Assembly: GCA_965219415.1 (NCBI GenBank)
Contig: OZ244742.1
Location: 960,001 to 1,024,000 of the forward strand
DNA length: 64,000 nucleotides
Source of the DNA: Candidatus Marinacidobacterales bacterium
Lineage (GTDB): Bacteria; Acidobacteriota; Vicinamibacteria; Marinacidobacterales; DATDRI01
Direction: 5' to 3'
Part shown: positions 1 through 64,000 of the stretch, one piece after another
Position numbering within the stretch: the stretch's first letter is position 1
Layout of the letters: the number at the start of each line of letters is the position of its first letter
Notes under the pieces: model-generated
Told to the model about the DNA's origin: nothing
The model's database searches: none
What the model saw: the letters and a program-made list of their open reading frames with translations, nothing else
Program-made: the position numbers and the translations under genes

Positions 1-220
1 GCGGCCAACGGAGATCATCAACAACGAAGGAGAGCTGCTCGAGCAAGCCATCGGGGATCGGTTCGATATCTACTCCCTGAGCATCAACCATGGCATTGGA
101 GGTTTCTGGAGAGCGTTCGTGTCGGCCGAGTATCTGGATCGCCAGTCGAACTACTTCCTACTTACCAAGGATAGGCTGGTGTTCGGCTTCGGAGTCGCGA
201 CCGACTTCCCGGCACGATAA
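1..220 (+). CDS. 3' end of a probable outer-membrane beta-barrel protein (partial)
   Basis: Frame 2 is open from the window edge to TAA at 218-220 (...DIYSLSINHGIGGFWRAFVSAEYLDRQSNYFLLTKDRLVFGFGVATDFPAR); alternating beta-strand pattern. Confidence 0.55.
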   Translation, partial: RPTEIINNEGELLEQAIGDRFDIYSLSINHGIGGFWRAFVSAEYLDRQSNYFLLTKDRLVFGFGVATDFPAR

Positions 221-349
221 TTTCGAAGACTCGACGCGGATACGGCCTAATAGGGACTCCCCGTAAGACCCATCGAATACACGGCTTGCCAACGACCGCC
301 AATACGGATACAATGGCGGGTCACTGTCAGTCTATTCAGAAAGAGCCCA

Positions 350-595
350 ATGAAATCGATGCCAGTTCCGTCGAGAGTCAACCACCAGAAATACGGCCTG
401 GGTGTAGTCACCGAGGTCGGCCCACAGTACACAACGATCGAGTTCGACAATCACGGGAAGAAGAAATTCGTTACCGACATCGTCAGTCTCGAGTCTAGCG
501 ATGAGCCCCCTCCGAAACGCCGACGGGGAGGTCGAAAAAAAGCCACGGCAAAGGCGGCCACCAAAGCGACCAAAGCCACGAAGTCGAAAGCTTAG
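350..595 (+). CDS. Small protein: UvrD/PcrA C-terminal Tudor-like domain plus Lys/Ala-rich basic tail
   Basis: RVNHQKYGLGVVTEV..TIEFDNHGKKKF resembles the RVxHxKFGxGxV..xFxxxGxK pattern; tail KRRRGGRKKATAKAATKATKATKSKA. Confidence 0.65.
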   Translation: MKSMPVPSRVNHQKYGLGVVTEVGPQYTTIEFDNHGKKKFVTDIVSLESSDEPPPKRRRGGRKKATAKAATKATKATKSKA

Positions 596-621
596 CCCCC
601 ACCGAGCATCGGTTTAGCCGT

Positions 622-885
622 TCAAGCTTCGTCGACGTCCTCGTCCTCTGGGAGGCTCAGTTCACCCGAGTCCGCGGCGGCTAGAAGCTCTTGGGCTCGC
701 TCGACGAACGCCTCGGGAACGTGGATCTCCACCATGCCTAGACCGTCGAGGGTTAGGCCGTGAGTCTTCCGCAGCGCTTCGCCATGAAAAGAGCAAGGGA
801 TCTCGTTGGCCTCCAAGAAAGCGCGGATCTGCTGCGCTTGGGCCTCCCCGCTCGCGGTATGGACGCATGTACGTTTGTCGGTCAT
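622..885 (-). CDS. DUF2007-like putative signal-transducing protein
   Basis: EAQAQQIRAFLEANEIPC...GMVEIHVPEAFVERAQELL; ATG at 885 overlaps the upstream stop (TAATG). Confidence 0.75.
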   Translation of the reverse strand: MTDKRTCVHTASGEAQAQQIRAFLEANEIPCSFHGEALRKTHGLTLDGLGMVEIHVPEAFVERAQELLAAADSGELSLPEDEDVDEA

Positions 886-1103
886 TAGCGAACGGTCCAG
901 CTCTCGAGGACCATGTCCCAAACGTATTCGAAGTCCTTTACGAATTCCTCTTTGGAAGTCGAGCCGTCCGGCTCCCGGAACCGCGATGTGATCCTAAATC
1001 GGATGGTCCCACCCCAAGGCTGAGATTCGTCCTTGTTCAGTTTGCGAACTTGAACGTCTTCGATCTCCCAGTTGGCCGTGACCCCATACGCAAGGTCCAG
1101 GTT

Positions 1104-2538
1104 GAGTCAAGCCCATTCTTAGTTGAAACTCTCCACGGCTCACGTTTAAGCGACCTTCTTCTTCGATACGGTTGATGTCTTCGCCTCGATCTTCAGTTCC
1201 CGCTTGAGAGCTTCGCGAAGCTTGGGAAGATGGCGGTAGCCCACCACCTTCCTCAAGCGCGGTTCGATGTCTACGAGCGCCGTTGCCAACCAGCGCTGGC
1301 GTTGGCTCGAGTTCTTCCAGTGGTCGACCTTCGCGCAGCGTTCCTCGACGAGAGCATTGACGGACTCAAGGCAGTTCGTCGTCTTGAACGAACGGCCCAG
1401 CACCGCGTGCACGCCGAGTCGATGCAACGTCAGCGTCTCCTCGAGGCCTTCCTCCAGGCTGCCAGCTGCGGATTGGTTCCGCTCTTCTAACTCACCGTGG
1501 AGTTGCTCGAGCGCAGTGAGGGCCTCTTCGTACTCCGGCCTGTTGTAGGCCCACTGGAGCCGCTTGCGCCATGACGCCTACTCGCCCTTGGACAGGTAGC
1601 TCACTACGTTTTCACGTTTGTGCCACTGGCAGCGTTGTATCAGGGCCCGCTTACGGAATGCCTTCTTGACTGCCGCTTGGAGACCCTTGCCGCCGTCGAT
1701 GATCACCAGCAGACCCTGGGAGATATCGAGTCCCCGCTCGAGCAGTGAACGCAGGAACGGCGTCAACACCTGCGCGTTCTCCGTGTCCGTCTCCACGAAG
1801 CCCAAGAAGCGTTTTTCCCCGCAAAGCGTGATGCCCAGAGCCACGACCATCGTTGCCTCGGCGAATGTCTTCCCATCCAGAAACAGCGCCACCACATCCT
1901 CGCCGGTCAGATCCCGTTCCTGCATCTCCCGCAGCTTCGCAGCGCTCGCTTGCACGAACCCTCGGGACACCGTTGAGCTCGACAGCCCGATGGCGCCCGG
2001 AATCGCTTCCGCTGCCGCCTCGTAGTTGCGACAAGAGATTCCGTAGAGAACTCGTTTCAGCAGAAGATCATTCACCTCACCGCCGTGGCTCACCGCCTCG
2101 TAGCAGCGAAGCGGAATCTCTCCTCCCTCGATGCTCCGAACCCGTGGCACACGGATCGGTACCCGCTGGCCGCCAAGCCCTACCGTGCCCGGGTTGCTTC
2201 CGGGACGGCGACCGCGCTCCAGCTCGTCCTTGCGAGAGTATCGCTCTCCCACCAACGCCTTCACTTCGTCGTCGAGCAACTCGTGAACGTGCATTAGACC
2301 AAGGGGGACCAACCAACGGATCATCTCTACCTTGGCGTCCAGCGCGAGTTCCCCGTAATCCTCGTGCCTCACCATCTCGACCTCACCCAAACGACGCGAC
2401 TTCTTGCGTTTCTTGACCGAACGTAGCAGACTTCCCATCTCGGCTCCTTTCTTCGCGGCTTGATTTTGTTTTGTCCAACGCCATCAAACCACGGGGTTTG
2501 GAGCCGTTTCAATTCCCAACTAAGATTGGCACACTTTC
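1104..2538 (-). mobile_element. IS256-family insertion sequence
   Basis: 38-bp imperfect terminal IRs (GAGTCAAGCCCATTCTTAGTTG.. vs GAAAGTGTGCCAATCTTAGTTG..); 8-bp TSD TCCAGGTT at 1096-1103 and 2539-2546; encodes a transposase. Confidence 0.92.
1146..2438 (-). pseudogene. IS256 (Mutator-type) DDE transposase with one in-frame TAG at 1578-1580
   Basis: LFLDG, IIDGGKGL, QRCQWHK and TTNCLESVN motifs; ORFs 1578..2438 and 1146..1427 share a frame. Confidence 0.88.
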
Positions 2539-2762
2539 TCCAGGTTCTCTCCTTTCAAATTCTGGGCCTCATCACGAAGAAGCGACAGCACGGTCTCCTC
2601 AGGAGGGGCCTTCTTGCCAACAACCCCACAGGCAGTCGCGAAAACAACAATCCCGGAAAGCAGCCATACCCATCGCATGAATCGAGGCTAACAGGCTCAG
2701 AAGACCAAAGCAACCAACCCCAAGGCTCTGCAGGACGTTGGACATGGGCTCTTTTATTAATT

Positions 2763-2782
2763 AGAATTAGTATATTAATTCT
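2763..2782. promoter_or_regulatory. Palindromic operator, probably TetR-type
   Basis: AGAATTAGTATATTAATTCT, a near-perfect inverted repeat in the AT-rich region just upstream of a TetR gene. Confidence 0.55.
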
Positions 2783-2814
2783 TGTTTAGGACAAATGTAA
2801 TGATAGCTGATTCA

Positions 2815-3171
2815 ATGACATACGGGGTCAATCCGCCTTTGCAGGAGCGGAGTCAGCACACTCTGGACCGGATCGTAAGCGCCGCCGAGTCCCTCATTCG
2901 AGAGAAGGGCCTCGACGGCACCTCCATTTCCGAGATCGTCTCCCGGGCCGAGGTTTCCGTTGGCTCCTTCTACGCACGCTTCCGCGGCAAGGAATCGCTC
3001 CTACAATGCCTACTCGGGCGGGCAACTGATCTACACCGAAGAAACGGGTCGACTGTGGATTGTGCTCCTCGAAAAATGGAGGGCAGAAGTAGCGGGTCGG
3101 TAAGAAAAGAAGGGACCGGCGGCTACCTCCTAAGCGGAAGTTCGCCAGCCGGCCCCCGGGTCTTGCCATGA
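2815..3171 (+). pseudogene. TetR/AcrR regulator, truncated after the HTH
   Basis: QERSQHTLDRIVSAAESLIREKGLDGTSISEIVSRAEVSVGSFYARFRGKESLL; no normal ligand-binding domain follows. Confidence 0.75.
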
Positions 3172-3181
3172 AGCTAAAGCG

Positions 3182-3691
3182 CTAGTGCCATTTCAGGGCG
3201 CCGTTCATCTCGGCGATAGCCTTCTTCATCGCCTTCGGCTTGCCGGTACGGTACTTATTCCCAATGGGATCGGCGGCGCGAAAGTCGATGGAGCCGACGC
3301 GCCGGCTTCCGGTCTCCCGAACGTAGATCTTCCCTGCCGGGAAATTGTGCGGGACGGCGACGGCCTCTAGGACTGCTACCGGCGCAAACTCTTTGAACTC
3401 GTCCATCGGCATGGTGAGGCTGATCTCGGCGTCCGCCTTGTCTTCGTAATCGGCGGAATCGGTCATCCTCACTTCGCACTTCCACCGATCCTTCTTCTTG
3501 AGCTTCCCGCCCTCTTCGCTCAGCTGCGCGGCGTACGCGGTCATACTCTCTCCGAGCATGGAGTCCAACTTAGCTTGCAGTTTCTTCTGGTAGTCTTCCT
3601 GACGCCCTTTCCTCTGCGCATGGGCGTTCGCTGCCACCATCAAACCGGCGATCGCCGCCAGCGCTAGCGACATTTTCACGACTCGTCTCAT
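3182..3691 (-). CDS. Exported hypothetical protein
   Basis: Signal peptide ending ANAHA; GGAGG upstream. Confidence 0.7.
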   Translation of the reverse strand: MRRVVKMSLALAAIAGLMVAANAHAQRKGRQEDYQKKLQAKLDSMLGESMTAYAAQLSEEGGKLKKKDRWKCEVRMTDSADYEDKADAEISLTMPMDEFKEFAPVAVLEAVAVPHNFPAGKIYVRETGSRRVGSIDFRAADPIGNKYRTGKPKAMKKAIAEMNGALKWH

Positions 3692-3845
3692 TCACCCACC
3701 TCCATCGTGGTTTCTACGAGATTGTTTCGAAACGTACGGCCAAGGGGTTCTTGGCCAACAGTTGAGTAATTCGCTGTTGAAGGATGGAACGATTGTAGCA
3801 CGGCGACCGGACGGAACAAATACGGGCCGGCCTAGCCAAGAAATT

Positions 3846-6800
3846 TCAAATCGAAATGCGGCTGGTGCCACCAAAAGCAGGGACCTGGGAAGTGTTCTCG
3901 GAGGTGTCGAGAGGCACTCCGTCGCGAAGCCGGAGAGTGTCACCGGATAACGCACTGAGCCGAGGGCCGGGCAGAACGATGCCAAGAAGATTAAGAGGGT
4001 CGGCGGCGGCAAGCCGACTCTCTTCACCGTCTTTGGCGGACTTGCGCACCGATCGTAGAAGCTCGATGGCCTCCGGAAGCGCGAACTGCTCGCCCAGGAA
4101 ACCACCCACGAAGCGACCACCCCGGATCTCCCCGCTCGCCTCTAGGCGACGGAGAACTACCAGCAAATCTCGCCATGCCGGAGCCAGCGTCTCGCGGGCC
4201 AACAAGTCTCGAAAGGCAACTCCCCAACGGCACAACAATTGCCTAGCGAACCGCTCGACAGGATCGGCGGCGACCGTCTCCTCGACATCCCCTACTCTGG
4301 GGATCGCGCGCAAGAGAGCCCAACGTCCCGCGGCGTGACGAGGACGGCCCAACCGCCCGCGGCCTTCGCCCCGGCGTCGTTTCACGTCGACCAGGAACCG
4401 GAGGTTCTCGAAACCGTCCGCCGATACCAGCCCTGCCGCCAAGAGCTCCCACAACGAATCTTCAACCTCGCTCGCCAAGCGACCCGTTCCCCGCCTGAGT
4501 TCCTCGAAGAAAGAGGCCCCGCGACGCTCCAACTCGCCCAGTACCTCGCGGGCCGGATGCGATAGCACCGCCGTTTCCACTTCATCCGGACCGGCGGTCT
4601 GCGCCACACCCAAGAGCCACTCCGCATCTTCGCGAAGGAAGATCGAAAGCGGAGCGACGCGGGTCGGTCGAACCCGACGGCCGTTGCCATCGTTCGAGCC
4701 GCGGGAATCATCGAAGGCTGGATGGCGCGACAACCTTCCCCACATGACCTCGCCGGAAAGACAAAGCCGATCCAAGAGATCCGATTCGTATCGACCCAGC
4801 CGAGCGGGAAGAATACGAGACTCCCAAGCCGCCGCGGACAACTCGTAACCTTGAAGCTGGCGGATGATCTCGAACGTGCCGTCGACGCCGTGCAGGCGAT
4901 TCCCCGAGCTCACATGCTGCCATCGCAAGAGAAAACGCATGAAGTCCTGTGTCGTGACCGGCTCGATCTCCCGCCGCAGACGCCCCAATGTGAGACGATG
5001 GATGCGAGCCAAGAGCCTTCGATTGCACCACTCTGTTTCTCGGTCCGGCGTCGTCCGCCGCGTGAAGTTCCCACGAAGAACCTGGCCGTCTCCCTCGAGC
5101 CGCAAGAGCCCCGCATCGACGAGTTCCTTCGGTAGCGCGAGTCGCTCCCCCAATTCGGTGGCCGTCTGTGGGCCGGTAGACTCCAGCCAACCTCGAAGGA
5201 CCTCGGCAACCGCACCCCCCCGACCTTCGGGAACGCCGCCCGCCGGCGGTACCGAGTCGATGGCCGGTGAGAAGACTGCTTGCGGATAAGCTGCCCTCAG
5301 CAGATCCATTCGCTCTGCGGCGACCCAGAATGTCTTCCCGTCTAGTTTCAAATTGGTCGCGCGACGATCTGCTTCGAGCTCGCCCAAGAAGGGACTCCAC
5401 TCGGCGTTTGGTTCCGCGATCACAAGCGTGAGCATGGCATCGTGAAGCTCGTCTGCATCACGCACCACCGGCCACGATTCCGACCGGACTTGAGTGATGG
5501 CGGCGGGATCCAAGGAACCCGCTTCCTCCACCAGCTCACCGGGAAGAGTGCGGCGCAATTGCACTGCGCGGGCGCGCCGCTCTTCGAGGGGTGCGTCATC
5601 GAGAAACGCGTAAGGGTTCGCATTCAAGATTTCGTGTGAGAAAGGAGACGGCTCGGCAGTGTCAATGGCGACCGTCTTGACCTCCCCCGCCGAAATCCCT
5701 TCCAGAAGCTCCGTCAACCTGTTGAGATCCATGGCCTCGTGGAGACAATCGCCGATCGTCTCCTTGACCAAAGGGTGGTCCGGAACATTGATCTCGCCGG
5801 CGAGGTTCTCGGCGCACGCGGCCTGATCCGGAAACACCGCCGCCAACAAGTCGTCCGATCTCATCCTTTGAAGGGCCGGGAAGACTTTCTTCCCGCCCGA
5901 GAAACGTAGGACCGCCAGGGCGCGAGAAACGTTCCACCTCCAGCGAGCGGTGAACATCGGTGTCGGCAAAAGGGCCTGCGTAAGAACCTGCTCGACGGTG
6001 TTGGTATTCAGAAATCCAAAGATGATCTCGAGAGGAAACGCGTGTTGCTCGCCGAGCGAGATGACGATGCCATTGTCGGTCGCCGCCGCCTGAAGCTCGA
6101 AATTGAAAGAACGACAGAAGCGCTTTCGAAGTGCCAGACCCCAGGCTCGGTTGATGCGGGATCCGAAAGGCGCGTGAAGGACGAGCTGCATGCCGCCGGC
6201 TTCATCGAAGAATCGCTCCGCCACCACCGTGTCGTGGCTAGGTAGTGCACCGAGAGCGGCCCGACCAGCCCTTACATACTCGATGGTCTGCTCGGCTCCG
6301 CGTCGATCCAGGCCACATTCCCCTTCTAGAAAAGCGAGCGCTTCGGCCGGATCCCGATCGGAACGGCTCGCCGTCTCCTCCCGGATCCGCGAGATTTCCT
6401 CAGAAAGCTCGACCGTGCGTCCGGGAGCCTCGCCTCTCCAAAAAGGAATCGTCGGAGCGGCACCGTGCGCGTCTTCGACACGAACCCGTCCTGTTTCGAC
6501 GCGTCGGATGCGCCAAGAACTGGTCCCGAGCAGGAAGATGTCTCCGGAGATGCTCTCCACCGCGAAGTCTTCATCAATCGTGCCGACGACCTTGCCCTCT
6601 GGCTCGGCGACGACTAGATAGTTGGCGTTGTCGGGAATCGCCCCTCCCGACGTGATGGCGGCCAACCGAGCGCCTCGGAGATAGGCTCTTCCCCGTCCGC
6701 GCTTGGTTGCGATCCCTTCGGAGAGCATCTCGAGCACCGCGTCGTAGTCGGCGCGGTCGAGGTTCCGGTAGGAATACGTTCCGCGAAGGAGTTTAAATAA

Positions 6801-8078
6801 GCCTTCTTCCGACCAATCCTCGCAAGCGACGGCGGCCACGATCTGCTGCGCCGCGATATCGAGAGGCGCATCCGGGATCTCGAGACGATCGAGCTCCCCG
6901 GAGCGAATCGCGCGAACGAGAGCGGCACACTCCACAAGCTCGTCCCGCGTCGTGGCAAAGAAGCGACCCTTGGGCATCGCTCCCATCCAGTGCCCGGAGC
7001 GTCCAACGCGCTGCAGCGCGACTCCGATCGCGCGGGGGGAACCAATTTGACAGACGAGCTCGACCGAACCGATATCGATGCCGAGCTCGAGAGACGCCGT
7101 TGCGACAACCGCGCGAAGCTTCCCCTCTTTCAGCTTTTCTTCGGCTTTCAAACGCAGGCTTCGCGAGAGGCTCCCGTGGTGGGCCATCACCGCTTCCTCG
7201 CCCAGCCGCTCCGTTAGGTGATGCGACACCCTTTCGGATAGTCGACGGGTGTTCACAAAAATGAGCGTCGTGCGATGAGCTTCGATGAGCTGTGCCAGTC
7301 GACCGTAAATCTCACTCCACATTTCGTTGGTGGCAACGACTCCCAGCTCATCCTCGGGAACCGAGACCGCGAGATCCATCTCGCGACGGTGACCGACGTC
7401 GACGATGGTGACGTTGTCGCTCAGGAATCCGGCGACTTCTTCGATCGGCCTGACCGTCGCCGAAAGGCCGACTCGCTGCGGCCTCGGGGCGCCACTCTTG
7501 ACAACCAAGTCCTCGAGCCGTGCCAGAGACAAAGCCAGATGGGATCCCCGTTTGTCGTCGGCGACGGCGTGGATCTCATCGACGATGATCGTCCCCACCT
7601 GGCGAAGAATCTGCCGACTCTTCTCTGCGGTGAGCAAGATGTAAAGCGACTCGGGTGTGGTGACGAGGATATGGGGAGGCTTGCGCAGCATGGACTGGCG
7701 CTCCGACGCCAACGTGTCCCCGGTGCGAACCGCGGCGCGTATCGGCGTCATGACCTCGCGCCGGGTTGCCGCCAGCGCCGAAATCTCGGCCAGGGGCCGC
7801 TCGAGGTTCTTGTGGATATCGTTGCTCAACGCCTTGAGGGGCGATACGTAGAGTGCGTATGTGCGGTCCTCCAGCGTGCCATCCTTCGCGGAACGGACGA
7901 GACCATCCAAGCAAAGGAGGAACGCGGCCAGCGTCTTTCCCGAGCCCGTGGGCGCCGAGATCAGCACATCCTGGCCGGAGCGAATCTCCGGCCACCCCTG
8001 TATCTGCGGCTCCGTGGGGGCGGCGAATCTCTCGTCGAACCACGTAGAAATCAGGGGATTGAACTTGGATAAGGGCAT
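3846..8078 (-). CDS. lhr: Lhr-family DEAD/DEAH ATP-dependent helicase (long form)
   Basis: APTGSGKT, DEIH, SAT, ATASLELGID, QRVGRSGH motifs; 1410 aa with extended C-terminal domain. Confidence 0.93.
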   Translation of the reverse strand: MPLSKFNPLISTWFDERFAAPTEPQIQGWPEIRSGQDVLISAPTGSGKTLAAFLLCLDGLVRSAKDGTLEDRTYALYVSPLKALSNDIHKNLERPLAEISALAATRREVMTPIRAAVRTGDTLASERQSMLRKPPHILVTTPESLYILLTAEKSRQILRQVGTIIVDEIHAVADDKRGSHLALSLARLEDLVVKSGAPRPQRVGLSATVRPIEEVAGFLSDNVTIVDVGHRREMDLAVSVPEDELGVVATNEMWSEIYGRLAQLIEAHRTTLIFVNTRRLSERVSHHLTERLGEEAVMAHHGSLSRSLRLKAEEKLKEGKLRAVVATASLELGIDIGSVELVCQIGSPRAIGVALQRVGRSGHWMGAMPKGRFFATTRDELVECAALVRAIRSGELDRLEIPDAPLDIAAQQIVAAVACEDWSEEGLFKLLRGTYSYRNLDRADYDAVLEMLSEGIATKRGRGRAYLRGARLAAITSGGAIPDNANYLVVAEPEGKVVGTIDEDFAVESISGDIFLLGTSSWRIRRVETGRVRVEDAHGAAPTIPFWRGEAPGRTVELSEEISRIREETASRSDRDPAEALAFLEGECGLDRRGAEQTIEYVRAGRAALGALPSHDTVVAERFFDEAGGMQLVLHAPFGSRINRAWGLALRKRFCRSFNFELQAAATDNGIVISLGEQHAFPLEIIFGFLNTNTVEQVLTQALLPTPMFTARWRWNVSRALAVLRFSGGKKVFPALQRMRSDDLLAAVFPDQAACAENLAGEINVPDHPLVKETIGDCLHEAMDLNRLTELLEGISAGEVKTVAIDTAEPSPFSHEILNANPYAFLDDAPLEERRARAVQLRRTLPGELVEEAGSLDPAAITQVRSESWPVVRDADELHDAMLTLVIAEPNAEWSPFLGELEADRRATNLKLDGKTFWVAAERMDLLRAAYPQAVFSPAIDSVPPAGGVPEGRGGAVAEVLRGWLESTGPQTATELGERLALPKELVDAGLLRLEGDGQVLRGNFTRRTTPDRETEWCNRRLLARIHRLTLGRLRREIEPVTTQDFMRFLLRWQHVSSGNRLHGVDGTFEIIRQLQGYELSAAAWESRILPARLGRYESDLLDRLCLSGEVMWGRLSRHPAFDDSRGSNDGNGRRVRPTRVAPLSIFLREDAEWLLGVAQTAGPDEVETAVLSHPAREVLGELERRGASFFEELRRGTGRLASEVEDSLWELLAAGLVSADGFENLRFLVDVKRRRGEGRGRLGRPRHAAGRWALLRAIPRVGDVEETVAADPVERFARQLLCRWGVAFRDLLARETLAPAWRDLLVVLRRLEASGEIRGGRFVGGFLGEQFALPEAIELLRSVRKSAKDGEESRLAAADPLNLLGIVLPGPRLSALSGDTLRLRDGVPLDTSENTSQVPAFGGTSRISI

Positions 8079-8111
8079 GAGTAGGCCTATTCTAGCCCGA
8101 TTCTGGGAGGA

Positions 8112-8996
8112 ATGATGGGGAGACTAAACGTAGCGAAACGATTTCTCGGCCTGGTCCTGCTTTGCGGCATCTGTTCGACCGCCGAGTCTCAAAGTGTCGG
8201 CCCTGCGACCGGCGCGTTGGTCGCGGTGGGGGGGACCATGAAAGATCCCGCGATTCTCGCGCATTTCTTGGCGCTGGCCGGCGGACCGGAAGCCCCTATC
8301 GTCGTGATCCCGACCGCCGGAACGAGCGATCCCTACGACCAGTACTGGTCCGGCCTCGAGCCTTTCCGCGCCGCGGGAGCGAAAAAACTGACGGTCCTTC
8401 ATACGAGGGATCGAGACGTCGCCAATTCCGACGAGTTCGCGAGGCCGACTCGGGAAGCTCGCGGCGTTTGGTTTACCGGAGGGAGGCAGTGGCGCCTCGC
8501 CGATTCATATCTGGGTACGCTCACCCACCGTGAGCTTCAAGCCGTTCTCGAACGGGGCGGGGTCATCGGTGGCTCCTCGGCAGGGGCCACCATTCAAGGG
8601 TCCTACCTTGCCCGCGGCGACACCAAGGCCAACACGATCATGATGGGAGATCATGAAGAAGGACTCTCCTTCATCAAGGACGTGGCCATCGATCAGCACT
8701 TATTGAGGAGGAACCGGCAATTCGATCTGATCGAGATCGTCGAGGCCCACCCCAAGCTCCTCGGCATCGGGATCGACGAAGACACCGCCATCGTCGTACG
8801 AGGCGATAGCTTCGAAGTGATCGGCCAGGGCTACGTGGCCATTTACGATCACAAACGTCTCGTCAGCCCCCGAGGCAAGTTCTATCTCTTGGCTGCGGGC
8901 GATCGATTCGACTTGAAGGAAAGACAGCCCACCCGACTCACCTACTCGCCCGAGCCGTTTTCCGAGCTCCATGCGGAGCCGTGGCCGAAGCAGTAG
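8112..8996 (+). CDS. Cyanophycinase (peptidase S51) with signal peptide
   Basis: IPTA, FTGGRQ, GSSAGA nucleophile motif, IDQH, GIGIDEDTA. Confidence 0.88.
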   Translation: MMGRLNVAKRFLGLVLLCGICSTAESQSVGPATGALVAVGGTMKDPAILAHFLALAGGPEAPIVVIPTAGTSDPYDQYWSGLEPFRAAGAKKLTVLHTRDRDVANSDEFARPTREARGVWFTGGRQWRLADSYLGTLTHRELQAVLERGGVIGGSSAGATIQGSYLARGDTKANTIMMGDHEEGLSFIKDVAIDQHLLRRNRQFDLIEIVEAHPKLLGIGIDEDTAIVVRGDSFEVIGQGYVAIYDHKRLVSPRGKFYLLAAGDRFDLKERQPTRLTYSPEPFSELHAEPWPKQ

Positions 8997-9015
8997 CCGG
9001 GCGCTTGATCCGACT

Positions 9016-9441
9016 CTAGAGTCCCAACACCTGGAAACCCTCTCGCCGGGCAGCCCCTCCGAGTCGGTCGTCCAAACAAACGAACTCCAGAGTCGACGGC
9101 CGGTTCTCAGCAGCCATGAATGCCGCTGCTAGCTGCAGAGAGTCACCTGCCCTCAAGCTGTGTAGCCGGAGCACTCGACGAGCGGCCTCTCGAAGAACAT
9201 CTACCGGCTGAACCTCGTGCCAGAGGGAGGAGATCGCGTCGAGCCGACGGAAGGCCTCATCGGCGCTCTTCGGTGACAGCTTGTGCTCCCGCTCTAACCG
9301 AGCGATCGCTGAATCGCATTCGACACTTGTTCCCCACCAAACAATGAGACCGGGGTCTTCTCGGAAATACGCCTCGACGGCGGGCGACGCACTCTGATGA
9401 ACCAATAGCGGAACCACCGCAGAGCTATCCCAGAACTTCAC
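9016..9441 (-). CDS. vapC: VapC PIN-domain toxin
   Basis: MKFWDSSAVVPL, LRAGDSLQLAAA, CLDDRL. Confidence 0.9.
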   Translation of the reverse strand: MKFWDSSAVVPLLVHQSASPAVEAYFREDPGLIVWWGTSVECDSAIARLEREHKLSPKSADEAFRRLDAISSLWHEVQPVDVLREAARRVLRLHSLRAGDSLQLAAAFMAAENRPSTLEFVCLDDRLGGAARREGFQVLGL

Positions 9442-9737
9442 CGTCCCTCCTCGCGATCCGCCAGAAGCGCTTGAAGAATGTCGCCGCCTTTCACGGCTCT
9501 CGGCGGACGCTTCTTCAGAACCTCATCACCCGTCGACTTACGGCCGCGGCGAATCAGACCCGCCCGTTCCAATCGAGACAGCCGTCCGTCTTCGTCGTCT
9601 CCCTCGGCGGTGACGACCGGTTCTAGCCGAGCCACCGGACGATTGCGGTCCACAATGAGGATGGTTTCTCCGTGGCGAACCCGGTCCAGCAAAGCACTGA
9701 GCTGGTTTTTTGTTTGGGATATTGTAGCTACTTTCAT
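9438..9737 (-). CDS. Phd/YefM-family antitoxin
   Basis: ISQTKNQLSALLDRVRHGETILIVDRNRPVARL; 4-nt overlap with the toxin. Confidence 0.9.
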   Translation of the reverse strand: MKVATISQTKNQLSALLDRVRHGETILIVDRNRPVARLEPVVTAEGDDEDGRLSRLERAGLIRRGRKSTGDEVLKKRPPRAVKGGDILQALLADREEGR

Positions 9738-9825
9738 AAAGCTATAATAATCTTTTGCAAAAAGTCGATCAAGCCATAATCCATCCCGTTTGACACGGAG
9801 TTCGTGTTACACGAAAATAGTGTAA
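9738..9825. promoter_or_regulatory. Divergent sigma70-like promoters with operator palindromes
   Basis: Plus strand TTGACA(9790-95)-17-GAAAAT; minus strand TTGATC-17-TATTAT; each -10 ends 6 nt before an ATG; ACACG..CGTGT and TTACAC..GTGTAA palindromes. Confidence 0.55.
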
Positions 9826-10064
9826 TGAAGAATGTGACCATCACTCTCGAGGAAGAAGTGGCGCGCTGGGCGCGGATTCGGGCCGCCGAGGAGAACACCA
9901 GTGTCTCCCGGCTCGTGGGCCAGCTACTTCGTCAACATATGAATGAGCAAGACACCTACGATAAGGCGATGAGGCAGTTTTTGTCCGGCAAGCCCGTAAC
10001 CTTGAAGCGAAAAGGAAAGTATCCACGTCGCGAGGAGCTTCATGAGCGGACCCGTATTCGTTGA
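9825..10064 (+). CDS. Ribbon-helix-helix (CopG-like) antitoxin
   Basis: MKNVTITLEEEVARWARIRAAEENTSVSRLV...REELHER. Confidence 0.85.
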   Translation: MKNVTITLEEEVARWARIRAAEENTSVSRLVGQLLRQHMNEQDTYDKAMRQFLSGKPVTLKRKGKYPRREELHERTRIR

Positions 10065-10482
10065 TACGAATGTGCTCGTCTACGCCCGGGACCGTTCAGA
10101 GGAAGCGAAGCAGCAACGTGCGTTCCTGTGGCTTTCTACTCTTTGGGAATCCCGCAAGGGCCGGCTTAGCTTCCAGGTTTTGCACGAATACTACGTCAAC
10201 GTTACTCAAAGGCTCGCACCGGGGTTGAAGCGTGAACACGCGCGCGCCGATGTGCGTGCCCTAATGGCTTGGCGGCCGATCCCACTCGGAGCGCCCGTGT
10301 TAGATGGCGCATGGGCAGTCGAGCAGCGCTACGGTCTGTCCTTCTGGGACTCTCTCATTGTCTCCGCCGCCCACTTGGCCAACTGCGAGTACCTTCTTAC
10401 GGAAGACCTACAGGAGGGACAGAGCCTCAACGGCGTCAGAGTTCTAAACCCCTTCCAGCAAGATCCAAAAGCCATTCTCTAG
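10042..10482 (+). CDS. PIN-domain toxin (VapC-like)
   Basis: FVDTNVLVYA, LSFWDSLIVSAA, LLTEDL. Confidence 0.9.
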   Translation: MSGPVFVDTNVLVYARDRSEEAKQQRAFLWLSTLWESRKGRLSFQVLHEYYVNVTQRLAPGLKREHARADVRALMAWRPIPLGAPVLDGAWAVEQRYGLSFWDSLIVSAAHLANCEYLLTEDLQEGQSLNGVRVLNPFQQDPKAIL

Positions 10483-10639
10483 GCCGCCATAACAAAGGAA
10501 CGTGGCCAATAGCAGTAATCCCGCTCGTCAACATGGTACGCGTCGTTCTAAGCTGGGGTGACGCCGGCGAGGGAGTGAAGTGGCGGTCGGCGTCCTGGGG
10601 AAAGCGGACTTGCATCGTCGTCGCGTGAGGTAGTTAATA

Positions 10640-12326
10640 GTGAAGGGATCTAGCTACGTTTGGATATGCTGCGCCTTCTGTGCGACGAGCGTTTTGGCCT
10701 CCGAGGCCAGAGCCCAGGCGCCGCCATACACCCGCTACTCGATACCTGAGTTGTTCAGCTACGAGGAACTCCTCGTGTTGAGCGAAGACAAGGAGTTCCC
10801 GCCCGAGCTGGCCCGCAAACTGGAAGCAATTACCACCACCCCTTTCTTGAGCAATGAGGCCTACTACCGCGGCGCCAGACCGCATCTACCCCGCATCGAC
10901 AAACTCGGCCGTTCCTTGCGGATGGCCTTGTGGAACATCGAGCGGGGAATCCACCTAGAAGAACAGATTCTGGCTTTCACCGACCCAGAAGCGTTTCTAG
11001 AGCTCGTGAAAGAGAGATGGCAGGAGTTCGAGAAACAAAAGCAGGCGACGGCGGACGAGGAAGTAGAGCAAGACCCCAGAAAGTACGCCGACCTCGACCT
11101 GGAGAAACTGAGAGAGCAGCTCGAAGTCCTGCAGACGGTCGATCTCTTCGTGCTCAACGAGGTCGACTGGGGAATGAAACGCAGCGACTACCGCGAAGTA
11201 GTTCGAGAACTCGGTGATGCCCTGAAAATGAACTGAGCCTATAGCGTGGAGTTCATCGAAGTCGATCCGACTCTCTTGGGAACCGAGGACTTCGACACGG
11301 TCGAGGATGAGGAAGCCCGAGAGATGCTGGTCGAGATGACCCTGGTTGATAAGGAACGCATGCGGGGCTTACACGGGAATGCGATTCTTTCCCGCTACCC
11401 GATTCGAGCCGCATACGTTCGGCCCTTCGAGCTACAACCCTACGATTGGTACTATGAGGAAAAGGCTTTGAGGCCGGCGGAGAAAGGAATCCGCGCCGGG
11501 ATGAGAAGTCTTGGGTGATGAGCTCTATCGGGAGATGCGGCGGGGTGGAAGGTCGACTCTGTCGGTCGACTTAGATGTCCCCGATTTGCCCGAGGGCCGC
11601 TTGGCCGTACTCACACCACACTTCGAAAATCGGACCAAGCCCAAGAACCGTCAAAAGCAGATGGCCGAAATCTTGACGTGGGTCAAACCCGTCAGCAATC
11701 CGGTCATTATCGGTGGCGATCTGAACACACTGGGTGGCGATGCGCAATCCTTCAAGCTCGAAAGGCAGCTGGTTAAGAAGTTTGGTGATGCCGATTTCTG
11801 GGTCAACCAGAGTGTCAAGTGGTCGACCGGCGTGGGCGCTGCCTACGACGTCTTCCGAGGGGGGGTCAATTGGACCAGGAACGTCAGCGACCCCACGCGC
11901 CAGTCCATACCCTTCTTCTTCCCCAACAAGGAGAAGGGCCTCTTTAATATGGTGGAAGCGTTTCGGTTCGAAGAAGGGAAAGCATTTGATTTCCGTGGGG
12001 ATGAGGAGCGGACCAGCAGTGGCTATGCGGGCTATCTCAGCAATTCCAGCGAGAGGGCGAGCAAGGGTTTCACGTACACGTACCAATGGGTCATCAAGTT
12101 TCACGTAATAGGCACGCTCAAACTCGACTGGATCTTCGTCAAATCCTACTTGGAGCACCCGACAGACAAGAAAGGGCCTTACCAGTTTGCTCCCCACTTC
12201 GCGAGGACCATGGTCACTTTGAACAACTGTCTGCCGACGGAGCTATCCGATCACAACCCGATGACGGTGGACTTGCCGTTCGACGAGCCGATCATCGATC
12301 CGCCGAAGAAGGCGAAGACACGCTAA
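10640..12326 (+). pseudogene. Exported endonuclease/exonuclease/phosphatase (EEP) family protein, split
   Basis: WNIERG, LNEVD, GNAILSRYP, GGDLN, LDWIF, LSDH motifs; in-frame TGA at 11234-36 and a frameshift near 11510. Confidence 0.8.
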
Positions 12327-12353
12327 GCCCGCTTAGCCGGCTAAGGAGGCCCC

Positions 12354-12707
12354 ATGACGACAATACAGACAGTACTCGCTGCACTGCTGCTGGGAAGCGC
12401 ACTGGAATGGCTTCAATCACCCGCCTCCAACGACCCCAACTCGCAGATCGACCCGGCCTCGTTCAACTGTTCTCAGCATACCGAGATGGTGGCAGCCGAT
12501 GACGGTCGCGCCGAGGCACGGATCATCTGGGCGCACGGCTATTACAGCGCTCTCACCGGCTTGGATGAGAGCAGTGCTCCCATTCACGCGGCGGAAGTCG
12601 TGGTGTTTGCCGAGCAATTGAACAAGCTCTGTCGAGCCGAACCCGACAAGCTGTTCTTAGTGGCCGTCAAGGAGCTGATCCGAGCCGTGCCCAAGGCACA
12701 AAGGTGA
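12354..12707 (+). CDS. HdeA/HdeB-like periplasmic chaperone
   Basis: Signal peptide; FNCSQ..WAHGYY..LCRAEPD two-Cys pattern. Confidence 0.55.
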   Translation: MTTIQTVLAALLLGSALEWLQSPASNDPNSQIDPASFNCSQHTEMVAADDGRAEARIIWAHGYYSALTGLDESSAPIHAAEVVVFAEQLNKLCRAEPDKLFLVAVKELIRAVPKAQR

Positions 12708-12728
12708 GAACAGTACGCCAAGGAGACG

Positions 12729-12880
12729 ATGATGAAGCCGAGAATCGGAGCTCTATTGGTCACTCTGTTGGCGGCGACGCCCGTCCTTGCCCAATAGAAG
12801 GTCAGCATTGAGGCCGATAGGACCGTGGAATACTCGAAGTACAAGATCTATTCCTACACCGGGCCAGCGCGCCGATTCCT
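12729..12880 (+). pseudogene. DUF4136-like gene remnant
   Basis: MMKPRIGALLVTLLAATPVLAQ*KVSIEADRTVEYSKYKIYSY; resembles the N-terminus of the 23371 gene; end approximate. Confidence 0.5.
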
Positions 12881-13030
12881 ATGAGGCTGCGAGTTCGTGT
12901 CGACAGGGTTACTTTTCAGATCGAGCCGACTCCACCTCAGAGGTGGAGCCAGACGCTATGCCATGAACCATCATGGTCAGAGCTCCTTCCGGCGCAGTGC
13001 CGACCAAATTCAGGGGCGGATAACTGGCAT

Positions 13031-13846
13031 CTAACTCGCGAATAGCAACTGAATTTGTATTCGTAGAGTCCAGTCCGCGTGCGGCCGGGTCTCGGGATGG
13101 ATGACGTTGTAGAAGGCGGAAACTTGAAGGTCGACGCCGCGTCTGCCCACTTTGACGAGCTTGCCGGCGCCCCCGCCGATGGGGACCAGCCATTGGTCGC
13201 CGCTTGGCGAGTTCCAGTCCGCCGTCACGACGGGAGCGCTGATGACATACCAGCCGTTACCGAGCACGCGTAGGAGGATGTAATGAAGGAGGAACTGGTT
13301 GACATCGGATCGGCCCTCGTCACCTGCGAACGACCAGATGTTGTACGTCCGTACGCCGAAGAGCCAGCGGCCCGGTCGGACGACGGCGATGGCGGTGACG
13401 CCGGAGGACCACTTGCCGCTTCCTAGCGCATCATCCGTGGCCAGGGGAAACCTCACGACAGGGCCAACGCCTAATACAGAGCGTCCTGCTTTCCTGGGAG
13501 ACCAGAAGACGCTGATTTCCGGATCTCCCAACCCGAACGTCCCGCCACCGGACTCGTTGGCGTTGGGCCGATACAGCACCGGGAGAGCGCTGAAGGTTTT
13601 CATCCTCCACCAGATGCCCGTCCCGACTTCCGCCTGCCAGGGCTGGATGAGGAGTTGGAATCCGGTCCTGTCCTTCGACCCGATGCCGAAGTCGACGTTG
13701 TTCTGCATCGCCACGGCGCGAAGTCTGCTCACCGGCTCGTGAGCTTCCTTAACCTCCTCCTCGGATGCGGTTTCCCGCTCCTGCCCGCCGCACGGCGAGT
13801 CCGCGCTCCAGACCAGAAGGCCGAGGTATAGGACCACACGCTTCAT
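13031..13846 (-). CDS. Outer-membrane transporter-like beta-barrel (neuromedin-U annotated family)
   Basis: LQNN-like MQNN, FGLGD, ATDDALGSGKW, VPIGGG, LRIQIQLLF. Confidence 0.75.
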   Translation of the reverse strand: MKRVVLYLGLLVWSADSPCGGQERETASEEEVKEAHEPVSRLRAVAMQNNVDFGIGSKDRTGFQLLIQPWQAEVGTGIWWRMKTFSALPVLYRPNANESGGGTFGLGDPEISVFWSPRKAGRSVLGVGPVVRFPLATDDALGSGKWSSGVTAIAVVRPGRWLFGVRTYNIWSFAGDEGRSDVNQFLLHYILLRVLGNGWYVISAPVVTADWNSPSGDQWLVPIGGGAGKLVKVGRRGVDLQVSAFYNVIHPETRPHADWTLRIQIQLLFAS

Positions 13847-13912
13847 GGTGTCTACCTGCGGAGGCGCGCTCTCACTGCTCTCTCAGCAGTGAGCGCCTCC
13901 CGCAGACATTCG

Positions 13913-14734
13913 TTAGAACTCGAAGCCGAATCCGATGAGCGCACCTTGCGATGTCGCGTCGTATTCGAAGAAATTCCGATTCAAAGGGGCATCCCCTTGC
14001 GTGTAATCGATGTCCATCCACCGGTACTGAAAGACCAGAAGGAACTTTTCTTTCAACAATACCGCGACGCCACCCTGAAGGTTGGTCGTCAGCTCGGCCC
14101 CGGCGCCGAAGCCACCAAAGTCCGCTCGAGCCGTTAAACGCACTTTGGGGTGCACCTGACCGATCCAGCGCCCACCCACGATGGGGTCCACCCAGTCGAC
14201 CGTAAGATCCTGGGTCGGACCGCCAATTTGGCTGAAGTCGAGGGTGTTCGTGATGCGGTAGTAGCGAATCCCCCCGATGACGTCGAAGACGTTTTTCCCC
14301 TCGCCGAGCCGGTAATAGGGCCATGCTTCCCAGAACAGCAGTTTGATTCCGACATCGCCGCTAGCGGTCGAGCCGTTAGGGAGCGGGATTTGCAGAGCAC
14401 CCCCCTTTGCAGCGGACACGTAGGAGAAGTCGGTCGCCGCCCCCCAGCGTTTCTTGTTGGCTTCGAAATGAAGTATGAAGGCCGCCTTTAGCTGGCTGAG
14501 AAGGGCGTCGAAAGGGAGCTCGAAATCTTGAACGATGGGTCCGATCTTAATCGTACCCGCCGTGTCGACGACCCAAAGGTAGGGAGCCGCAATGAAATGC
14601 CACTCATCATCCTCCGGCATGGTCGTCGCCTGAACGAAGGCCAGCGCTTCCGAACCGGCGTTCGGCTCAACCACGGTCTCTTCGCTCGTTTCGACGCGGA
14701 GTTCTTCGCTCCGAGCCTCCTCCTCGTCTGCCAA
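13913..14734 (-). CDS. Outer-membrane beta-barrel protein (N-terminus uncertain)
   Basis: WHFIAAPYLW, DWVDPIVGGR, C-terminal GFGFEF. Confidence 0.75.
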   Translation of the reverse strand: MADEEEARSEELRVETSEETVVEPNAGSEALAFVQATTMPEDDEWHFIAAPYLWVVDTAGTIKIGPIVQDFELPFDALLSQLKAAFILHFEANKKRWGAATDFSYVSAAKGGALQIPLPNGSTASGDVGIKLLFWEAWPYYRLGEGKNVFDVIGGIRYYRITNTLDFSQIGGPTQDLTVDWVDPIVGGRWIGQVHPKVRLTARADFGGFGAGAELTTNLQGGVAVLLKEKFLLVFQYRWMDIDYTQGDAPLNRNFFEYDATSQGALIGFGFEF

Positions 14735-14772
14735 AGCAAATGTGCTAGCCGTTAGAAGAAGAAACGTGACTG

Positions 14773-15088
14773 CTACCGGTTATATTCGATCTCGTTCTTG
14801 ACCTCCTTGACCCCCTTGACTTTCTTAACTGCCTTTGGGGCATTGCTGCGAAGGCGAGTGATGTGGGAGAACCCAGTCAATGTGACGACGCCGTTCCGCG
14901 ATTGAGAAGGTGAGCCAGTCGTACGCGGTATAGTCCGGCAAGTTGGCGATCGTATTCACGACCTCCCCGGTCATCTTCTTGAGCTCGTCGTTCTGAGCCC
15001 CCCGAGCTGTGGCCGTGCAGGGTAGCCCCGCCGCTGTGGCTAGTGCCCCGATGAGAATAACGCTACGAAACCATTTACAATTCTTCAT
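14773..15088 (-). pseudogene. BON-domain protein, frameshifted/truncated
   Basis: Signal peptide, LPDYTAYDWLTF, then AVKKVKGVKEVKNEIE in another frame. Confidence 0.6.
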
Positions 15089-15243
15089 CTCTCATTCTTT
15101 CCATGAAATTAGTAATACCCTTTGCCCGACACGATAAACACTCTCCAACTTGCTGGTCGAGTTTTCACTCGCAGCGCACTAGCTGCCGGCCGAACGTCGG
15201 GCACCGCCGGCACTCCTGCGATACCAACACTTTCGTTCCGTCA

Positions 15244-16024
15244 TTAGGGCTCCGTCGTCGTACGCATGTTTTCGCGCAGGTCGATCATGGGCTGTTGACT
15301 CACCCGAAACAGGCCTTGCTGCGGGCGATCCATATCGATAACCATCAAAAAGACAGTCGCGTAGGTAACAACCAACAGCGACGTCGAAAAAGCGTGACGT
15401 CGGCCAGTCAGACCCAGAAGGAACCCGATCAACGCCATGACCAAAACAGATAGGAAGGCGAGCGTAGCGAAGATTATCGGCGGGATGCGGGTCCAAAGGG
15501 TGACGTTTATGCGTTTGTTGTGAAGGTCGATCATCTCGTTTAGCGACTGGATGAAGAGTGCGACGATGGGGGTGGGATGCCCTTGAGCCACTACCGTCGT
15601 CTCGGCCCAGAGTCGCTCCTGCAATTGCTTCGAGCGCGCCGCGAATTCGTCTACGGTTCCCACATCGACAACGTGTCGGTCGGCGACATATTCACGTAAC
15701 CAACCACGGATTTTCGAGCGATGTGGTTCTGGAAGCTGCGCCGCGCGCTGGTACGTGGTGCCGATGGCGTTGGCATCCTCGAGCACCAGTTGTCTGCGAG
15801 CGTCGTACTGCGATCCTGCCATTGCAAAGGTGAACGCGAGCAGGAACCCGACCAGTGCAAACATCGCCCCCAGGGCGGTACCGCCTTGCGACGTGTCGGA
15901 GCTCGGCCACCGCCGCCCCAATTGGTAGGCTGCCTCGACCGAAAGAAGGAAAAGCAGGACGACGCAGACATACACTGCCCAAATGGGAACGTCGTCTAGG
16001 ATCTAGGATGTGGTCGCACAACAT
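15244..16024 (-). pseudogene. DUF4239 (bestrophin-like) membrane protein with a 7-bp duplication near the start
   Basis: LLAFTF..YDARR..EDANAIGT..DMDRPQQG; removing one CTAGGAT copy restores MLCDHILDDVPIWAVY behind a GGAG RBS. Confidence 0.75.
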
Positions 16025-16121
16025 CTTCGTTCTCCATCTGCTCAGGCGGCTTCTCTTTCAAGCCTCTCGCCCTGCCGGCAGCTTGCGGGGCATTCTCGAA
16101 CCGACAGCCCAGCCCCGGCCG

Positions 16122-17372
16122 CTACTCCTTGACGACCGGCTCGTAGTCGGTCCCGTAGATCTCGTTGATCTCAGAGTAGATCGGTCCAACGACCTCCGGA
16201 AAGCCTCGCGCACCGGACTTGATGAAATCCGAGAACGGAATCATCTTGCTCAAGTCGGGCGCGTTCTTGGCCTTGAGCGGCGGGCTGGGCCAGATGTCCT
16301 CGTCGATGGCAGACATCCTCACCTTGATGTGATTCTTGGTGACATTGAAGACCATGTAGTCCGCGGCCAAAGCGAGAGGTCCGTCGTAAGTTTTGCGGAC
16401 CCGTTCTCGGACTTCGGGCTCGGTGTCGAAGTCGTTCTGGAAGTGGTAGCCAACGGCGAGCCGCGGCTTGACGAGCGACATCACCTTGCCGAACTGCTCG
16501 GGCGAGGTGTGGGCCTGCGTGCCGACGTTGAGCGCTTCCAGAGGGGCGAACCCCTGCTTCGTGACGAGAAGGGTGGGCGGCAGGAAGCACTCGTGGACGG
16601 CGACGTCCGCGCCTTTGGAGTACTCGATGTACCACTTGTTGGGGGCCGTATCGCTGCCGTAGACAAACGTGAGCCCGTTCCACTCCAGGATGAGCTCACG
16701 GCGCCATCGATGGCGTGGATGGCCGGAATACTCCGGACCACCACGCCGTTTTCGTTGTAGATGACCTCGTTGACGCCGTCGAAGGGAAACTCGTGGACCT
16801 CGAGCGCCTCACCGCGGAAGTCGATGAACCCCGCCCGCGTCCCGATGTCCCAGACGAACGTCTTCTCCATCATGGCCATGGCGTGCGCTGTGCCGTACTC
16901 GGGCATCGCTCCGCTGGGGCCCCAGATCCGAAGCGGCGTGAGCCGGTTCATCGTCGTGCCCCCGAGCCAGAACGTGTCCAGGTCGCCCATGTGGTCTACG
17001 TGCAGGTGACCGATGAAAACTTTATCCAGGTAGTCGTACGGTATTCTTCTGCGCGGCGAGCCGTTCATGGCAACCGGCGCCGATGTCGAAGAGGAACTTG
17101 TCCCCGTTGCCCAGCTCGACCAGCCAGCACGCGGCGGCCTGCTTAGGCCTGGGGATCGGCATACCCGTGCCCAAAGCCACAATCCGCATCTCGTTCGGCG
17201 CTAGATCCTCGGTGCCGGGGTAGTAGACGTCCAGTTCGGGCACAGCCTCGGTGGGCGACCGCCCGGACTGAGCTTCGGCCACCTGACGATTCGCGCTGAG
17301 TGTCAGGGCGGCCAGGAGTCTCACGGTTGCGGCGACTCCTGCAATAAAGGCAAGCATCGTTTTCAGTTTCAT
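16122..17372 (-). pseudogene. RNase Z/AtsA-like MBL-fold metallohydrolase (GntH-like), multiple frameshifts
   Basis: LGTGMP, LVELGNGDKFLFDIG, HLHVDH, IHAIDG, GYHFQNDFD spread across frames. Confidence 0.8.
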
Positions 17373-17459
17373 GAAATTCTATCTCCTCCTTATGAGTCCA
17401 GAATCACACCGTTAGAGGTCGACTTGTCACGGTAACTGGCACGCTTCCCTCGAGCTCGC

Positions 17460-18299
17460 TCAAGCCTGCCTTTTGGGATCTTCGACCACCATGTAGACCG
17501 TATCGCCATCGCTCGCGAACGCGCGATAGTACGTGCCGTCGTGGACGAAGTACTTCTTACCGCCGACGGTTTTCTCCTCCGCCTCTTCGGGGAGGTACGG
17601 CACGGTCGCGCCCACCGGTGCCGTGACGACTTCGTAGTTCTGCTCTTCGCCCCCCTCCTTCATCGGTATGTCGGAAGGATCGTCGGCTTGCTCTGCCGAC
17701 TTTGTTGTCGCTGTGGCGTCGGGCGGGGAAGGCTGTTCCGCCGGCTTCGTGGTCGGGACATAGTAAGTTCCGCTGACGTAGACGTACTCGGTGGTCCCGA
17801 CATAGACCACGGTTGAATACGTCGGTACCGAGTAAACGACCGCGCCCGGCGGAGGCGCGACGACGACATAGCCACTACCCGATGACATGTAGTAAACCCC
17901 GCCCGAGTAGTAGTACGTCGTTCCGGTCACGACGACGGTCGTCGACTGCTTGGGCCTGGTCGCGGCATAGACGCCCAACCTGAACAGACCGGTCACGGTT
18001 CGCCACCGCCAGTAGTCATTCCTGGCATTGTGCCAACCGTGGTAGCTCCCGTGCCGATATCCGGCGCGCGCGGACGACCGGGTTGCAGGCGCCCGAGCTG
18101 TGCCTCGGCCTCGGCTCGTCGTTCGGGTCGTACGGGTCCGCGTGTTGCCTTTCGGGCCGGTTTTGCTGGAATGACGAACGCTCCCGTTTCTCTTCTGCGC
18201 GGAGGCTAACTCCGGAAGCAACGCGCCCCCAACCATCAGGGCCGCGAACACGAACACCAAGGGGCGTTGCACTCTCGAGGTCTTTTGTCTCTTGTTCAT
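17460..18299 (-). CDS. Exported Tyr/Val-rich protein (DUF6515-like)
   Basis: Signal peptide; TYYYSGGVYY..YVVVAPPPGA repeats. Confidence 0.7.
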   Translation of the reverse strand: MNKRQKTSRVQRPLVFVFAALMVGGALLPELASAQKRNGSVRHSSKTGPKGNTRTRTTRTTSRGRGTARAPATRSSARAGYRHGSYHGWHNARNDYWRWRTVTGLFRLGVYAATRPKQSTTVVVTGTTYYYSGGVYYMSSGSGYVVVAPPPGAVVYSVPTYSTVVYVGTTEYVYVSGTYYVPTTKPAEQPSPPDATATTKSAEQADDPSDIPMKEGGEEQNYEVVTAPVGATVPYLPEEAEEKTVGGKKYFVHDGTYYRAFASDGDTVYMVVEDPKRQA

Positions 18300-19103
18300 G
18301 GCTTGTCCTCCTCACTAGGCTCACTTGGCTCACTTGGCTGAATGCGTTCTTGAGATGGCAGGAATTCGATCTCGTCCGATCCCGCGGGTGGACGAAACGT
18401 GAAGTAATGATCCGATAGCCGCGGATGGAAGTTCCATTCCGACAGCTCGGCGATGTATTGTGGCGAGCCCGGTTCGTCCTTGTACGTGATGACCAGCCTC
18501 CGCGGCACCGGGCGCGGCCCGACCTCGATCCAGATCTGCCAGTCGATCCCCCTCTTGCCAAAAGGCCAGGTGATGGCACCGGATCCCGTTCACCGGGTGT
18601 TGGCCCACCACGAATCCGTCTTCGACATTCTCGATGAGCGTGCGATATGGATCCGCATAGACGAGATCCGCTATCGGGACGGAAGCACCGTACACCTCGA
18701 AGAGGCGGTCGAGCGCGGCGTCGATCTCGGGTGGGGCTTCCGCCACCGCGTACACGTTCTTGGCGACGTTGTGGAGCGTCACCGTCTTACCGTCGAAGAC
18801 GACTCGACTCTGCCGTTCGTCACCGTTGAACTCGACGTTCAATCGGTTGGGACGACGGATCGATATGTGCGCGACGCCACCAAATAGGATCTTCTGCTCT
18901 CCCTCAATCTCGTCGTAGGCGATGTCGGCTTCAAAAGTGTACTCCTCGGCAGAGCTAAGGTACTCGCCCATCTCGCGCAGGATGCGATCCGCCTGCGCGT
19001 CGACGTCTGACTCCATACGCTGTTGGACGGCGCCAAGCGATCCGGGCAACAGCAGAGTCACCGCCAGCGCCGCACTCCAAATGAAGATTGATCGGTTCGT
19101 CAT
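18296..19103 (-). pseudogene. DUF2092 periplasmic protein, frameshift near 18545
   Basis: RRPNRL, FDGKTVTL, ADLVYADPY, CHHLAF; then PRRLVITYK..WNF in another frame. Confidence 0.78.
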
Positions 19104-19116
19104 ATCTCGTACCTCC

Positions 19117-20195
19117 TTATGGGAACACCTCTAGCAGAACGGTTCCTTGTGCCGACGCCGGCGCCGTCATCCCCAGTAGGGCGGCAATAGTGGGCGCCAC
19201 GTCGGCAGGCTGGACGCGGCGGTGCACGACCCGGGGCGGGATCCCGTAACCGACGAAGATTACGGGGACGTGTGTGTCGTAGTTCCACGGTGACCCGTGC
19301 GCCGCGACAACCGCGCCCTTGTCGAAATTGAACCAGTAGGGATCCTGAACGATGTAGATATCGCCGGCGCGAGTCTCGTGGTAGTTGTTCCGGATCTGCC
19401 CGACGAGTTTCGAGTTCGGCAACGCGTTGAGACCTTCGCGGCGAGTGACGGCTAGGTGGATGCCAGGTTCGAGCGTCAGGGCATCGGCCACTCGTTCCCG
19501 CACGGCCTGCGGATCCAGCCCAGTAGCTACGACGCGATCGGTATCGAGGTAGAGGTACGGTCGATAGTAGAACTTCACGAGGCCGTCGAGCCCAAAGAGC
19601 TCGCCAGTGATTCGATCCACTGCGGCCAGGATGACGTCGGGCGTCAGTCGCCCTGCAACGAATCCACGCTCGGCCATGTACTCCGGCATTTCCGCCATGC
19701 CGTGATCGGCCGACAAGACGATTAGGGTTTTGTCCAGGCCGACATGGCGATCGATGAAGCCGAGGAAGTCCGCCAGCGTGCGATCGAGCTGAAGCACCAT
19801 GTCCTCGTTTTCCAAACTGGAGGGGCCGAAGAAGTGATTGACGGCGTCCACGCCGGAGAAGCTGACCGACAAGTAGTCCGGAATTGTGTCCTTTCCCAAC
19901 CCCTCGTTTGCGATCAAGGCCTTCGCAAAGTCTGCCAAGAGACGGTCGCCCATCGGACTTGCGATGACTTGTGTGTAGAGCAGCTTGTTCCCCGCTGCGC
20001 CCAACTGGTGCGGAAAGGTGCGACCGTAACCACGCAGGTCGGCCTCGTACGGGCGATCATCCTGGTGCGCGAGAAGATAAGTCGTCGGATCGCGCAGCAG
20101 GGACCAAAACTGTTCGGTGTGGTTGGTTCGCCTTGCGTTCCGCATTCCATGCAGCAACCCAGTCCGGGTAGGCGTCGTAGTACCAAGCGGACGAC
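19117..20195 (-). pseudogene. PafA-type alkaline phosphatase family protein, 5'-truncated
   Basis: SFSGVDAVNHFFGP, LSADHG, HGSPWNYDTHVP, DVAPT; N-terminal half missing. Confidence 0.8.
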
Positions 20196-20312
20196 CCGAT
20201 GACGGGAGTGATCTGAAAACGCACCTCCTGAGCCTCTTCACCAGCGCCCGAATCCTGAGCATGAGCCGCTGGGGCGCCGGACACGAGCTGAACCGCCAAC
20301 ACCAACCACCCT

Positions 20313-21462
20313 CTATCCATGCTCTTCCGCGAGCTCGAGTGTCGACGGATGGAAGAGCCCCTCGATCGTGAGCTTCCGGCTGGCCAGACCCTGTTCGTAG
20401 GAGTACCGGAACAGTGCCTCGAGCGCCTTGCGGTTCGGCGCGATGCCGTACGGCCAGTAGTTGTCACCCATGAGCTCGCGGGTTTCCTCGAGCTCCTGCC
20501 CGATCCACGGGAGCGTAATTTTGTACCAGGCGCTGTGCAGCAAGAAGCCGTACGTCAGCTGTTTGGCCTGCGAATAGGCCTCGAACACAGCCGCCGGCAA
20601 ACCAGGGATTGTTTTCGATGACGTCATTCCGGATGGCAACCGGGTGCATGATCGGAAAGATGCCGGTCTTCGCGAAGTACGCGCGTTCCGCCTTGCGGTA
20701 ATCCGGAAAGAGCCGCCCGACAATTGGATTGCCTTCCATATACGCCCGCGGCTCGGCGGCATGGAACAGAGCATCCACGTCTCCGGCGACTAGTAGGTCG
20801 GATTCGTCTTTGCCCTCGGGACCTTCGCTGATGGAGACGCCCTTGGGCAGTATGTTTTCCTGCTTGGACGCTTTACCTCCTGCCGAGGCCTTGGACGTCA
20901 CGATCCACTCCACGTCGCGGGGCTCGAGGCCGTACTCCTCCTTGAAAGTGCCCCGGATCCAGGTCAGGGAGCTCGATGAATAACCCGGCGTCGCAATCTT
21001 CTTGCCCCGCAAATCTTGGGGACCTTTGATGCCGCGATCGGTGCGGACGAAAACGCTCTTGTGCCGGAACGTGCGCAACGGGAAGACCGGGATCAGACTG
21101 TAGTCCCGAAAACCGTCGTTGGCATAAGCCAGCATGAACGGATGCAAACCGATCTCGGTCACTTCCCGCGTCTGCGGACCGCTGAATACGTGCACGTTCA
21201 TTTCGCCGACGCTCGAAACCTCGAAGCTCACCTCGGCGCCCTCGATCGGCACACGCCCGTCGATCAACGCGGCAACACGGTCGAAGTCGTACCCCGCCAT
21301 CTGTATGCGGAGCCCCTTCGACTCGGCGGTGGACCGCGATGTCGCGGCGCTGTCACAGGCGCTTAACGCGCCGGCCGCGCCCGCGGCTACGGCTGCTGTC
21401 TTGATGAAGTCACGGCGGGAGGTGCCTTGATTTTTCCGCCCTATCCCTTTACTGGTACTCAT
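20313..21462 (-). pseudogene. Tat-exported substrate-binding / 4,5-dihydroxyphthalate decarboxylase-like protein, frameshifted
   Basis: SRRDFIK Tat motif, PVFPLRTFRH, TGIFPIMH, YWPYG; frameshift near 20600. Confidence 0.8.
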
Positions 21463-21546
21463 CGATACCTCCTCTCGCGCGCACGCCACTCCGGGCTCCC
21501 ATTCACGCTTGCCCTCCCGCCGCTGCTGCGGCCGGATCCAGGAGCT

Positions 21547-23235
21547 CTACCTGGAAGAGCTCGGCCTGGAACCCTCTTTCTTGGGCTGCCGTGACAAGAA
21601 GATCTCGAGCATCTCTTTGGTCTCTGGCCTAAGGTTTTCGATTCCTTCGTAGGGCGGTGCATGAGTAGGACCCCGGTCGGGGTACTTCATCTTCATCATC
21701 ATGTGCCGCTTGACCATGTTGGCGAATTGCCCGCCAGCCCACGGACCGTATTTGATCGAATCGATCGGGCGCTCTTCCCGGGGATCGCGGTAGAGATCGA
21801 AGATCGCCGCTGCGATCGGGTTCGATCCGGGAGGGGGCACATGCATCTTGTACTTGTTCCTGACGACCGATTTGAGGACGGTCCCCTCGTAGATATGCAC
21901 GTAGTCCCGGCGCCCGTGCCCCTCGCCGAGTAGCAACACTCCGCTCTGGTCCAGACCGTCGATGAGTCTGTCGCGGGGGACGCCGTTCATCGTGTTGGCC
22001 AGGCGAGCGAACGTGGTGAACAGGTCGGAGACGTGGATGATGTCCCCGGCATACGATCCGGCCTCGATGACGCCCGGCCAGCGTACGAAGGCGTTGACTC
22101 GCACACCGCCTTCCAGGTGGTCGGCCTTACCGCCGCGATAGATACGATCTGACTGGCCCGACGCCCCGGCGTACTGCATGAAAGGTCCGTTGTCACCCAT
22201 CACGATGACGATCGTATTGTCAGCAATGCCCAGATTGTCCACCTCGGCGACGATGTCTCCGATCCACCCGTCGACCTCGGCGATACTCGCCGGAATGGTC
22301 CCGCCATTGAGGGTAAGGGCTCCGGTATCGTCACGGTTGAAGACAAGGGGTGCCAGTGGCCAGTAGTTCAAGAAGAAGGGCTTGTCCTGCTTGGCGAGCG
22401 AGCGAAGCTGCTCCAGGGCATGATCTTGGTAACGCTGATTCATCTCCTTGTACTTCTGCTGATTCCACTGTTCGCCGGGCTGCAGATCGACCTCGTACAG
22501 CTTCCCGTCACGCACTTCGACGCCGGTGACCATCGCGCTGGGGCTGGCAACAAAGGTGCGATCCAGAGTAAAGGTCTGTGCCTCGTTGGCCGGGTTGACA
22601 CCACGAATGACGTCTGCCGCCTCGGCGTCTTCGTGCATGATGGCAAGCTGTCCCTGCTGGTGAATCGGGAACTCGGCATGCATGAAACCCTGGTTGTGGG
22701 CATAGGCCTGCGCGATATCACCCATATGCCACTTGCCTACATGCGAAGTGTTGTAGCCGGCATCCCTGAGCACTTCGGCGATCGTGACTTCATCTCCAGG
22801 CAATCCGTCGCCAGCGATCGTTGCTTTCGCTTCGGTCAGCCCCGTCCGGATAGGGTAGCGTCCAGTCATCATCGCCACGCGGGTGGGTGTACAGGAGGGC
22901 TCTGTGTACATCCGCTGGAGGCTCATACCCTGCCTGGCAAGAGCACTGATATTGGGTGTGTTGTAGCCGCGGACGACACTAAAGTCGGGCATTCCGATCT
23001 CGCCGAAACCCAGATCATCGAGCAGGATGTAGACGATGTTGGGTGGCTTGCCGCCGTTACGCGTGCGAATCTCCGTCAATCTAGCCTCGATTGCCAGATC
23101 GTCCGACGCCCAGCGTTCGCCGTTCTGGGCCGCCAAAATGTAGTACTCGGCGTCGTGCACGATTTGTGCGGTGGCCGGTATGACTCCCCAAGTCGCAAGA
23201 GCCAACACAGCAAAGAGAATGCTTTTCTTCGTCAC
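21547..23235 (-). CDS. Arylsulfatase (formylglycine-dependent sulfatase)
   Basis: PNIVYILLDDLG, SCTPTRVAMMTGR (CxPxR), GKWHMG, GDNG; GTG start with GAGGAGG. Confidence 0.92.
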   Translation of the reverse strand: MTKKSILFAVLALATWGVIPATAQIVHDAEYYILAAQNGERWASDDLAIEARLTEIRTRNGGKPPNIVYILLDDLGFGEIGMPDFSVVRGYNTPNISALARQGMSLQRMYTEPSCTPTRVAMMTGRYPIRTGLTEAKATIAGDGLPGDEVTIAEVLRDAGYNTSHVGKWHMGDIAQAYAHNQGFMHAEFPIHQQGQLAIMHEDAEAADVIRGVNPANEAQTFTLDRTFVASPSAMVTGVEVRDGKLYEVDLQPGEQWNQQKYKEMNQRYQDHALEQLRSLAKQDKPFFLNYWPLAPLVFNRDDTGALTLNGGTIPASIAEVDGWIGDIVAEVDNLGIADNTIVIVMGDNGPFMQYAGASGQSDRIYRGGKADHLEGGVRVNAFVRWPGVIEAGSYAGDIIHVSDLFTTFARLANTMNGVPRDRLIDGLDQSGVLLLGEGHGRRDYVHIYEGTVLKSVVRNKYKMHVPPPGSNPIAAAIFDLYRDPREERPIDSIKYGPWAGGQFANMVKRHMMMKMKYPDRGPTHAPPYEGIENLRPETKEMLEIFLSRQPKKEGSRPSSSR

Positions 23236-23370
23236 TTTTTCCTCCTCTATCGCGATGGAAGACAAATGAAAGATGTGCGCATTTTTCGAATCTCGTCATC
23301 CAAAACTTCCACCCAACGCGAGATCACCTGAGCCTCCTTACCATCTGCCAGATTGCTCCTAGGATCTGCT

Positions 23371-23890
23371 CTAGCTAGCCGGCTTGGGTGGGTACTTCTT
23401 GAACATCTTTTCCATGGACTTGTTGATTTTCTTCTCGTTCTTCTCCGGCTTGTCACTGACGGTGTCGGTAGCTGTGCCCCGCCAGACGAGGTTTTTCGTC
23501 TCCGCATCCCAGATGTCGACGACAAGCGTTCCCTTCAAGTAGGTTTGAGTGGTGGCGGTGGTCGTGCCTCCACCCGCCCACCCTCGCCGATATCCATATC
23601 CATACGAGGATGCCGTCACTCTTACCTCTTGTTTCCCGGAGGCGTGGTAGGTCACGTAGACGTCCGGATCGTCTTCGACCTTCGTCAAACCCTTCTTGGA
23701 CAGCTGCTCCGCGATGGCGTCTACGATGCGTTCGTGCATGAGTGGATTCGGGACCGCAACCCCCGGCTGGTAGTCATAGGATCGACACTTCGAAAAATCC
23801 GCCTGGTCATCGAAGTCGACGTTGACCTTCTGTGCCAGGCAAGGCGCCGCAACCAAAACCATGACGGCGAATAGAACTCAGCTTTTTCAT
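23371..23890 (-). CDS. DUF4136-domain protein (probable frameshift in signal peptide)
   Basis: GTLVVDIWDAETKNLVWRGTA..MFKKYPP; ATG at 23890 with GGAGG is out of frame with the main ORF. Confidence 0.8.
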
Positions 23891-24227
23891 GTTCTCCTCC
23901 TACCTATGTCTTTGTTTTCTGGCCTCACATCTTTGCGAGCGCCCTCACGTGGGCGCTCGAGGTGAGCGAGGGAAGCTCGAGAAAGAAGGCGGCATTAATG
24001 GAGCCCCGAAATTCTTCGCACAATCCGTAAAAATACGGGTTTTCTCTACCGTATATGTCCCGGAATTCTTCGAATCTGCGTATATGACAACAATTTGGAT
24101 TGCAAATTGCCACGATCTGACGACACCGTTGTGTGCTCGTTGCTGGGCTCCTCCCCACTACACGAAGAACTCAAGCGAAATCCGCCAAGCAAGCTCCTCC
24201 GGACCCCTTGGTGGTAGGCTATGCGGC

Positions 24228-24503
24228 GTGAGTACCGCTTCCGAGGCCACCCAGATTCTCATTGCCCTAAGCGGCGGAGACCGTTCCTGTGTGAACCGGC
24301 TCATGGAGCTGGTCTACGGGGAGCGGTTCGCCACCGGATGAGCTCGACGAGCTCGTGGTCCGTTGCCTGGCGAGAGATCCGAAGGATCGTCCTCAATCCG
24401 TCGATGTGATTATTGAGGTCCTGGACCGCCTAGCCGAATCCATCCGTGGAGCCAGGAAGAGGCCCGCAATTGGTGGACACCCCACCGAGCGGTCGCGTCC
24501 TGA
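24228..24503 (+). pseudogene. Deletion remnant: ECF sigma factor N-terminus joined to Ser/Thr kinase C-terminus
   Basis: ATQILIALSGGDRSCVNRLMELVYGE followed by PDELDELVVRCLARDPKDRPQS..PWSQEEARNWW. Confidence 0.65.
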
Positions 24504-24588
24504 ACTTAGGAGCCGCTGGGACTAGCGACACCGGGTGCATCTGGCCAATCACCTTTGTAAACCTTGGGTTAGCAGTTATACTAATGGT

Positions 24589-24825
24589 ATGAAGACGGCG
24601 ATCTCGATTCCAGACAAGATTTTCAAGAAGGCGGACCGACTCGCCCGCCGACTGGGCATTTCTCGAAGTCAGCTTTACAGGGAAGCCGTCGAGGCTTACG
24701 TAAACCGACGCCGGCCGGAATCGATCACGGAAGCCATGAATCGGGTGGTGGACGAAGTTGGTCCCTCCGGGGACGATTTCGTCTCAGCTGCAGCTGGTAA
24801 TGTGTTGGAACGGGCGGAGTGGTAG
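24589..24825 (+). CDS. RHH antitoxin (ChpI/CopG-like), probably leaderless
   Basis: MKTAISIPDKIFKKADRLARRLGISRSQLY; TTGTAA-16-TATACT ends 6 nt before the ATG. Confidence 0.85.
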   Translation: MKTAISIPDKIFKKADRLARRLGISRSQLYREAVEAYVNRRRPESITEAMNRVVDEVGPSGDDFVSAAAGNVLERAEW

Positions 24826-25163
24826 TTCGCCAAGGCGACGTGTGGTGGGCCGACCTCCCCGCGCCGGCCGGTTCCAGACCAGGGTTCCGACGTCCAGTCT
24901 TAGTTGTTCAGGGCGACCCGCTGAACCGCAGCCGACTGGCAACCGTGGTGTGTGTGCCACTCACCAGCAATCTCAAATGGCAGGATGCCCCTGGCAACGT
25001 ACTCCTTGGGCAACGTGCATCAGGACTCCCGAAAGATTCTGTAGCGAACGTCTCGCAGATCATCGCCGTCGACCGCGCTTTCTTCACGGACCAAGTGGGG
25101 CGAATACCGAGTCGCTTACTCGCACAAGTCGTGGAGGGTATCGACGTTATCCTGGATCGGTGA
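24819..25163 (+). CDS. mazF: PemK/MazF toxin
   Basis: QGDVWWADL..RRPVLVVQ..VPLTSN..DSVANVSQI. Confidence 0.92.
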   Translation: MVVRQGDVWWADLPAPAGSRPGFRRPVLVVQGDPLNRSRLATVVCVPLTSNLKWQDAPGNVLLGQRASGLPKDSVANVSQIIAVDRAFFTDQVGRIPSRLLAQVVEGIDVILDR

Positions 25164-25234
25164 GCAGTTTTCCCCAACCGTGGAGCCAGGAAGGGGCCCG
25201 TAGTTGGTGGACACACCAACGAGCGGTAGCGTCC

Positions 25235-25596
25235 TGAGCGGGCAACGCGTTCTCATCGAAGGCATCGGGGGTGTTGGTGGTGTCTTAGCCGCCAAGATGA
25301 TCCGGGACGGCCACTCCCCAACATTGGTAACCGGCAACTCAGAGATCACCGAAGCTATCAATCGTAGCGGTCTGGATCTGACCACCTCAGACAACGAGTT
25401 CATCGTTCCTGCCCGAGCTTTCACTTCCCTATCGGAGTTACCGACGGGCGCGAAGTTCGACGCTGCCTATCTCCTCATGAAAGCGAATGGCGTCGTTGCG
25501 CCGGTCAACGAAACTGTCGTGCGCCTCGTGAAAGAGATCGAACAAGGTCGGCGCTCCATCGACCCCCGGAATCTCGAGGAGATCCCTCAGTCCTGA
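25235..25596 (+). pseudogene. Ketopantoate reductase-like gene with a large internal deletion
   Basis: Rossmann GIGGVGG..LLMKANGV joined directly to C-terminal APVNETVVRLVKEIE; start approximate. Confidence 0.65.
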
Positions 25597-26738
25597 GAAG
25601 CGCTCTCTACGAGCCGGCCGTATTTCCGCAGCACGGCCCGCAGGTCGTCGTGTGGGAGCGCGACCACCTTGTGGTTGTCTCGTCCCACTATGGTTTCCGC
25701 CGCCACCAAGGCATTAATGATGGCCTCCTCGGTGGCTTCGACCGTCGCCGCGAATACCGGACCGAGTCTTCCATTAGGAAGCATCTCCAACTGCGCCATG
25801 TCTTTCGCCCCCGCCGCGCCAGGATTGGCCGTCGAAAAGGCTATGAAGATATCGCCCGATCCGTTGCCGGAGATACTCCCGGTTCTAGCTAGGCCGAGGG
25901 CGGCGCGCCGGCCGAGACGTTTCACTTGATGTGCAAGCAGGGGGGCATCGGTCGCGACCACAATAATGATGGAACCCTCTCGCTGTGGCCCGGGACGACC
26001 CCAAGAGGGGCAAGGCACCTCGTCGCAGCCAAGCTCTTGCCCAACCGGGACCCCGGCGACTCAGAGCAAGGGTCTCGAACCAAAATTCGACTGCACTAGG
26101 ACACCGACAGTGTAGCCTCCCTGATCGGCGCTTGGCTTCCGCGATGAGGTCCCGATGCCGCCTTTGAAACCGTAGGTGTTCATGCCGGTTCCACCGCCGA
26201 CATTCCCCTCCGGAACCGCGCCTGACGCCGCGGCACCGAGAGCCTCGAAAGCGTGCCCGGCTTTTACGTGAAAGCCGTTGATATCGTTCAGCCAGCCATC
26301 ATAAGTCTCCGCCACAACCGGCAGAGACCATGGTTGAAAGAGAAAGTCTTCCTTTGCCTGCCATTGAATGATCGTGTCCCGAACGACGCCCACGCTGTGA
26401 GTGTTGGTGATCGCGATGGGACCTTCGAGAAACCCGGACTCTTCCACCCACGTCGTACCGGTCATCTCGCCGTTGCCGTTGAGCGAAAACCAGCCGGCGA
26501 AGACGGGATCTTTTGATCCTTTCCCTCTTGGAAGAACGACCGTCACACCAGTGCGTACCGCCTCACCTTCGATAAGCGTAGTGTGACCGACCTCCAAGCC
26601 GGCCACGTCGGTAATGGCGTTGAGAGCGCCCGGCGTCCCTTCGAAGGGAATTCCCAAGTCGCGCGCTCGCGGTTTCGTCTCGGCCCAAGTCGATTGGGCA
26701 TAGAAAAACACCAGAATAAGCCAAACCATGGATTTCAT
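25587..26738 (-). pseudogene. dmpA: DmpA / P1-family (S58) aminopeptidase, frameshifted near 26060
   Basis: RARDLG, NAITDV, NGNGEMTG, PVVAET, GSGDIFIAFSTAN. Confidence 0.85.
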
Positions 26739-26751
26739 TTCGTTCTCCTGT

Positions 26752-28530
26752 TTAGGAAACGAGGTTTTTGTGCTGATAGAGACGGCGGTCGTAGAATCCG
26801 AGGCGGCGGTAGTACTCCCTGGTGCCCACGCTCGAGATGACGGCCAATCTCGCAAAGCCAGCCTGGCGAGCCAACTCTTCGGCTCGGCCGATAAGACTTC
26901 GACCCAAACCGAGGTGCTGAGTCTTGAGCTCGTCCTTCTCGCCAAGGCGGGCGGTCGCACCGTAGACGTGCACTTCTCGGATCATGGCGCTTCCACGGAT
27001 CTCTTCGATGAATGCCTCACGCGTAGGCAGAGCGAGCCGTAGGAATCCGGCGATGCGGCGATCTTCATCGATGTACTGAAGAAAAATTTCTTCCCCGATG
27101 GAGCTCTCGTAGCGAACCTCGTCCAGCCGAAGCCTTTCGGCCGGGACACGCTCACCCCGGATCTCGCGACTCCGAATGTCTTCGCACTGGAATCCTCTTG
27201 CCGTCAACTCGGCTTCGGCGATGCCGCGGAAGTTCGACGTCTTGTTGCCATCCAAGATATCGTCGCCCGGGATGTCGCGGATCACGCGACTCACGCGGCA
27301 ATAACCTGGTACTCGCCGTAGACACTCGACCAGAACATGGAGAAGCTCGTCGTGAGTGTAGGGCTTCCACTTCCCCGCCTCGTAGGGAACCATCAACTCG
27401 GCGCTTTCGATCAAACTGCAGGGATAGATCTTGAGCTCGTCCGGTCGAAAGTCGAGGTCGCTAAAAAGACGGTCGAAGTCCTCGACGTCACCTTCCGGGG
27501 AGGAGCCGTAGAGGTTCGGCATCCAGTGAGCCTGGATTTTGAAACCGGCCTCCCGCAGCATTCGAACCGCTCTTCGGGTGGTCGCCACGTCGTGGCCTCG
27601 CTTGTTGAGCGACAGGACTTCGTCCGAAAGGCTCTGAATACCGATCTGCACTCTCGTCGCCCCGAGGCTTCGAATCCTCTCGACCTCCTCCTCGGAGACG
27701 TAGTCGGGCCGCGTCTCGACGGAAAGCCCAATGCATCGATGGCGGGCGGTCTCGTTCGCGCGCTGCACCTCCTCGAGTGCTTCAATTGTGGAGAACTCCG
27801 ATTCATGCACCAGCTCGCCGTTTTCCTTGGAGCGCAGGAATCCGGAAACGATGTCGTTATAAGGGTTGGACTCGAACCGACCGTCTACTTGCTCGCGGAG
27901 CTCTTCGTAGTGGACGCGATGTCGTACGGCGCCGTTCGAAGACTCCCCTGCACCGAAGTCGTTCATCGCTTCGAAACATCGACGAATGAACCAACGTTGG
28001 TAGCCTTCAGGATAGAAAGACCACGTCCCCCCCAGAATAATGAGCTCGATCTTCTCGAGACGGTGGCCCATCCGTCGTAGCGCTCCAAGCCGAGAGAGCG
28101 TCTGCTCATAGGGATCGAAGGCGTGCTGGGCGGCCCGCTGTGCACCCGGCTCCAAGGACAGATAGCTCTTGGGCATCCGCACATCGTTGGGACAGAAAAT
28201 GCATTGACCGGGGCAGGGAAACGGTTTGGTCAGGACCGTTACGGGGGTGACGCCGCTCAGCGTGCGCACCGGCTTCATCTTGAGTTTCTCGATGAACCGA
28301 TCGGCGTCGCTCGACCATCCCTCCTGCTCGGCCAAGTGACGATAGCCCTGGATGATCTCGCTCTTGGAGAAAAACTCCCTGCCGCCCTTGGGATATTTTC
28401 CGAGTATTCGGTCGAGCGTCTTCCCATGAACGTCGGGACAGTTCTCGATCTCTTGGATGATGGCTCGGAGCTCCGCCTCATGAAGCTCGGGCGCAAAATG
28501 ATACGGTGTCAACCACGTCGCTTTTTTCAT
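26752..28530 (-). CDS. elp3: Elp3-type radical SAM/KAT tRNA uridine(34) acetyltransferase
   Basis: KPVRTLSGV, CPGQCIFCP, GGTW, ETRPD, KIYP, RVIRDIP, IREVHVYG, QHLGLG, VGTREYYRRLG. Confidence 0.92.
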   Translation of the reverse strand: MKKATWLTPYHFAPELHEAELRAIIQEIENCPDVHGKTLDRILGKYPKGGREFFSKSEIIQGYRHLAEQEGWSSDADRFIEKLKMKPVRTLSGVTPVTVLTKPFPCPGQCIFCPNDVRMPKSYLSLEPGAQRAAQHAFDPYEQTLSRLGALRRMGHRLEKIELIILGGTWSFYPEGYQRWFIRRCFEAMNDFGAGESSNGAVRHRVHYEELREQVDGRFESNPYNDIVSGFLRSKENGELVHESEFSTIEALEEVQRANETARHRCIGLSVETRPDYVSEEEVERIRSLGATRVQIGIQSLSDEVLSLNKRGHDVATTRRAVRMLREAGFKIQAHWMPNLYGSSPEGDVEDFDRLFSDLDFRPDELKIYPCSLIESAELMVPYEAGKWKPYTHDELLHVLVECLRRVPGYCRVSRVIRDIPGDDILDGNKTSNFRGIAEAELTARGFQCEDIRSREIRGERVPAERLRLDEVRYESSIGEEIFLQYIDEDRRIAGFLRLALPTREAFIEEIRGSAMIREVHVYGATARLGEKDELKTQHLGLGRSLIGRAEELARQAGFARLAVISSVGTREYYRRLGFYDRRLYQHKNLVS

Positions 28531-28541
28531 ACACTCAGCCG

Positions 28542-29285
28542 ATGGATCGGGCCACTATTTTAGCACTCAACCAGACCAACCGAGATTTCTACACCCAGCG
28601 GGCCGACGAATTTAGCGCCACGCGACGGAGGCCCTGGCGGGGATGGCTCCGGCTGCTGCCATTCATTGGGGAAAGGCGGGCGCTCTCGGTCCTCGATGTC
28701 GGCTGCGGCAACGGGCGATTCGCCGTCTTTCTCAGCGAGCATCTAGAATCGCCGTTTAGCTACGTGGGAGTCGAATTCAGTCCGACGGTGCTCGAGCACG
28801 CTCGCTCGAAGCTGTCCGACCTTCCTTTCATTACGCTGAAAGAGCACGACGTGATGGCAGGAATCAACGAACTAACCGGCCCGTTTTCGCTGATCACGCT
28901 CTTCGGCTTTCTCCATCACGCGCCCGGCTTTGACACTCGACGCTCGTTGCTCATCGAGCTCGGCCGTCTACTGGAACCCGACGGGATCCTCGCCTTCTCG
29001 GTTTGGCAATTCGGCCGCTTCGAGAGATTTCGAAAGAAGCTCATTCCTTGGGATACGTTCCTCGCCTCGACTGGGGTCGAGATCGACCCATCCCAGCTCG
29101 AGCCGGGCGATCACATTCTGTCTTGGGGAGATACGGAGCCGGCTTATCGCTATTGCCATTTCACCGACAGCGACGAAACGTCGCGGCTGGTGTCCTCCCA
29201 GCCGCTGGAGTGTTTCGAGGTCTTTACCGCGGACGGGCGCACGAATGATCTCAATCAGTACTTCCTTTTGAAGCGCCCAGGCTAG
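28542..29285 (+). CDS. Class I SAM methyltransferase, Trm9/ALKBH8-like
   Basis: FY..ADEFSATRRRPW, LDVGCGNGR, LHH, SVW, RYCH. Confidence 0.8.
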   Translation: MDRATILALNQTNRDFYTQRADEFSATRRRPWRGWLRLLPFIGERRALSVLDVGCGNGRFAVFLSEHLESPFSYVGVEFSPTVLEHARSKLSDLPFITLKEHDVMAGINELTGPFSLITLFGFLHHAPGFDTRRSLLIELGRLLEPDGILAFSVWQFGRFERFRKKLIPWDTFLASTGVEIDPSQLEPGDHILSWGDTEPAYRYCHFTDSDETSRLVSSQPLECFEVFTADGRTNDLNQYFLLKRPG

Positions 29286-30814
29286 CCTCGTGAATCGCCC
29301 GCACCGCGTCCAACGTGTCCGCTTCTTGCGGTGACTTGTCGGGGCGGTAGCCCTTGACGCGCGCGAAACGAAGCGCGAGGCCAGCGGGATACTGACGGCT
29401 TGCCTGGATATCGTTGAACTCGATTTCCACCACCAGTTCCGGTCGGACGTAGACCGTGAAGTGGTCGCGTGATGTTTCTAACTCCTGCCGTTTCGTTTGC
29501 CATTCCAGTATCTCGTCCGTCATTCCCTTGAAGGTTTTGCCTAACATCACCGGTTCGCCCGTCGCCGGGTCAGGTGCTCCGAGGTGCAAGTTGCTGAGCC
29601 ATCCGCGGCGGCGACCGCTCCCCCACTCCGCGGCCATGACGATGAGATCGAGCGTGTGCGCCCGCTTTACTTTTAGCCAGCTTCGACCGCGCCCGCCCGC
29701 CTCATACGGTGCGTCCAACGCTTTCGCCATTACCCCTTCGTGTCCCGCGTCGAGGGCCTGACGTTCGAAGGCAACGGCCTCGTCCCGCTCGGCCGTCACT
29801 ATTCGAGGAACCAAATGCCCCGCGGGAACCGCGTTCGAGAGGGCCACGTAACGCTCCTCGGCCGAGCGGTCGACCCAGCTCGCTCCATCTAGATATAGAC
29901 AATCGAAGAAAAATGTCGTGAGGGGCAGTTCTTCGCGCATCGCCGCGACGTCGAGTCGGCGCCCAAACCTGCGCATCGTAGTTTGAAACGGCAGCGGTGA
30001 ACCATCCGAGCGTAGCGCCAGCGTCTCCCCGTCCAAAATGATCTCCTCCGCCGACAACGCGCGCAGCATCTCTACAATCTCGGGCACTGCATCCGTGACG
30101 TCGTTCAAACGGCGTGTGAAGATCCGAACGTCTTCTCCTCGCTTGTGAGCCTGAACGCGCGCGCCGTCCAACTTGAACTCGAATGCCGCGGTTGCCAAAT
30201 GCTCGAGCGCCTCCGATACGGATTCGGCGGTCTGCGCCAGCATGGGTTTGATGGGGCGGAAGAGCTGGATGCCGATGCGCTCCAAACCCGCTGCTCCCCC
30301 GGTGAGAGCGGTTCGGGCGACCGCTCCGAGATCACCGGAGAACATGACCGCCCGGCGTACGGTTCGCGCCGGAACTTCAGAAGCCTTGGCCACCGCCTCC
30401 ACCATCACACCCTCCAAAGCGCCCTGGCGGAGCTCGCCCATGATCAGCCGCGTAAAGGAACGTCTGCTCGTCCTTGGTCCCGCGCGCAAGCAAACGATGG
30501 AGAATCAGGCCCCGGCCCGCGGAGGAGCCGCGGCCGGTCGTGCCGGCGATGGCATCGAAGGAACGGTCGACGTCGAGAAGGTTTAGTCTTGGACTATCGG
30601 CGGCGGTCTTCGGAGTTGCATTCCGTACTCCGGACCAACCGACGCCGATCCGCCCCTGGGGAAGCTCTCCCGTGAGAAAGAGAACCCCAACGGCGATCTC
30701 GTTCTCGGCAAGGCGTTTCAGGAGCTCCGCCAGGAGCCCGATCTTTTCGAGCCGGCCGCTCGTCTCCGAGACCCGCCTAGAAGTCTCAACCAAATCGCCT
30801 AGTTGCACCGTCAT
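29251..30814 (-). CDS. ATP-dependent DNA ligase (LigB-type); 1-nt frameshift near 30455, possibly a sequencing error
   Basis: EFKLDG, EGVMAK, WLKVK, LRFARV. Confidence 0.88.
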
Positions 30815-30872
30815 CAAGTGTAGCGCTTTCGGGTAGACGAGAGACTGCGGCTTCCTTCATACTGACTCCCCC

Positions 30873-31838
30873 ATGGAACCTGCCACGAGACCTTCGCTCG
30901 AAGACATTAGGCAGGCCGCAGACCGCATACGCGGCGTGATCGTCGAGACGCCGCTGGTGCCGCTTCATTCCTTCGAGTCGACCGGCGACATTCTACTCAA
31001 ACCCGAAATCCATCAGGCGGTGACTTCGTTCAAGTTGCGCGGCGTATTCAACGCCGTCGCCTCTCTCAGTGATGACGAGCGCCAGAAAGGGCTGAGTACC
31101 GTAAGCGCCGGCAACACCGCACAGGCTCTGGCCTGGGCGGCGCGCTATTTCGGGGTTCCGGCGAGGAGCCTGATGCCCGAGACCGCCCCGCGCACCAAGA
31201 TTGAAGCCGTCCGTGCCTACGGTGCGACGCCGGAGCTGGTGCCGGTCAACGAACTCTTCCGCTATCTTCGCGAGCACGGTTGGGAATCCGAACCGTATGC
31301 CTACATTCATCCATGGACCAATCAGAACGTTATGATCGGCCACGCGAGTATCGGGCTCGAGATCCTCGCCGACTATCCGGATGTCGACTCTGTGTTCGTT
31401 TCGGTGGGTGGTGGCGGTTTGATCGCAGGAGTCGCAAGCGCGCTCAAAACGCTCAAGCCTTCGGTGAAGGTGATCGCCGTGGAGCCGCAAGGTTGCCCGT
31501 CACTTCATGCGAGCCTCGAAGCAGGGAAACCCACGTCGGTTGATTGCGATACGATTTGTGACGGTGTCGCGGTCCCTTACATCACGGAAGAGATGTTTCC
31601 CCTCTTGCGCGAGCTCGTCGACGAAGCTGTGCTGGTCTCCGAGACCGACGTCAAGCGCATGATTCGCCGCTTGGCGCTCGGCAACAAGATGATCGTGGAA
31701 GGCGCCGGCGCGCTCTCAGCCGCGGCGGCGATTGCCATGCCTCAGGAGAAGAGAGGCAAGTGCGTGGCAGTGATATCCGGCGGAAGCATCGACAGCGACA
31801 AACTCACAGCGATCCTCAACGACCCGTCTTTGGACTAA
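30873..31838 (+). CDS. PLP-dependent threonine/serine dehydratase family enzyme
   Basis: SFKLRG, SAGN, VGGGGL, ISGGS. Confidence 0.88.
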   Translation: MEPATRPSLEDIRQAADRIRGVIVETPLVPLHSFESTGDILLKPEIHQAVTSFKLRGVFNAVASLSDDERQKGLSTVSAGNTAQALAWAARYFGVPARSLMPETAPRTKIEAVRAYGATPELVPVNELFRYLREHGWESEPYAYIHPWTNQNVMIGHASIGLEILADYPDVDSVFVSVGGGGLIAGVASALKTLKPSVKVIAVEPQGCPSLHASLEAGKPTSVDCDTICDGVAVPYITEEMFPLLRELVDEAVLVSETDVKRMIRRLALGNKMIVEGAGALSAAAAIAMPQEKRGKCVAVISGGSIDSDKLTAILNDPSLD

Positions 31839-31854
31839 GCGTTACGAATCTACC

Positions 31855-31907
31855 CCGGGGTCAGATCTAATATTGTGACATTGTCACAATATTAGATCTG
31901 ACCCCGG
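31855..31907. repeat. Perfect 53-bp palindrome (REP-like)
   Basis: Arms CCGGGGTCAGATCTAATATTGTGACA / TGTCACAATATTAGATCTGACCCCGG with a 1-nt centre, between convergent genes. Confidence 0.9.
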
Positions 31908-31925
31908 TTTCTTTGGGTAACAGGG

Positions 31926-33986
31926 CTACCGAATCAGTGGGGCGATGACTAGAGACACTACCGACATCAGCTTTAGCAGGATATTGATGCTCGGGCCGGC
32001 GGTGTCCTTGAAGGGATCGCCTACCGTATCGCCGACGACCGCGGCCTTGTGAGGTTCGGAGCCCTTGCCACCGAAGGCGCCGCCTTCGATGTGTTTCTTG
32101 GCGTTGTCCCAAGCCCCCCCGGCGTTCGCCATGAAGATCGCGAGCAGCACGCCAGATACGATGGCGCCACCCAAGACCCCAGCGAGCAGGTTCTTGTCGA
32201 TGAATCCGGCAACGACCGGGACCACGATCGCCATCAAACCCGGTACGATCATGCGCTTGAGAGCGGCCGCGGTGGCGATGTCAACGCACCTGGCGTAGTC
32301 GGCGCGGGCGCCTTTCTTGCCTTCCAAGAGTCCCGGGATTTCTCGGAACTGCCGGCGCACCTCTTCTATCATGTCGAAAGCCGCTTCACCCACCGCCTTC
32401 ATCGCCATCGAGGAGAACAAGAACGGCACCATGCCGCCGAGCAAGAGACCCGCAAGCACGGTCGGGTTCAGGATGGAGAGCTCCTCGGACTTCAGTTGCG
32501 CCTGCTGCTGAAACGCGGCCATCAATGCCATGGCGGCTAGCGCGGCCGAGCCGATCGCAAAGCCCTTCCCGATGGCCGCGGTGGTGTTCCCAACCGCATC
32601 GAGTTTGTCGGTCCGGGCCCGCACCTCTTTCGGAAGCTCGCTCATCTCCGCGATGCCTCCGGCGTTATCGGCGATGGGTCCATAAGCGTCCACCGCAAGC
32701 TGGATTCCCACGGTGCATAGCATCCCGAGTCCGGCGAGCGCGATGCCGTAGAGACCTGCCAAATGGTGCGTCGCGAGGATCGCGATGGCAATGAGAAAGA
32801 GAGGCAAGCCCGTTGAATTCATGCCCAAAGCCAGGCCAGCGATGATGTTGGTAGCCGCGCCGGTTTGCGACGCCTCGGCAACCCCCCGCACCGGGCCGCG
32901 CGCTTCCGAAGTGTAATACTCGGTGACGAAACCGATCGCGGTGCCCACGGCGAGGCCGATGACCATCGCGCCGTAGAGATTAGCCCATGCCTCGGGACAG
33001 AGCGTGCGGATCACGGGGATCGCAACGATGAGCATGACCACCCCTGCCCCGATCGTCCCGGCATTGAGAGCCGTCTGCGGATTCTTCCCTTCTCCTGTTC
33101 TTACCGCAAAGGTACCGGCGATAGAACAAAGGATTCCCACCGCGGCGAGGACGAGGGGCAGAACAACATAGTTCAAGGGATTCGCCACCGGAGTACCCGC
33201 TGCCTCCAGGCCACGGACAAAGACCAATCCCAACACCATGCCACCGATGATCGCTCCCGCATACGACTCGAACAGGTCGGCTCCCATCCCGGCCACGTCA
33301 CCGACGTTGTCACCGACGTTGTCGGCGATCACGGCTGGATTCCGTGGATCGTCCTCGGGAATTCCCGCTTCGACCTTCCCGACGAGGTCGGCGCCGACAT
33401 CCGCCGACTTGGTGTAGATCCCGCCGCCGACACGAGCGAAGAGAGCGATGGAAGACGCCCCCAAGCTGAACCCGGAGAGAACCTGTAGCACTTGGTTTTG
33501 CATGACATCGAGTCCAGTGCCATAGAGATTCGTATAAAGAATGAAGAGAAGTGAGAGACCGAGTACGCCCAGGCCCACCACCGACATACCCATTACTACG
33601 CCACCGGAAAAGGCTATGTTGAGCGCTCGGGCAATCGACTCGCGGGCCGCGTTGGTCGTCCGGACATTCGCTTTCGTCGCCACCCGCATTCCGAAGAAAC
33701 CGGCGAGGGACGAGCAAAGCGCACCCACGATGAACGAGACGCCCACCATTTGAGTTCCGTTCGAGTAGTTCGCCAGGAAGAGCGCCACTGCCACAAAGAG
33801 GGCAAAAACCGCCAGGACCGAGTACTCTCGGCGCAGGAAGGCCATCGCTCCTTCGCTGATGTAGGACGCAATTTCCTTCATGCGATCGGTTCCCTGGTCC
33901 TGACGGGCGACGAAGCCGGCCTTGTACCAAGCGAAAAGGAGCGCTACCACGCCAAGCACGGGCGTCCACTGAACCACGCTATTCAC
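31926..33986 (-). CDS. hppA: Membrane pyrophosphatase, K+-dependent, probably Na+-translocating
   Basis: [26 protein letters not shown] (Ala = K+-dependent type), [10 protein letters not shown]. Confidence 0.95.
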
Positions 33987-34015
33987 CCTCTACCTCCTCG
34001 TGTCCTTTACATAAG

Positions 34016-34062
34016 GTGGGACCTACCGGGCTCCGCCGTGACTGACTTGGCCGAGCCCACAC
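34016..34062 (-). ncRNA. Structured 5' leader of hppA, candidate riboswitch
   Basis: Complementary GUGGG/CCCAC and GGGCUC/GAGCCC segments downstream of a TTGGGG-17-TAGAAT promoter (34101-34073). Confidence 0.35.
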
Positions 34063-34219
34063 AGAAGACGGCATTCTACCGGAACCGAGCCGGTACCCCA
34101 AGCCCTATTTCGACCCGGAAAGCCTTTGAATTCAACGAGGCCGGCGCATAGAATGACCGAACCCTGCGCTAGCCCCAAGCGCGGGGAACTGAGGCTAACA
34201 TCATGGAGGTCGACGAAGC

Positions 34220-35047
34220 GTGCGAATAACGCGCCTTGCCCTACTCTTCTCCTTCCTTTCTTTTCTAGCAGGCCTAGCAGGGTCCGCCACAGCGCAAAAC
34301 CTAGACTACCCGGTCGACGTGGCGGTCGACTCGAAGGGCGGGATTTACGTGGCCGATAACCAGGCTCACGCGCTCTTCAAGCTCGAAGGCGGCGGCGTGA
34401 AGGTCGTTGCCAAAGGGGAAGGACTTCCCCGTACGCCGCTTTTCGGCATCCGACACATCGCGCCGGACAAGAACGAGGGCGTCTGGATAGCGAGCGATCC
34501 GGCCACCATGAAGCTCTACCGCATCGACGCGGCGGGCAACATCAATCCCGTCGCCGACGATGAACGCTTCGTGACCCCCTGGGGGATTTTGGTCGAGCCA
34601 TCGGGTGACATCCTGGCAGTGGACCGCGTTACTCAACGTCTGCGCCGGGTCACCGCGGATGGAGTTACCGATGTCGCCGAGGTGCAAGCGCCGCGCACCA
34701 TTCTTCTCGATAAAAAGGGCGCCATCGTCATACTCACCGATCGCAATCTCGAGAAGGTCGGAGGCGACGGCAAGACCGAACCTCTTCTCGACTCACCACC
34801 CTTCGAGTTTCCCCACGACGCCGTCTTGCATCCCAACGGGAACTACTACGTCAGCGACGGTTACGCCCGAGCCATCTGGCAGGTCACGCCGTCCGGTGAA
34901 GTGAGTGCACTAGTTCAAGGCGACCCTCTGAAGAGTCCTCAAGGTCTCGCGCTGGACGGCAAAGGAAACATCCTGGTCGCCGACCCTCACGCCCAAAGCA
35001 TCTTTCAGGTGAGCATCAAGGGAGAGATCAAGACTCTGGCGCCCTAA
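34220..35047 (+). CDS. Exported NHL-repeat beta-propeller protein
   Basis: Signal peptide; YPVDVAVDSKGGIYVAD and SPQGLALDGKGNILVAD repeats. Confidence 0.82.
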   Translation: MRITRLALLFSFLSFLAGLAGSATAQNLDYPVDVAVDSKGGIYVADNQAHALFKLEGGGVKVVAKGEGLPRTPLFGIRHIAPDKNEGVWIASDPATMKLYRIDAAGNINPVADDERFVTPWGILVEPSGDILAVDRVTQRLRRVTADGVTDVAEVQAPRTILLDKKGAIVILTDRNLEKVGGDGKTEPLLDSPPFEFPHDAVLHPNGNYYVSDGYARAIWQVTPSGEVSALVQGDPLKSPQGLALDGKGNILVADPHAQSIFQVSIKGEIKTLAP

Positions 35048-35123
35048 GGGGTCCTCCACGCACGCTGTGGTACACTGCGAAAGTTTTTTTGAACGTTTGA
35101 GCGAATAGTCCGGAGGGAGATCG

Positions 35124-36500
35124 ATGGCATCGCCTAACGAGCGCGGAAGCTGGGGCTCGCGCACGGGGTTCATTCTCGCCGCCGCAGGCTCAGCCGTGGG
35201 ACTCGGCAACATCTGGGGTTTTCCGACACGGGTCGGCCAAGGAGGCGGCGCTGCCTTCGTGGTCGTCTACTTGCTGTGCGTCTTTCTAGTATGCGCCCCC
35301 ATCATGATGGCAGAGCTCGTTTTGGGGCGAGGATCGCAGAGAGATCCGGTCGGTGCGTACCGATTCTTCCGGCCCAATTCCAAGTGGTGGATGGTGGGAG
35401 CGCTCGGCGTCCTCGCCGGCGTGGGCATTCTTTCCTTCTACGCCGTCATCGCCGGCTGGACGGTGGCCTACATCTGGTTTACGGCAACCAGCAGCATCAG
35501 CGGCAACGCCGAGGAGATCCAGAACGCCTTCACGACCTTCGCCGCCAACGGCCCCCTCAACGTTTTTCTCACCTTTCTTTTTCTCGCGATTACGGCTGGA
35601 TGCATCATCACCGGCGTCCGGTCCGGCATCGAGCGCGTCACCAAGGCGTTGATGCCGTCGCTCATTATCTTGCTCATCCTTCTAGCTCTCCGAGCTATCA
35701 CCCTACCAGGAGCGGCCGAGGGTCTCGCCTATTACCTGCGGCCCGATTTCAGCAAGATCATGGACGTCGGCGTGCTGAGTGCCGCGCTCGGCCAAGCATT
35801 CTTCTCTTTGAGCTTGGGCATGGGATGCATGATCACCTACGGAAGCTACCTGAAGAAAACTGAGGGTATCGCGCGCGCCGCCCTCTTCGTCATTTGCCTG
35901 GACACGGTGATGGCGCTCCTCGCCGGGTTCATTATCTTTCCCGCCGGCTTCTCCATCGAAGGATTCGATCCCAGCGCCTCCGGTCCCGGCCTGATCTTCA
36001 ATGTCCTTCCGCAGTTGTTCTCCACCCTGCCCGGGGGGGCCCTTTTTGGCACGGCCTTCTTCGTTCTTCTGGCCATGGCGGCGCTCACGTCGACGATCTC
36101 GTTGCTCGAAGTACCGGTCTCCCACTTCATCGACGAATATGGTTGGAATCGCAAGAAAGCGGTCCTCGTCATCGCCGCTGCCACGTTCCTGCTCGCTATC
36201 CCCTCTGCGCTCGGCAATGGAGCCGTGGCCGCGCTAAGCAATTTCTCCGGCGCGTTGGGAGGTAGCTTCCATGGCCTGATGATCATGCTGTGGAACAACT
36301 ATGCGCTTCCGATCGGGGGTTTCCTGACCGCCATCTTCGTCGGCTACGTCTGGACGTCGGAAGCGGCGATCAAGGAACTAATGTCGAACAACGCCTGGTT
36401 TCCATACCCCAAGTTCTGGGCCGCTTTGATACGGTTCGTCTCTCCGGTAGCCATCGCGCTCATTATTCTCGTGACGGCGTGGCCATTGTTCTCGTCATAG
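35124..36500 (+). CDS. NSS/SNF-family sodium-dependent transporter
   Basis: GSAVGLGNIW, GQAFFSLSLG, GPGLIF. Confidence 0.93.
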   Translation: MASPNERGSWGSRTGFILAAAGSAVGLGNIWGFPTRVGQGGGAAFVVVYLLCVFLVCAPIMMAELVLGRGSQRDPVGAYRFFRPNSKWWMVGALGVLAGVGILSFYAVIAGWTVAYIWFTATSSISGNAEEIQNAFTTFAANGPLNVFLTFLFLAITAGCIITGVRSGIERVTKALMPSLIILLILLALRAITLPGAAEGLAYYLRPDFSKIMDVGVLSAALGQAFFSLSLGMGCMITYGSYLKKTEGIARAALFVICLDTVMALLAGFIIFPAGFSIEGFDPSASGPGLIFNVLPQLFSTLPGGALFGTAFFVLLAMAALTSTISLLEVPVSHFIDEYGWNRKKAVLVIAAATFLLAIPSALGNGAVAALSNFSGALGGSFHGLMIMLWNNYALPIGGFLTAIFVGYVWTSEAAIKELMSNNAWFPYPKFWAALIRFVSPVAIALIILVTAWPLFSS

Positions 36501-36527
36501 GCCCACCGATTATCCTGGGAGAAATTC

Positions 36528-37931
36528 ATGGATGGTTCATTCGTCGCTAACCTGACCAACCAGATCGACGCTCTATCTAATCTCATCTACCAGTGGTACG
36601 CGATACCGTTCATCCTCGTCGTCGTAGGCGGCTGGCTGACGGTGCGGACGGGCTTCGTACAGATTCGACGGTTCCCAGCAGCTCTGCGATTCGTGAGGCA
36701 GGGCGCCTTCAAACATGACGTCGAGGGAGAAGGAACCATCACACCTTTCCAGGCTCTTTCCACCGCACTCGCATCGACCGTCGGCAACGGTAACATCGGC
36801 GGAGTGGCCACCGCCATCCTGGTGGGAGGACCGGGCGCTATCTTCTGGATGTGGGTCACCGCGGCCGTCGGAATGGCGACCAAGTACTCGGAGGCTGTTC
36901 TAGGAGTTCATTACCGGGTGACCACGGAGACCGGCGAGTACGCGAGCGGGCCGATGTACTACATCACGCGTGGACTCCCTTGGCCCCGTCTCGCCAAGGT
37001 CCTGGCCTACATGTTTTGCTTTTTCGGCGCCGCCACTGCACTGGTCGGTACCGGCAACATGGCGCAGTCCAACACAATTGCCAGGACGTTCGTGAAAGCT
37101 GCGAGCTCCGCCTTTGACGTTGACGTACCTCTTTGGGCACCCGGGATCCTCATCACCGTCGCGGTGGGACTCGTGCTCCTCGGTGGGATTCAGCGAATTG
37201 CCTCAGTAGCCGAGAAGCTCGTTCCCGCAATGATTGTGATCTATCTCGTCGCGGGTCTCTCGTATATGGCGATAAACTTCACCCAAATTCCTGCGGTGCT
37301 CGGACTCATCTTCGAGCGTGCCTTTACGCCGATGGCCGCGTTGGGAGGCTTCGTCGGTGTGAGCGTCGCCAACGCCATCGCTGCTGGAATCAGCCGCGGC
37401 GTTCTGTCCAACGAAGCCGGAATGGGGAGTGCTCCCATCGCCCACGGTATCGCCAAGGTCAAACATCCGGCGGAACAAGGCGTTGTCGGGATATTCGAAG
37501 TCTTCACCGACACCATCGTGGTGTGCTCCATCACCGCTTTCATCATCCTCTCGTCCGGACTGTGGACGGAAGCGTCTTATCAAAATGCGAGCGGAGATCT
37601 CACCGCGGGAGCGCTCGCCACTACCATCCCAGGAGCAACTCTCATCGTCGCTCTTGCCTCGTTCCTTTTCGGGTTCTCGACCCTCATTGGTTGGTATTAC
37701 TACGGCGAAAAGTGCATCGAGTTCCTGTTCGGTACGAAGGTGATCATGCCCTATCGATACCTTTTCACCGCGCTGGTGATGGTGGGTTCGGTCGCGAGCG
37801 TACCGCTGGTATGGGCATTAGGAACGCTTCTGAACGGGTTTATGGCATTCCCGAATCTTCTCGCGCTTCTTGCCTTATCGGGCGTGGTCAGAAAACTGAC
37901 ACTCGAGTACTTCAATAAAGACCGCACCTAG
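36528..37931 (+). CDS. Alanine/glycine:cation (Na+) symporter, AGCS family
   Basis: TVGNGNI, GGPGAIFWMW, SNEAGMGS, MAFPNL. Confidence 0.93.
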   Translation: MDGSFVANLTNQIDALSNLIYQWYAIPFILVVVGGWLTVRTGFVQIRRFPAALRFVRQGAFKHDVEGEGTITPFQALSTALASTVGNGNIGGVATAILVGGPGAIFWMWVTAAVGMATKYSEAVLGVHYRVTTETGEYASGPMYYITRGLPWPRLAKVLAYMFCFFGAATALVGTGNMAQSNTIARTFVKAASSAFDVDVPLWAPGILITVAVGLVLLGGIQRIASVAEKLVPAMIVIYLVAGLSYMAINFTQIPAVLGLIFERAFTPMAALGGFVGVSVANAIAAGISRGVLSNEAGMGSAPIAHGIAKVKHPAEQGVVGIFEVFTDTIVVCSITAFIILSSGLWTEASYQNASGDLTAGALATTIPGATLIVALASFLFGFSTLIGWYYYGEKCIEFLFGTKVIMPYRYLFTALVMVGSVASVPLVWALGTLLNGFMAFPNLLALLALSGVVRKLTLEYFNKDRT

Positions 37932-38780
37932 GCGGAAGCAACCGCGGTCGAGCCAAGATAAGAAATCCACGACCGCTTCCGCCCAACCTCGGGGAGCAGG
38001 TGCTACCCGGTGCGCTTCGGGAAGCGCTTCGATCAGAGTCGGATCGTGGCCCTCGACGCCGGCGACGACGTAGGCTCGATCCACCTCACGAAGAAAAGGC
38101 AAATCGTTTTCGGCGTCGCCGAGTCCGGCCGACACCCAAGACTTGCCCGAACCTCGATAGAGCCGCAGCAGCTCCCTTACCGCTCTCCCTTTGTCGCAAC
38201 CGCCCATCGCGTGATAGAAACGGCCGCCACGTGTCACGTTGAGGCCGTTTGCCTCGAGCATCTCCATGGCTTTTCTGCTACGTTGGTCTTCCTCGCCATC
38301 GTCGAGGAAGGGCTCGTCGAACTCTCTTTCCTTCGCCCGCCGGGCTTCGTAGAGGGAAAGCCCAGTAAGTGCGGCCAAGTCTTCCGCCTCGATCTCGTGG
38401 AAGCCTCGCAGTGATGCCCCGGTGGCTCGCTTCGCCTCGTCGAACGCCGCAACGACTTCATCGTACGGAGTTCCCCAGCGCACGACGTCGTATCGACCCG
38501 AAGCGTCGGGCGCCCCTACCTCGCCGCTAAAAGTCCCGCGAGGAACGTAGGCCGCGCCTCCGTTTTCGACGACGAAAGGATCTTTCAGCTCCAGGGCTTC
38601 ACGAAGGGGCTCGATCTCGGCGCGTGTCTTGCTGCTTACGAGAATGACCGGTACCCGACCTTCACGCAAGGCAGCGAGAGCGGGTCGCGCATCATCGAAG
38701 GAATAATTCTCACTATCAAGGAGGGTGCCGTCGAGATCGCTGACCACGACGCCGGATGTTTTGCCGCGCGGAGCTGGCAC
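37875..38780 (-). CDS. Mannosyl-3-phosphoglycerate phosphatase-like HAD-IIB hydrolase
   Basis: DLDGTLLD, SSKTRAE, ENG, GGRF, LGDAEND. Confidence 0.85.
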   Translation of the reverse strand: MPAPRGKTSGVVVSDLDGTLLDSENYSFDDARPALAALREGRVPVILVSSKTRAEIEPLREALELKDPFVVENGGAAYVPRGTFSGEVGAPDASGRYDVVRWGTPYDEVVAAFDEAKRATGASLRGFHEIEAEDLAALTGLSLYEARRAKEREFDEPFLDDGEEDQRSRKAMEMLEANGLNVTRGGRFYHAMGGCDKGRAVRELLRLYRGSGKSWVSAGLGDAENDLPFLREVDRAYVVAGVEGHDPTLIEALPEAHRVAPAPRGWAEAVVDFLSWLDRGCFRLGAVFIEVLECQFSDHAR

Positions 38781-38855
38781 CAGTAGAGATCCTTCGGGCT
38801 CGAATCGACCCGAAGTATAGCAGAGCCGGCTTGTGCGCTAGCTCACAGCGGTTGA

Positions 38856-39491
38856 CTACGGCGCGAGCGGTGTTTCACTCTCAAGACGTGTTCGATCGGT
38901 CAGTCGGGTAAGCAACAACTCTTGTGTGGCACCATCCAGATCCAAGTGGCTCCAGGTCAACGCTTTCCGTTTCAACTTCGGAGCGAGCAACCCACCGCCA
39001 TCGTGTCCATGTTCGGGAACAACGGCATGGATGACCTCGTGAGTAACGACGCGCGCCAGACCGCGGGCGATGATGGCCACTTCCTTGGGCGGCCGCATGT
39101 GCTCTACCACGGGTTTGTACCCGAGCGTGCGCAGGACATTGGGGAGGAATATGAACGCGGTGCCTCTCGGAACCTTGTTACCTATGACGACTCCCATCGT
39201 ATGTTTCGGGAGCTTCCAGCGGGTCGGGTCCGTTGCCCTCAAGACGATTCGAATCCGGACTCTCGACGCAATCGGGCTATTCTCATCATCCCAACTCACG
39301 CGGATTCCCATCTCTCCGAAAACACCCTCGATGTCCCGCGCGACCCGATCGAACCCCTGAGGAAGCAGGTTGCAGGAATCGGTCCAGGTGAGGACCAGGT
39401 GGGGAGCTACTTGACCTGACGGCTGCGCGCCCGCAGCGGCACTAAAGAACATCAAGCTCACGACCAACTCTGTCAAACTCTGGAACTTCAT
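38856..39491 (-). CDS. Exported protein with zincin-like HExxH motif
   Basis: Signal peptide; HEVIHAVVPEHGH. Confidence 0.7.
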   Translation of the reverse strand: MKFQSLTELVVSLMFFSAAAGAQPSGQVAPHLVLTWTDSCNLLPQGFDRVARDIEGVFGEMGIRVSWDDENSPIASRVRIRIVLRATDPTRWKLPKHTMGVVIGNKVPRGTAFIFLPNVLRTLGYKPVVEHMRPPKEVAIIARGLARVVTHEVIHAVVPEHGHDGGGLLAPKLKRKALTWSHLDLDGATQELLLTRLTDRTRLESETPLAP

Positions 39492-39568
39492 TTCTGACCT
39501 CCTCGGCCGAGCTCGATGCGGCTCGAGCTCGATGAGGCCAGGGTTGCAGGGGGGTGGAAAAGAAGTCT

Positions 39569-39616
39569 TTAGCGGAGGGGTAGGCTTTCCTTAGATATTC
39601 CTTAGCTTGGGGTTAG
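39569..39616. promoter_or_regulatory. Five 11-bp-phased (T/G)TAG direct repeats, probable winged-helix regulator boxes
   Basis: TTAG/GTAG at 39569, 39580, 39591, 39602 and 39613. Confidence 0.55.
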
Positions 39617-39819
39617 GGACTCAACGAATTGAACTGAAAAGACTTACGTGAGGAAGAAGGAGTGAGATTACCGGAAGGTCGCGAGGGTGGATCACGTGAT
39701 CCGAGTTTTAAGCCAGGGCGGAGTAGCTTCGAAGTCATGCTGGCTCATCTGATTCCTTCGAAGGAGCCCCAAGGCGGACGATTCCACAGGGGTGCTACGG
39801 AAGGTAACGGTGCCATTGA

Positions 39820-41983
39820 CTAGCGGAAATTCTCGACCAGCATGATGTCGGATTCCGTCTGCTCGGACCGAACGTAGAGAATCCATTTCTCGTCGGGCGA
39901 CACCGAAAGCCAATTATTGAGAGGCGGATGTTCGAGCACGGCGACGTGGCTCACCTCCTCCGAGGCAAAGTCGAAGAGCTCGATGGTCGGCCCCGGCTCC
40001 GCCTCGCGATTAGAGAAGTAGATGCCCTTGTCGGTGGGCGTCCAGTCACCCCAGCCAACCTTTTCGAGAATCTGCGCTTCCTCCCCACCATCGATGGGTA
40101 TGCGCCAGATGCCGGCAGGGCCTCCGGCCGGGATTCGCATGACCCGCCCCGGTACAGCCTGGTGGCTCCGAGTTTGCTTGGCAAAGTAGAGGAACGCGCC
40201 GTCTTCTGATTCGAAAGCGTGAGTGCCTCGGCTTTTGGAGATCTGGATCGCTTCGCCACCGCGGCAGGCATCCTCCATATATCCAGTCTTCCCGTTCGGT
40301 TGGAGGCAAAGTAAATCGAGCGACCGTCTCTCGACAAGCTAGGAGCGGTTTCGTTCCAAGTCTCCGTCGTCAGTCGACGCAAGAAGCCTCCCGTCGCGCC
40401 TACGATATAGATATCTGCGCTGCCTTCCTTCGTGGACCAGAATGCAATTTGCTTTCCATCCGGTGACCAGCCTCCTTTGACCGTTACCGGATGCTCGAGA
40501 AAGGTTAGCTGTCTCGGGTTCGTGCCATCACTGTCACAGACCCAGATCTCCCGATATCCAGAACGAGTGGAATTGAAGAGAATTGTTGCTCCATCCGGAG
40601 AATACTGAGGCATCGTGTTCAGGCCCGTCGACGCGATGAAGCGTTCTGGAGTGTTGGTTCCTTGGCCCGCCGCCGGCCCAGCCACGCGCCAAATATTCCA
40701 ATTGAAATCGAGTCTCTCGTACGCGAGACGTCGGCCTTGCCGGGAAAAGGACGGGGATACTCCTTGCTCCCCGACCTCCAGAGGCTCTGGCTCTCCTCCG
40801 GAGGCTCTGGCTCTCCTCCGGAGGCCGAGACTCGCCATAGGCTCCAATGCCCCACTCGACCCGGACGACCCGACGAGAACACGATGTGCGCTCCGTTGCG
40901 GGTCCAGTCCAACCCACTGATTAAATAGTTACCGAACGTCAGACGTCGTTCGTCCCCGCTCTCGACCGATACGAGGCAAATGTCACTCCCGCCACCCGCC
41001 AAACGATCAAAGGCCACGGTCATGCCGTCGGGCGAGAATCGCGGCGTGGCGTCGCCGCCGGCAACGTGGGGAGGTGGTGCGGTCAATTTTCGCCTCTCAC
41101 CGGTCCGGAGCGAAATCAAGTAGATGCTGTCGGGACTTTCGGGAGTTTCTCGGTGCGATAGGGCGAGGAGCGACCCCATTGGGAAACCAGGAGAGTCCGT
41201 GCGGACTTCGGAAAACTCCAATCTGCCGTTCCGCACCACCCAACGCCGGTATGAGGAAGACGCCGTCGATCAGAGCGTCTTCGTCCGCATCCACGTGCCG
41301 AATGAACGCGATGCGCTGGCCATCGGGCGACCACGCCGGCGTATAAACATCGCCTAACCCGGAGCTGATGGCGAGGGGCTCGCCGCCATCGATTTGCTTG
41401 ACATACAGATCCGTCGTGCCAGCCTCTCCGATCCGCGTGAAGGCAACCAAGCTGCCGTCCGGCGACAAGGCCGGCCCCCACTCTTGGCCCGGATAACTCG
41501 TCAGAGGGATGGTTTTCGGTGGCGGCCCAGGCGCTTCACGAGTGACGTAGACCCAAAATCCCACCGCGACCACCAAGGCGCCGATGGCGGCGCCCCCAAC
41601 CCACGTCTGCCACCGTGGTCTCTCCGGAACGGCAGCCGGCACGCTCGCCGACTCGCCCTCCCAGGTGACCTCTGAAATCAAACGATAACCCTTCTTCGGA
41701 ATCGTCTGGATGAGCCGCGGCTCCTTCGCGTCGTCGCCGAGCGCTTTGCGAAGCTCCGAAATCGTGTAAGTAAGTGCCTCGTCTGTTACGAATGCGCCCT
41801 CCCACACGTCTCGAACCAATTCCTCTTTGGTGACGAGTTGGGCCTGCGTGCTCGGCGAGATACACCAAGACCTGCATGACGCGAGGTTGGAGTTTGACCC
41901 GGCCGCTCGCTCCAACGGCCTGTCCTAGGTCAGGTTCGATCAGCCAATCGTCGATGCGGAAAGGATTTTCCAGGGCGCTTCAC
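39820..41983 (-). pseudogene. ToxR/CadC-like wHTH regulator with TM helix and TolB-like (PD40) propeller, multiple frameshifts
   Basis: [37 protein letters not shown]; repeated WSPDG; 20-bp tandem duplication at 40781-40820; start approximate. Confidence 0.82.
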
Positions 41984-42309
41984 TCCGCGGGCCAGAAAGA
42001 TTCTAGGGTTGTATCCCCGCTCCAAAGCGCAAAGCAAAGTCTCTGTTAACTGTGAAAATAGAGCGATTCACTTCCACTCGTCGCCTCCTGCACTTCGAAT
42101 CGCACGTGGGGGGCATTTCCCCCCGCGGTTGGCGCGAGCCCCTCAGCCGAGACTACGCCGGCAAGTCGATTGCCGTCGTAAGTGACTTCGTTAAAAAGAG
42201 TTAGCCAGTCACCGCAAAGCGGTAAACGGCGGCACGGCCCTTGCTGTGAATGAGCTGAGCAGGAGAGGTGCGGCGACTTGCCGCCCCCTGAAGTTGATAA
42301 ATCGTTGCC

Positions 42310-43492
42310 ATGATTGAAACCACCGAGTTCTCCGCCGATCTGTCGAACGCGACGTTTTCTTTGCTGGGACACCCGCGTGTTCCTATCTCGGAGTGGAAAC
42401 AGAGGGTGCTACAACTGGAGAAGCGGTACGGCATGGAGGTTTACGCCAGTCTCCTCTTCCTCTTGACACACCAACCCTTCGAAGCCGAAGACGCCAAGCG
42501 GCACTGGGAGAAAGTTCTCGATGTCTGGGACGCCTTGAGCCGAGCCGTGACCTGGGAGATCGATATTCGAGTCGCAGTGCTTCACTATTTCCTCGAGGTT
42601 CAAAAGACTCTCGAGAATCCGACGATCGTCGAGATTCGGTTCCTGAAAAAAGTCCAGGACTCCGTTATCCTCGATGACCTTACACAGCTCTACAACTATC
42701 GCTACTTCAGAGACCGAATCGATCAAGAGGTCAAGAGGGCGGTCCGCTACAACTCAGCAGTTTCCCTATTGATGATCGACGCCGACGACTTCAAGCTGTT
42801 CAACGATCGGAACGGTCACGATCGCGGGAACATCGCACTCCAGCAATTGGCGCAGGTGCTGAAGGAAGCGGTTCGCGAGGTGGACGTTATTACCCGATAC
42901 GGCGGAGAAGAGTTCGCCGTGATCTTGCCCGCCACGCTGAAACGAGGCGCTCTCGTGGCGGCCGAGAAGATCCGTCTCAAGATGGAAGAGACCAGGATTC
43001 CGGGCGAGTCCAAGCTGCCGAACAAGAACCTAACCGTCAGCATTGGCGCCGCCTGCGTACCGACCGACGCCAACACTACGACCGATTTGATTCGGCAGGC
43101 CGATTCCGCGCTCTACAAAGCCAAACGAATGGGAAAAAATCGCGTCGAGGCTTGCTCCGAGGAACGACGCTCGTTCCGCCGGCGCGACGCAGCCTTGTTG
43201 GGACGCCTGCATCTTCCCGATGACAAGTCAGTGCCCTTTACGACTTCCCAACGTCAGCCCCGGTGGCCTGCTTATCAATACCAGGGAGACCTTGGCCGAG
43301 GGCGGCGTCGTCCGGGTCGAGCTCGATTTCGCGCCCAATGAACGGACCATTACCTTCACCGGCAGCGTAGCTTGGGCATCCGGTCAGGAGCCACATTGTC
43401 ACGCCGGTATCAAGCTTCTTCACGTTGAACCGGCCGAGCTTTACCATTTCAAGGAATACCTCGCCAACGCCTGGCCAGACACCGGCGAGTAA
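42310..43492 (+). CDS. Diguanylate cyclase (GGEEF, RxxD I-site) fused to PilZ; 1-nt frameshift near 43250
   Basis: DDLTQLYNYR, NGHDRGN, REVD..RYGGEEF; ERRSFRR then NVSPGG in a shifted frame. Confidence 0.85.
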
Positions 43493-43607
43493 ATTCCTAC
43501 TCCCAGACACTTAAGTTACCCGCCGCCGTCCGGTGAGTCGGATAGTGCTGGACTCGCTCCGCTAACTATCTGTACACTCACTTGTCGAAGGAGCCTGAAC
43601 ATGCCAG

Positions 43608-43844
43608 ATGCGCAAAACCGATGGCTCAGTGATCTGCGTAGACGCGGTCCTGCCACCGATGGGGGATGTGGCGGGCACTCCCGCCAAGCTCCTCGACATT
43701 AACAAGCTGGGTTTCATTCCGGGTAAGGAGCGAACGCTGGAACAGTGGGAAGCTTTGTACAAGTCGGCAGGCTTCAAGATAACGTCGACCACACCGCTCC
43801 ACGACAACTTCGGGACGAGCATCGTAGAGGGGAAGAAAATCTGA
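43608..43844 (+). pseudogene. O-methyltransferase C-terminal fragment
   Basis: LLDINKLGFIPGKERTLEQWEALYKSAGF. Confidence 0.65.
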
Positions 43845-43962
43845 ACAACTGAGCCATCGAGAACTGTAGATGTTCATCCGTTGTTCCGATGCAGCACCGA
43901 ATGGTACGCCTCTCGGCACGCCTCTCAACGGTGGTACATTCTAGGAAAAGCGGAGCCGATCG

Positions 43963-45696
43963 GTGCAGACCAGTCCTTACGAAGAATACCTTTCCCAGGA
44001 CGGTCCAGACCTCGACACGCGGGTAGCACTCATCCGGGAGGCCATCCGGGGGTCGATCGACCGGCGCCCGGACGAGCACGCCAACGACGCCAACGTCCGT
44101 CACATGGAGGAGTTCTTCGCCTTTCTCGAGGATCGCTTCCCCGGCGACAGGTTCCGAGCCGAGACGCAACCGATCCCGAAGCACCTGATCCGTACAACGG
44201 ATCGAAACTTCATCGTGACCGTGCCCGGACGGACAACGGAGCGGATCGTGCTGGTTGCACACTACGATACATGGGCCGGCTTCTCGCGGGACGCCCCTGG
44301 GGCGGACGACAACTCGACCGGCGAGGAGATGCTGAAGCAGTACATTTTGCGCGACCTTCGCTCCGACTCCCCTCCACCCCTAACGCACGTCTACTTCTTC
44401 GCCGGCTCGGAAGAGTGCGGGACCCGCGGCCTGCTCTCGCAGTTGGGGCTCACGGTGGGACTTTCTCTCATAAGCCTGAGTATCTCGACCGCGCTGGCAG
44501 GCGCAACGAAGGGGTCCTTGTTTTACTTCTTGGCATCGGTTCCGTTTCTTCCGTTGGCACTCTATCGATTTGGAATCACGGGAACGCGGTACTTCATCGA
44601 GAACCTGTCCGAGACAGAGAAGGCATCGATACAGGCCGCGATTGCGGTGGACTCGGTCGGCGAAGGCCGTTTGTACATTCCAGAGAACGAGATGGGTGCC
44701 AATTTCATCCGTGCCATATTTCCTTACGAGGGCTCGGAAAGGCTCAATGATCTACTGGAGGAAGCCGCCCACCTTCACCACATCCCTTACAGCCGCTTCA
44801 TCGCGGGCGGGACGACCGATAGCGTTGCGTTCTTGGAGGAAAGGCCGATATTGCGTCGACGACGGCGAGAAAAGCACATTCCCGCCGCGGCTCTCATTAC
44901 GATGTCACCCGGAAAATGCAGCCCGTTCGTGGCAGGCGGGAAACTTCATACCGCGCAGGACACCCCGGACCGGGTCTACCCCAAACCGCTAGCCGAAGTG
45001 ATGACCATTCTGGACTACGCCTTCGACATACTCGAAGGAGGCGAGCGACCGTCGCGTCCTCGTGAGATTTCCGCGCACCATTACGCACGCCTCTACCGGG
45101 AGGGGGATGAGCTGTTCGCGGCACTGAAGGACGCCGTCGAACCCAACCGGCGGAATATCAATACGATCTTTCGGGTGAGCGGCGATGTGTCCGGCTCTCA
45201 GGCCAAGCTCAAAGCCGGTGAAGTGCTCTCGTGGGGTGTCGAGACCACGCTGGACAAAGAAATGCGCGACGCTAGACTGAGGGCGAAGCGAGTCGCGGTG
45301 GATGTCTTAGAGCTCGAAGACAAAAAAACTGCCGTGCGCTTCGAAGCGCCGCGTGGTCTCGGAAGGAGACTAAGCGCTTTGTTCAATGGGCTGATCGGCG
45401 GATTCGAGCATCTCATGGGCCGTTACTCCTTCCTCGCCATGTTCGCAAGCGCCATCGTCGTCGCCTTCATCCCGACCTCGGCGCTCGAGTGGGCAGTGAT
45501 ACGCTACCTTGCGGTCGCCCGATTCGTCACCGACTATTATCTCGTGACCGTCCTCGGAGTGATTTTCTTTCAGCTTGCGGTACTCTTCCGGCTGTTCACG
45601 CGTGACCTACCCGTTTGGATGGACAATGCCTATTTCCACGAAAGCCGCGCCGACAACCTCGGAAGTCTACGCCGGGCAAGTTCTCAGCCTCGATAG
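43963..45696 (+). CDS. M28-family metallopeptidase with membrane segments
   Basis: AHYDT, GADDNSTG, SEECG, LHTAQD. Confidence 0.8.
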   Translation: MQTSPYEEYLSQDGPDLDTRVALIREAIRGSIDRRPDEHANDANVRHMEEFFAFLEDRFPGDRFRAETQPIPKHLIRTTDRNFIVTVPGRTTERIVLVAHYDTWAGFSRDAPGADDNSTGEEMLKQYILRDLRSDSPPPLTHVYFFAGSEECGTRGLLSQLGLTVGLSLISLSISTALAGATKGSLFYFLASVPFLPLALYRFGITGTRYFIENLSETEKASIQAAIAVDSVGEGRLYIPENEMGANFIRAIFPYEGSERLNDLLEEAAHLHHIPYSRFIAGGTTDSVAFLEERPILRRRRREKHIPAAALITMSPGKCSPFVAGGKLHTAQDTPDRVYPKPLAEVMTILDYAFDILEGGERPSRPREISAHHYARLYREGDELFAALKDAVEPNRRNINTIFRVSGDVSGSQAKLKAGEVLSWGVETTLDKEMRDARLRAKRVAVDVLELEDKKTAVRFEAPRGLGRRLSALFNGLIGGFEHLMGRYSFLAMFASAIVVAFIPTSALEWAVIRYLAVARFVTDYYLVTVLGVIFFQLAVLFRLFTRDLPVWMDNAYFHESRADNLGSLRRASSQPR

Positions 45697-46428
45697 GCGA
45701 TAGTCTCGAAGCGCCGCATCATGGCCCAAAGAGCCGCCAACAACGTGACCGCACCGATCGACAAGTAGATCCACCATCCCCCGCCTCCGTTCGCGGCCTC
45801 CCAATACGCCTTGAAGGCCCAGTATGGCGGATAGACCCCGGCGAGAAATTGCCAGGGCTCGCGGATGAAATACGCCGCTAGAGGAATCAACCCCGCACCG
45901 CTAAAGGCTTTCATGATAGCGAAGGCCTGTACCTTACTGTCCGAAAAGGTAGCGATGAAAAGAGTCGCAATGCCACCCAGGACCGATCCCACCAGTGATA
46001 TCGGGAATAAGAGCTGCGACCGAAGGAAGTCCGACACCCACGATCATTGCAAACATCGCCGTAAAGACAGCCCCCAGAAAGATCGGAATACTCGAGTGAT
46101 AAAGCAGATAGTGTTTGAGAGAGACGGGAGACACCATCAAAGCCTTCAAGGTGCGGTCTTCCCGAGACTCGAGAAGTATGAATCCGATGATCATTCCGAT
46201 AAGCGGTGCCGCGGTGCCCAGAGCGGCGGAGCTCGCGATCAAGACCCAGTAGGGCTCCAGATCGAAACCATGGCGCGCGCGGAGAAGTTCAGTGACGGCG
46301 GGCAGGGCGAACCTCAACAAGACAGCCAGGCCCAGAACGAAGACGGGCATCCCTACCAGGAAACGATCCCTGGAAACCAACTTGACGTCGGTGGCTGCCT
46401 GGTGGCTCGCTAGTTCCAGGGCCCGCAT
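45684..46428 (-). CDS. ABC exporter permease (frameshift near 46020)
   Basis: LLESREDRTLKALMVSP, DSKVQAFAIMK, PPYWA; multiple TM segments. Confidence 0.75.
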
Positions 46429-46431
46429 CGC

Positions 46432-47139
46432 TTAACGCCCGCCTCTCACGATGTACTTGGTGAACTCAGACTCGGCTAGCCGGTAGCCTGCCACCAGCGC
46501 AACGAAACTGTACACGACGGCGTAGACCCACTCCCAATCCGCAATCGGTTGGAAAGCGCCTTTCATCAACAGCAATGGCGCTTGAGTCGGGATGAGATAC
46601 CAGATGGGGTTCGGCCAAATATCCAAGGCATGAAGAAAAGGAAGCTGAAGGACCATGCCTGCGAGAATTGCCCCCGGTATCAGGAACTCCGTGACGGAAT
46701 CGTAGCGGACCACTTGCGCCGTCCCGACGAGCGCGTAGAGGGCACCCATGACGAGGACACCCGCCAGGAGTGGAGCTGCATGGAAGTCAGCGATCCCGTA
46801 TGCAAGGAGCAGGACGATGATGCTCTCCACCAGACCAAAACCGGCCAATGTCAAGACTTTGGAAAAGATGTATTCACGCGTCGGCAGCGGCGAGACGATC
46901 ACCGCGTCCAAAGTGTGCTCCCCTTTTTCGAAAAGCACCATAGCCGCTACGAACATGTAGGTCGTGCCTAGCAGCGCCCCCAGGAAGAAGACCGGCAGCA
47001 GCACGCGGATGACTTCCGGGTTCAGGAAGTACCTAGCCGCCAGCCCTACCACCAAAGCAACGCCTACGCCGACCTGATAAAGCTTGTTCCTCGACTGGAG
47101 CTGGATATCCAGCCGTAAGGTCGAAGCAAATCTATTCAC
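46432..47139 (-). CDS. ABC exporter permease (fluoroquinolone-export type)
   Basis: VLFEKGEHTLDAVIVSPL..EYIFSK. Confidence 0.82.
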   Translation of the reverse strand: MNRFASTLRLDIQLQSRNKLYQVGVGVALVVGLAARYFLNPEVIRVLLPVFFLGALLGTTYMFVAAMVLFEKGEHTLDAVIVSPLPTREYIFSKVLTLAGFGLVESIIVLLLAYGIADFHAAPLLAGVLVMGALYALVGTAQVVRYDSVTEFLIPGAILAGMVLQLPFLHALDIWPNPIWYLIPTQAPLLLMKGAFQPIADWEWVYAVVYSFVALVAGYRLAESEFTKYIVRGGR

Positions 47140-47990
47140 GCAAGCGCTCTCCCGGTGACTTCGAGGAAGACTTCCTCGAGAGTGGTCTCCTGGCTGTGGA
47201 CGGTCTCCACGCGGTGCTCGCGGATCGTTCCAAGGAAGTCCTCGTTTTCGCCCAATCCGTCGAGCGGGAACTCACGGGTCTCGATGCCCTTCTCGGACGC
47301 TACCTCGAGCTTGATGGCACGGCTGCCGTAGCGGCGTTTGAGCGTCTTTGGCGCGTCGACGATCTTGAGCTCACCGTCGACAATAAAACCCACGCGGTGG
47401 CAGAGCTCATCCGCGACCATCATGTCGTGGGTGGTGAGAAACGTCGTTGTCCCACGCGACTGACGTTCCTGGACGATCTTTCGAATGTTCTTGGAATTCG
47501 CGGGATCGAGGCCGGTCGTTGGTTCATCGAGAAACCACAGCCGGGGCCGGTGCAAAAGGCTGCGCGCCAAGTTGAGCCGATTCTTCATACCCTTGGAGAA
47601 CTGGCCCACCGGAACGTCGATCTCCTCCTCGAGCCCGACCATTCGCAGTAGGTCCACCGGCTCTTCCGCCTCGCTATTGTACAAGGCTCGAAAGTATTCG
47701 AGGTTCTCCCTGGCGGTGAGCTTGAGATAGTGGTTTGGAAATTCGAAGGACACCCCGATCGACTCGTAGTAATCGAGGCCCCAGTCTTCTAGCTCCTTTC
47801 CCATGACGCGGACATCCCCCTGAAATCCCTTCAGAATCCCGATCAAAATGTTCTGGATGGTGGTCTTCCCTGCCCCGTTCGGCCCCAAGAGACCGAAAAC
47901 TTCGCCGTCCTTGATCTCGAAGTCGACGTTTCGGACCGCGGGTTGCTGGCCTGCGGTGTATGTGAAACTCAGATTCTTGGCCTCGATCAA
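47136..47990 (-). CDS. ABC transporter ATP-binding protein
   Basis: GPNGAGKT, FSKGM, LDEPT; start uncertain (TTG at 47990 or 48017). Confidence 0.92.
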   Translation of the reverse strand: MIEAKNLSFTYTAGQQPAVRNVDFEIKDGEVFGLLGPNGAGKTTIQNILIGILKGFQGDVRVMGKELEDWGLDYYESIGVSFEFPNHYLKLTARENLEYFRALYNSEAEEPVDLLRMVGLEEEIDVPVGQFSKGMKNRLNLARSLLHRPRLWFLDEPTTGLDPANSKNIRKIVQERQSRGTTTFLTTHDMMVADELCHRVGFIVDGELKIVDAPKTLKRRYGSRAIKLEVASEKGIETREFPLDGLGENEDFLGTIREHRVETVHSQETTLEEVFLEVTGRALA

Positions 47991-47997
47991 GGCGATC

Positions 47998-48858
47998 TCA
48001 CTCTCCGTGGGTGGCAATTACCGAATCCGATTTGACGTGTAGATCGCGCTGAGGAAACGGTATTTGGATGTCGTGGCGACGAAACGCCGCGTCAATGGCG
48101 TAGTTGAGACGGCTCTTCAATTGAAGGTGCCGGGGAGGGTTGTCGGTCCATACCAGGAGCTCGAAGTTCAACGATGAGTCCCCGAACTCGGTGAATCTCA
48201 CCTCCGGAGGTGGCTGTCGGAGCACACCGTCGTCGGCAGAGGCAACCTGGTAGAGGGTCTCGGTCACCAGTTCCACATCGGACCCATACGCCACTCCAAC
48301 CGGTACGTGAATCCTGACCGTTGGATCCCCGTGGGACCAGTTAATGACCGGCTGATTGATGAACTGCGAGTTCGGGACGATGATGGAGATGTTGTCATTG
48401 GTCACGATGGTCGTCGAGCGAAAGTGGATGTCGACGACATTGCCCTCGACGTTCTCGATGGTAACCCGATCGTTGATTCGAATCGGCTGTTCCAGCAGGA
48501 GCACCAGTCCGGAGACGAAATTGGAGACCACGCTCTGGAGACCGAATCCGATACCGACGCCTAGTGCACCGGCCACCACCGTCAGCGCCGTCAGGTCGAT
48601 CCCTAAGAGCTCGAGTGCAATGAGGAGCCCCACCATCCAGACCGAGTACTGAACGACTCGGATGATGACGAATCGCGGCGCCGGGTCGACTTTGACCAGA
48701 ACGTGATCTCCCAGTAACCTGCGCGCCGAGCGGGCGAGGTATCGGGTGATGAAAAGGGCGATGGCGAACAGCAAGATATGCTGAAGGGTTATGTTATTGC
48801 CTCCGACTTGCACGATTTGAAAGTTGAGAATTTGGTTCCATCGTTCAATCCATTCCAT
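47998..48858 (-). CDS. MscS-family mechanosensitive channel
   Basis: GALGVGIGFGLQ, VPNS, VGVAYGSD, IPFPQRDL. Confidence 0.92.
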   Translation of the reverse strand: MEWIERWNQILNFQIVQVGGNNITLQHILLFAIALFITRYLARSARRLLGDHVLVKVDPAPRFVIIRVVQYSVWMVGLLIALELLGIDLTALTVVAGALGVGIGFGLQSVVSNFVSGLVLLLEQPIRINDRVTIENVEGNVVDIHFRSTTIVTNDNISIIVPNSQFINQPVINWSHGDPTVRIHVPVGVAYGSDVELVTETLYQVASADDGVLRQPPPEVRFTEFGDSSLNFELLVWTDNPPRHLQLKSRLNYAIDAAFRRHDIQIPFPQRDLHVKSDSVIATHGE

Positions 48859-48976
48859 AGCGTCCCTCGTTTAGCCTAATGGGTTGGCGCTATTCTACTG
48901 TTTCCGGCGGCAAGAGTGGTTCTAGACTAGGGGGGGCCCTCACACTACCTGGGAACAAAGCAACGGGAGGCTTTAC

Positions 48977-49271
48977 TTGGAGCTAGTACTGTTGGGCTTG
49001 GCTGCGCTCGCGGTGGTTCTCACTCTAACCGCAGCGACGTTGGGGTTACTGTGGGCGGCCTTCAAGCTCCTCTTCTTCCTTGCTGCTAGTCCCGGCAAAG
49101 CTTCTGGGGGCGCTGGCTGGAGGTATGGCGGAGCTGGTGTTGTTTCCGGTCAAGTTGCTGATGCTGCTTTTCCTTCTGGCGTGCCTCGTTGTCGGCCTAG
49201 TGGTATTGCCGCTTTTTTTGCCGATCCTGTTGATCTGCGCGGCGGTCTACGCACTTGCCGCGTGCCTCTAG
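48977..49271 (+). CDS. Small hydrophobic membrane protein (frameshift near 49080)
   Basis: GGGAGG RBS; Leu-rich hydrophobic sequence split over two frames. Confidence 0.5.
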
Positions 49272-50392
49272 TCCGACGGTAGCTCCATTCGCAATTTGAG
49301 CCGCTTCATCAAATCGGCGCGCGTCACGATCCCGACCAACGTCTCACCGTCCATGACCGGAATCAACGTATCGTCGCTCACAACCATGGAAAGCAACCGG
49401 GTGGCGTCGTCCTCAGGAGATACGACCTGCCTGAAAACGTCCTGGCGCATGACCTCCCTCGCCCGCACCTGATTCCACCGAGAGCGCTCGACAGCTTGGA
49501 TCTCTCGAAGCCCGAGTAGACCCACCAGTCTGTTGTTTTCCAAGACGGGGAGATTCGTGGTCCCGCTCGGCAGAACCACCCCATCGACGATCTCCTCGAG
49601 AGTCGCCTCCGGAGACACCGAGAGCACGTGCCGGTTCATAAGGTCTGCGGCCCTTACACCTTTTAGAACGTCCTTCACCAACATCTGCTGGTAACTGGCG
49701 CGTGCCGCGTTGCGAAGAAAGAGTCCGATGAAAAGATACCAGATGCCCCCGATGAGATTTCCAAAGGGTAGAACGTAGACGAGGCCCAGCAGCATGATAA
49801 GCACGCCAAATCCGGAACCGACGATGCTGGCGGTACGAGTCGCGTATCGAAGATTCCCCCAAATTCCCCATAGCAAGGCCCGCAAGACCCTTCCGCCGTC
49901 CAAGGGGAACCCCGGCACCAAGTTGAAGACCACCAGGATCGCATTCATTAGGGCCAGATACTTCACGACCCCTAGCACCGACTCGTCAAACCATCCCAGG
50001 CCGAGGGAGTACAAGCTACCGAAACCGACGGCCAGCGCGACACTCATCGCAGGACCCGCCACGGCGACTTTGAGCTCCGCCTTCGCACTGGGTGGCTCAT
50101 CGAGCATCTCCGCTGCACCGCCGAAAAAAAACAGCGTGATCCCCCGCATCGCAATCCCTTCACGGAGAGCGACCACGGCATGTGACAGCTCGTGGGCGAG
50201 CACCGAGCCGAAGAGAAGCATCGCAGAAGCGAGACCCATCACGATCCACGTCGGCCATCCCAGGGCTGGGTGGTCACGCGAAAATGTGACGCCCAAGGTG
50301 GCGGTCAGCAGCACGACGATGACCAGCCAGGAAAGGTCCACCTTGATGGGGATCCCGAAAATGGTCGCGACCCGGAAGGAACGCCCGATCAC
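49268..50392 (-). CDS. Site-2 protease (M50) with CBS domains
   Basis: HELSH, NLVPGFPLDGG, two CBS domains; GTG start overlaps the upstream TGA. Confidence 0.9.
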   Translation of the reverse strand: MIGRSFRVATIFGIPIKVDLSWLVIVVLLTATLGVTFSRDHPALGWPTWIVMGLASAMLLFGSVLAHELSHAVVALREGIAMRGITLFFFGGAAEMLDEPPSAKAELKVAVAGPAMSVALAVGFGSLYSLGLGWFDESVLGVVKYLALMNAILVVFNLVPGFPLDGGRVLRALLWGIWGNLRYATRTASIVGSGFGVLIMLLGLVYVLPFGNLIGGIWYLFIGLFLRNAARASYQQMLVKDVLKGVRAADLMNRHVLSVSPEATLEEIVDGVVLPSGTTNLPVLENNRLVGLLGLREIQAVERSRWNQVRAREVMRQDVFRQVVSPEDDATRLLSMVVSDDTLIPVMDGETLVGIVTRADLMKRLKLRMELPSD

Positions 50393-51888
50393 AGTCGGTT
50401 CGATCTCCCGGGCTTGCGGCTGAGAGGTGGGTCGACGACCTTGAGGAGCGTTCCGGCCTCGACGGGATCCTCCGGCTCTAGATTGTTGAGCAGTGCTAGC
50501 TCTTCGATCGACTCGTCCCCCGCTCCTGAATCCAAAAACGCTTTCCTTGCGGTCGTGTTGCCCGGCACAGAATAAAGGACAATGCGATGGGGCTGGATGT
50601 CGAGCGCTCGACGATCGGAGAGACGAGCAAAGCTTTCGATGACGGCAAGAAAGGTGTTCCGATAACTTCGGTAGCGTTGTTCGTAGGTATAGCCCAAGAT
50701 TTCGTAGGCGGTTTCCCCGTCTACTACGAAGCCAGCCTGCCCGGTGAGCACGCCTTGCGATGACTGGACACGAAAAGGAGCCCGGTAAGCCGGAAACCCG
50801 CCGACTCGGATCCGCTCGCCGGTTCCGAACTCGACGATCTTGTTTTGTTGGAAAAAGCGGGTAGCGTATTGTTCCGGCCACGTTCCTTCCTCTACCGGCG
50901 TCCCAGTAAGCTGAAGAGCGGCGTCACGCTCGGGAGGAGCGGAGTAAACGGCCCGGGGCGTGTTCTGAACGTTCCAACCCGTTGGGAAGTCCAACTGGAA
51001 GCGCAAATCGGGGTGCTTGAATCGATTCCCGTCCATGAATCCTTCGCGAGGGTTCTCACCGAAGATGACTCCTTCGAGACGTCGCTTGAACTCCTCTTCC
51101 TTTACCACCAGCGACCGATTCCCCGCCTGCGCTTGGACCAACTGGAGTATGTGCCCCTTCCGATCCTCAGGATCGGGGTGAGTGGAGAGCCAACCGGGCA
51201 TATCGTTGCCTGACCGTTCTCCCATTCGGTCGAGGACGTCGAAAAAAGCGGCCATCGCGGTGGGGTCATATCCCGCCGCCAACGAATAACGAACCCCAAG
51301 GGTGTCGGATTCTCGCTCGTCGTCCCGGCTGAACTTCCGGAACCACACACCCACTCCAGTTTGTAGTAAGTCCCCGAAGGGCCGTACCTCCGGTACCACG
51401 ATCGACCCAACCCCTAGGCCAATTCCCGCTAACTGAGCCCGAGAAATCTGCTGCACACTATGGCGAGCTGTGATGTGCCCAATCTCGTGTCCAAGAATCC
51501 CCACCATGGCCGCTTCGCTGTTCATGTAGGCGAGAATGCCGCGCGTCAAGTAGACGTACCCGCCCGGAATCGCTAGGGCGTTGACCACTGGCGAGTCGAG
51601 GACCTGAACCTTCCACGGCAGATGCGGCCGTTCGGCGTTTTGGGCGAGCCGGAGCCCGATGTCGGAGACATAGGAAGCCAACTCGTCATCGTCATAAAGG
51701 CCCATGCTCCGGGTCACCTGGCGATCGCCGGACGCGCCCATCTCGATTTCTTGCGCTTCGCTGACCAGGACCAGGTCTTTCTTGCCCGTCGCCGGGTTCG
51801 TCGCGCAGGCGAACGCCGAGAGGAAGATGACGCCGAGGGAGGAGAGCTTCAACCAGCTTGGGTACGACGGTGGGACGGTTTTGGCCAT
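50389..51888 (-). CDS. M48-family metalloprotease lipoprotein
   Basis: AFAC lipobox, NALAIPGG, GHEIGH, FSRDDE, LSTHP. Confidence 0.88.
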   Translation of the reverse strand: MAKTVPPSYPSWLKLSSLGVIFLSAFACATNPATGKKDLVLVSEAQEIEMGASGDRQVTRSMGLYDDDELASYVSDIGLRLAQNAERPHLPWKVQVLDSPVVNALAIPGGYVYLTRGILAYMNSEAAMVGILGHEIGHITARHSVQQISRAQLAGIGLGVGSIVVPEVRPFGDLLQTGVGVWFRKFSRDDERESDTLGVRYSLAAGYDPTAMAAFFDVLDRMGERSGNDMPGWLSTHPDPEDRKGHILQLVQAQAGNRSLVVKEEEFKRRLEGVIFGENPREGFMDGNRFKHPDLRFQLDFPTGWNVQNTPRAVYSAPPERDAALQLTGTPVEEGTWPEQYATRFFQQNKIVEFGTGERIRVGGFPAYRAPFRVQSSQGVLTGQAGFVVDGETAYEILGYTYEQRYRSYRNTFLAVIESFARLSDRRALDIQPHRIVLYSVPGNTTARKAFLDSGAGDESIEELALLNNLEPEDPVEAGTLLKVVDPPLSRKPGRSNRL

Positions 51889-51925
51889 GGGGATTGGCCC
51901 TTCAGATGTTCCTAGACATTCTTGG

Positions 51926-52255
51926 TTATTCTTGGTCGGGCGATTCAGGCTCACTCGGCGGCGAGAGCACTCCCGCCCCCTTCACGAGCGCCGAGAACAG
52001 CATCGGAGCGCCCCAGCCAGCGATCTGCCCGAGCGCCCGGGCGAACATTGCGGGGCGCCTCACAATGAAGATGCCGAGCACCGCCCCTGCTCCAGCCATC
52101 AGGACCGGATGGCGACGCACGACGTTCACCGGATTGAAGCTCTCGTTTATGCGAGTCTCCATGGCGGAAAGGTCGGCCTCGATCCGAGCCCGATTGTTAG
52201 CGAGCGACTGCCGGAGCTCGCGAGCGGTTTTTCTGTCCCCGTTCTTCCCGCTCAC
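51926..52255 (-). CDS. Hypothetical membrane-anchored protein (YqjK/DUF3618-like)
   Basis: Coiled coil, then RRHPVLMAGAGAVLG; in an operon with YqjE-like and YtxH-like genes. Confidence 0.6.
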   Translation of the reverse strand: MSGKNGDRKTARELRQSLANNRARIEADLSAMETRINESFNPVNVVRRHPVLMAGAGAVLGIFIVRRPAMFARALGQIAGWGAPMLFSALVKGAGVLSPPSEPESPDQE

Positions 52256-52686
52256 TCGTTACCCCCCGTCTCGCCTGTCGAGTTTGTCGGGCCGCGAACC
52301 TGCAAGAGCCAGAATCCGGCGACCATGTAGACCCCCCCCAGCACCAACAGCACGGGTGACCATGAGCCGAGCCAGCGGTGTAGCAGCAAAGCCATGCCGC
52401 CCGTGGCAAGCCCACCGCCGGCAGCCAAGAAGGCGACGGCAATCACGGTGCGAACCGCGTCTTCTCGGAAGCGGCCGAGCTCTTCCTTGAGCGAGGCTCC
52501 GACCAGATTCGCTCCGTCCTCGACCGCTTGCACCACGCCGACGAGAATCCGCCGCGCTAGTTCGAAAGTGGACGGGTCATCGGAACCGGGGGAATCGGGA
52601 GCGGACTCCGCCTGAGCTTCCGGCGTCGTCTGTTCCAATTCAGGCGCGTCGGACACTTCACGCACCGTAGTGCCGGGTTCCCGCAT
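52252..52686 (-). CDS. Phage-holin superfamily III / YqjE-like membrane protein
   Basis: Amphipathic helix followed by two TM helices. Confidence 0.55.
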   Translation of the reverse strand: MREPGTTVREVSDAPELEQTTPEAQAESAPDSPGSDDPSTFELARRILVGVVQAVEDGANLVGASLKEELGRFREDAVRTVIAVAFLAAGGGLATGGMALLLHRWLGSWSPVLLVLGGVYMVAGFWLLQVRGPTNSTGETGGNE

Positions 52687-52689
52687 AGC

Positions 52690-53013
52690 TCAGTTCTTGG
52701 AGAAGCTGCGGGCCGCCTTCTTCACGCCGTCCGACGCCTCGCCGTAGGCCTCCTGGCTGGTGCGCGCCGCCTTCTTTACTCCTTCCGACGCCTCGCCAAA
52801 GGCCTCCTGGCCTCGGCCATAGGTCTCTTCCCCCTGCTCGCGGAGCTCGGACAAAGCGCCTTGCGCTTTGTCCCTAAGCTTCTTACCTTCCTCCGCCAAC
52901 GTATCCTGTAGCTCCTTCCGAGCCTTGGGTGCCAACAGAAGGGCTCCCATGACTCCGATAGCGGCTCCGACGAAAAAACCGACTAAGAAATTGTCTCCAC
53001 TGTTGTTCGACAT
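52690..53013 (-). CDS. YtxH-domain protein
   Basis: FLVGFFVGAAIGVMGALLLAPK; internal repeat QEAxGEASxGVKKAAR x2. Confidence 0.85.
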   Translation of the reverse strand: MSNNSGDNFLVGFFVGAAIGVMGALLLAPKARKELQDTLAEEGKKLRDKAQGALSELREQGEETYGRGQEAFGEASEGVKKAARTSQEAYGEASDGVKKAARSFSKN

Positions 53014-53066
53014 GACGTCACCTCCTTGCTCGAGCAAGGTTAATAATAGTCTCCGCTTCCGTTATT

Positions 53067-53140
53067 CCCTCTCCCTTCCGCCTTCGCTGAAAGCTCCGGC
53101 GGACCCGCCGAAGTCCTTGACGTAGGCGGGCTGGGAGAGG
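53067..53140. repeat. Nested REP-like palindromic element
   Basis: CCTCTCCC..GGGAGAGG enclosing CCGCCTTCGCTGAAAGCTCCGGCGG and CCCGCCGAAG..TAGGCGGG. Confidence 0.55.
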
Positions 53141-53307
53141 TCAGCCTTCTAAGAGCGGAACTCAGAAAACGAATGCTCTCCGAAAAGAAATGCCTCCACC
53201 GAATCCCATCATACCACGGCCGATAGCCGCCCCCGGACGGGGCGGCGCAGCGAGCATAACGAAAGGACTCGAGGAGGCTTCGTTGTGTCGAGTCGTTCTA
53301 CGAGGCG

Positions 53308-53568
53308 CTACTTAGCGAAGTAGGCGGCGTTCTTCTCGACGTATTCCTTCCACTTGTCGGGCAACTCTTCTTCGGGAAAGATGGCGGTAACCGGGCAGAC
53401 CGGTTCACAAGCCCCGCAGTCGATGCAGGTCTCGTTATCGATGTAGAGCTGCTCTACGGCTTCGAACTCCTTTGAGTCCTTCACGGGGTGAATGCAATCA
53501 ACCGGGCATACCTCCACGCAGGCGGTGTCCTTCGTCCCGATGCAAGGCTCAGCAATGATGTAAGCCAT
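53308..53568 (-). CDS. 7Fe ([3Fe-4S][4Fe-4S]) ferredoxin
   Basis: CIGTKDTACVEVCPVDC and CIDCGACEPVCP. Confidence 0.93.
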   Translation of the reverse strand: MAYIIAEPCIGTKDTACVEVCPVDCIHPVKDSKEFEAVEQLYIDNETCIDCGACEPVCPVTAIFPEEELPDKWKEYVEKNAAYFAK

Positions 53569-53589
53569 TCTCCTTCTCCTCCTTACAGA

Positions 53590-55089
53590 TCAAAAGGTTT
53601 CAAATATCTTGGTCGAGTACTCTGTTATCTGATCCAAATAGCCCCATAGTAGGAGGCCAATCACATTCGGCACCAGCAATAGAATGAGCAAGCCAAAGTA
53701 TATCGGATGAAGCTCCAGTCGGCTGGAATCGCCGCTCGAGTCGACTTCGATGACCATGGTCTTGATGATCTTCATATAGTAATAGGCGGCGATGGCCGCA
53801 TTCAAGACGCCGACCACCGCGAACCAGCCAAATCCCGCTTGGATGACGGCAGCGAAGATGTAGAACTTCGCGAGAAACCCGGCGAACGGGGGAATACCCA
53901 TCAACGACAAGAGGAAGATGGCCATCGCGACGGTCAACATCGGCGAGCGTTTCCAAATACCCGCGTAGTCCTTGACGTCGAAGCTCCCCACGTTGTCATG
54001 GACGACGATCACTACCAGAAAAGCCCCCAGGTTCATGAACAAGTAGATGACCATATAGGCCAGCATGGCCTGGATGCCTTCCTCGGAAAGAACCACCGCT
54101 CCCATCAAGATGTAACCTGCGTGAGCGATGCTCGAGTACGCCAACAGTCGCTTGACGTTCGATTGAAGGAGCGCCGCTACGTTTCCCAGCGTCATGGTGA
54201 CAACCGACATACCGATCAGAAGGGCTTGCCAATTGACCGGGCCGACCATTTCTGCGGTCTCCGCCCCCCGCTGTGCCATGCCACCGAAGAAGAACCGAAT
54301 GAGCACCGCGAACCCAGCCACCTTCGGACCTACCGACAGGAACGCCGTCACCGGCGTGGGAGCGCCGGTATAGACATCCGGACACCAGAAATGAAACGGA
54401 ACCACCGCGGTCTTGAACCCGATCCCAGCTAGTACCAGAATCACAATGAACAACAGCGTCGGTCCTGCCTCGCTGGCGGCTCCTTGGCCTATGAGCGCCG
54501 CTCGGATCTCATAGAGGTCGAGCGTTCCTGTGAGCCCGTAGAGTAGCGACAAACCGTAGAGCATGGTTCCGGTCGCGATCGCGCCGAACAAAATGTACTT
54601 GAGCGACGCCTCGTTCGAGAGCCGTTCCCCCTTCAAGTAACCGACCATGATGTAAGAACAAACGGATACCATCTCCAGCGACAGGTAAATCATGAGGAGA
54701 TTGATGGAGTTTGCCATCCACATCATGGATACGGTCACCGCGAGAAGCAGAGCTAAGAGCTCTCCCTGGTTCAACCTCGACAGTTCGCGCGAAGGAACGG
54801 ACAGAAGCAGGACCAAGATGGCGGTCAGGATGAACAGAGCCCGAAGCAGCACGCCGAAGTGGTCGAGGACGACCATCCTAGTAAAGAGCGTGCCTTGGGG
54901 CGCGTCACCCAGCATGATCGTATAGAACCCCGCTAGAACCAACCCCGCCAAAGCGATGGCCACCGTTCCCCATCGCCGATCCTGGCGCCCTTTGAGGGCG
55001 AGATCGACCACAATCACGACGGCAAGAGCCCACACCAAGATCAGCTCCGGCAGAAAATACTTGAGACTGTCAAGGGTTCCGAGCGCCAT
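53590..55089 (-). CDS. nuoN: NADH-quinone oxidoreductase subunit N
   Basis: EASLKY, FKTAVVPFHFWCPDVY, KRLLAYSSIAHAGY, GIPPFAGF. Confidence 0.93.
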   Translation of the reverse strand: MALGTLDSLKYFLPELILVWALAVVIVVDLALKGRQDRRWGTVAIALAGLVLAGFYTIMLGDAPQGTLFTRMVVLDHFGVLLRALFILTAILVLLLSVPSRELSRLNQGELLALLLAVTVSMMWMANSINLLMIYLSLEMVSVCSYIMVGYLKGERLSNEASLKYILFGAIATGTMLYGLSLLYGLTGTLDLYEIRAALIGQGAASEAGPTLLFIVILVLAGIGFKTAVVPFHFWCPDVYTGAPTPVTAFLSVGPKVAGFAVLIRFFFGGMAQRGAETAEMVGPVNWQALLIGMSVVTMTLGNVAALLQSNVKRLLAYSSIAHAGYILMGAVVLSEEGIQAMLAYMVIYLFMNLGAFLVVIVVHDNVGSFDVKDYAGIWKRSPMLTVAMAIFLLSLMGIPPFAGFLAKFYIFAAVIQAGFGWFAVVGVLNAAIAAYYYMKIIKTMVIEVDSSGDSSRLELHPIYFGLLILLLVPNVIGLLLWGYLDQITEYSTKIFETF

Positions 55090-55094
55090 CGTGC

Positions 55095-55400
55095 CTATCC
55101 TTTGAGGGCGGTAGCCTCATCCAGGTTCACGCTCTTCAAGATCCGGTAGAGTGAGAGAACGATAGCCAGTGCCACCGCCGCCTCGGAGGCCGCAATGACG
55201 ATGACGAACACCGCAAAGACTTGACCGGAGAGATCAGAGGATGAAAAGCGCGAAAAAGCGACCAAATTGATGTTGGCGGAGTTGAAGATCAACTCGATGG
55301 ACATCAAAACGTTGACCGCGTTTTTCCGGGTGAGCACCCCCAACAACCCCAGTGAGAAGAGGGCCGCGGAGACCATCAAGTAGTGTTCGAGAGGAATCAC
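55095..55400 (-). CDS. nuoK: NADH-quinone oxidoreductase subunit K
   Basis: LMSIEL, AASEAAVALAI. Confidence 0.93.
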   Translation of the reverse strand: MIPLEHYLMVSAALFSLGLLGVLTRKNAVNVLMSIELIFNSANINLVAFSRFSSSDLSGQVFAVFVIVIAASEAAVALAIVLSLYRILKSVNLDEATALKG

Positions 55401-55906
55401 AGGTCGGACCTCCGCCGCACCATCATCGCGGCGCCGATCAGGGCTATCAGCAGCAACACCGACGCCGCCTCGAAAGGCAGGATGTACTTGGTCATGAACA
55501 ATTCACCGATACTCGCCGTCGTCGGTCCCTCGAACGCGGCGAATCCCAAACTTTTCCACGGCGTTTGGTAGATGAGGTAAGCGATCGTCAAGAACACCGC
55601 CGTCGCAACGCCCAGCCCCGGCCAGAATTGGATGGTCGCGGTTTGGAGACTCATGCCGTAGACGCGATGGGTCAACATGACACCGAAAAGCAACAAGATG
55701 AGGATCCCGCCGACGTAAATGAGTACTTGCGCGCCGGCGAGAAGATCGGCCCCCAGCAAAACGTAAAAGACCGCAACCCCGAAAAAGGTGGCCAGCAGAG
55801 CAAAGGCTGAGTGAACCAGGCTTCGACCCAGCACAACGAGCGCCGCGGAGCTCACGACCAGGACCGCGAATGTATAAAAAACAACTTGAGTCGCGAGCTC
55901 TCCCAT
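55397..55906 (-). CDS. nuoJ: NADH-quinone oxidoreductase subunit J
   Basis: QVLIYVGGI, PFEAASVLLL. Confidence 0.92.
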   Translation of the reverse strand: MGELATQVVFYTFAVLVVSSAALVVLGRSLVHSAFALLATFFGVAVFYVLLGADLLAGAQVLIYVGGILILLLFGVMLTHRVYGMSLQTATIQFWPGLGVATAVFLTIAYLIYQTPWKSLGFAAFEGPTTASIGELFMTKYILPFEAASVLLLIALIGAAMMVRRRSDL

Positions 55907-55916
55907 GGCCAGCTAA

Positions 55917-56453
55917 CTACTCCCCTCCCGCCGCCGCGGGCACCGGCTCCTTCTTGGGCTCGGGCGGGCTAGGTTGGTCCTTGGCGAACCGATAGAGCAG
56001 ATTCCCCTTTTCGCTCTCGGCAAACTCATACTCCGGTGTCATCACGATGCAATCCGTGGGGCAAGGGTAGACACAGAGCGCACAATAGCAGCAGAGCGAC
56101 ATATCGATGTCGAACTGCGGCACGTTGAGCTTGATGGCCGTTCCGTCGGTAGCAAAGATCGGCGCCGCGTCCTTTTCCCGCTTTTCGGCGGTAATGTAGA
56201 TGCAATCAACCGGACACGCCCTTTCGCACTGCTTGCACCCGATGCAATCCTCGATCTTGACGTGGAGTTTCATCCGCGAGCGGTAGCTAAGCAGTCCCTC
56301 GGGTACCAATAGAGACTTCCAGCGCTCCTCTGGTTTCTCGTCGGCCGCGTATTGCTGCGTCACGGAAGGCTTGAAGATATGCTTCAGAGTCACCAGCATA
56401 CCCTTGGCTACCGTGACCACGGCTTCGTACATATCGGTGAAGTACTGTTTCAT
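55917..56453 (-). CDS. nuoI: NADH-quinone oxidoreductase subunit I
   Basis: CIGCKQCERACP and CCYCALCVYPCP. Confidence 0.92.
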   Translation of the reverse strand: MKQYFTDMYEAVVTVAKGMLVTLKHIFKPSVTQQYAADEKPEERWKSLLVPEGLLSYRSRMKLHVKIEDCIGCKQCERACPVDCIYITAEKREKDAAPIFATDGTAIKLNVPQFDIDMSLCCYCALCVYPCPTDCIVMTPEYEFAESEKGNLLYRFAKDQPSPPEPKKEPVPAAAGGE

Positions 56454-56460
56454 CGGTCTC

Positions 56461-57621
56461 CTAGCCCTTGAGCTCTAGAGAAAAGAAAGCCGCCACGATG
56501 AGAAGGACGAAGGCTATCGGGATCAAATACTTCCAGCACATGGCCATAAGCTGGTCGACTCGCAGCCGCGGCAGTGTCCAACGAAGCCACATCTGAACGA
56601 AGACCAGGAACATTGTTTTCGCCACGAACAGCAGCGAGTCGGGTATCAGCGGCTCGGCGAGAAACCCCTGCCATCCGCCCAGGAAGAGTACCGCGGTCAG
56701 CGCGCTGACCAAGAACATCGCGCCGTACTCGGCAAGGAAGAAAAAAGCGAATCGCATGCCGCTGTATTCGGTATGGAAGCCGGCGACCAACTCCGACTCC
56801 GCTTCCGGGAGGTCGAACGGAGTGCGGTTCGTCTCCGCTAAACCGCAAATAAAGAACACCACGAAGGCGATGAGGTTGATCGGGAACATTTGCCAATGGC
56901 CGCCACCAAAGATGAACCAGCTGAAAACGCCTCCCTGTTGGGCGACCACGACATCTTGGAGATTCAGGCTCCCCACCTGCACGACCACGACGAGAAGGGT
57001 GAGCACCGTCGGGATCTCATAACTCACGATTTGGGCAGCCGATCGCATGCCACCAAAGAGCGAGTACTTGTTGTTGGATGCCCAGCCCGCCATCAAGATC
57101 CCAATCGCGTTGAGAGAACCGATGGCTACGATGTAGAGAAGACCGATGTTGAGGTCCGAGACCACCAGACCGTCTCCCCATGGAATCACTGCAAAGGCGG
57201 CGAAACTGCCGGCCACTACCAAGTACGGCGCTAAACGGAAGAGCGGTTTGTCCCCTCCTGCGGGGATGATGTCTTCCTTGAAGAGTAGCTTGATGCCGTC
57301 GGCAAAACTCTGCAACACGCCGTGCCAGCCGACGCGCATCGGCCCGAGTCGATCTTGAGTGTGCGCGGCGACTTTTCTTTCGAACCAGATGGCGAAGATG
57401 GGAAACAGTGACAGGAACCCCACGATCGCGGCGACGCCAAGCCCCCTTCCCACCGCCGGACGCAACTCCTCCGGTAAATAGGACTCGATCAGACCGGCCA
57501 CCAAACCAGCGATAACCGGAAGCGCACCGATGGCAATGACGAACCCCACCGCGCCGAGGACGACGGCGGCCGAAACCACCGGCAGTATCTTCATCTCGAT
57601 CTGCCGCTGGCGCGTAATCAT
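56461..57621 (-). CDS. nuoH: NADH-quinone oxidoreductase subunit H
   Basis: ERKVAA..QDRLGP, AETNRTPFDLPEAESELVAG. Confidence 0.95.
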   Translation of the reverse strand: MITRQRQIEMKILPVVSAAVVLGAVGFVIAIGALPVIAGLVAGLIESYLPEELRPAVGRGLGVAAIVGFLSLFPIFAIWFERKVAAHTQDRLGPMRVGWHGVLQSFADGIKLLFKEDIIPAGGDKPLFRLAPYLVVAGSFAAFAVIPWGDGLVVSDLNIGLLYIVAIGSLNAIGILMAGWASNNKYSLFGGMRSAAQIVSYEIPTVLTLLVVVVQVGSLNLQDVVVAQQGGVFSWFIFGGGHWQMFPINLIAFVVFFICGLAETNRTPFDLPEAESELVAGFHTEYSGMRFAFFFLAEYGAMFLVSALTAVLFLGGWQGFLAEPLIPDSLLFVAKTMFLVFVQMWLRWTLPRLRVDQLMAMCWKYLIPIAFVLLIVAAFFSLELKG

Positions 57622-58793
57622 TAGCGATCGATCTCCCCGAGAACGATGTCCAAACTGCCGATGATCGCCACCATGTCCGCGATCATCTCGCCACGGGCGA
57701 TCTCCTGGAAAACGCTCATGGCCACAAAACAGGGCGAACGCCCCCTGACGCGAGACGGAATGAGACCGCCATCACTCACGACGTAGTAAGCAAGCTCCCC
57801 GCGGGGCGTCTCGGTACGCAGATAGGCCTCACCCTTCGGAGGCTTGACCCGCTTCGGAACGCGCTCGTGCACGTCGCCTTCCGGCAGCCGATCCAGAGTC
57901 TGTAGGATGATCTTGCAACTCTCGCGCATTTCGAGGACGCGGACGTAGTACCGATCCCAGCACGAACCGATGGGTCCATGCTCTCCGGTGCCGATCGGAA
58001 CCTCGAAATCATAGTTCTCGTACTCGCAGTAAGGTTCTTCCTTGCGAATATCCCATTTGATGCCGGAACCGCGCAGATTGGGGCCGCTAATCGCATAATT
58101 AACAGCCAGGTCCGGCGGGAGGATGCCGACGGTTGCGGTGCGCTTGGTGAAGATCTTGTTGAAGCTCAGCAGCTGATCTACTTCGTCGATGGTGTGCCCG
58201 AACTGATCGACGAAGTATCGGCACTTTGCCACCCAGCCGTCGGGTAGGTCGTGAGAGACACCGCCGACCCAGTTGTAGTTGTAAAGGAGCCGCGCGCCAC
58301 AAAGCCATTCGAAGAGATCGAGCACCATCTCCCGATCCCGAAAACAGTGAAGAAAAGGTGTGAAGGCACCGATATCGATTCCGTATGTTCCCACCGAGAG
58401 CAGATGACTCGCGATCCTCTGGAGTTCCGCCATCAACACCCTGATGGTGTTGACGCGGTCATTGACTTGGATGCCCATCAATTTTTCGATGGTCAGGGCA
58501 TAGGTAAGGCTATTGGCCATCGAGGCGACGTAGTCCATTCGATCGGTGAAGGGAATGACACCGGAGTAATCGATATTCTCGGCGTGCTTCTCGAAATTAC
58601 GATGTAGATAGCCGATGTGCGGGCGAGCTTCCTTGACCACCTCGCCGTCTGTCAGGAGCTCGACCCGAAGTACGCCATGGGTCGACGGGTGCTGCGGACC
58701 CATGTTGAGGACCATATCGTCCCCGTGGTACGCCTCGATGGTGAAGGTGGGCGTTTCCTCTGACCAGGGGATCTTGTTTGCGGGTTCAACCAT
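57621..58793 (-). CDS. nuoD: NADH-quinone oxidoreductase subunit D
   Basis: NMGPQHPSTHGVL, DRMDY, DIVLGEIDR. Confidence 0.95.
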   Translation of the reverse strand: MVEPANKIPWSEETPTFTIEAYHGDDMVLNMGPQHPSTHGVLRVELLTDGEVVKEARPHIGYLHRNFEKHAENIDYSGVIPFTDRMDYVASMANSLTYALTIEKLMGIQVNDRVNTIRVLMAELQRIASHLLSVGTYGIDIGAFTPFLHCFRDREMVLDLFEWLCGARLLYNYNWVGGVSHDLPDGWVAKCRYFVDQFGHTIDEVDQLLSFNKIFTKRTATVGILPPDLAVNYAISGPNLRGSGIKWDIRKEEPYCEYENYDFEVPIGTGEHGPIGSCWDRYYVRVLEMRESCKIILQTLDRLPEGDVHERVPKRVKPPKGEAYLRTETPRGELAYYVVSDGGLIPSRVRGRSPCFVAMSVFQEIARGEMIADMVAIIGSLDIVLGEIDR

Positions 58794-58806
58794 GCGTTTT
58801 ATGTGT

Positions 58807-59009
58807 TAATCAAAAGGCCCCACACCGAGCTTCTCGCCGGCAACACTTGGTGCTCGCGGGGCCCCACCCCCACTCGCGGCGCTCGCTCCTCGCTCGCGCC
58901 CAAAACCACGGCCGGATTCCCTTGCCGTTCATTTTCGTTGGCAATTCCTCCCGGCCGACGTCGGGCGGAAACTCGGCTAATCAAAAGGCCCCACTCCGAG
59001 TTTCTCGCC
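58807..59009. repeat. 32-bp direct repeat of the nuoC 3' end flanking a 139-bp REP-like insert
   Basis: 58807-58838 vs 58978-59009, 30/32 identical; both copies encode [10 protein letters not shown]. Confidence 0.9.
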
Positions 59010-59516
59010 CTCCTTAACTCTCTGGACCATTTGCTTTCCGGGTTTGACGGGAATGCCGTGCCACTCTTCCGGCCATTCCCAATCCTTCTTGAGGGGGTGG
59101 CCTTCCCAGTCATCAGGTAACAAGATGCGGCGCGGGTCGCTGTGGCCATCGAACCAAACGCCATAGAGGTCGTAGGCTTCACGCTCGTGCCAGTTGGCGG
59201 TCTTCCAGACGTTCTCGACCGTCGGTACCTTGGCTCCTTCGCGAGGAACCTCGACCTTGAGAACGATCCAATGTCGATGCTTCATGGAGGAGAGGTGATA
59301 GACGACCTCCATCTTCTCTTCCTTGGGATAGTCGGCGCCCGAAAGATTGTGGAGGGTATCGAAAGCCAACTCGGGATCGTCGCGGAGCCACCTGCCGATT
59401 TCGGCGATGGCGGCACCATCTACCACGATGAAGGGATCGATGACTTCGAGCTCGGCTCGTTTGATCTTGCCGGGAAACTTCGCCTCGAGTCTTTGCTGGA
59501 TATCGGAAGCCGTCAT
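58977..59516 (-). CDS. nuoC: NADH-quinone oxidoreductase subunit C
   Basis: [29 protein letters not shown]. Confidence 0.95.
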
Positions 59517-60037
59517 GCTTTTGTCGCCGCCTCGACCGGCTGTCTTCCTTCGCGGGGATCGTCCAAGAGCGAGCGCTCACGAATCACATCTTGAAGTTTC
59601 ATCACACCGTACAACAGAGCTTCCGGCCGCGGCGGGCAACCGGGAACGTAGACATCAACCGGAATAACGAGGTCAACCCCCTTGACGACGTGGTACCCGT
59701 ACTGCCAATACGGTCCCCCGTTGTTGGAGCAGCTTCCCATTGAGATCACGTACTTGGGCTCGGCCATTTGCTCGTAAAGTCTCTTGATGCGAATCGCCAT
59801 CTTGTGCGTGACGGTCCCGGCCACGATCATCAAATCGGATTGCCGCGGCGTTGCCCGGGGGATCATGCCGAGTCGGTCCCAATCGAAACGACTCGCACCG
59901 GCGGCCATCATTTCGATGGCGCAGCACGCAAGTCCAAAAGTCATCGGCCAAAGCGCGGAGAGCCGGGCCCAGTTGACCACCTGATCCACCGTGGTCAGGG
60001 CGATGCGACTCGCACCTAGGGTCTTGATAAGGTCCAT
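59513..60037 (-). CDS. nuoB: NADH-quinone oxidoreductase subunit B
   Basis: [21 protein letters not shown]. Confidence 0.95.
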
Positions 60038-60049
60038 AGCTCGGTTTCT

Positions 60050-60472
60050 CTACGCTACTTTCTCAGCCTCGGAGATACTGTCCGTTTGATGATGGGGAGC
60101 GCGGTCCTCGGTACGAACCCACTCCAGGTCTCCCTTGACCCAAAGGTAGGCGAGGCCGAGGGCGAGAATCGCGATAAAGATGAGGCCCTCGACGAAAGCG
60201 AAGAGCCCCAAGTCCTGGTAGACGACCGCCCACGGGAACAAGAAGACGGCTTCTACATCGAAAATGATGAAGACCAGCGCGAAAACGTAGAACCGGATGT
60301 TGAACTGCACCCAAGGTGAGCCTACCGGGTTCTCGCCACATTCGTAGGGTATGTATTTCTCGGCGGTGAACTTGCTCGGCCGTACTAGAGACGCAACAAT
60401 GAGGGTCCCACAGACGAAGAGTATGGCCGCCACGAGGAAAAAGAGCACGGCGAGGAAATCCACCATTTCCAT
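60050..60472 (-). CDS. nuoA: NADH-quinone oxidoreductase subunit A
   Basis: [24 protein letters not shown]. Confidence 0.95.
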
Positions 60473-60616
60473 CGGTTTTACCTCACGAAAGTCCCACTAA
60501 CGGTCATTATTTCAATCGTTTCTTGACGCCGCAACTCAGGCCGACGACTGGAGACCGTGCAAGAACCCCTACACAAAAAACTTGCGGCCGGCCTCGCCGA
60601 CCGCACTGGCGCGGGT

Positions 60617-60645
60617 ATTATATTCAGAGGTTTCGGGGCGGGCAA
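60617..60645 (-). promoter_or_regulatory. Sigma70-type promoter of the nuo operon
   Basis: TTGCCC-17-TATAAT on the minus strand, about 145 nt upstream of nuoA. Confidence 0.55.
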
Positions 60646-60715
60646 CAACAAAAAATGGGGGAAATTCCCACCCGCGACGCCCCTATCCTCTATGTGTATC
60701 CCCTTGCATATCGGG

Positions 60716-61717
60716 TCAGCCCATTTCCCGCGTCAGGGCATCGGCGTATTCGTTGGTCGACGAGCTTCCGCCCAGATCCGGCGTTCGCACGTCTCCTTTC
60801 TCGAGTACTCGAAAACAGGCCGCTAGGGCCCGATCCGCGGCGTCGTTCTCACCGATGTGTCTCAACATGAGTATCGCCGAAAAGATCAAAGCGGTCGGGT
60901 TGGCGACTCCCTTCCCAGCAATGTCTGGTGCGCTGCCATGCACGGCCTCGAAGACAGCATGGGACTCCCCAATATTGGCTGCGGGCACCAGGCCCAGCCC
61001 ACCCACTAGGCCGGCGGCCAAATCCGAGACGATGTCCCCATAGAGGTTGGACAACAAGAGGATATCGAATTGATCGGGATCCAACACCAACTGCATGCAC
61101 AGGTTATCGACGATCTTGTCGTCGAATTCGACTTCCGGAAACCCCTCGGCCACTTTGCGGGCGCTATCCAAGAAGAGCCCGTCGGTGAGCTTCATGATGT
61201 TGGCTTTGTGGACCGCCGTCACTTTGTGCCGTTGTCGCCGGCGCGCATACTCGAAGGCGAATCGCGCGATTCGCGTGGAGGCGTGAGATGTGATCACCTT
61301 CAGCCCTTGGGTCACACCGGGCATGATCATGTGCTCGATGCCGGAGTAGAGATCCTCGGTGTTCTCCCTCACGATCACCAGGCTTACGTCTTCGTAGCGA
61401 CTCTTCACTCCTGGGACGCTCCGAACGGGCCGCAGGTTCGCATAAAGATCGAGCCCCTTTCTCAAAGCCACGTTGGCGCTCGGGAAGCCTTCCCCGATTA
61501 GCGTGGTGAGTGGACCCTTGAGGGCCAACCCGTTTTGTCGGATCGACTCCAAGAGCTCTTCAGGCAAAGGGTTTCCAGTCTTTTCGAACGCCCGAATACC
61601 CGCCTCGTGTCTATCCCACTCGAACGCCACGCCGGTGGCATCGAGCACCCGCAGGGTGGCATCGGTGATCTCGGGGCCGATCCCGTCACCGGGAATGAGT
61701 GTAATCCTATATGCCAT
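60716..61717 (-). CDS. Isocitrate dehydrogenase (NAD-dependent type; isocitrate/isopropylmalate family)
   Basis: PGDGIGPE, RENTEDLY, HKANIMK, NLYGDIVSD, EAVHGSAPDIAG. Confidence 0.9.
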   Translation of the reverse strand: MAYRITLIPGDGIGPEITDATLRVLDATGVAFEWDRHEAGIRAFEKTGNPLPEELLESIRQNGLALKGPLTTLIGEGFPSANVALRKGLDLYANLRPVRSVPGVKSRYEDVSLVIVRENTEDLYSGIEHMIMPGVTQGLKVITSHASTRIARFAFEYARRRQRHKVTAVHKANIMKLTDGLFLDSARKVAEGFPEVEFDDKIVDNLCMQLVLDPDQFDILLLSNLYGDIVSDLAAGLVGGLGLVPAANIGESHAVFEAVHGSAPDIAGKGVANPTALIFSAILMLRHIGENDAADRALAACFRVLEKGDVRTPDLGGSSSTNEYADALTREMG

Positions 61718-61784
61718 TGGTGGATCCGAATGAAGATCTTAACATGGATAAGCCTCATCCTGATGCTAAGATGGCGGGAGGGCC

Positions 61785-62510
61785 ATGAAGCTTTCCGTTG
61801 TCGTTCCCACTCTTAACGAGGAGCGCTGTCTTAAGCGCGCGCTGGCGTCGATTCCTCGAGGAGCGGAGATCGTTGTCGCGGATGGTCGAAGCGAGGATCG
61901 TACGCGGGAGATCGCCGCAAAGCAGGGTGCCCGCGTGATCGAGGGCGCGCCCGGCCGAGGAGCACAAATGAACCTTGGCGCGAAGGCGACCAGCGGCGAC
62001 ACACTCTTGTTTCTCCACGCCGACTGCGAGCTCGGCCCTGGCGCGACCGAAGCCATTCGGATGGCTCTCGACGACAAGGAGGTCGTCGGAGGCTCGTTTG
62101 CTCTCCGGGTCCAACCGGCGAGCCTAGGGTTAGGCCTCGTGTCCCTGGGGTCGAACCTCCGGGCTCGCTACCTGGGTTTGCCATACGGAGATCAGGCGCT
62201 CTTCGTCCGTCGCTCTGAGTTCGAGCGTATCGGTGGCTATCCCGACATCCCCATCATGGAGGACGTCTACTTCGCGAAGCGGCTTCGGGCCAGGGGTCGG
62301 ATGGTCGCTCTCGACGTCCCGGTGACGACGACTCCCCGTCACTGGGAGCGGTTGGGACCCTTCGCTACCACCCTGGCGAATTGGATCGCGGTGAGCGCGT
62401 TCTTCTTGGGTGTCTCGCCCCACCGTCTCGCCCCCGTGTATCACCGGCTGAAGGGGAGCCGACCGCCCGACCCACCCTCCCGAGAACCGCTTGCGGTACC
62501 GAACGAGTAA
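61785..62510 (+). CDS. GT2 glycosyltransferase (TIGR04283-like)
   Basis: VPTLNE, GRGAQMN, FLHAD, PYGDQ, IMED. Confidence 0.87.
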   Translation: MKLSVVVPTLNEERCLKRALASIPRGAEIVVADGRSEDRTREIAAKQGARVIEGAPGRGAQMNLGAKATSGDTLLFLHADCELGPGATEAIRMALDDKEVVGGSFALRVQPASLGLGLVSLGSNLRARYLGLPYGDQALFVRRSEFERIGGYPDIPIMEDVYFAKRLRARGRMVALDVPVTTTPRHWERLGPFATTLANWIAVSAFFLGVSPHRLAPVYHRLKGSRPPDPPSREPLAVPNE

Positions 62511-62612
62511 GCGTAGGGCGAGCCTCAGTGAAGTCCTGGGAGTCTTGACTTCGCCTCGCGAAGCTGTCACCATTTTCGGTAATCCCCGGTCTTGAGGTAG
62601 GAGGAAGTCGCA

Positions 62613-63119
62613 ATGGGCGTGCCTTGTCCCCACTGCGAGACCGAGCTCCACGAGGACGTCGTTCGGCAGCTCGCAGCGGCGAAAGCGCTCTGTCCTCACT
62701 GCCAAGGCTCGCTCGATGTAGTGTTCATGGCAATGTCTGAAGTGGATGAAAAAGCGGCGGCCACCGAGGAGGTGAGCAGTAGTGCTCCTCCCGGCTCACT
62801 TTCAGACGACAAGAAGTACTCGCTCGAAGTCTTGGACGGCAACGAGCCGGGTCAGATCTTCCCGATCGAGAAACCGGAGACCATCATCGGGCGTCGCGGA
62901 TGTGACGTAAACCTGGACGACCCGGAAATCTCACGCCAGCACGTGAGCACCCAAGTCCATGGAGACGGCGCGACGCTCCAGGACCTGGGAAGCACTAATG
63001 GGACGTACGTTCAAGGGGCGCGCGTCATGGAAGCACAACTGCAGGACAATTCCGAGTTCCGCCTCGGAACCCATCAACTCGTCTTCCGCATTACCTTTCG
63101 CACCCCGCCCGCCGTTTAG
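62613..63119 (+). CDS. Zinc-ribbon + FHA domain protein
   Basis: CPHC x2; IGR..ISRQH..DLGSTNGT. Confidence 0.87.
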   Translation: MGVPCPHCETELHEDVVRQLAAAKALCPHCQGSLDVVFMAMSEVDEKAAATEEVSSSAPPGSLSDDKKYSLEVLDGNEPGQIFPIEKPETIIGRRGCDVNLDDPEISRQHVSTQVHGDGATLQDLGSTNGTYVQGARVMEAQLQDNSEFRLGTHQLVFRITFRTPPAV

Positions 63120-64000
63120 GCCTCCTGGGCCTCCACCACCGCGATCGCCGCCATGTTCACGATCTCATCCACTTCCGCCCCCCGCTGCAACACGTGCACC
63201 GGTTTGCGCAAGCCCATGAGGATAGGCCCGATCGCTTCCGCCTCACCCAGCCGCTGCATGAGCTTGTAGGCGGAGTTGCCCGCCTCGAGGCTGGGGAAAA
63301 TGAGGACGTTCGCTTCCGAGCTTAGAGTGCTGAAGGGATAGGTCTCGGTCAAGATCTCTCCCACCACGGCGGTGTCGGCTTGCATCTCACCATCGACCTC
63401 GAGCTCCGGGGCTCGCTGGCGCACGAGCTCGGTGGCAAGGCGGACCTTGTCGGACAGCGGATGGCGGGTACTTCCGAAGTTCGAGAACGACAACATCGCA
63501 ACACGGGGCTCGATGCCGAAGCGTCGAGCAACTTCTGCGGTGCCGATGGCGATCTCCGCTAAATCTTCGGCGGTGGGCTCGATGTTAACCGTCGTGTCTG
63601 CGAAAAACTTGACGTCGTCTTTGAAGATCATCATGTAGACGCCCGCCACTTTCCTAACATCGCTCTTGATGCGAATGACCTGGAGCGCGGGGCGAATCGT
63701 ATCCGGATAGTGTTGGGTGAGGCCGGCGACCATCGCGTCGGCGTCGCCGAGGTTCACCATCATCGAACCGAAGACGTTGTGATTGTTCATGAGCTCCTGA
63801 GCCTCGCTGCGCGTGACGCCTCGCCGGTTGCGTAGCTTGTAGAGTTCTTCCACATAGCGATCGAACTCGGGCGAGCTCCGGGGCAGAACGACCGAGGCAC
63901 CGTGGAACTCGAGGCCCAGCTCTTTCATTTTCTCTCGCACGACATCCGGGCGACCCAATAGGATCGGCTGCGCCACGTGCTCGTCGATGAGAACATGAGC
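63116..64000 (-). CDS. maeB: NADP-dependent malic enzyme, C-terminal PTA-like domain (partial)
   Basis: FADTTVN, AMLSFSNFGS, DGEMQAD, GPILMG, PVHVLQ; frame open to the window edge. Confidence 0.85.
   Translation of the reverse strand, partial: AHVLIDEHVAQPILLGRPDVVREKMKELGLEFHGASVVLPRSSPEFDRYVEELYKLRNRRGVTRSEAQELMNNHNVFGSMMVNLGDADAMVAGLTQHYPDTIRPALQVIRIKSDVRKVAGVYMMIFKDDVKFFADTTVNIEPTAEDLAEIAIGTAEVARRFGIEPRVAMLSFSNFGSTRHPLSDKVRLATELVRQRAPELEVDGEMQADTAVVGEILTETYPFSTLSSEANVLIFPSLEAGNSAYKLMQRLGEAEAIGPILMGLRKPVHVLQRGAEVDEIVNMAAIAVVEAQEA

Follow-up and report, generated by a model that had tools for sequence, protein, structure and literature searches.

Two divergently oriented genes in the window, the whole stretch of 64,000 nucleotides analysed here, probably constitute a bacterial module that converts cm5U to mcm5U(s2) at the tRNA wobble position and takes the place of MnmEG, a reading to which we assign a probability of about 0.7. 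One gene encodes an Elp3 and the other a Trm9-like methyltransferase. According to textbooks, bacteria use MnmEG to make xm5U34, and cm5U and mcm5U are kept for archaea and eukaryotes. Of this group of modifications, only cmnm5U, mnm5U and nm5U are assigned to Bacteria in the available part of a 2020 compendium (PMC7694415). The accessible text of a 2017 review states that bacteria have no genes resembling those for the Trm112-dependent methyltransferases (PMC5372719), and in that of a 2020 review bacterial Elp3 forms a single clade and direct evidence for bacterial xcm5U is said to be lacking (PMC7663514). A literature search, with supplementary files outside its reach, found no published description of a bacterial Elp3/Trm9-like pair.

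If the reading is true, large and environmentally abundant bacterial groups would possess a second complete wobble-uridine pathway, mutually exclusive with MnmG. Bacterial Trm9-like enzymes would then offer single-gene models for Trm9/ALKBH8 chemistry.

Gene layout and identity of Elp3

The earlier note had placed the two open reading frames head to head, at 26752–28530 (minus strand, 592 aa) and, from a GTG, at 28506–29285 (plus strand, 259 aa). Both frames are found at these sites and the layout stands, with one correction to the start: MDRAT is where homologues begin, and database records already contain an identical protein of 247 aa, so the ATG at 28542 is the likelier start (28542–29285, plus strand, 247 aa), the GTG at 28506 being retained as an alternative. 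With the ATG, the two start codons do not overlap but lie 11 nt apart (spacer 28531–28541, from reading of the sequence). A promoter scan found no sigma-70-like site in 28300–28800, and each gene's promoter would therefore fall inside the other gene; the same interval contains one terminator-like hairpin, a number at chance level.

The 592-aa product of the minus-strand gene can be firmly identified, from its sequence, as a long-form bacterial Elp3 with radical-SAM and GNAT (KAT) domains. It scores 502.6 bits against TIGR01211 (cut-off 350), and its relatives in the PDB are archaeal MinElp3 (6iaz, E = 1.8e-106), bacterial DmcElp3 (5l7j, E = 1.4e-99) and eukaryotic Elp3 structures (E = 3e-87 to 5.5e-80). 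The radical-SAM cysteine motif CPGQCIFC (residues 106–113; 28192–28215, minus strand) aligns with that of MinElp3, its Cys triad intact and its spacing one residue shorter, and the acetyl-CoA-binding motif of the KAT domain, QHLGLG (residues 538–543; 26902–26919, minus strand), aligns with QHMGYG of MinElp3. The TIGR01211 score and these two motifs bear out the description of the gene as a full radical-SAM/KAT Elp3; Pfam GNAT matches fall narrowly below their cut-offs (20.4 against 23.6, and 20.5 against 20.7). The protein is predicted to form cm5U34 on tRNA.

Two features set the long form apart in an alignment of eight long and five short Elp3 sequences. The TIGR01211 match begins only at residue 75, and the N-terminal extension of some 78–85 aa that precedes the conserved part (about residues 1–78; 28297–28530, minus strand) is kept in long-form bacterial Elp3 and absent in the short, Dehalococcoidia-like form. 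In addition, the radical-SAM domain contains an insertion of about 58 residues (residues 192–249; 27784–27957, minus strand) that varies in length among long-form Elp3 and is found neither in MinElp3 nor in the short form; the alignment to 6iaz consists of two stretches, 79–191 and 250–588.

Motifs and fold of the methyltransferase

All the methyltransferase motifs that had been claimed were found in the plus-strand translation, numbered here from the ATG. The N-terminal motif FSATRRRPW (residues 24–32; 28611–28637) brings R28 into alignment with ScTrm9 R29, and SAM-binding motif I, DVGCGNG (residues 52–58; 28695–28715), aligns D52 with D72. LHH (residues 124–126; 28911–28919) places H125 and H126 opposite H115 and H116, SVWQF (residues 153–157; 28998–29012) places W155 opposite W145, and ILSW (residues 192–195; 29115–29126) places W195 opposite W168. 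Finally, RYCH (residues 203–206; 29148–29159) aligns R203 with R241 and has C205 at the position of Y243.

ScTrm9 R29 has been proposed to bind the cm5U carboxylate. The available part of a yeast study lists eight ScTrm9 residues at which substitution by Ala renders yeast resistant to zymocin (PMC4678810, Table 2), and six of the eight so listed are kept here in an alignment that passes through ALKBH8 to YlTrm9: R28, D52, H126, W155, W195 and R203. Among 34 aligned sequences of the family, R28, D52, H125 and W155 are invariant, and H126 and W195 are each present in at least 90%. ScTrm9 N271 lies beyond the end of the hhalign alignment, with the invariant N238 (in DLNxY) as a candidate equivalent. 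Equivalents of H24, K31 and Q149 are not kept, and the yeast Ala mutants of these three are likewise without phenotype in the part of the study at hand (PMC4678810). The Tyr of the RYYH motif, Y243 in ScTrm9, is replaced by C205 in 34 of 34 sequences, and we therefore file the protein as a member of a Trm9-like sister family, the RYCH subfamily, rather than as a Trm9 orthologue. Tyr is not indispensable, since Y243A retains about a tenth of the activity (specific activity 206 versus 2105 for the wild type; Table 2 in the accessible part of PMC4678810).

The earlier note had likened the enzyme to Trm9/ALKBH8, and profile and structure comparisons upheld this for motifs and functional residues but not for overall score or fold rank, which do not discriminate. 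The AF2 model (pLDDT 93.6) has a class I SAM fold. The Pfam matches of the protein are confined to generic methyltransferase families, and no NCBIfam cut-off is exceeded. Trm9 is not among the best 60 of 100 PDB hits in a single-sequence search; in a profile search of the PDB, 5cm2_Z comes 13th (37.2 bits, versus 41.9 for phosphoethanolamine methyltransferase). Foldseek ranks 5cm2_Z sixth, its target-normalised TM (0.74) topping those of the other rows listed. VIA ranks it 30th (Z 17.5; METTL6 is first with Z 20.7), where no other of the 50 rows reaches its identity (22%) or has a smaller rmsd (2.5 Å, a tied value), and ESM Atlas returned only unnamed bacterial methyltransferase clusters. Whole-protein searches by PDB, Foldseek and VIA thus bring up the general run of class I methyltransferases, without either favouring Trm9 or ruling it out. 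The name 'TRM9' is attached by JGI to four of 120 homologues among the matches listed.

The family profile aligns with the methyltransferase domain of a mite ALKBH8 by hhalign (probability 99, E = 7.9e-18, 211 columns), and this domain in turn matches YlTrm9 5cm2_Z (E = 4e-36). ALKBH8 is also the best match among named eukaryotic proteins of more than 474 aa (63 bits, 84% coverage). When the profile was divided and compared with 72 multidomain methyltransferase proteins, its N-terminal part matched only fusions of the family itself and three ALKBH8 (11.5–13.1 bits; best generic protein, 6.0), its C-terminal part matched one ALKBH8 (E = 7e-4), and its Rossmann core gave ALKBH8 scores among the lowest of the 72; this ALKBH8 sample is narrow, as it consists of three mite sequences picked by shared words.

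Linkage and co-occurrence

Conservation of the pairing across several phyla is strongly positive, and this genomic linkage is the strongest evidence for the proposed module. Elp3 lies within 6 kb of related methyltransferases in 46 of 80 loci; 45 of these 46 are divergent, and in 35 the matches are separated by no more than about 330 bp. Divergent adjacency occurs in MAGs titled Acidobacteriota, Myxococcota/'Deltaproteobacteria', Chloroflexota, Spirochaetales and Gammaproteobacteria. Where Elp3 is not a neighbour, it is encoded elsewhere in the genome in nine of ten genomes tested. In a sample of 251 genomes from the same phylum, the same nine carry both Elp3 and the methyltransferase (they span six genera, related genomes not being independent), and neither gene is found in any of the other 242. 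Among 201 Chloroflexota genomes, the RYCH family is present in 22/22 with long-form Elp3, and a full-length match to it in 0/163 Elp3-negative genomes. The pairing is far beyond chance.

The idea that short-form Elp3 has no methyltransferase partner was rejected: a threshold of 1e-15 had been too strict to pick up another subfamily, which is more diverged. This second kind of Trm9-like methyltransferase is shorter (215–241 aa, with RYYH, compared with about 250 aa and RYCH for the partner of the long form) and divergently adjoins short-form Elp3 in 11 of 12 fetched loci. The two subfamilies match each other at only 31–53 bits.

MnmE, MnmG and MnmA

A check of this genome for mnmE and mnmG, as the earlier note had proposed, detected neither: the best MnmG match reaches 71.5 bits (cut-off 525), and the best MnmE match (115 bits) covers the GTPase part only. 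MnmA (343 bits) and U34 tRNA genes are present. Scoring MnmG as present at E ≤ 1e-60, we found it in 0/9 pair carriers and 203/242 other genomes of the same-phylum sample, and in 0/38 Elp3-bearing versus 95/163 Elp3-negative Chloroflexota (a sample without completeness figures), which makes 0/47 sampled Elp3-bearing genomes overall; it was likewise not found in five further methyltransferase-bearing genomes. Absence is not specific to Elp3 carriers, MnmG being missing also in 39/242 and 68/163 Elp3-negative genomes.

A Trm112-like protein

The enzyme had been suggested to work without Trm112 as no partner was seen in the window. The window indeed contains no Trm112-type ORF, but the genome does encode a Trm112-like protein, its single match lying on another contig. 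Such an ORF occurs in 10/10 other pair carriers tested and, in Chloroflexota, in 20/22 carriers versus 92/179 other genomes, never adjacent to the methyltransferase. Complex prediction for the methyltransferase and the Trm112-like protein gave a score of 0.00 in both runs, which had no controls and are uninformative on binding. In Chloroflexota, a Trm112 subfamily marked by an EGDKW...PVPPP tail reaches 81 bits or more in 20/22 carriers, and just 3/179 other genomes give 97 bits or more. We did not accept it as a dedicated partner, because the training sequences came from 12 of these 22 carriers and relatedness among the genomes confounds the count.

Proposed pathway and alternative readings

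In the proposed pathway, Elp3 would use its radical-SAM reaction and acetyl-CoA to carboxymethylate U34 at C5, giving cm5U, with Lys-UUU, Glu-UUC, Gln-UUG, Arg-UCU, Gly-UCC and Leu-UAA as likely tRNA substrates. The Trm9-like methyltransferase would then use SAM to form the methyl ester of the cm5U carboxylate (mcm5U), and the genome's own MnmA may supply 2-thiolation where this is required (mcm5s2U), so that the module would stand in for the MnmE/MnmG pathway. Synteny, co-occurrence, the absence of MnmG and MnmE, and the shared motifs all support the two-gene cm5U-to-mcm5U module that had been surmised from the window. A more far-reaching version, in which long-form Elp3 and the Cys-bearing enzyme have wholly replaced MnmE/MnmG in at least five bacterial lineages, making mcm5s2U with MnmA and with a Trm112/YcaR-type partner, is tentative and, as a whole, rather unlikely. 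In that version the pathway would be a hybrid, joining a eukaryote-type mcm5 side chain to bacterial MnmA thiolation, and the methyltransferase would be the first bacterial client of the orphan Trm112/YcaR-type protein.

Among competing explanations, the first keeps the Elp3-dependent side chain of U34 as the target of the methyltransferase, but supposes that the enzyme takes a different intermediate or yields a product other than mcm5U, the Cys reflecting this altered chemistry. The invariance of C205 would fit, given that Trm9, ALKBH8 and the short Dehalococcoidia-type neighbour all keep Tyr (RYYH), as would the exclusive association of the RYCH family with the extended, insertion-bearing Elp3. 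In H. volcanii, moreover, loss of Trm9 diverts cm5U to unidentified products, as described in the available part of PMC6144793, and side-chain chemistry is therefore not uniform. However, six other functional residues surrounding the methyl group of SAM are conserved, among them R28 and H126, the pair suggested to bind the carboxylate, and the residual activity of ScTrm9 Y243A also speaks against it; we consider this explanation improbable, if the most plausible of the alternatives.

It is less probable still that the two proteins are coupled outside tRNA U34, for example with Elp3 acetylating some other substrate and the methyltransferase modifying either that substrate or a small molecule. 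The top-scoring PDB matches of the methyltransferase are small-molecule and peptide methyltransferases, and a protein more remotely related to the family occurs fused to WecG/TagA-type glycosyltransferases (P0122–P0125). Yet the exclusion of MnmG points to U34, the motifs of the Trm9 substrate site are shared, and one family member (P0121) is fused to a SpoU-type RNA 2'-O-methyltransferase domain. A last explanation, that elp3 merely has beside it an enzyme of no related function, with a housekeeping or small-molecule role, is disfavoured and very improbable: the purely generic Pfam matches and the lack of any hit above an NCBIfam cut-off would be expected of such a neighbour, but divergent adjacency is kept across all the groups of MAGs named above, and presence and absence of the two genes correspond exactly in both phylum samples (9/9 and 0/242 in the one, 22/22 and 0/163 in the other).

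Comparison with known systems

The activity of 5CM2-type enzymes is that of a tRNA (carboxymethyluridine(34)-5-O)-methyltransferase. The window methyltransferase shares with the eukaryotic Trm9-Trm112 enzyme and the ALKBH8 domain (5CM2) the class I fold, the series F-S-x-T-R, DVGCGNG, HH, W, W and R-Y-x-H, six of eight essential residues and, through its genomic position, a tie to Elp3, the maker of the Trm9 substrate. It differs in standing alone as a bacterial protein some 250 aa long, in its low identity to ALKBH8 (about 26% over 211 columns) and in the invariant Cys that replaces the RYYH Tyr in the RYCH family.

Archaea provide a further parallel, with a single-subunit Elp3 lacking Elp1, 2 and 4–6, accompanied by a Trm9-type enzyme and encoded in a cluster (accessible parts of PMC6144793 and PMC5372719); the likeness to archaeal Trm9 is drawn from published descriptions rather than sequences. 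In the available part of PMC6144793, the Elp3 and Trm9 genes of Sulfolobus cluster and HvoTrm9-Trm112 of H. volcanii makes mcm5U. In contrast to the archaeal pair, the host here is a bacterium, and thiolation would be of the bacterial MnmA rather than the Ncs6/Tuc1 type. Dehalococcoides mccartyi DmcElp3 (5L7J) is likewise a bacterial Elp3, and short-form loci also have a divergent Trm9-like neighbour (11/12). The window Elp3, however, is of the long form, with its N-terminal extension and insertion, and its partner comes from the RYCH and not the RYYH subfamily. Finally, the proposed module would resemble the MnmE/MnmG (with MnmC) xm5U34 pathway in acting at the same position of the same set of tRNAs and in combining with 2-thiolation by MnmA, whereas the enzymes are unrelated and MnmE/MnmG chemistry yields cmnm5 or nm5 from glycine or ammonium.

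A divergent elp3-methyltransferase gene pair

The head-to-head arrangement of a complete elp3 gene and a methyltransferase gene, reported in the earlier note, is real, as seen from the ORF listing, the TIGR01211 match and linkage across genomes. The Elp3 ORF (26752-28530, minus strand) encodes 592 aa and scores 502.6 bits against TIGR01211 (cut-off 350); its PDB matches include archaeal MinElp3 (6iaz, E 1.8e-106), bacterial DmcElp3 (5l7j, E 1.4e-99) and eukaryotic Elp3 chains. Both the cysteine motif (CPGQCIFC, residues 106-113) and the acetyl-CoA motif (QHLGLG, residues 538-543) are present when the protein is aligned to 6iaz, relative to which it has ~78 additional N-terminal residues and an insertion of ~58 residues (192-249). 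Such an N-terminal extension and variable insertion mark a long form of bacterial Elp3 (alignment of eight 'long' and five 'short' sequences), which is common to loci whose MAGs bear the titles Acidobacteriota, Myxococcales, Chloroflexia/Aggregatilineales, Spirochaetales and Pseudomonadales; these features are not present in the short, Dehalococcoidia-like Elp3.

The methyltransferase ORF ends at 29285 on the plus strand, and its start is most likely the ATG at 28542 and not the GTG at 28506, because an identical 247-aa database protein and its homologues all begin MDRAT. With this ATG, 11 nt separate the two start codons. A promoter scan found no sigma-70-like promoter within 250 bp on either side, so each gene's promoter would need to lie within the other gene. 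The GC content around the pair (0.59-0.60) is the same as in the remainder of the window.

An ORF on the minus strand (29251-30489), convergent with the methyltransferase gene, overlaps the last 35 nt of the latter; its translation contains a KLDGAR motif, which we take to be typical of ATP-dependent DNA ligases. Upstream of the pair lie two mutually overlapping small plus-strand ORFs (24535-24825 and 24819-25163), presumably resembling, to judge by their translations, a ribbon-helix-helix antitoxin and, after it, a MazF/PemK-type toxin (VVRQGDVWWADL...). A conserved minus-strand ORF of 126-155 aa lies between Elp3 and the methyltransferase in six Anaerolineae-type loci (L049 5514-5924, L059 5506-5919, L062 5556-5936, L064 2111-2572, L068 5483-5950 and L074 5147-5551), with the N-terminus M(I/V)xIKRIxVGSAF and a hydrophobic stretch; this ORF is absent from the window.

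Linkage of the methyltransferase to Elp3

A genome-collection scan gave at least 530 confirmed relatives of the methyltransferase among at least 590 matched stretches, and the best 80 loci were kept. Elp3 lay inside the fetched flanks of 46 of these 80, divergent from the methyltransferase in 45 of the 46, and the matches were no more than ~330 bp apart in 35. Upstream DNA was shorter than 2 kb in 10 of the 34 loci without Elp3; a genome-wide check of 10 from the other 24 located Elp3 elsewhere in nine, in two of these only 9-11 kb away.

Among 251 genomes of the window's phylum, the window's genome included, Elp3 exceeded its cut-off in nine, and the methyltransferase profile (E<=1e-15) matched exactly the same nine and 0/242 others. 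In all nine, which represent just six genera, 0.2-3.8 kb separate Elp3 from the methyltransferase; the pair was found in 0/19 same-class genomes of this sample. In the second phylum sampled, the Chloroflexota, to which the Aggregatilineales MAG G255 belongs, Elp3 occurs in 38 of 201 genomes, 22 with the long and 16 with the short form, and full-length methyltransferase-family matches coincide exactly with the 22 long-form genomes, 18 of whose pairs are divergent and no more than 1.9 kb apart. Elp3-negative Chloroflexota genomes gave four weak matches (~60 bits), confined to the core, which represent generic methyltransferases. The denominators include genomes flagged unpublished (G024, G049 and G152 for one phylum; G298 and G405 for the second), and no carrier of Elp3 and the methyltransferase is among them.

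Short-form Elp3 has a neighbour of its own: a methyltransferase of 215-241 aa adjoins it divergently in 11 of 12 loci fetched (of 16), matching the 34-sequence profile of the window's family at only 31-53 bits and bearing the motifs FRH, GCGHG, HH, TVWN, VPW and RYYHLF. Bacteria therefore have at least two Trm9-like subfamilies, each linked to its own Elp3 form. A ten-sequence profile of the short-form-linked proteins matched ALKBH8 over its full length at 44-60 bits and the window's family at 12-43 bits, with some generic fusions scoring equally high or higher.

Likeness to Trm9 and ALKBH8

Whole-protein comparisons do not discriminate Trm9 from other methyltransferases. Pfam matches of METHYLTRANSFERASE were to generic class I families only, and no NCBIfam model passed its cut-off. 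The family is a large one: 1550 candidates yielded 814 members at E<=0.001. Of 120 homologues listed, JGI names four 'TRM9' and most others 'SAM-dependent methyltransferase'. A single-sequence PDB search did not return Trm9 among the 60 listed of 100 matches, and a profile search placed the YlTrm9 chain 5cm2_Z at rank 13 (37.2 bits; top match a phosphoethanolamine methyltransferase, 41.9). With a confident AF2 model (pLDDT 93.6, pTM 0.91), Foldseek placed 5cm2_Z at rank 6 (E 2.9e-12), its target-normalised TM of 0.74 being the highest among the matches listed; VIA placed it at rank 30 (Z 17.5 versus 20.7 for METTL6; rmsd 2.5 Å), with the highest identity (22%), and 3E23 at rank 5 (Z 19.7). The Trm9 structure paper (PMC4678810) names 3E23 as the closest structural homologue of YlTrm9.

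Motif-level comparison is more telling. In a search among longer proteins, chosen by shared words from 8000 candidates, the best-scoring named eukaryotic matches of the methyltransferase were three mite ALKBH8 proteins, one at 63 bits with 84% query coverage and the others at 58 and 52 bits. One of them, P0128, aligned with the family profile over 211 columns (hhalign probability 99, E 7.9e-18) and with YlTrm9 at E 4e-36, so that residues could be mapped from the family through ALKBH8 and YlTrm9 to Table 2 of PMC4678810, the part of that paper giving yeast and Yarrowia numbering and mutant phenotypes. Eight ScTrm9 residues whose Ala mutants give zymocin resistance were compared. Six are conserved in the family: R29 as R28, D72 as D52, H116 as H126, W145 as W155, W168 as W195 and R241 as R203. 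In place of Y243 the family has an invariant Cys (C205), and N271 lies beyond the aligned region. The family alignment has 35 invariant columns.

Parts of the family profile were also run against 72 multidomain methyltransferase proteins. Matches to the N-terminal 45 residues were confined to the three ALKBH8 proteins, one fusion from the family and four fusions of more distant relatives (11.5-13.1 bits, against 6.0 for the protein ranked next), and the C-terminal part matched one ALKBH8 (E 7e-4). Judged by these profiles, the Trm9 likeness resides in the substrate-site motifs and not in the core, because the terminal parts match ALKBH8, and with the Rossmann core its scores are some of the lowest in the set of 72.

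Fusions occur both in and near the family. P0121, a true member, is joined to a SpoU-type RNA 2'-O-methyltransferase domain (best NCBIfam match RlmB, 41.9 bits, below cut-off), and four more distant RYCH-motif relatives (P0122-P0125) are joined to glycosyltransferase domains of the WecG/TagA type (P0122 scores 127.9 bits on TIGR00696).

MnmEG, U34 tRNAs and Trm112

In the window's genome (estimated 96% complete, 8.5% contamination), neither MnmG (best match 71.5 bits over positions 300-402; cut-off 525) nor MnmE (best match 115 bits, GTPase part only) was found; MnmA is present (343 bits). Among its 49 tRNA genes (aragorn) are U34 tRNAs specific for Lys, Glu, Gln, Arg(UCU), Gly(UCC), Leu(UAA) and Sec. 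For Val, aragorn listed the anticodon AAC in addition to CAC, GAC and UAC; in bacteria A34 is unusual outside tRNA-Arg(ACG), and the gene might be a contaminant, the genome's estimated contamination being 8.45%.

At a threshold of E<=1e-60, MnmG occurs in 203 genomes of the 251-genome sample yet in 0/9 carriers, and in 95 of 201 Chloroflexota yet in 0/38 genomes with Elp3. It was likewise found in 0/5 further carriers (MAGs titled Gammaproteobacteria/Pseudomonadales, Spirochaetales and Deltaproteobacteria), whose completeness is not established and two of which are just 0.9-1.2 Mb. The exclusion is one-directional only, because MnmG is also missing from 39/242 and 68/163 Elp3-negative genomes of the two phyla, respectively, an absence that may be due in part to incompleteness. 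One family in the 251-genome sample has MnmG in 0/12.

The earlier note's statement that the window holds no Trm112 was borne out; the genome's sole Trm112-like ORF (62 aa from its ATG; PF03966, 53.4 bits) sits on another contig, adjoining a glycosyltransferase-like gene. Such an ORF occurs in 10/10 other carriers tested, never adjoining the pair. PF03966 matched in 20/22 Chloroflexota carriers versus 92/179 other genomes, and a subfamily-specific profile in 20/22 versus 3/179, a count that is partly circular and confounded by kinship; the 3/179 are the non-carriers with matches over the full length at 97 bits or more. The Chloroflexota carriers' protein (loci L108 and L110-L120) has ~72 aa and a conserved tail, EGDKWxxTAxxALPVPPP.

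Discussion

Most likely, the methyltransferase acts like Trm9: it would methylate the product of long-form Elp3, in a pathway standing in for MnmEG. The earlier proposal of a bacterial cm5U-to-mcm5U module has come through those of its suggested tests that were run. From its residues, we file the methyltransferase as a putative Trm9-like sister family, because one defining Trm9 residue is replaced (Y243 by C205).

Among the sources searched, largely outside subscription journals and accessible in part, we found no description of a bacterial Trm9-like partner of Elp3. PMC5372719 (2017) describes bacteria as without genes resembling Trm112-dependent methyltransferases, PMC7663514 (2020) places Elp3 in one bacterial clade and states that xcm5U lacks direct evidence in bacteria, PMC7694415 (2020) assigns Bacteria only cmnm5U, mnm5U and nm5U of this group, and PMC13315578 (2026) refers to 'numerous bacteria' with Elp3. 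For archaea, PMC6144793 describes mcm5U as made by HvoTrm9-Trm112, and the Elp3 and Trm9 genes of Sulfolobus as clustered.
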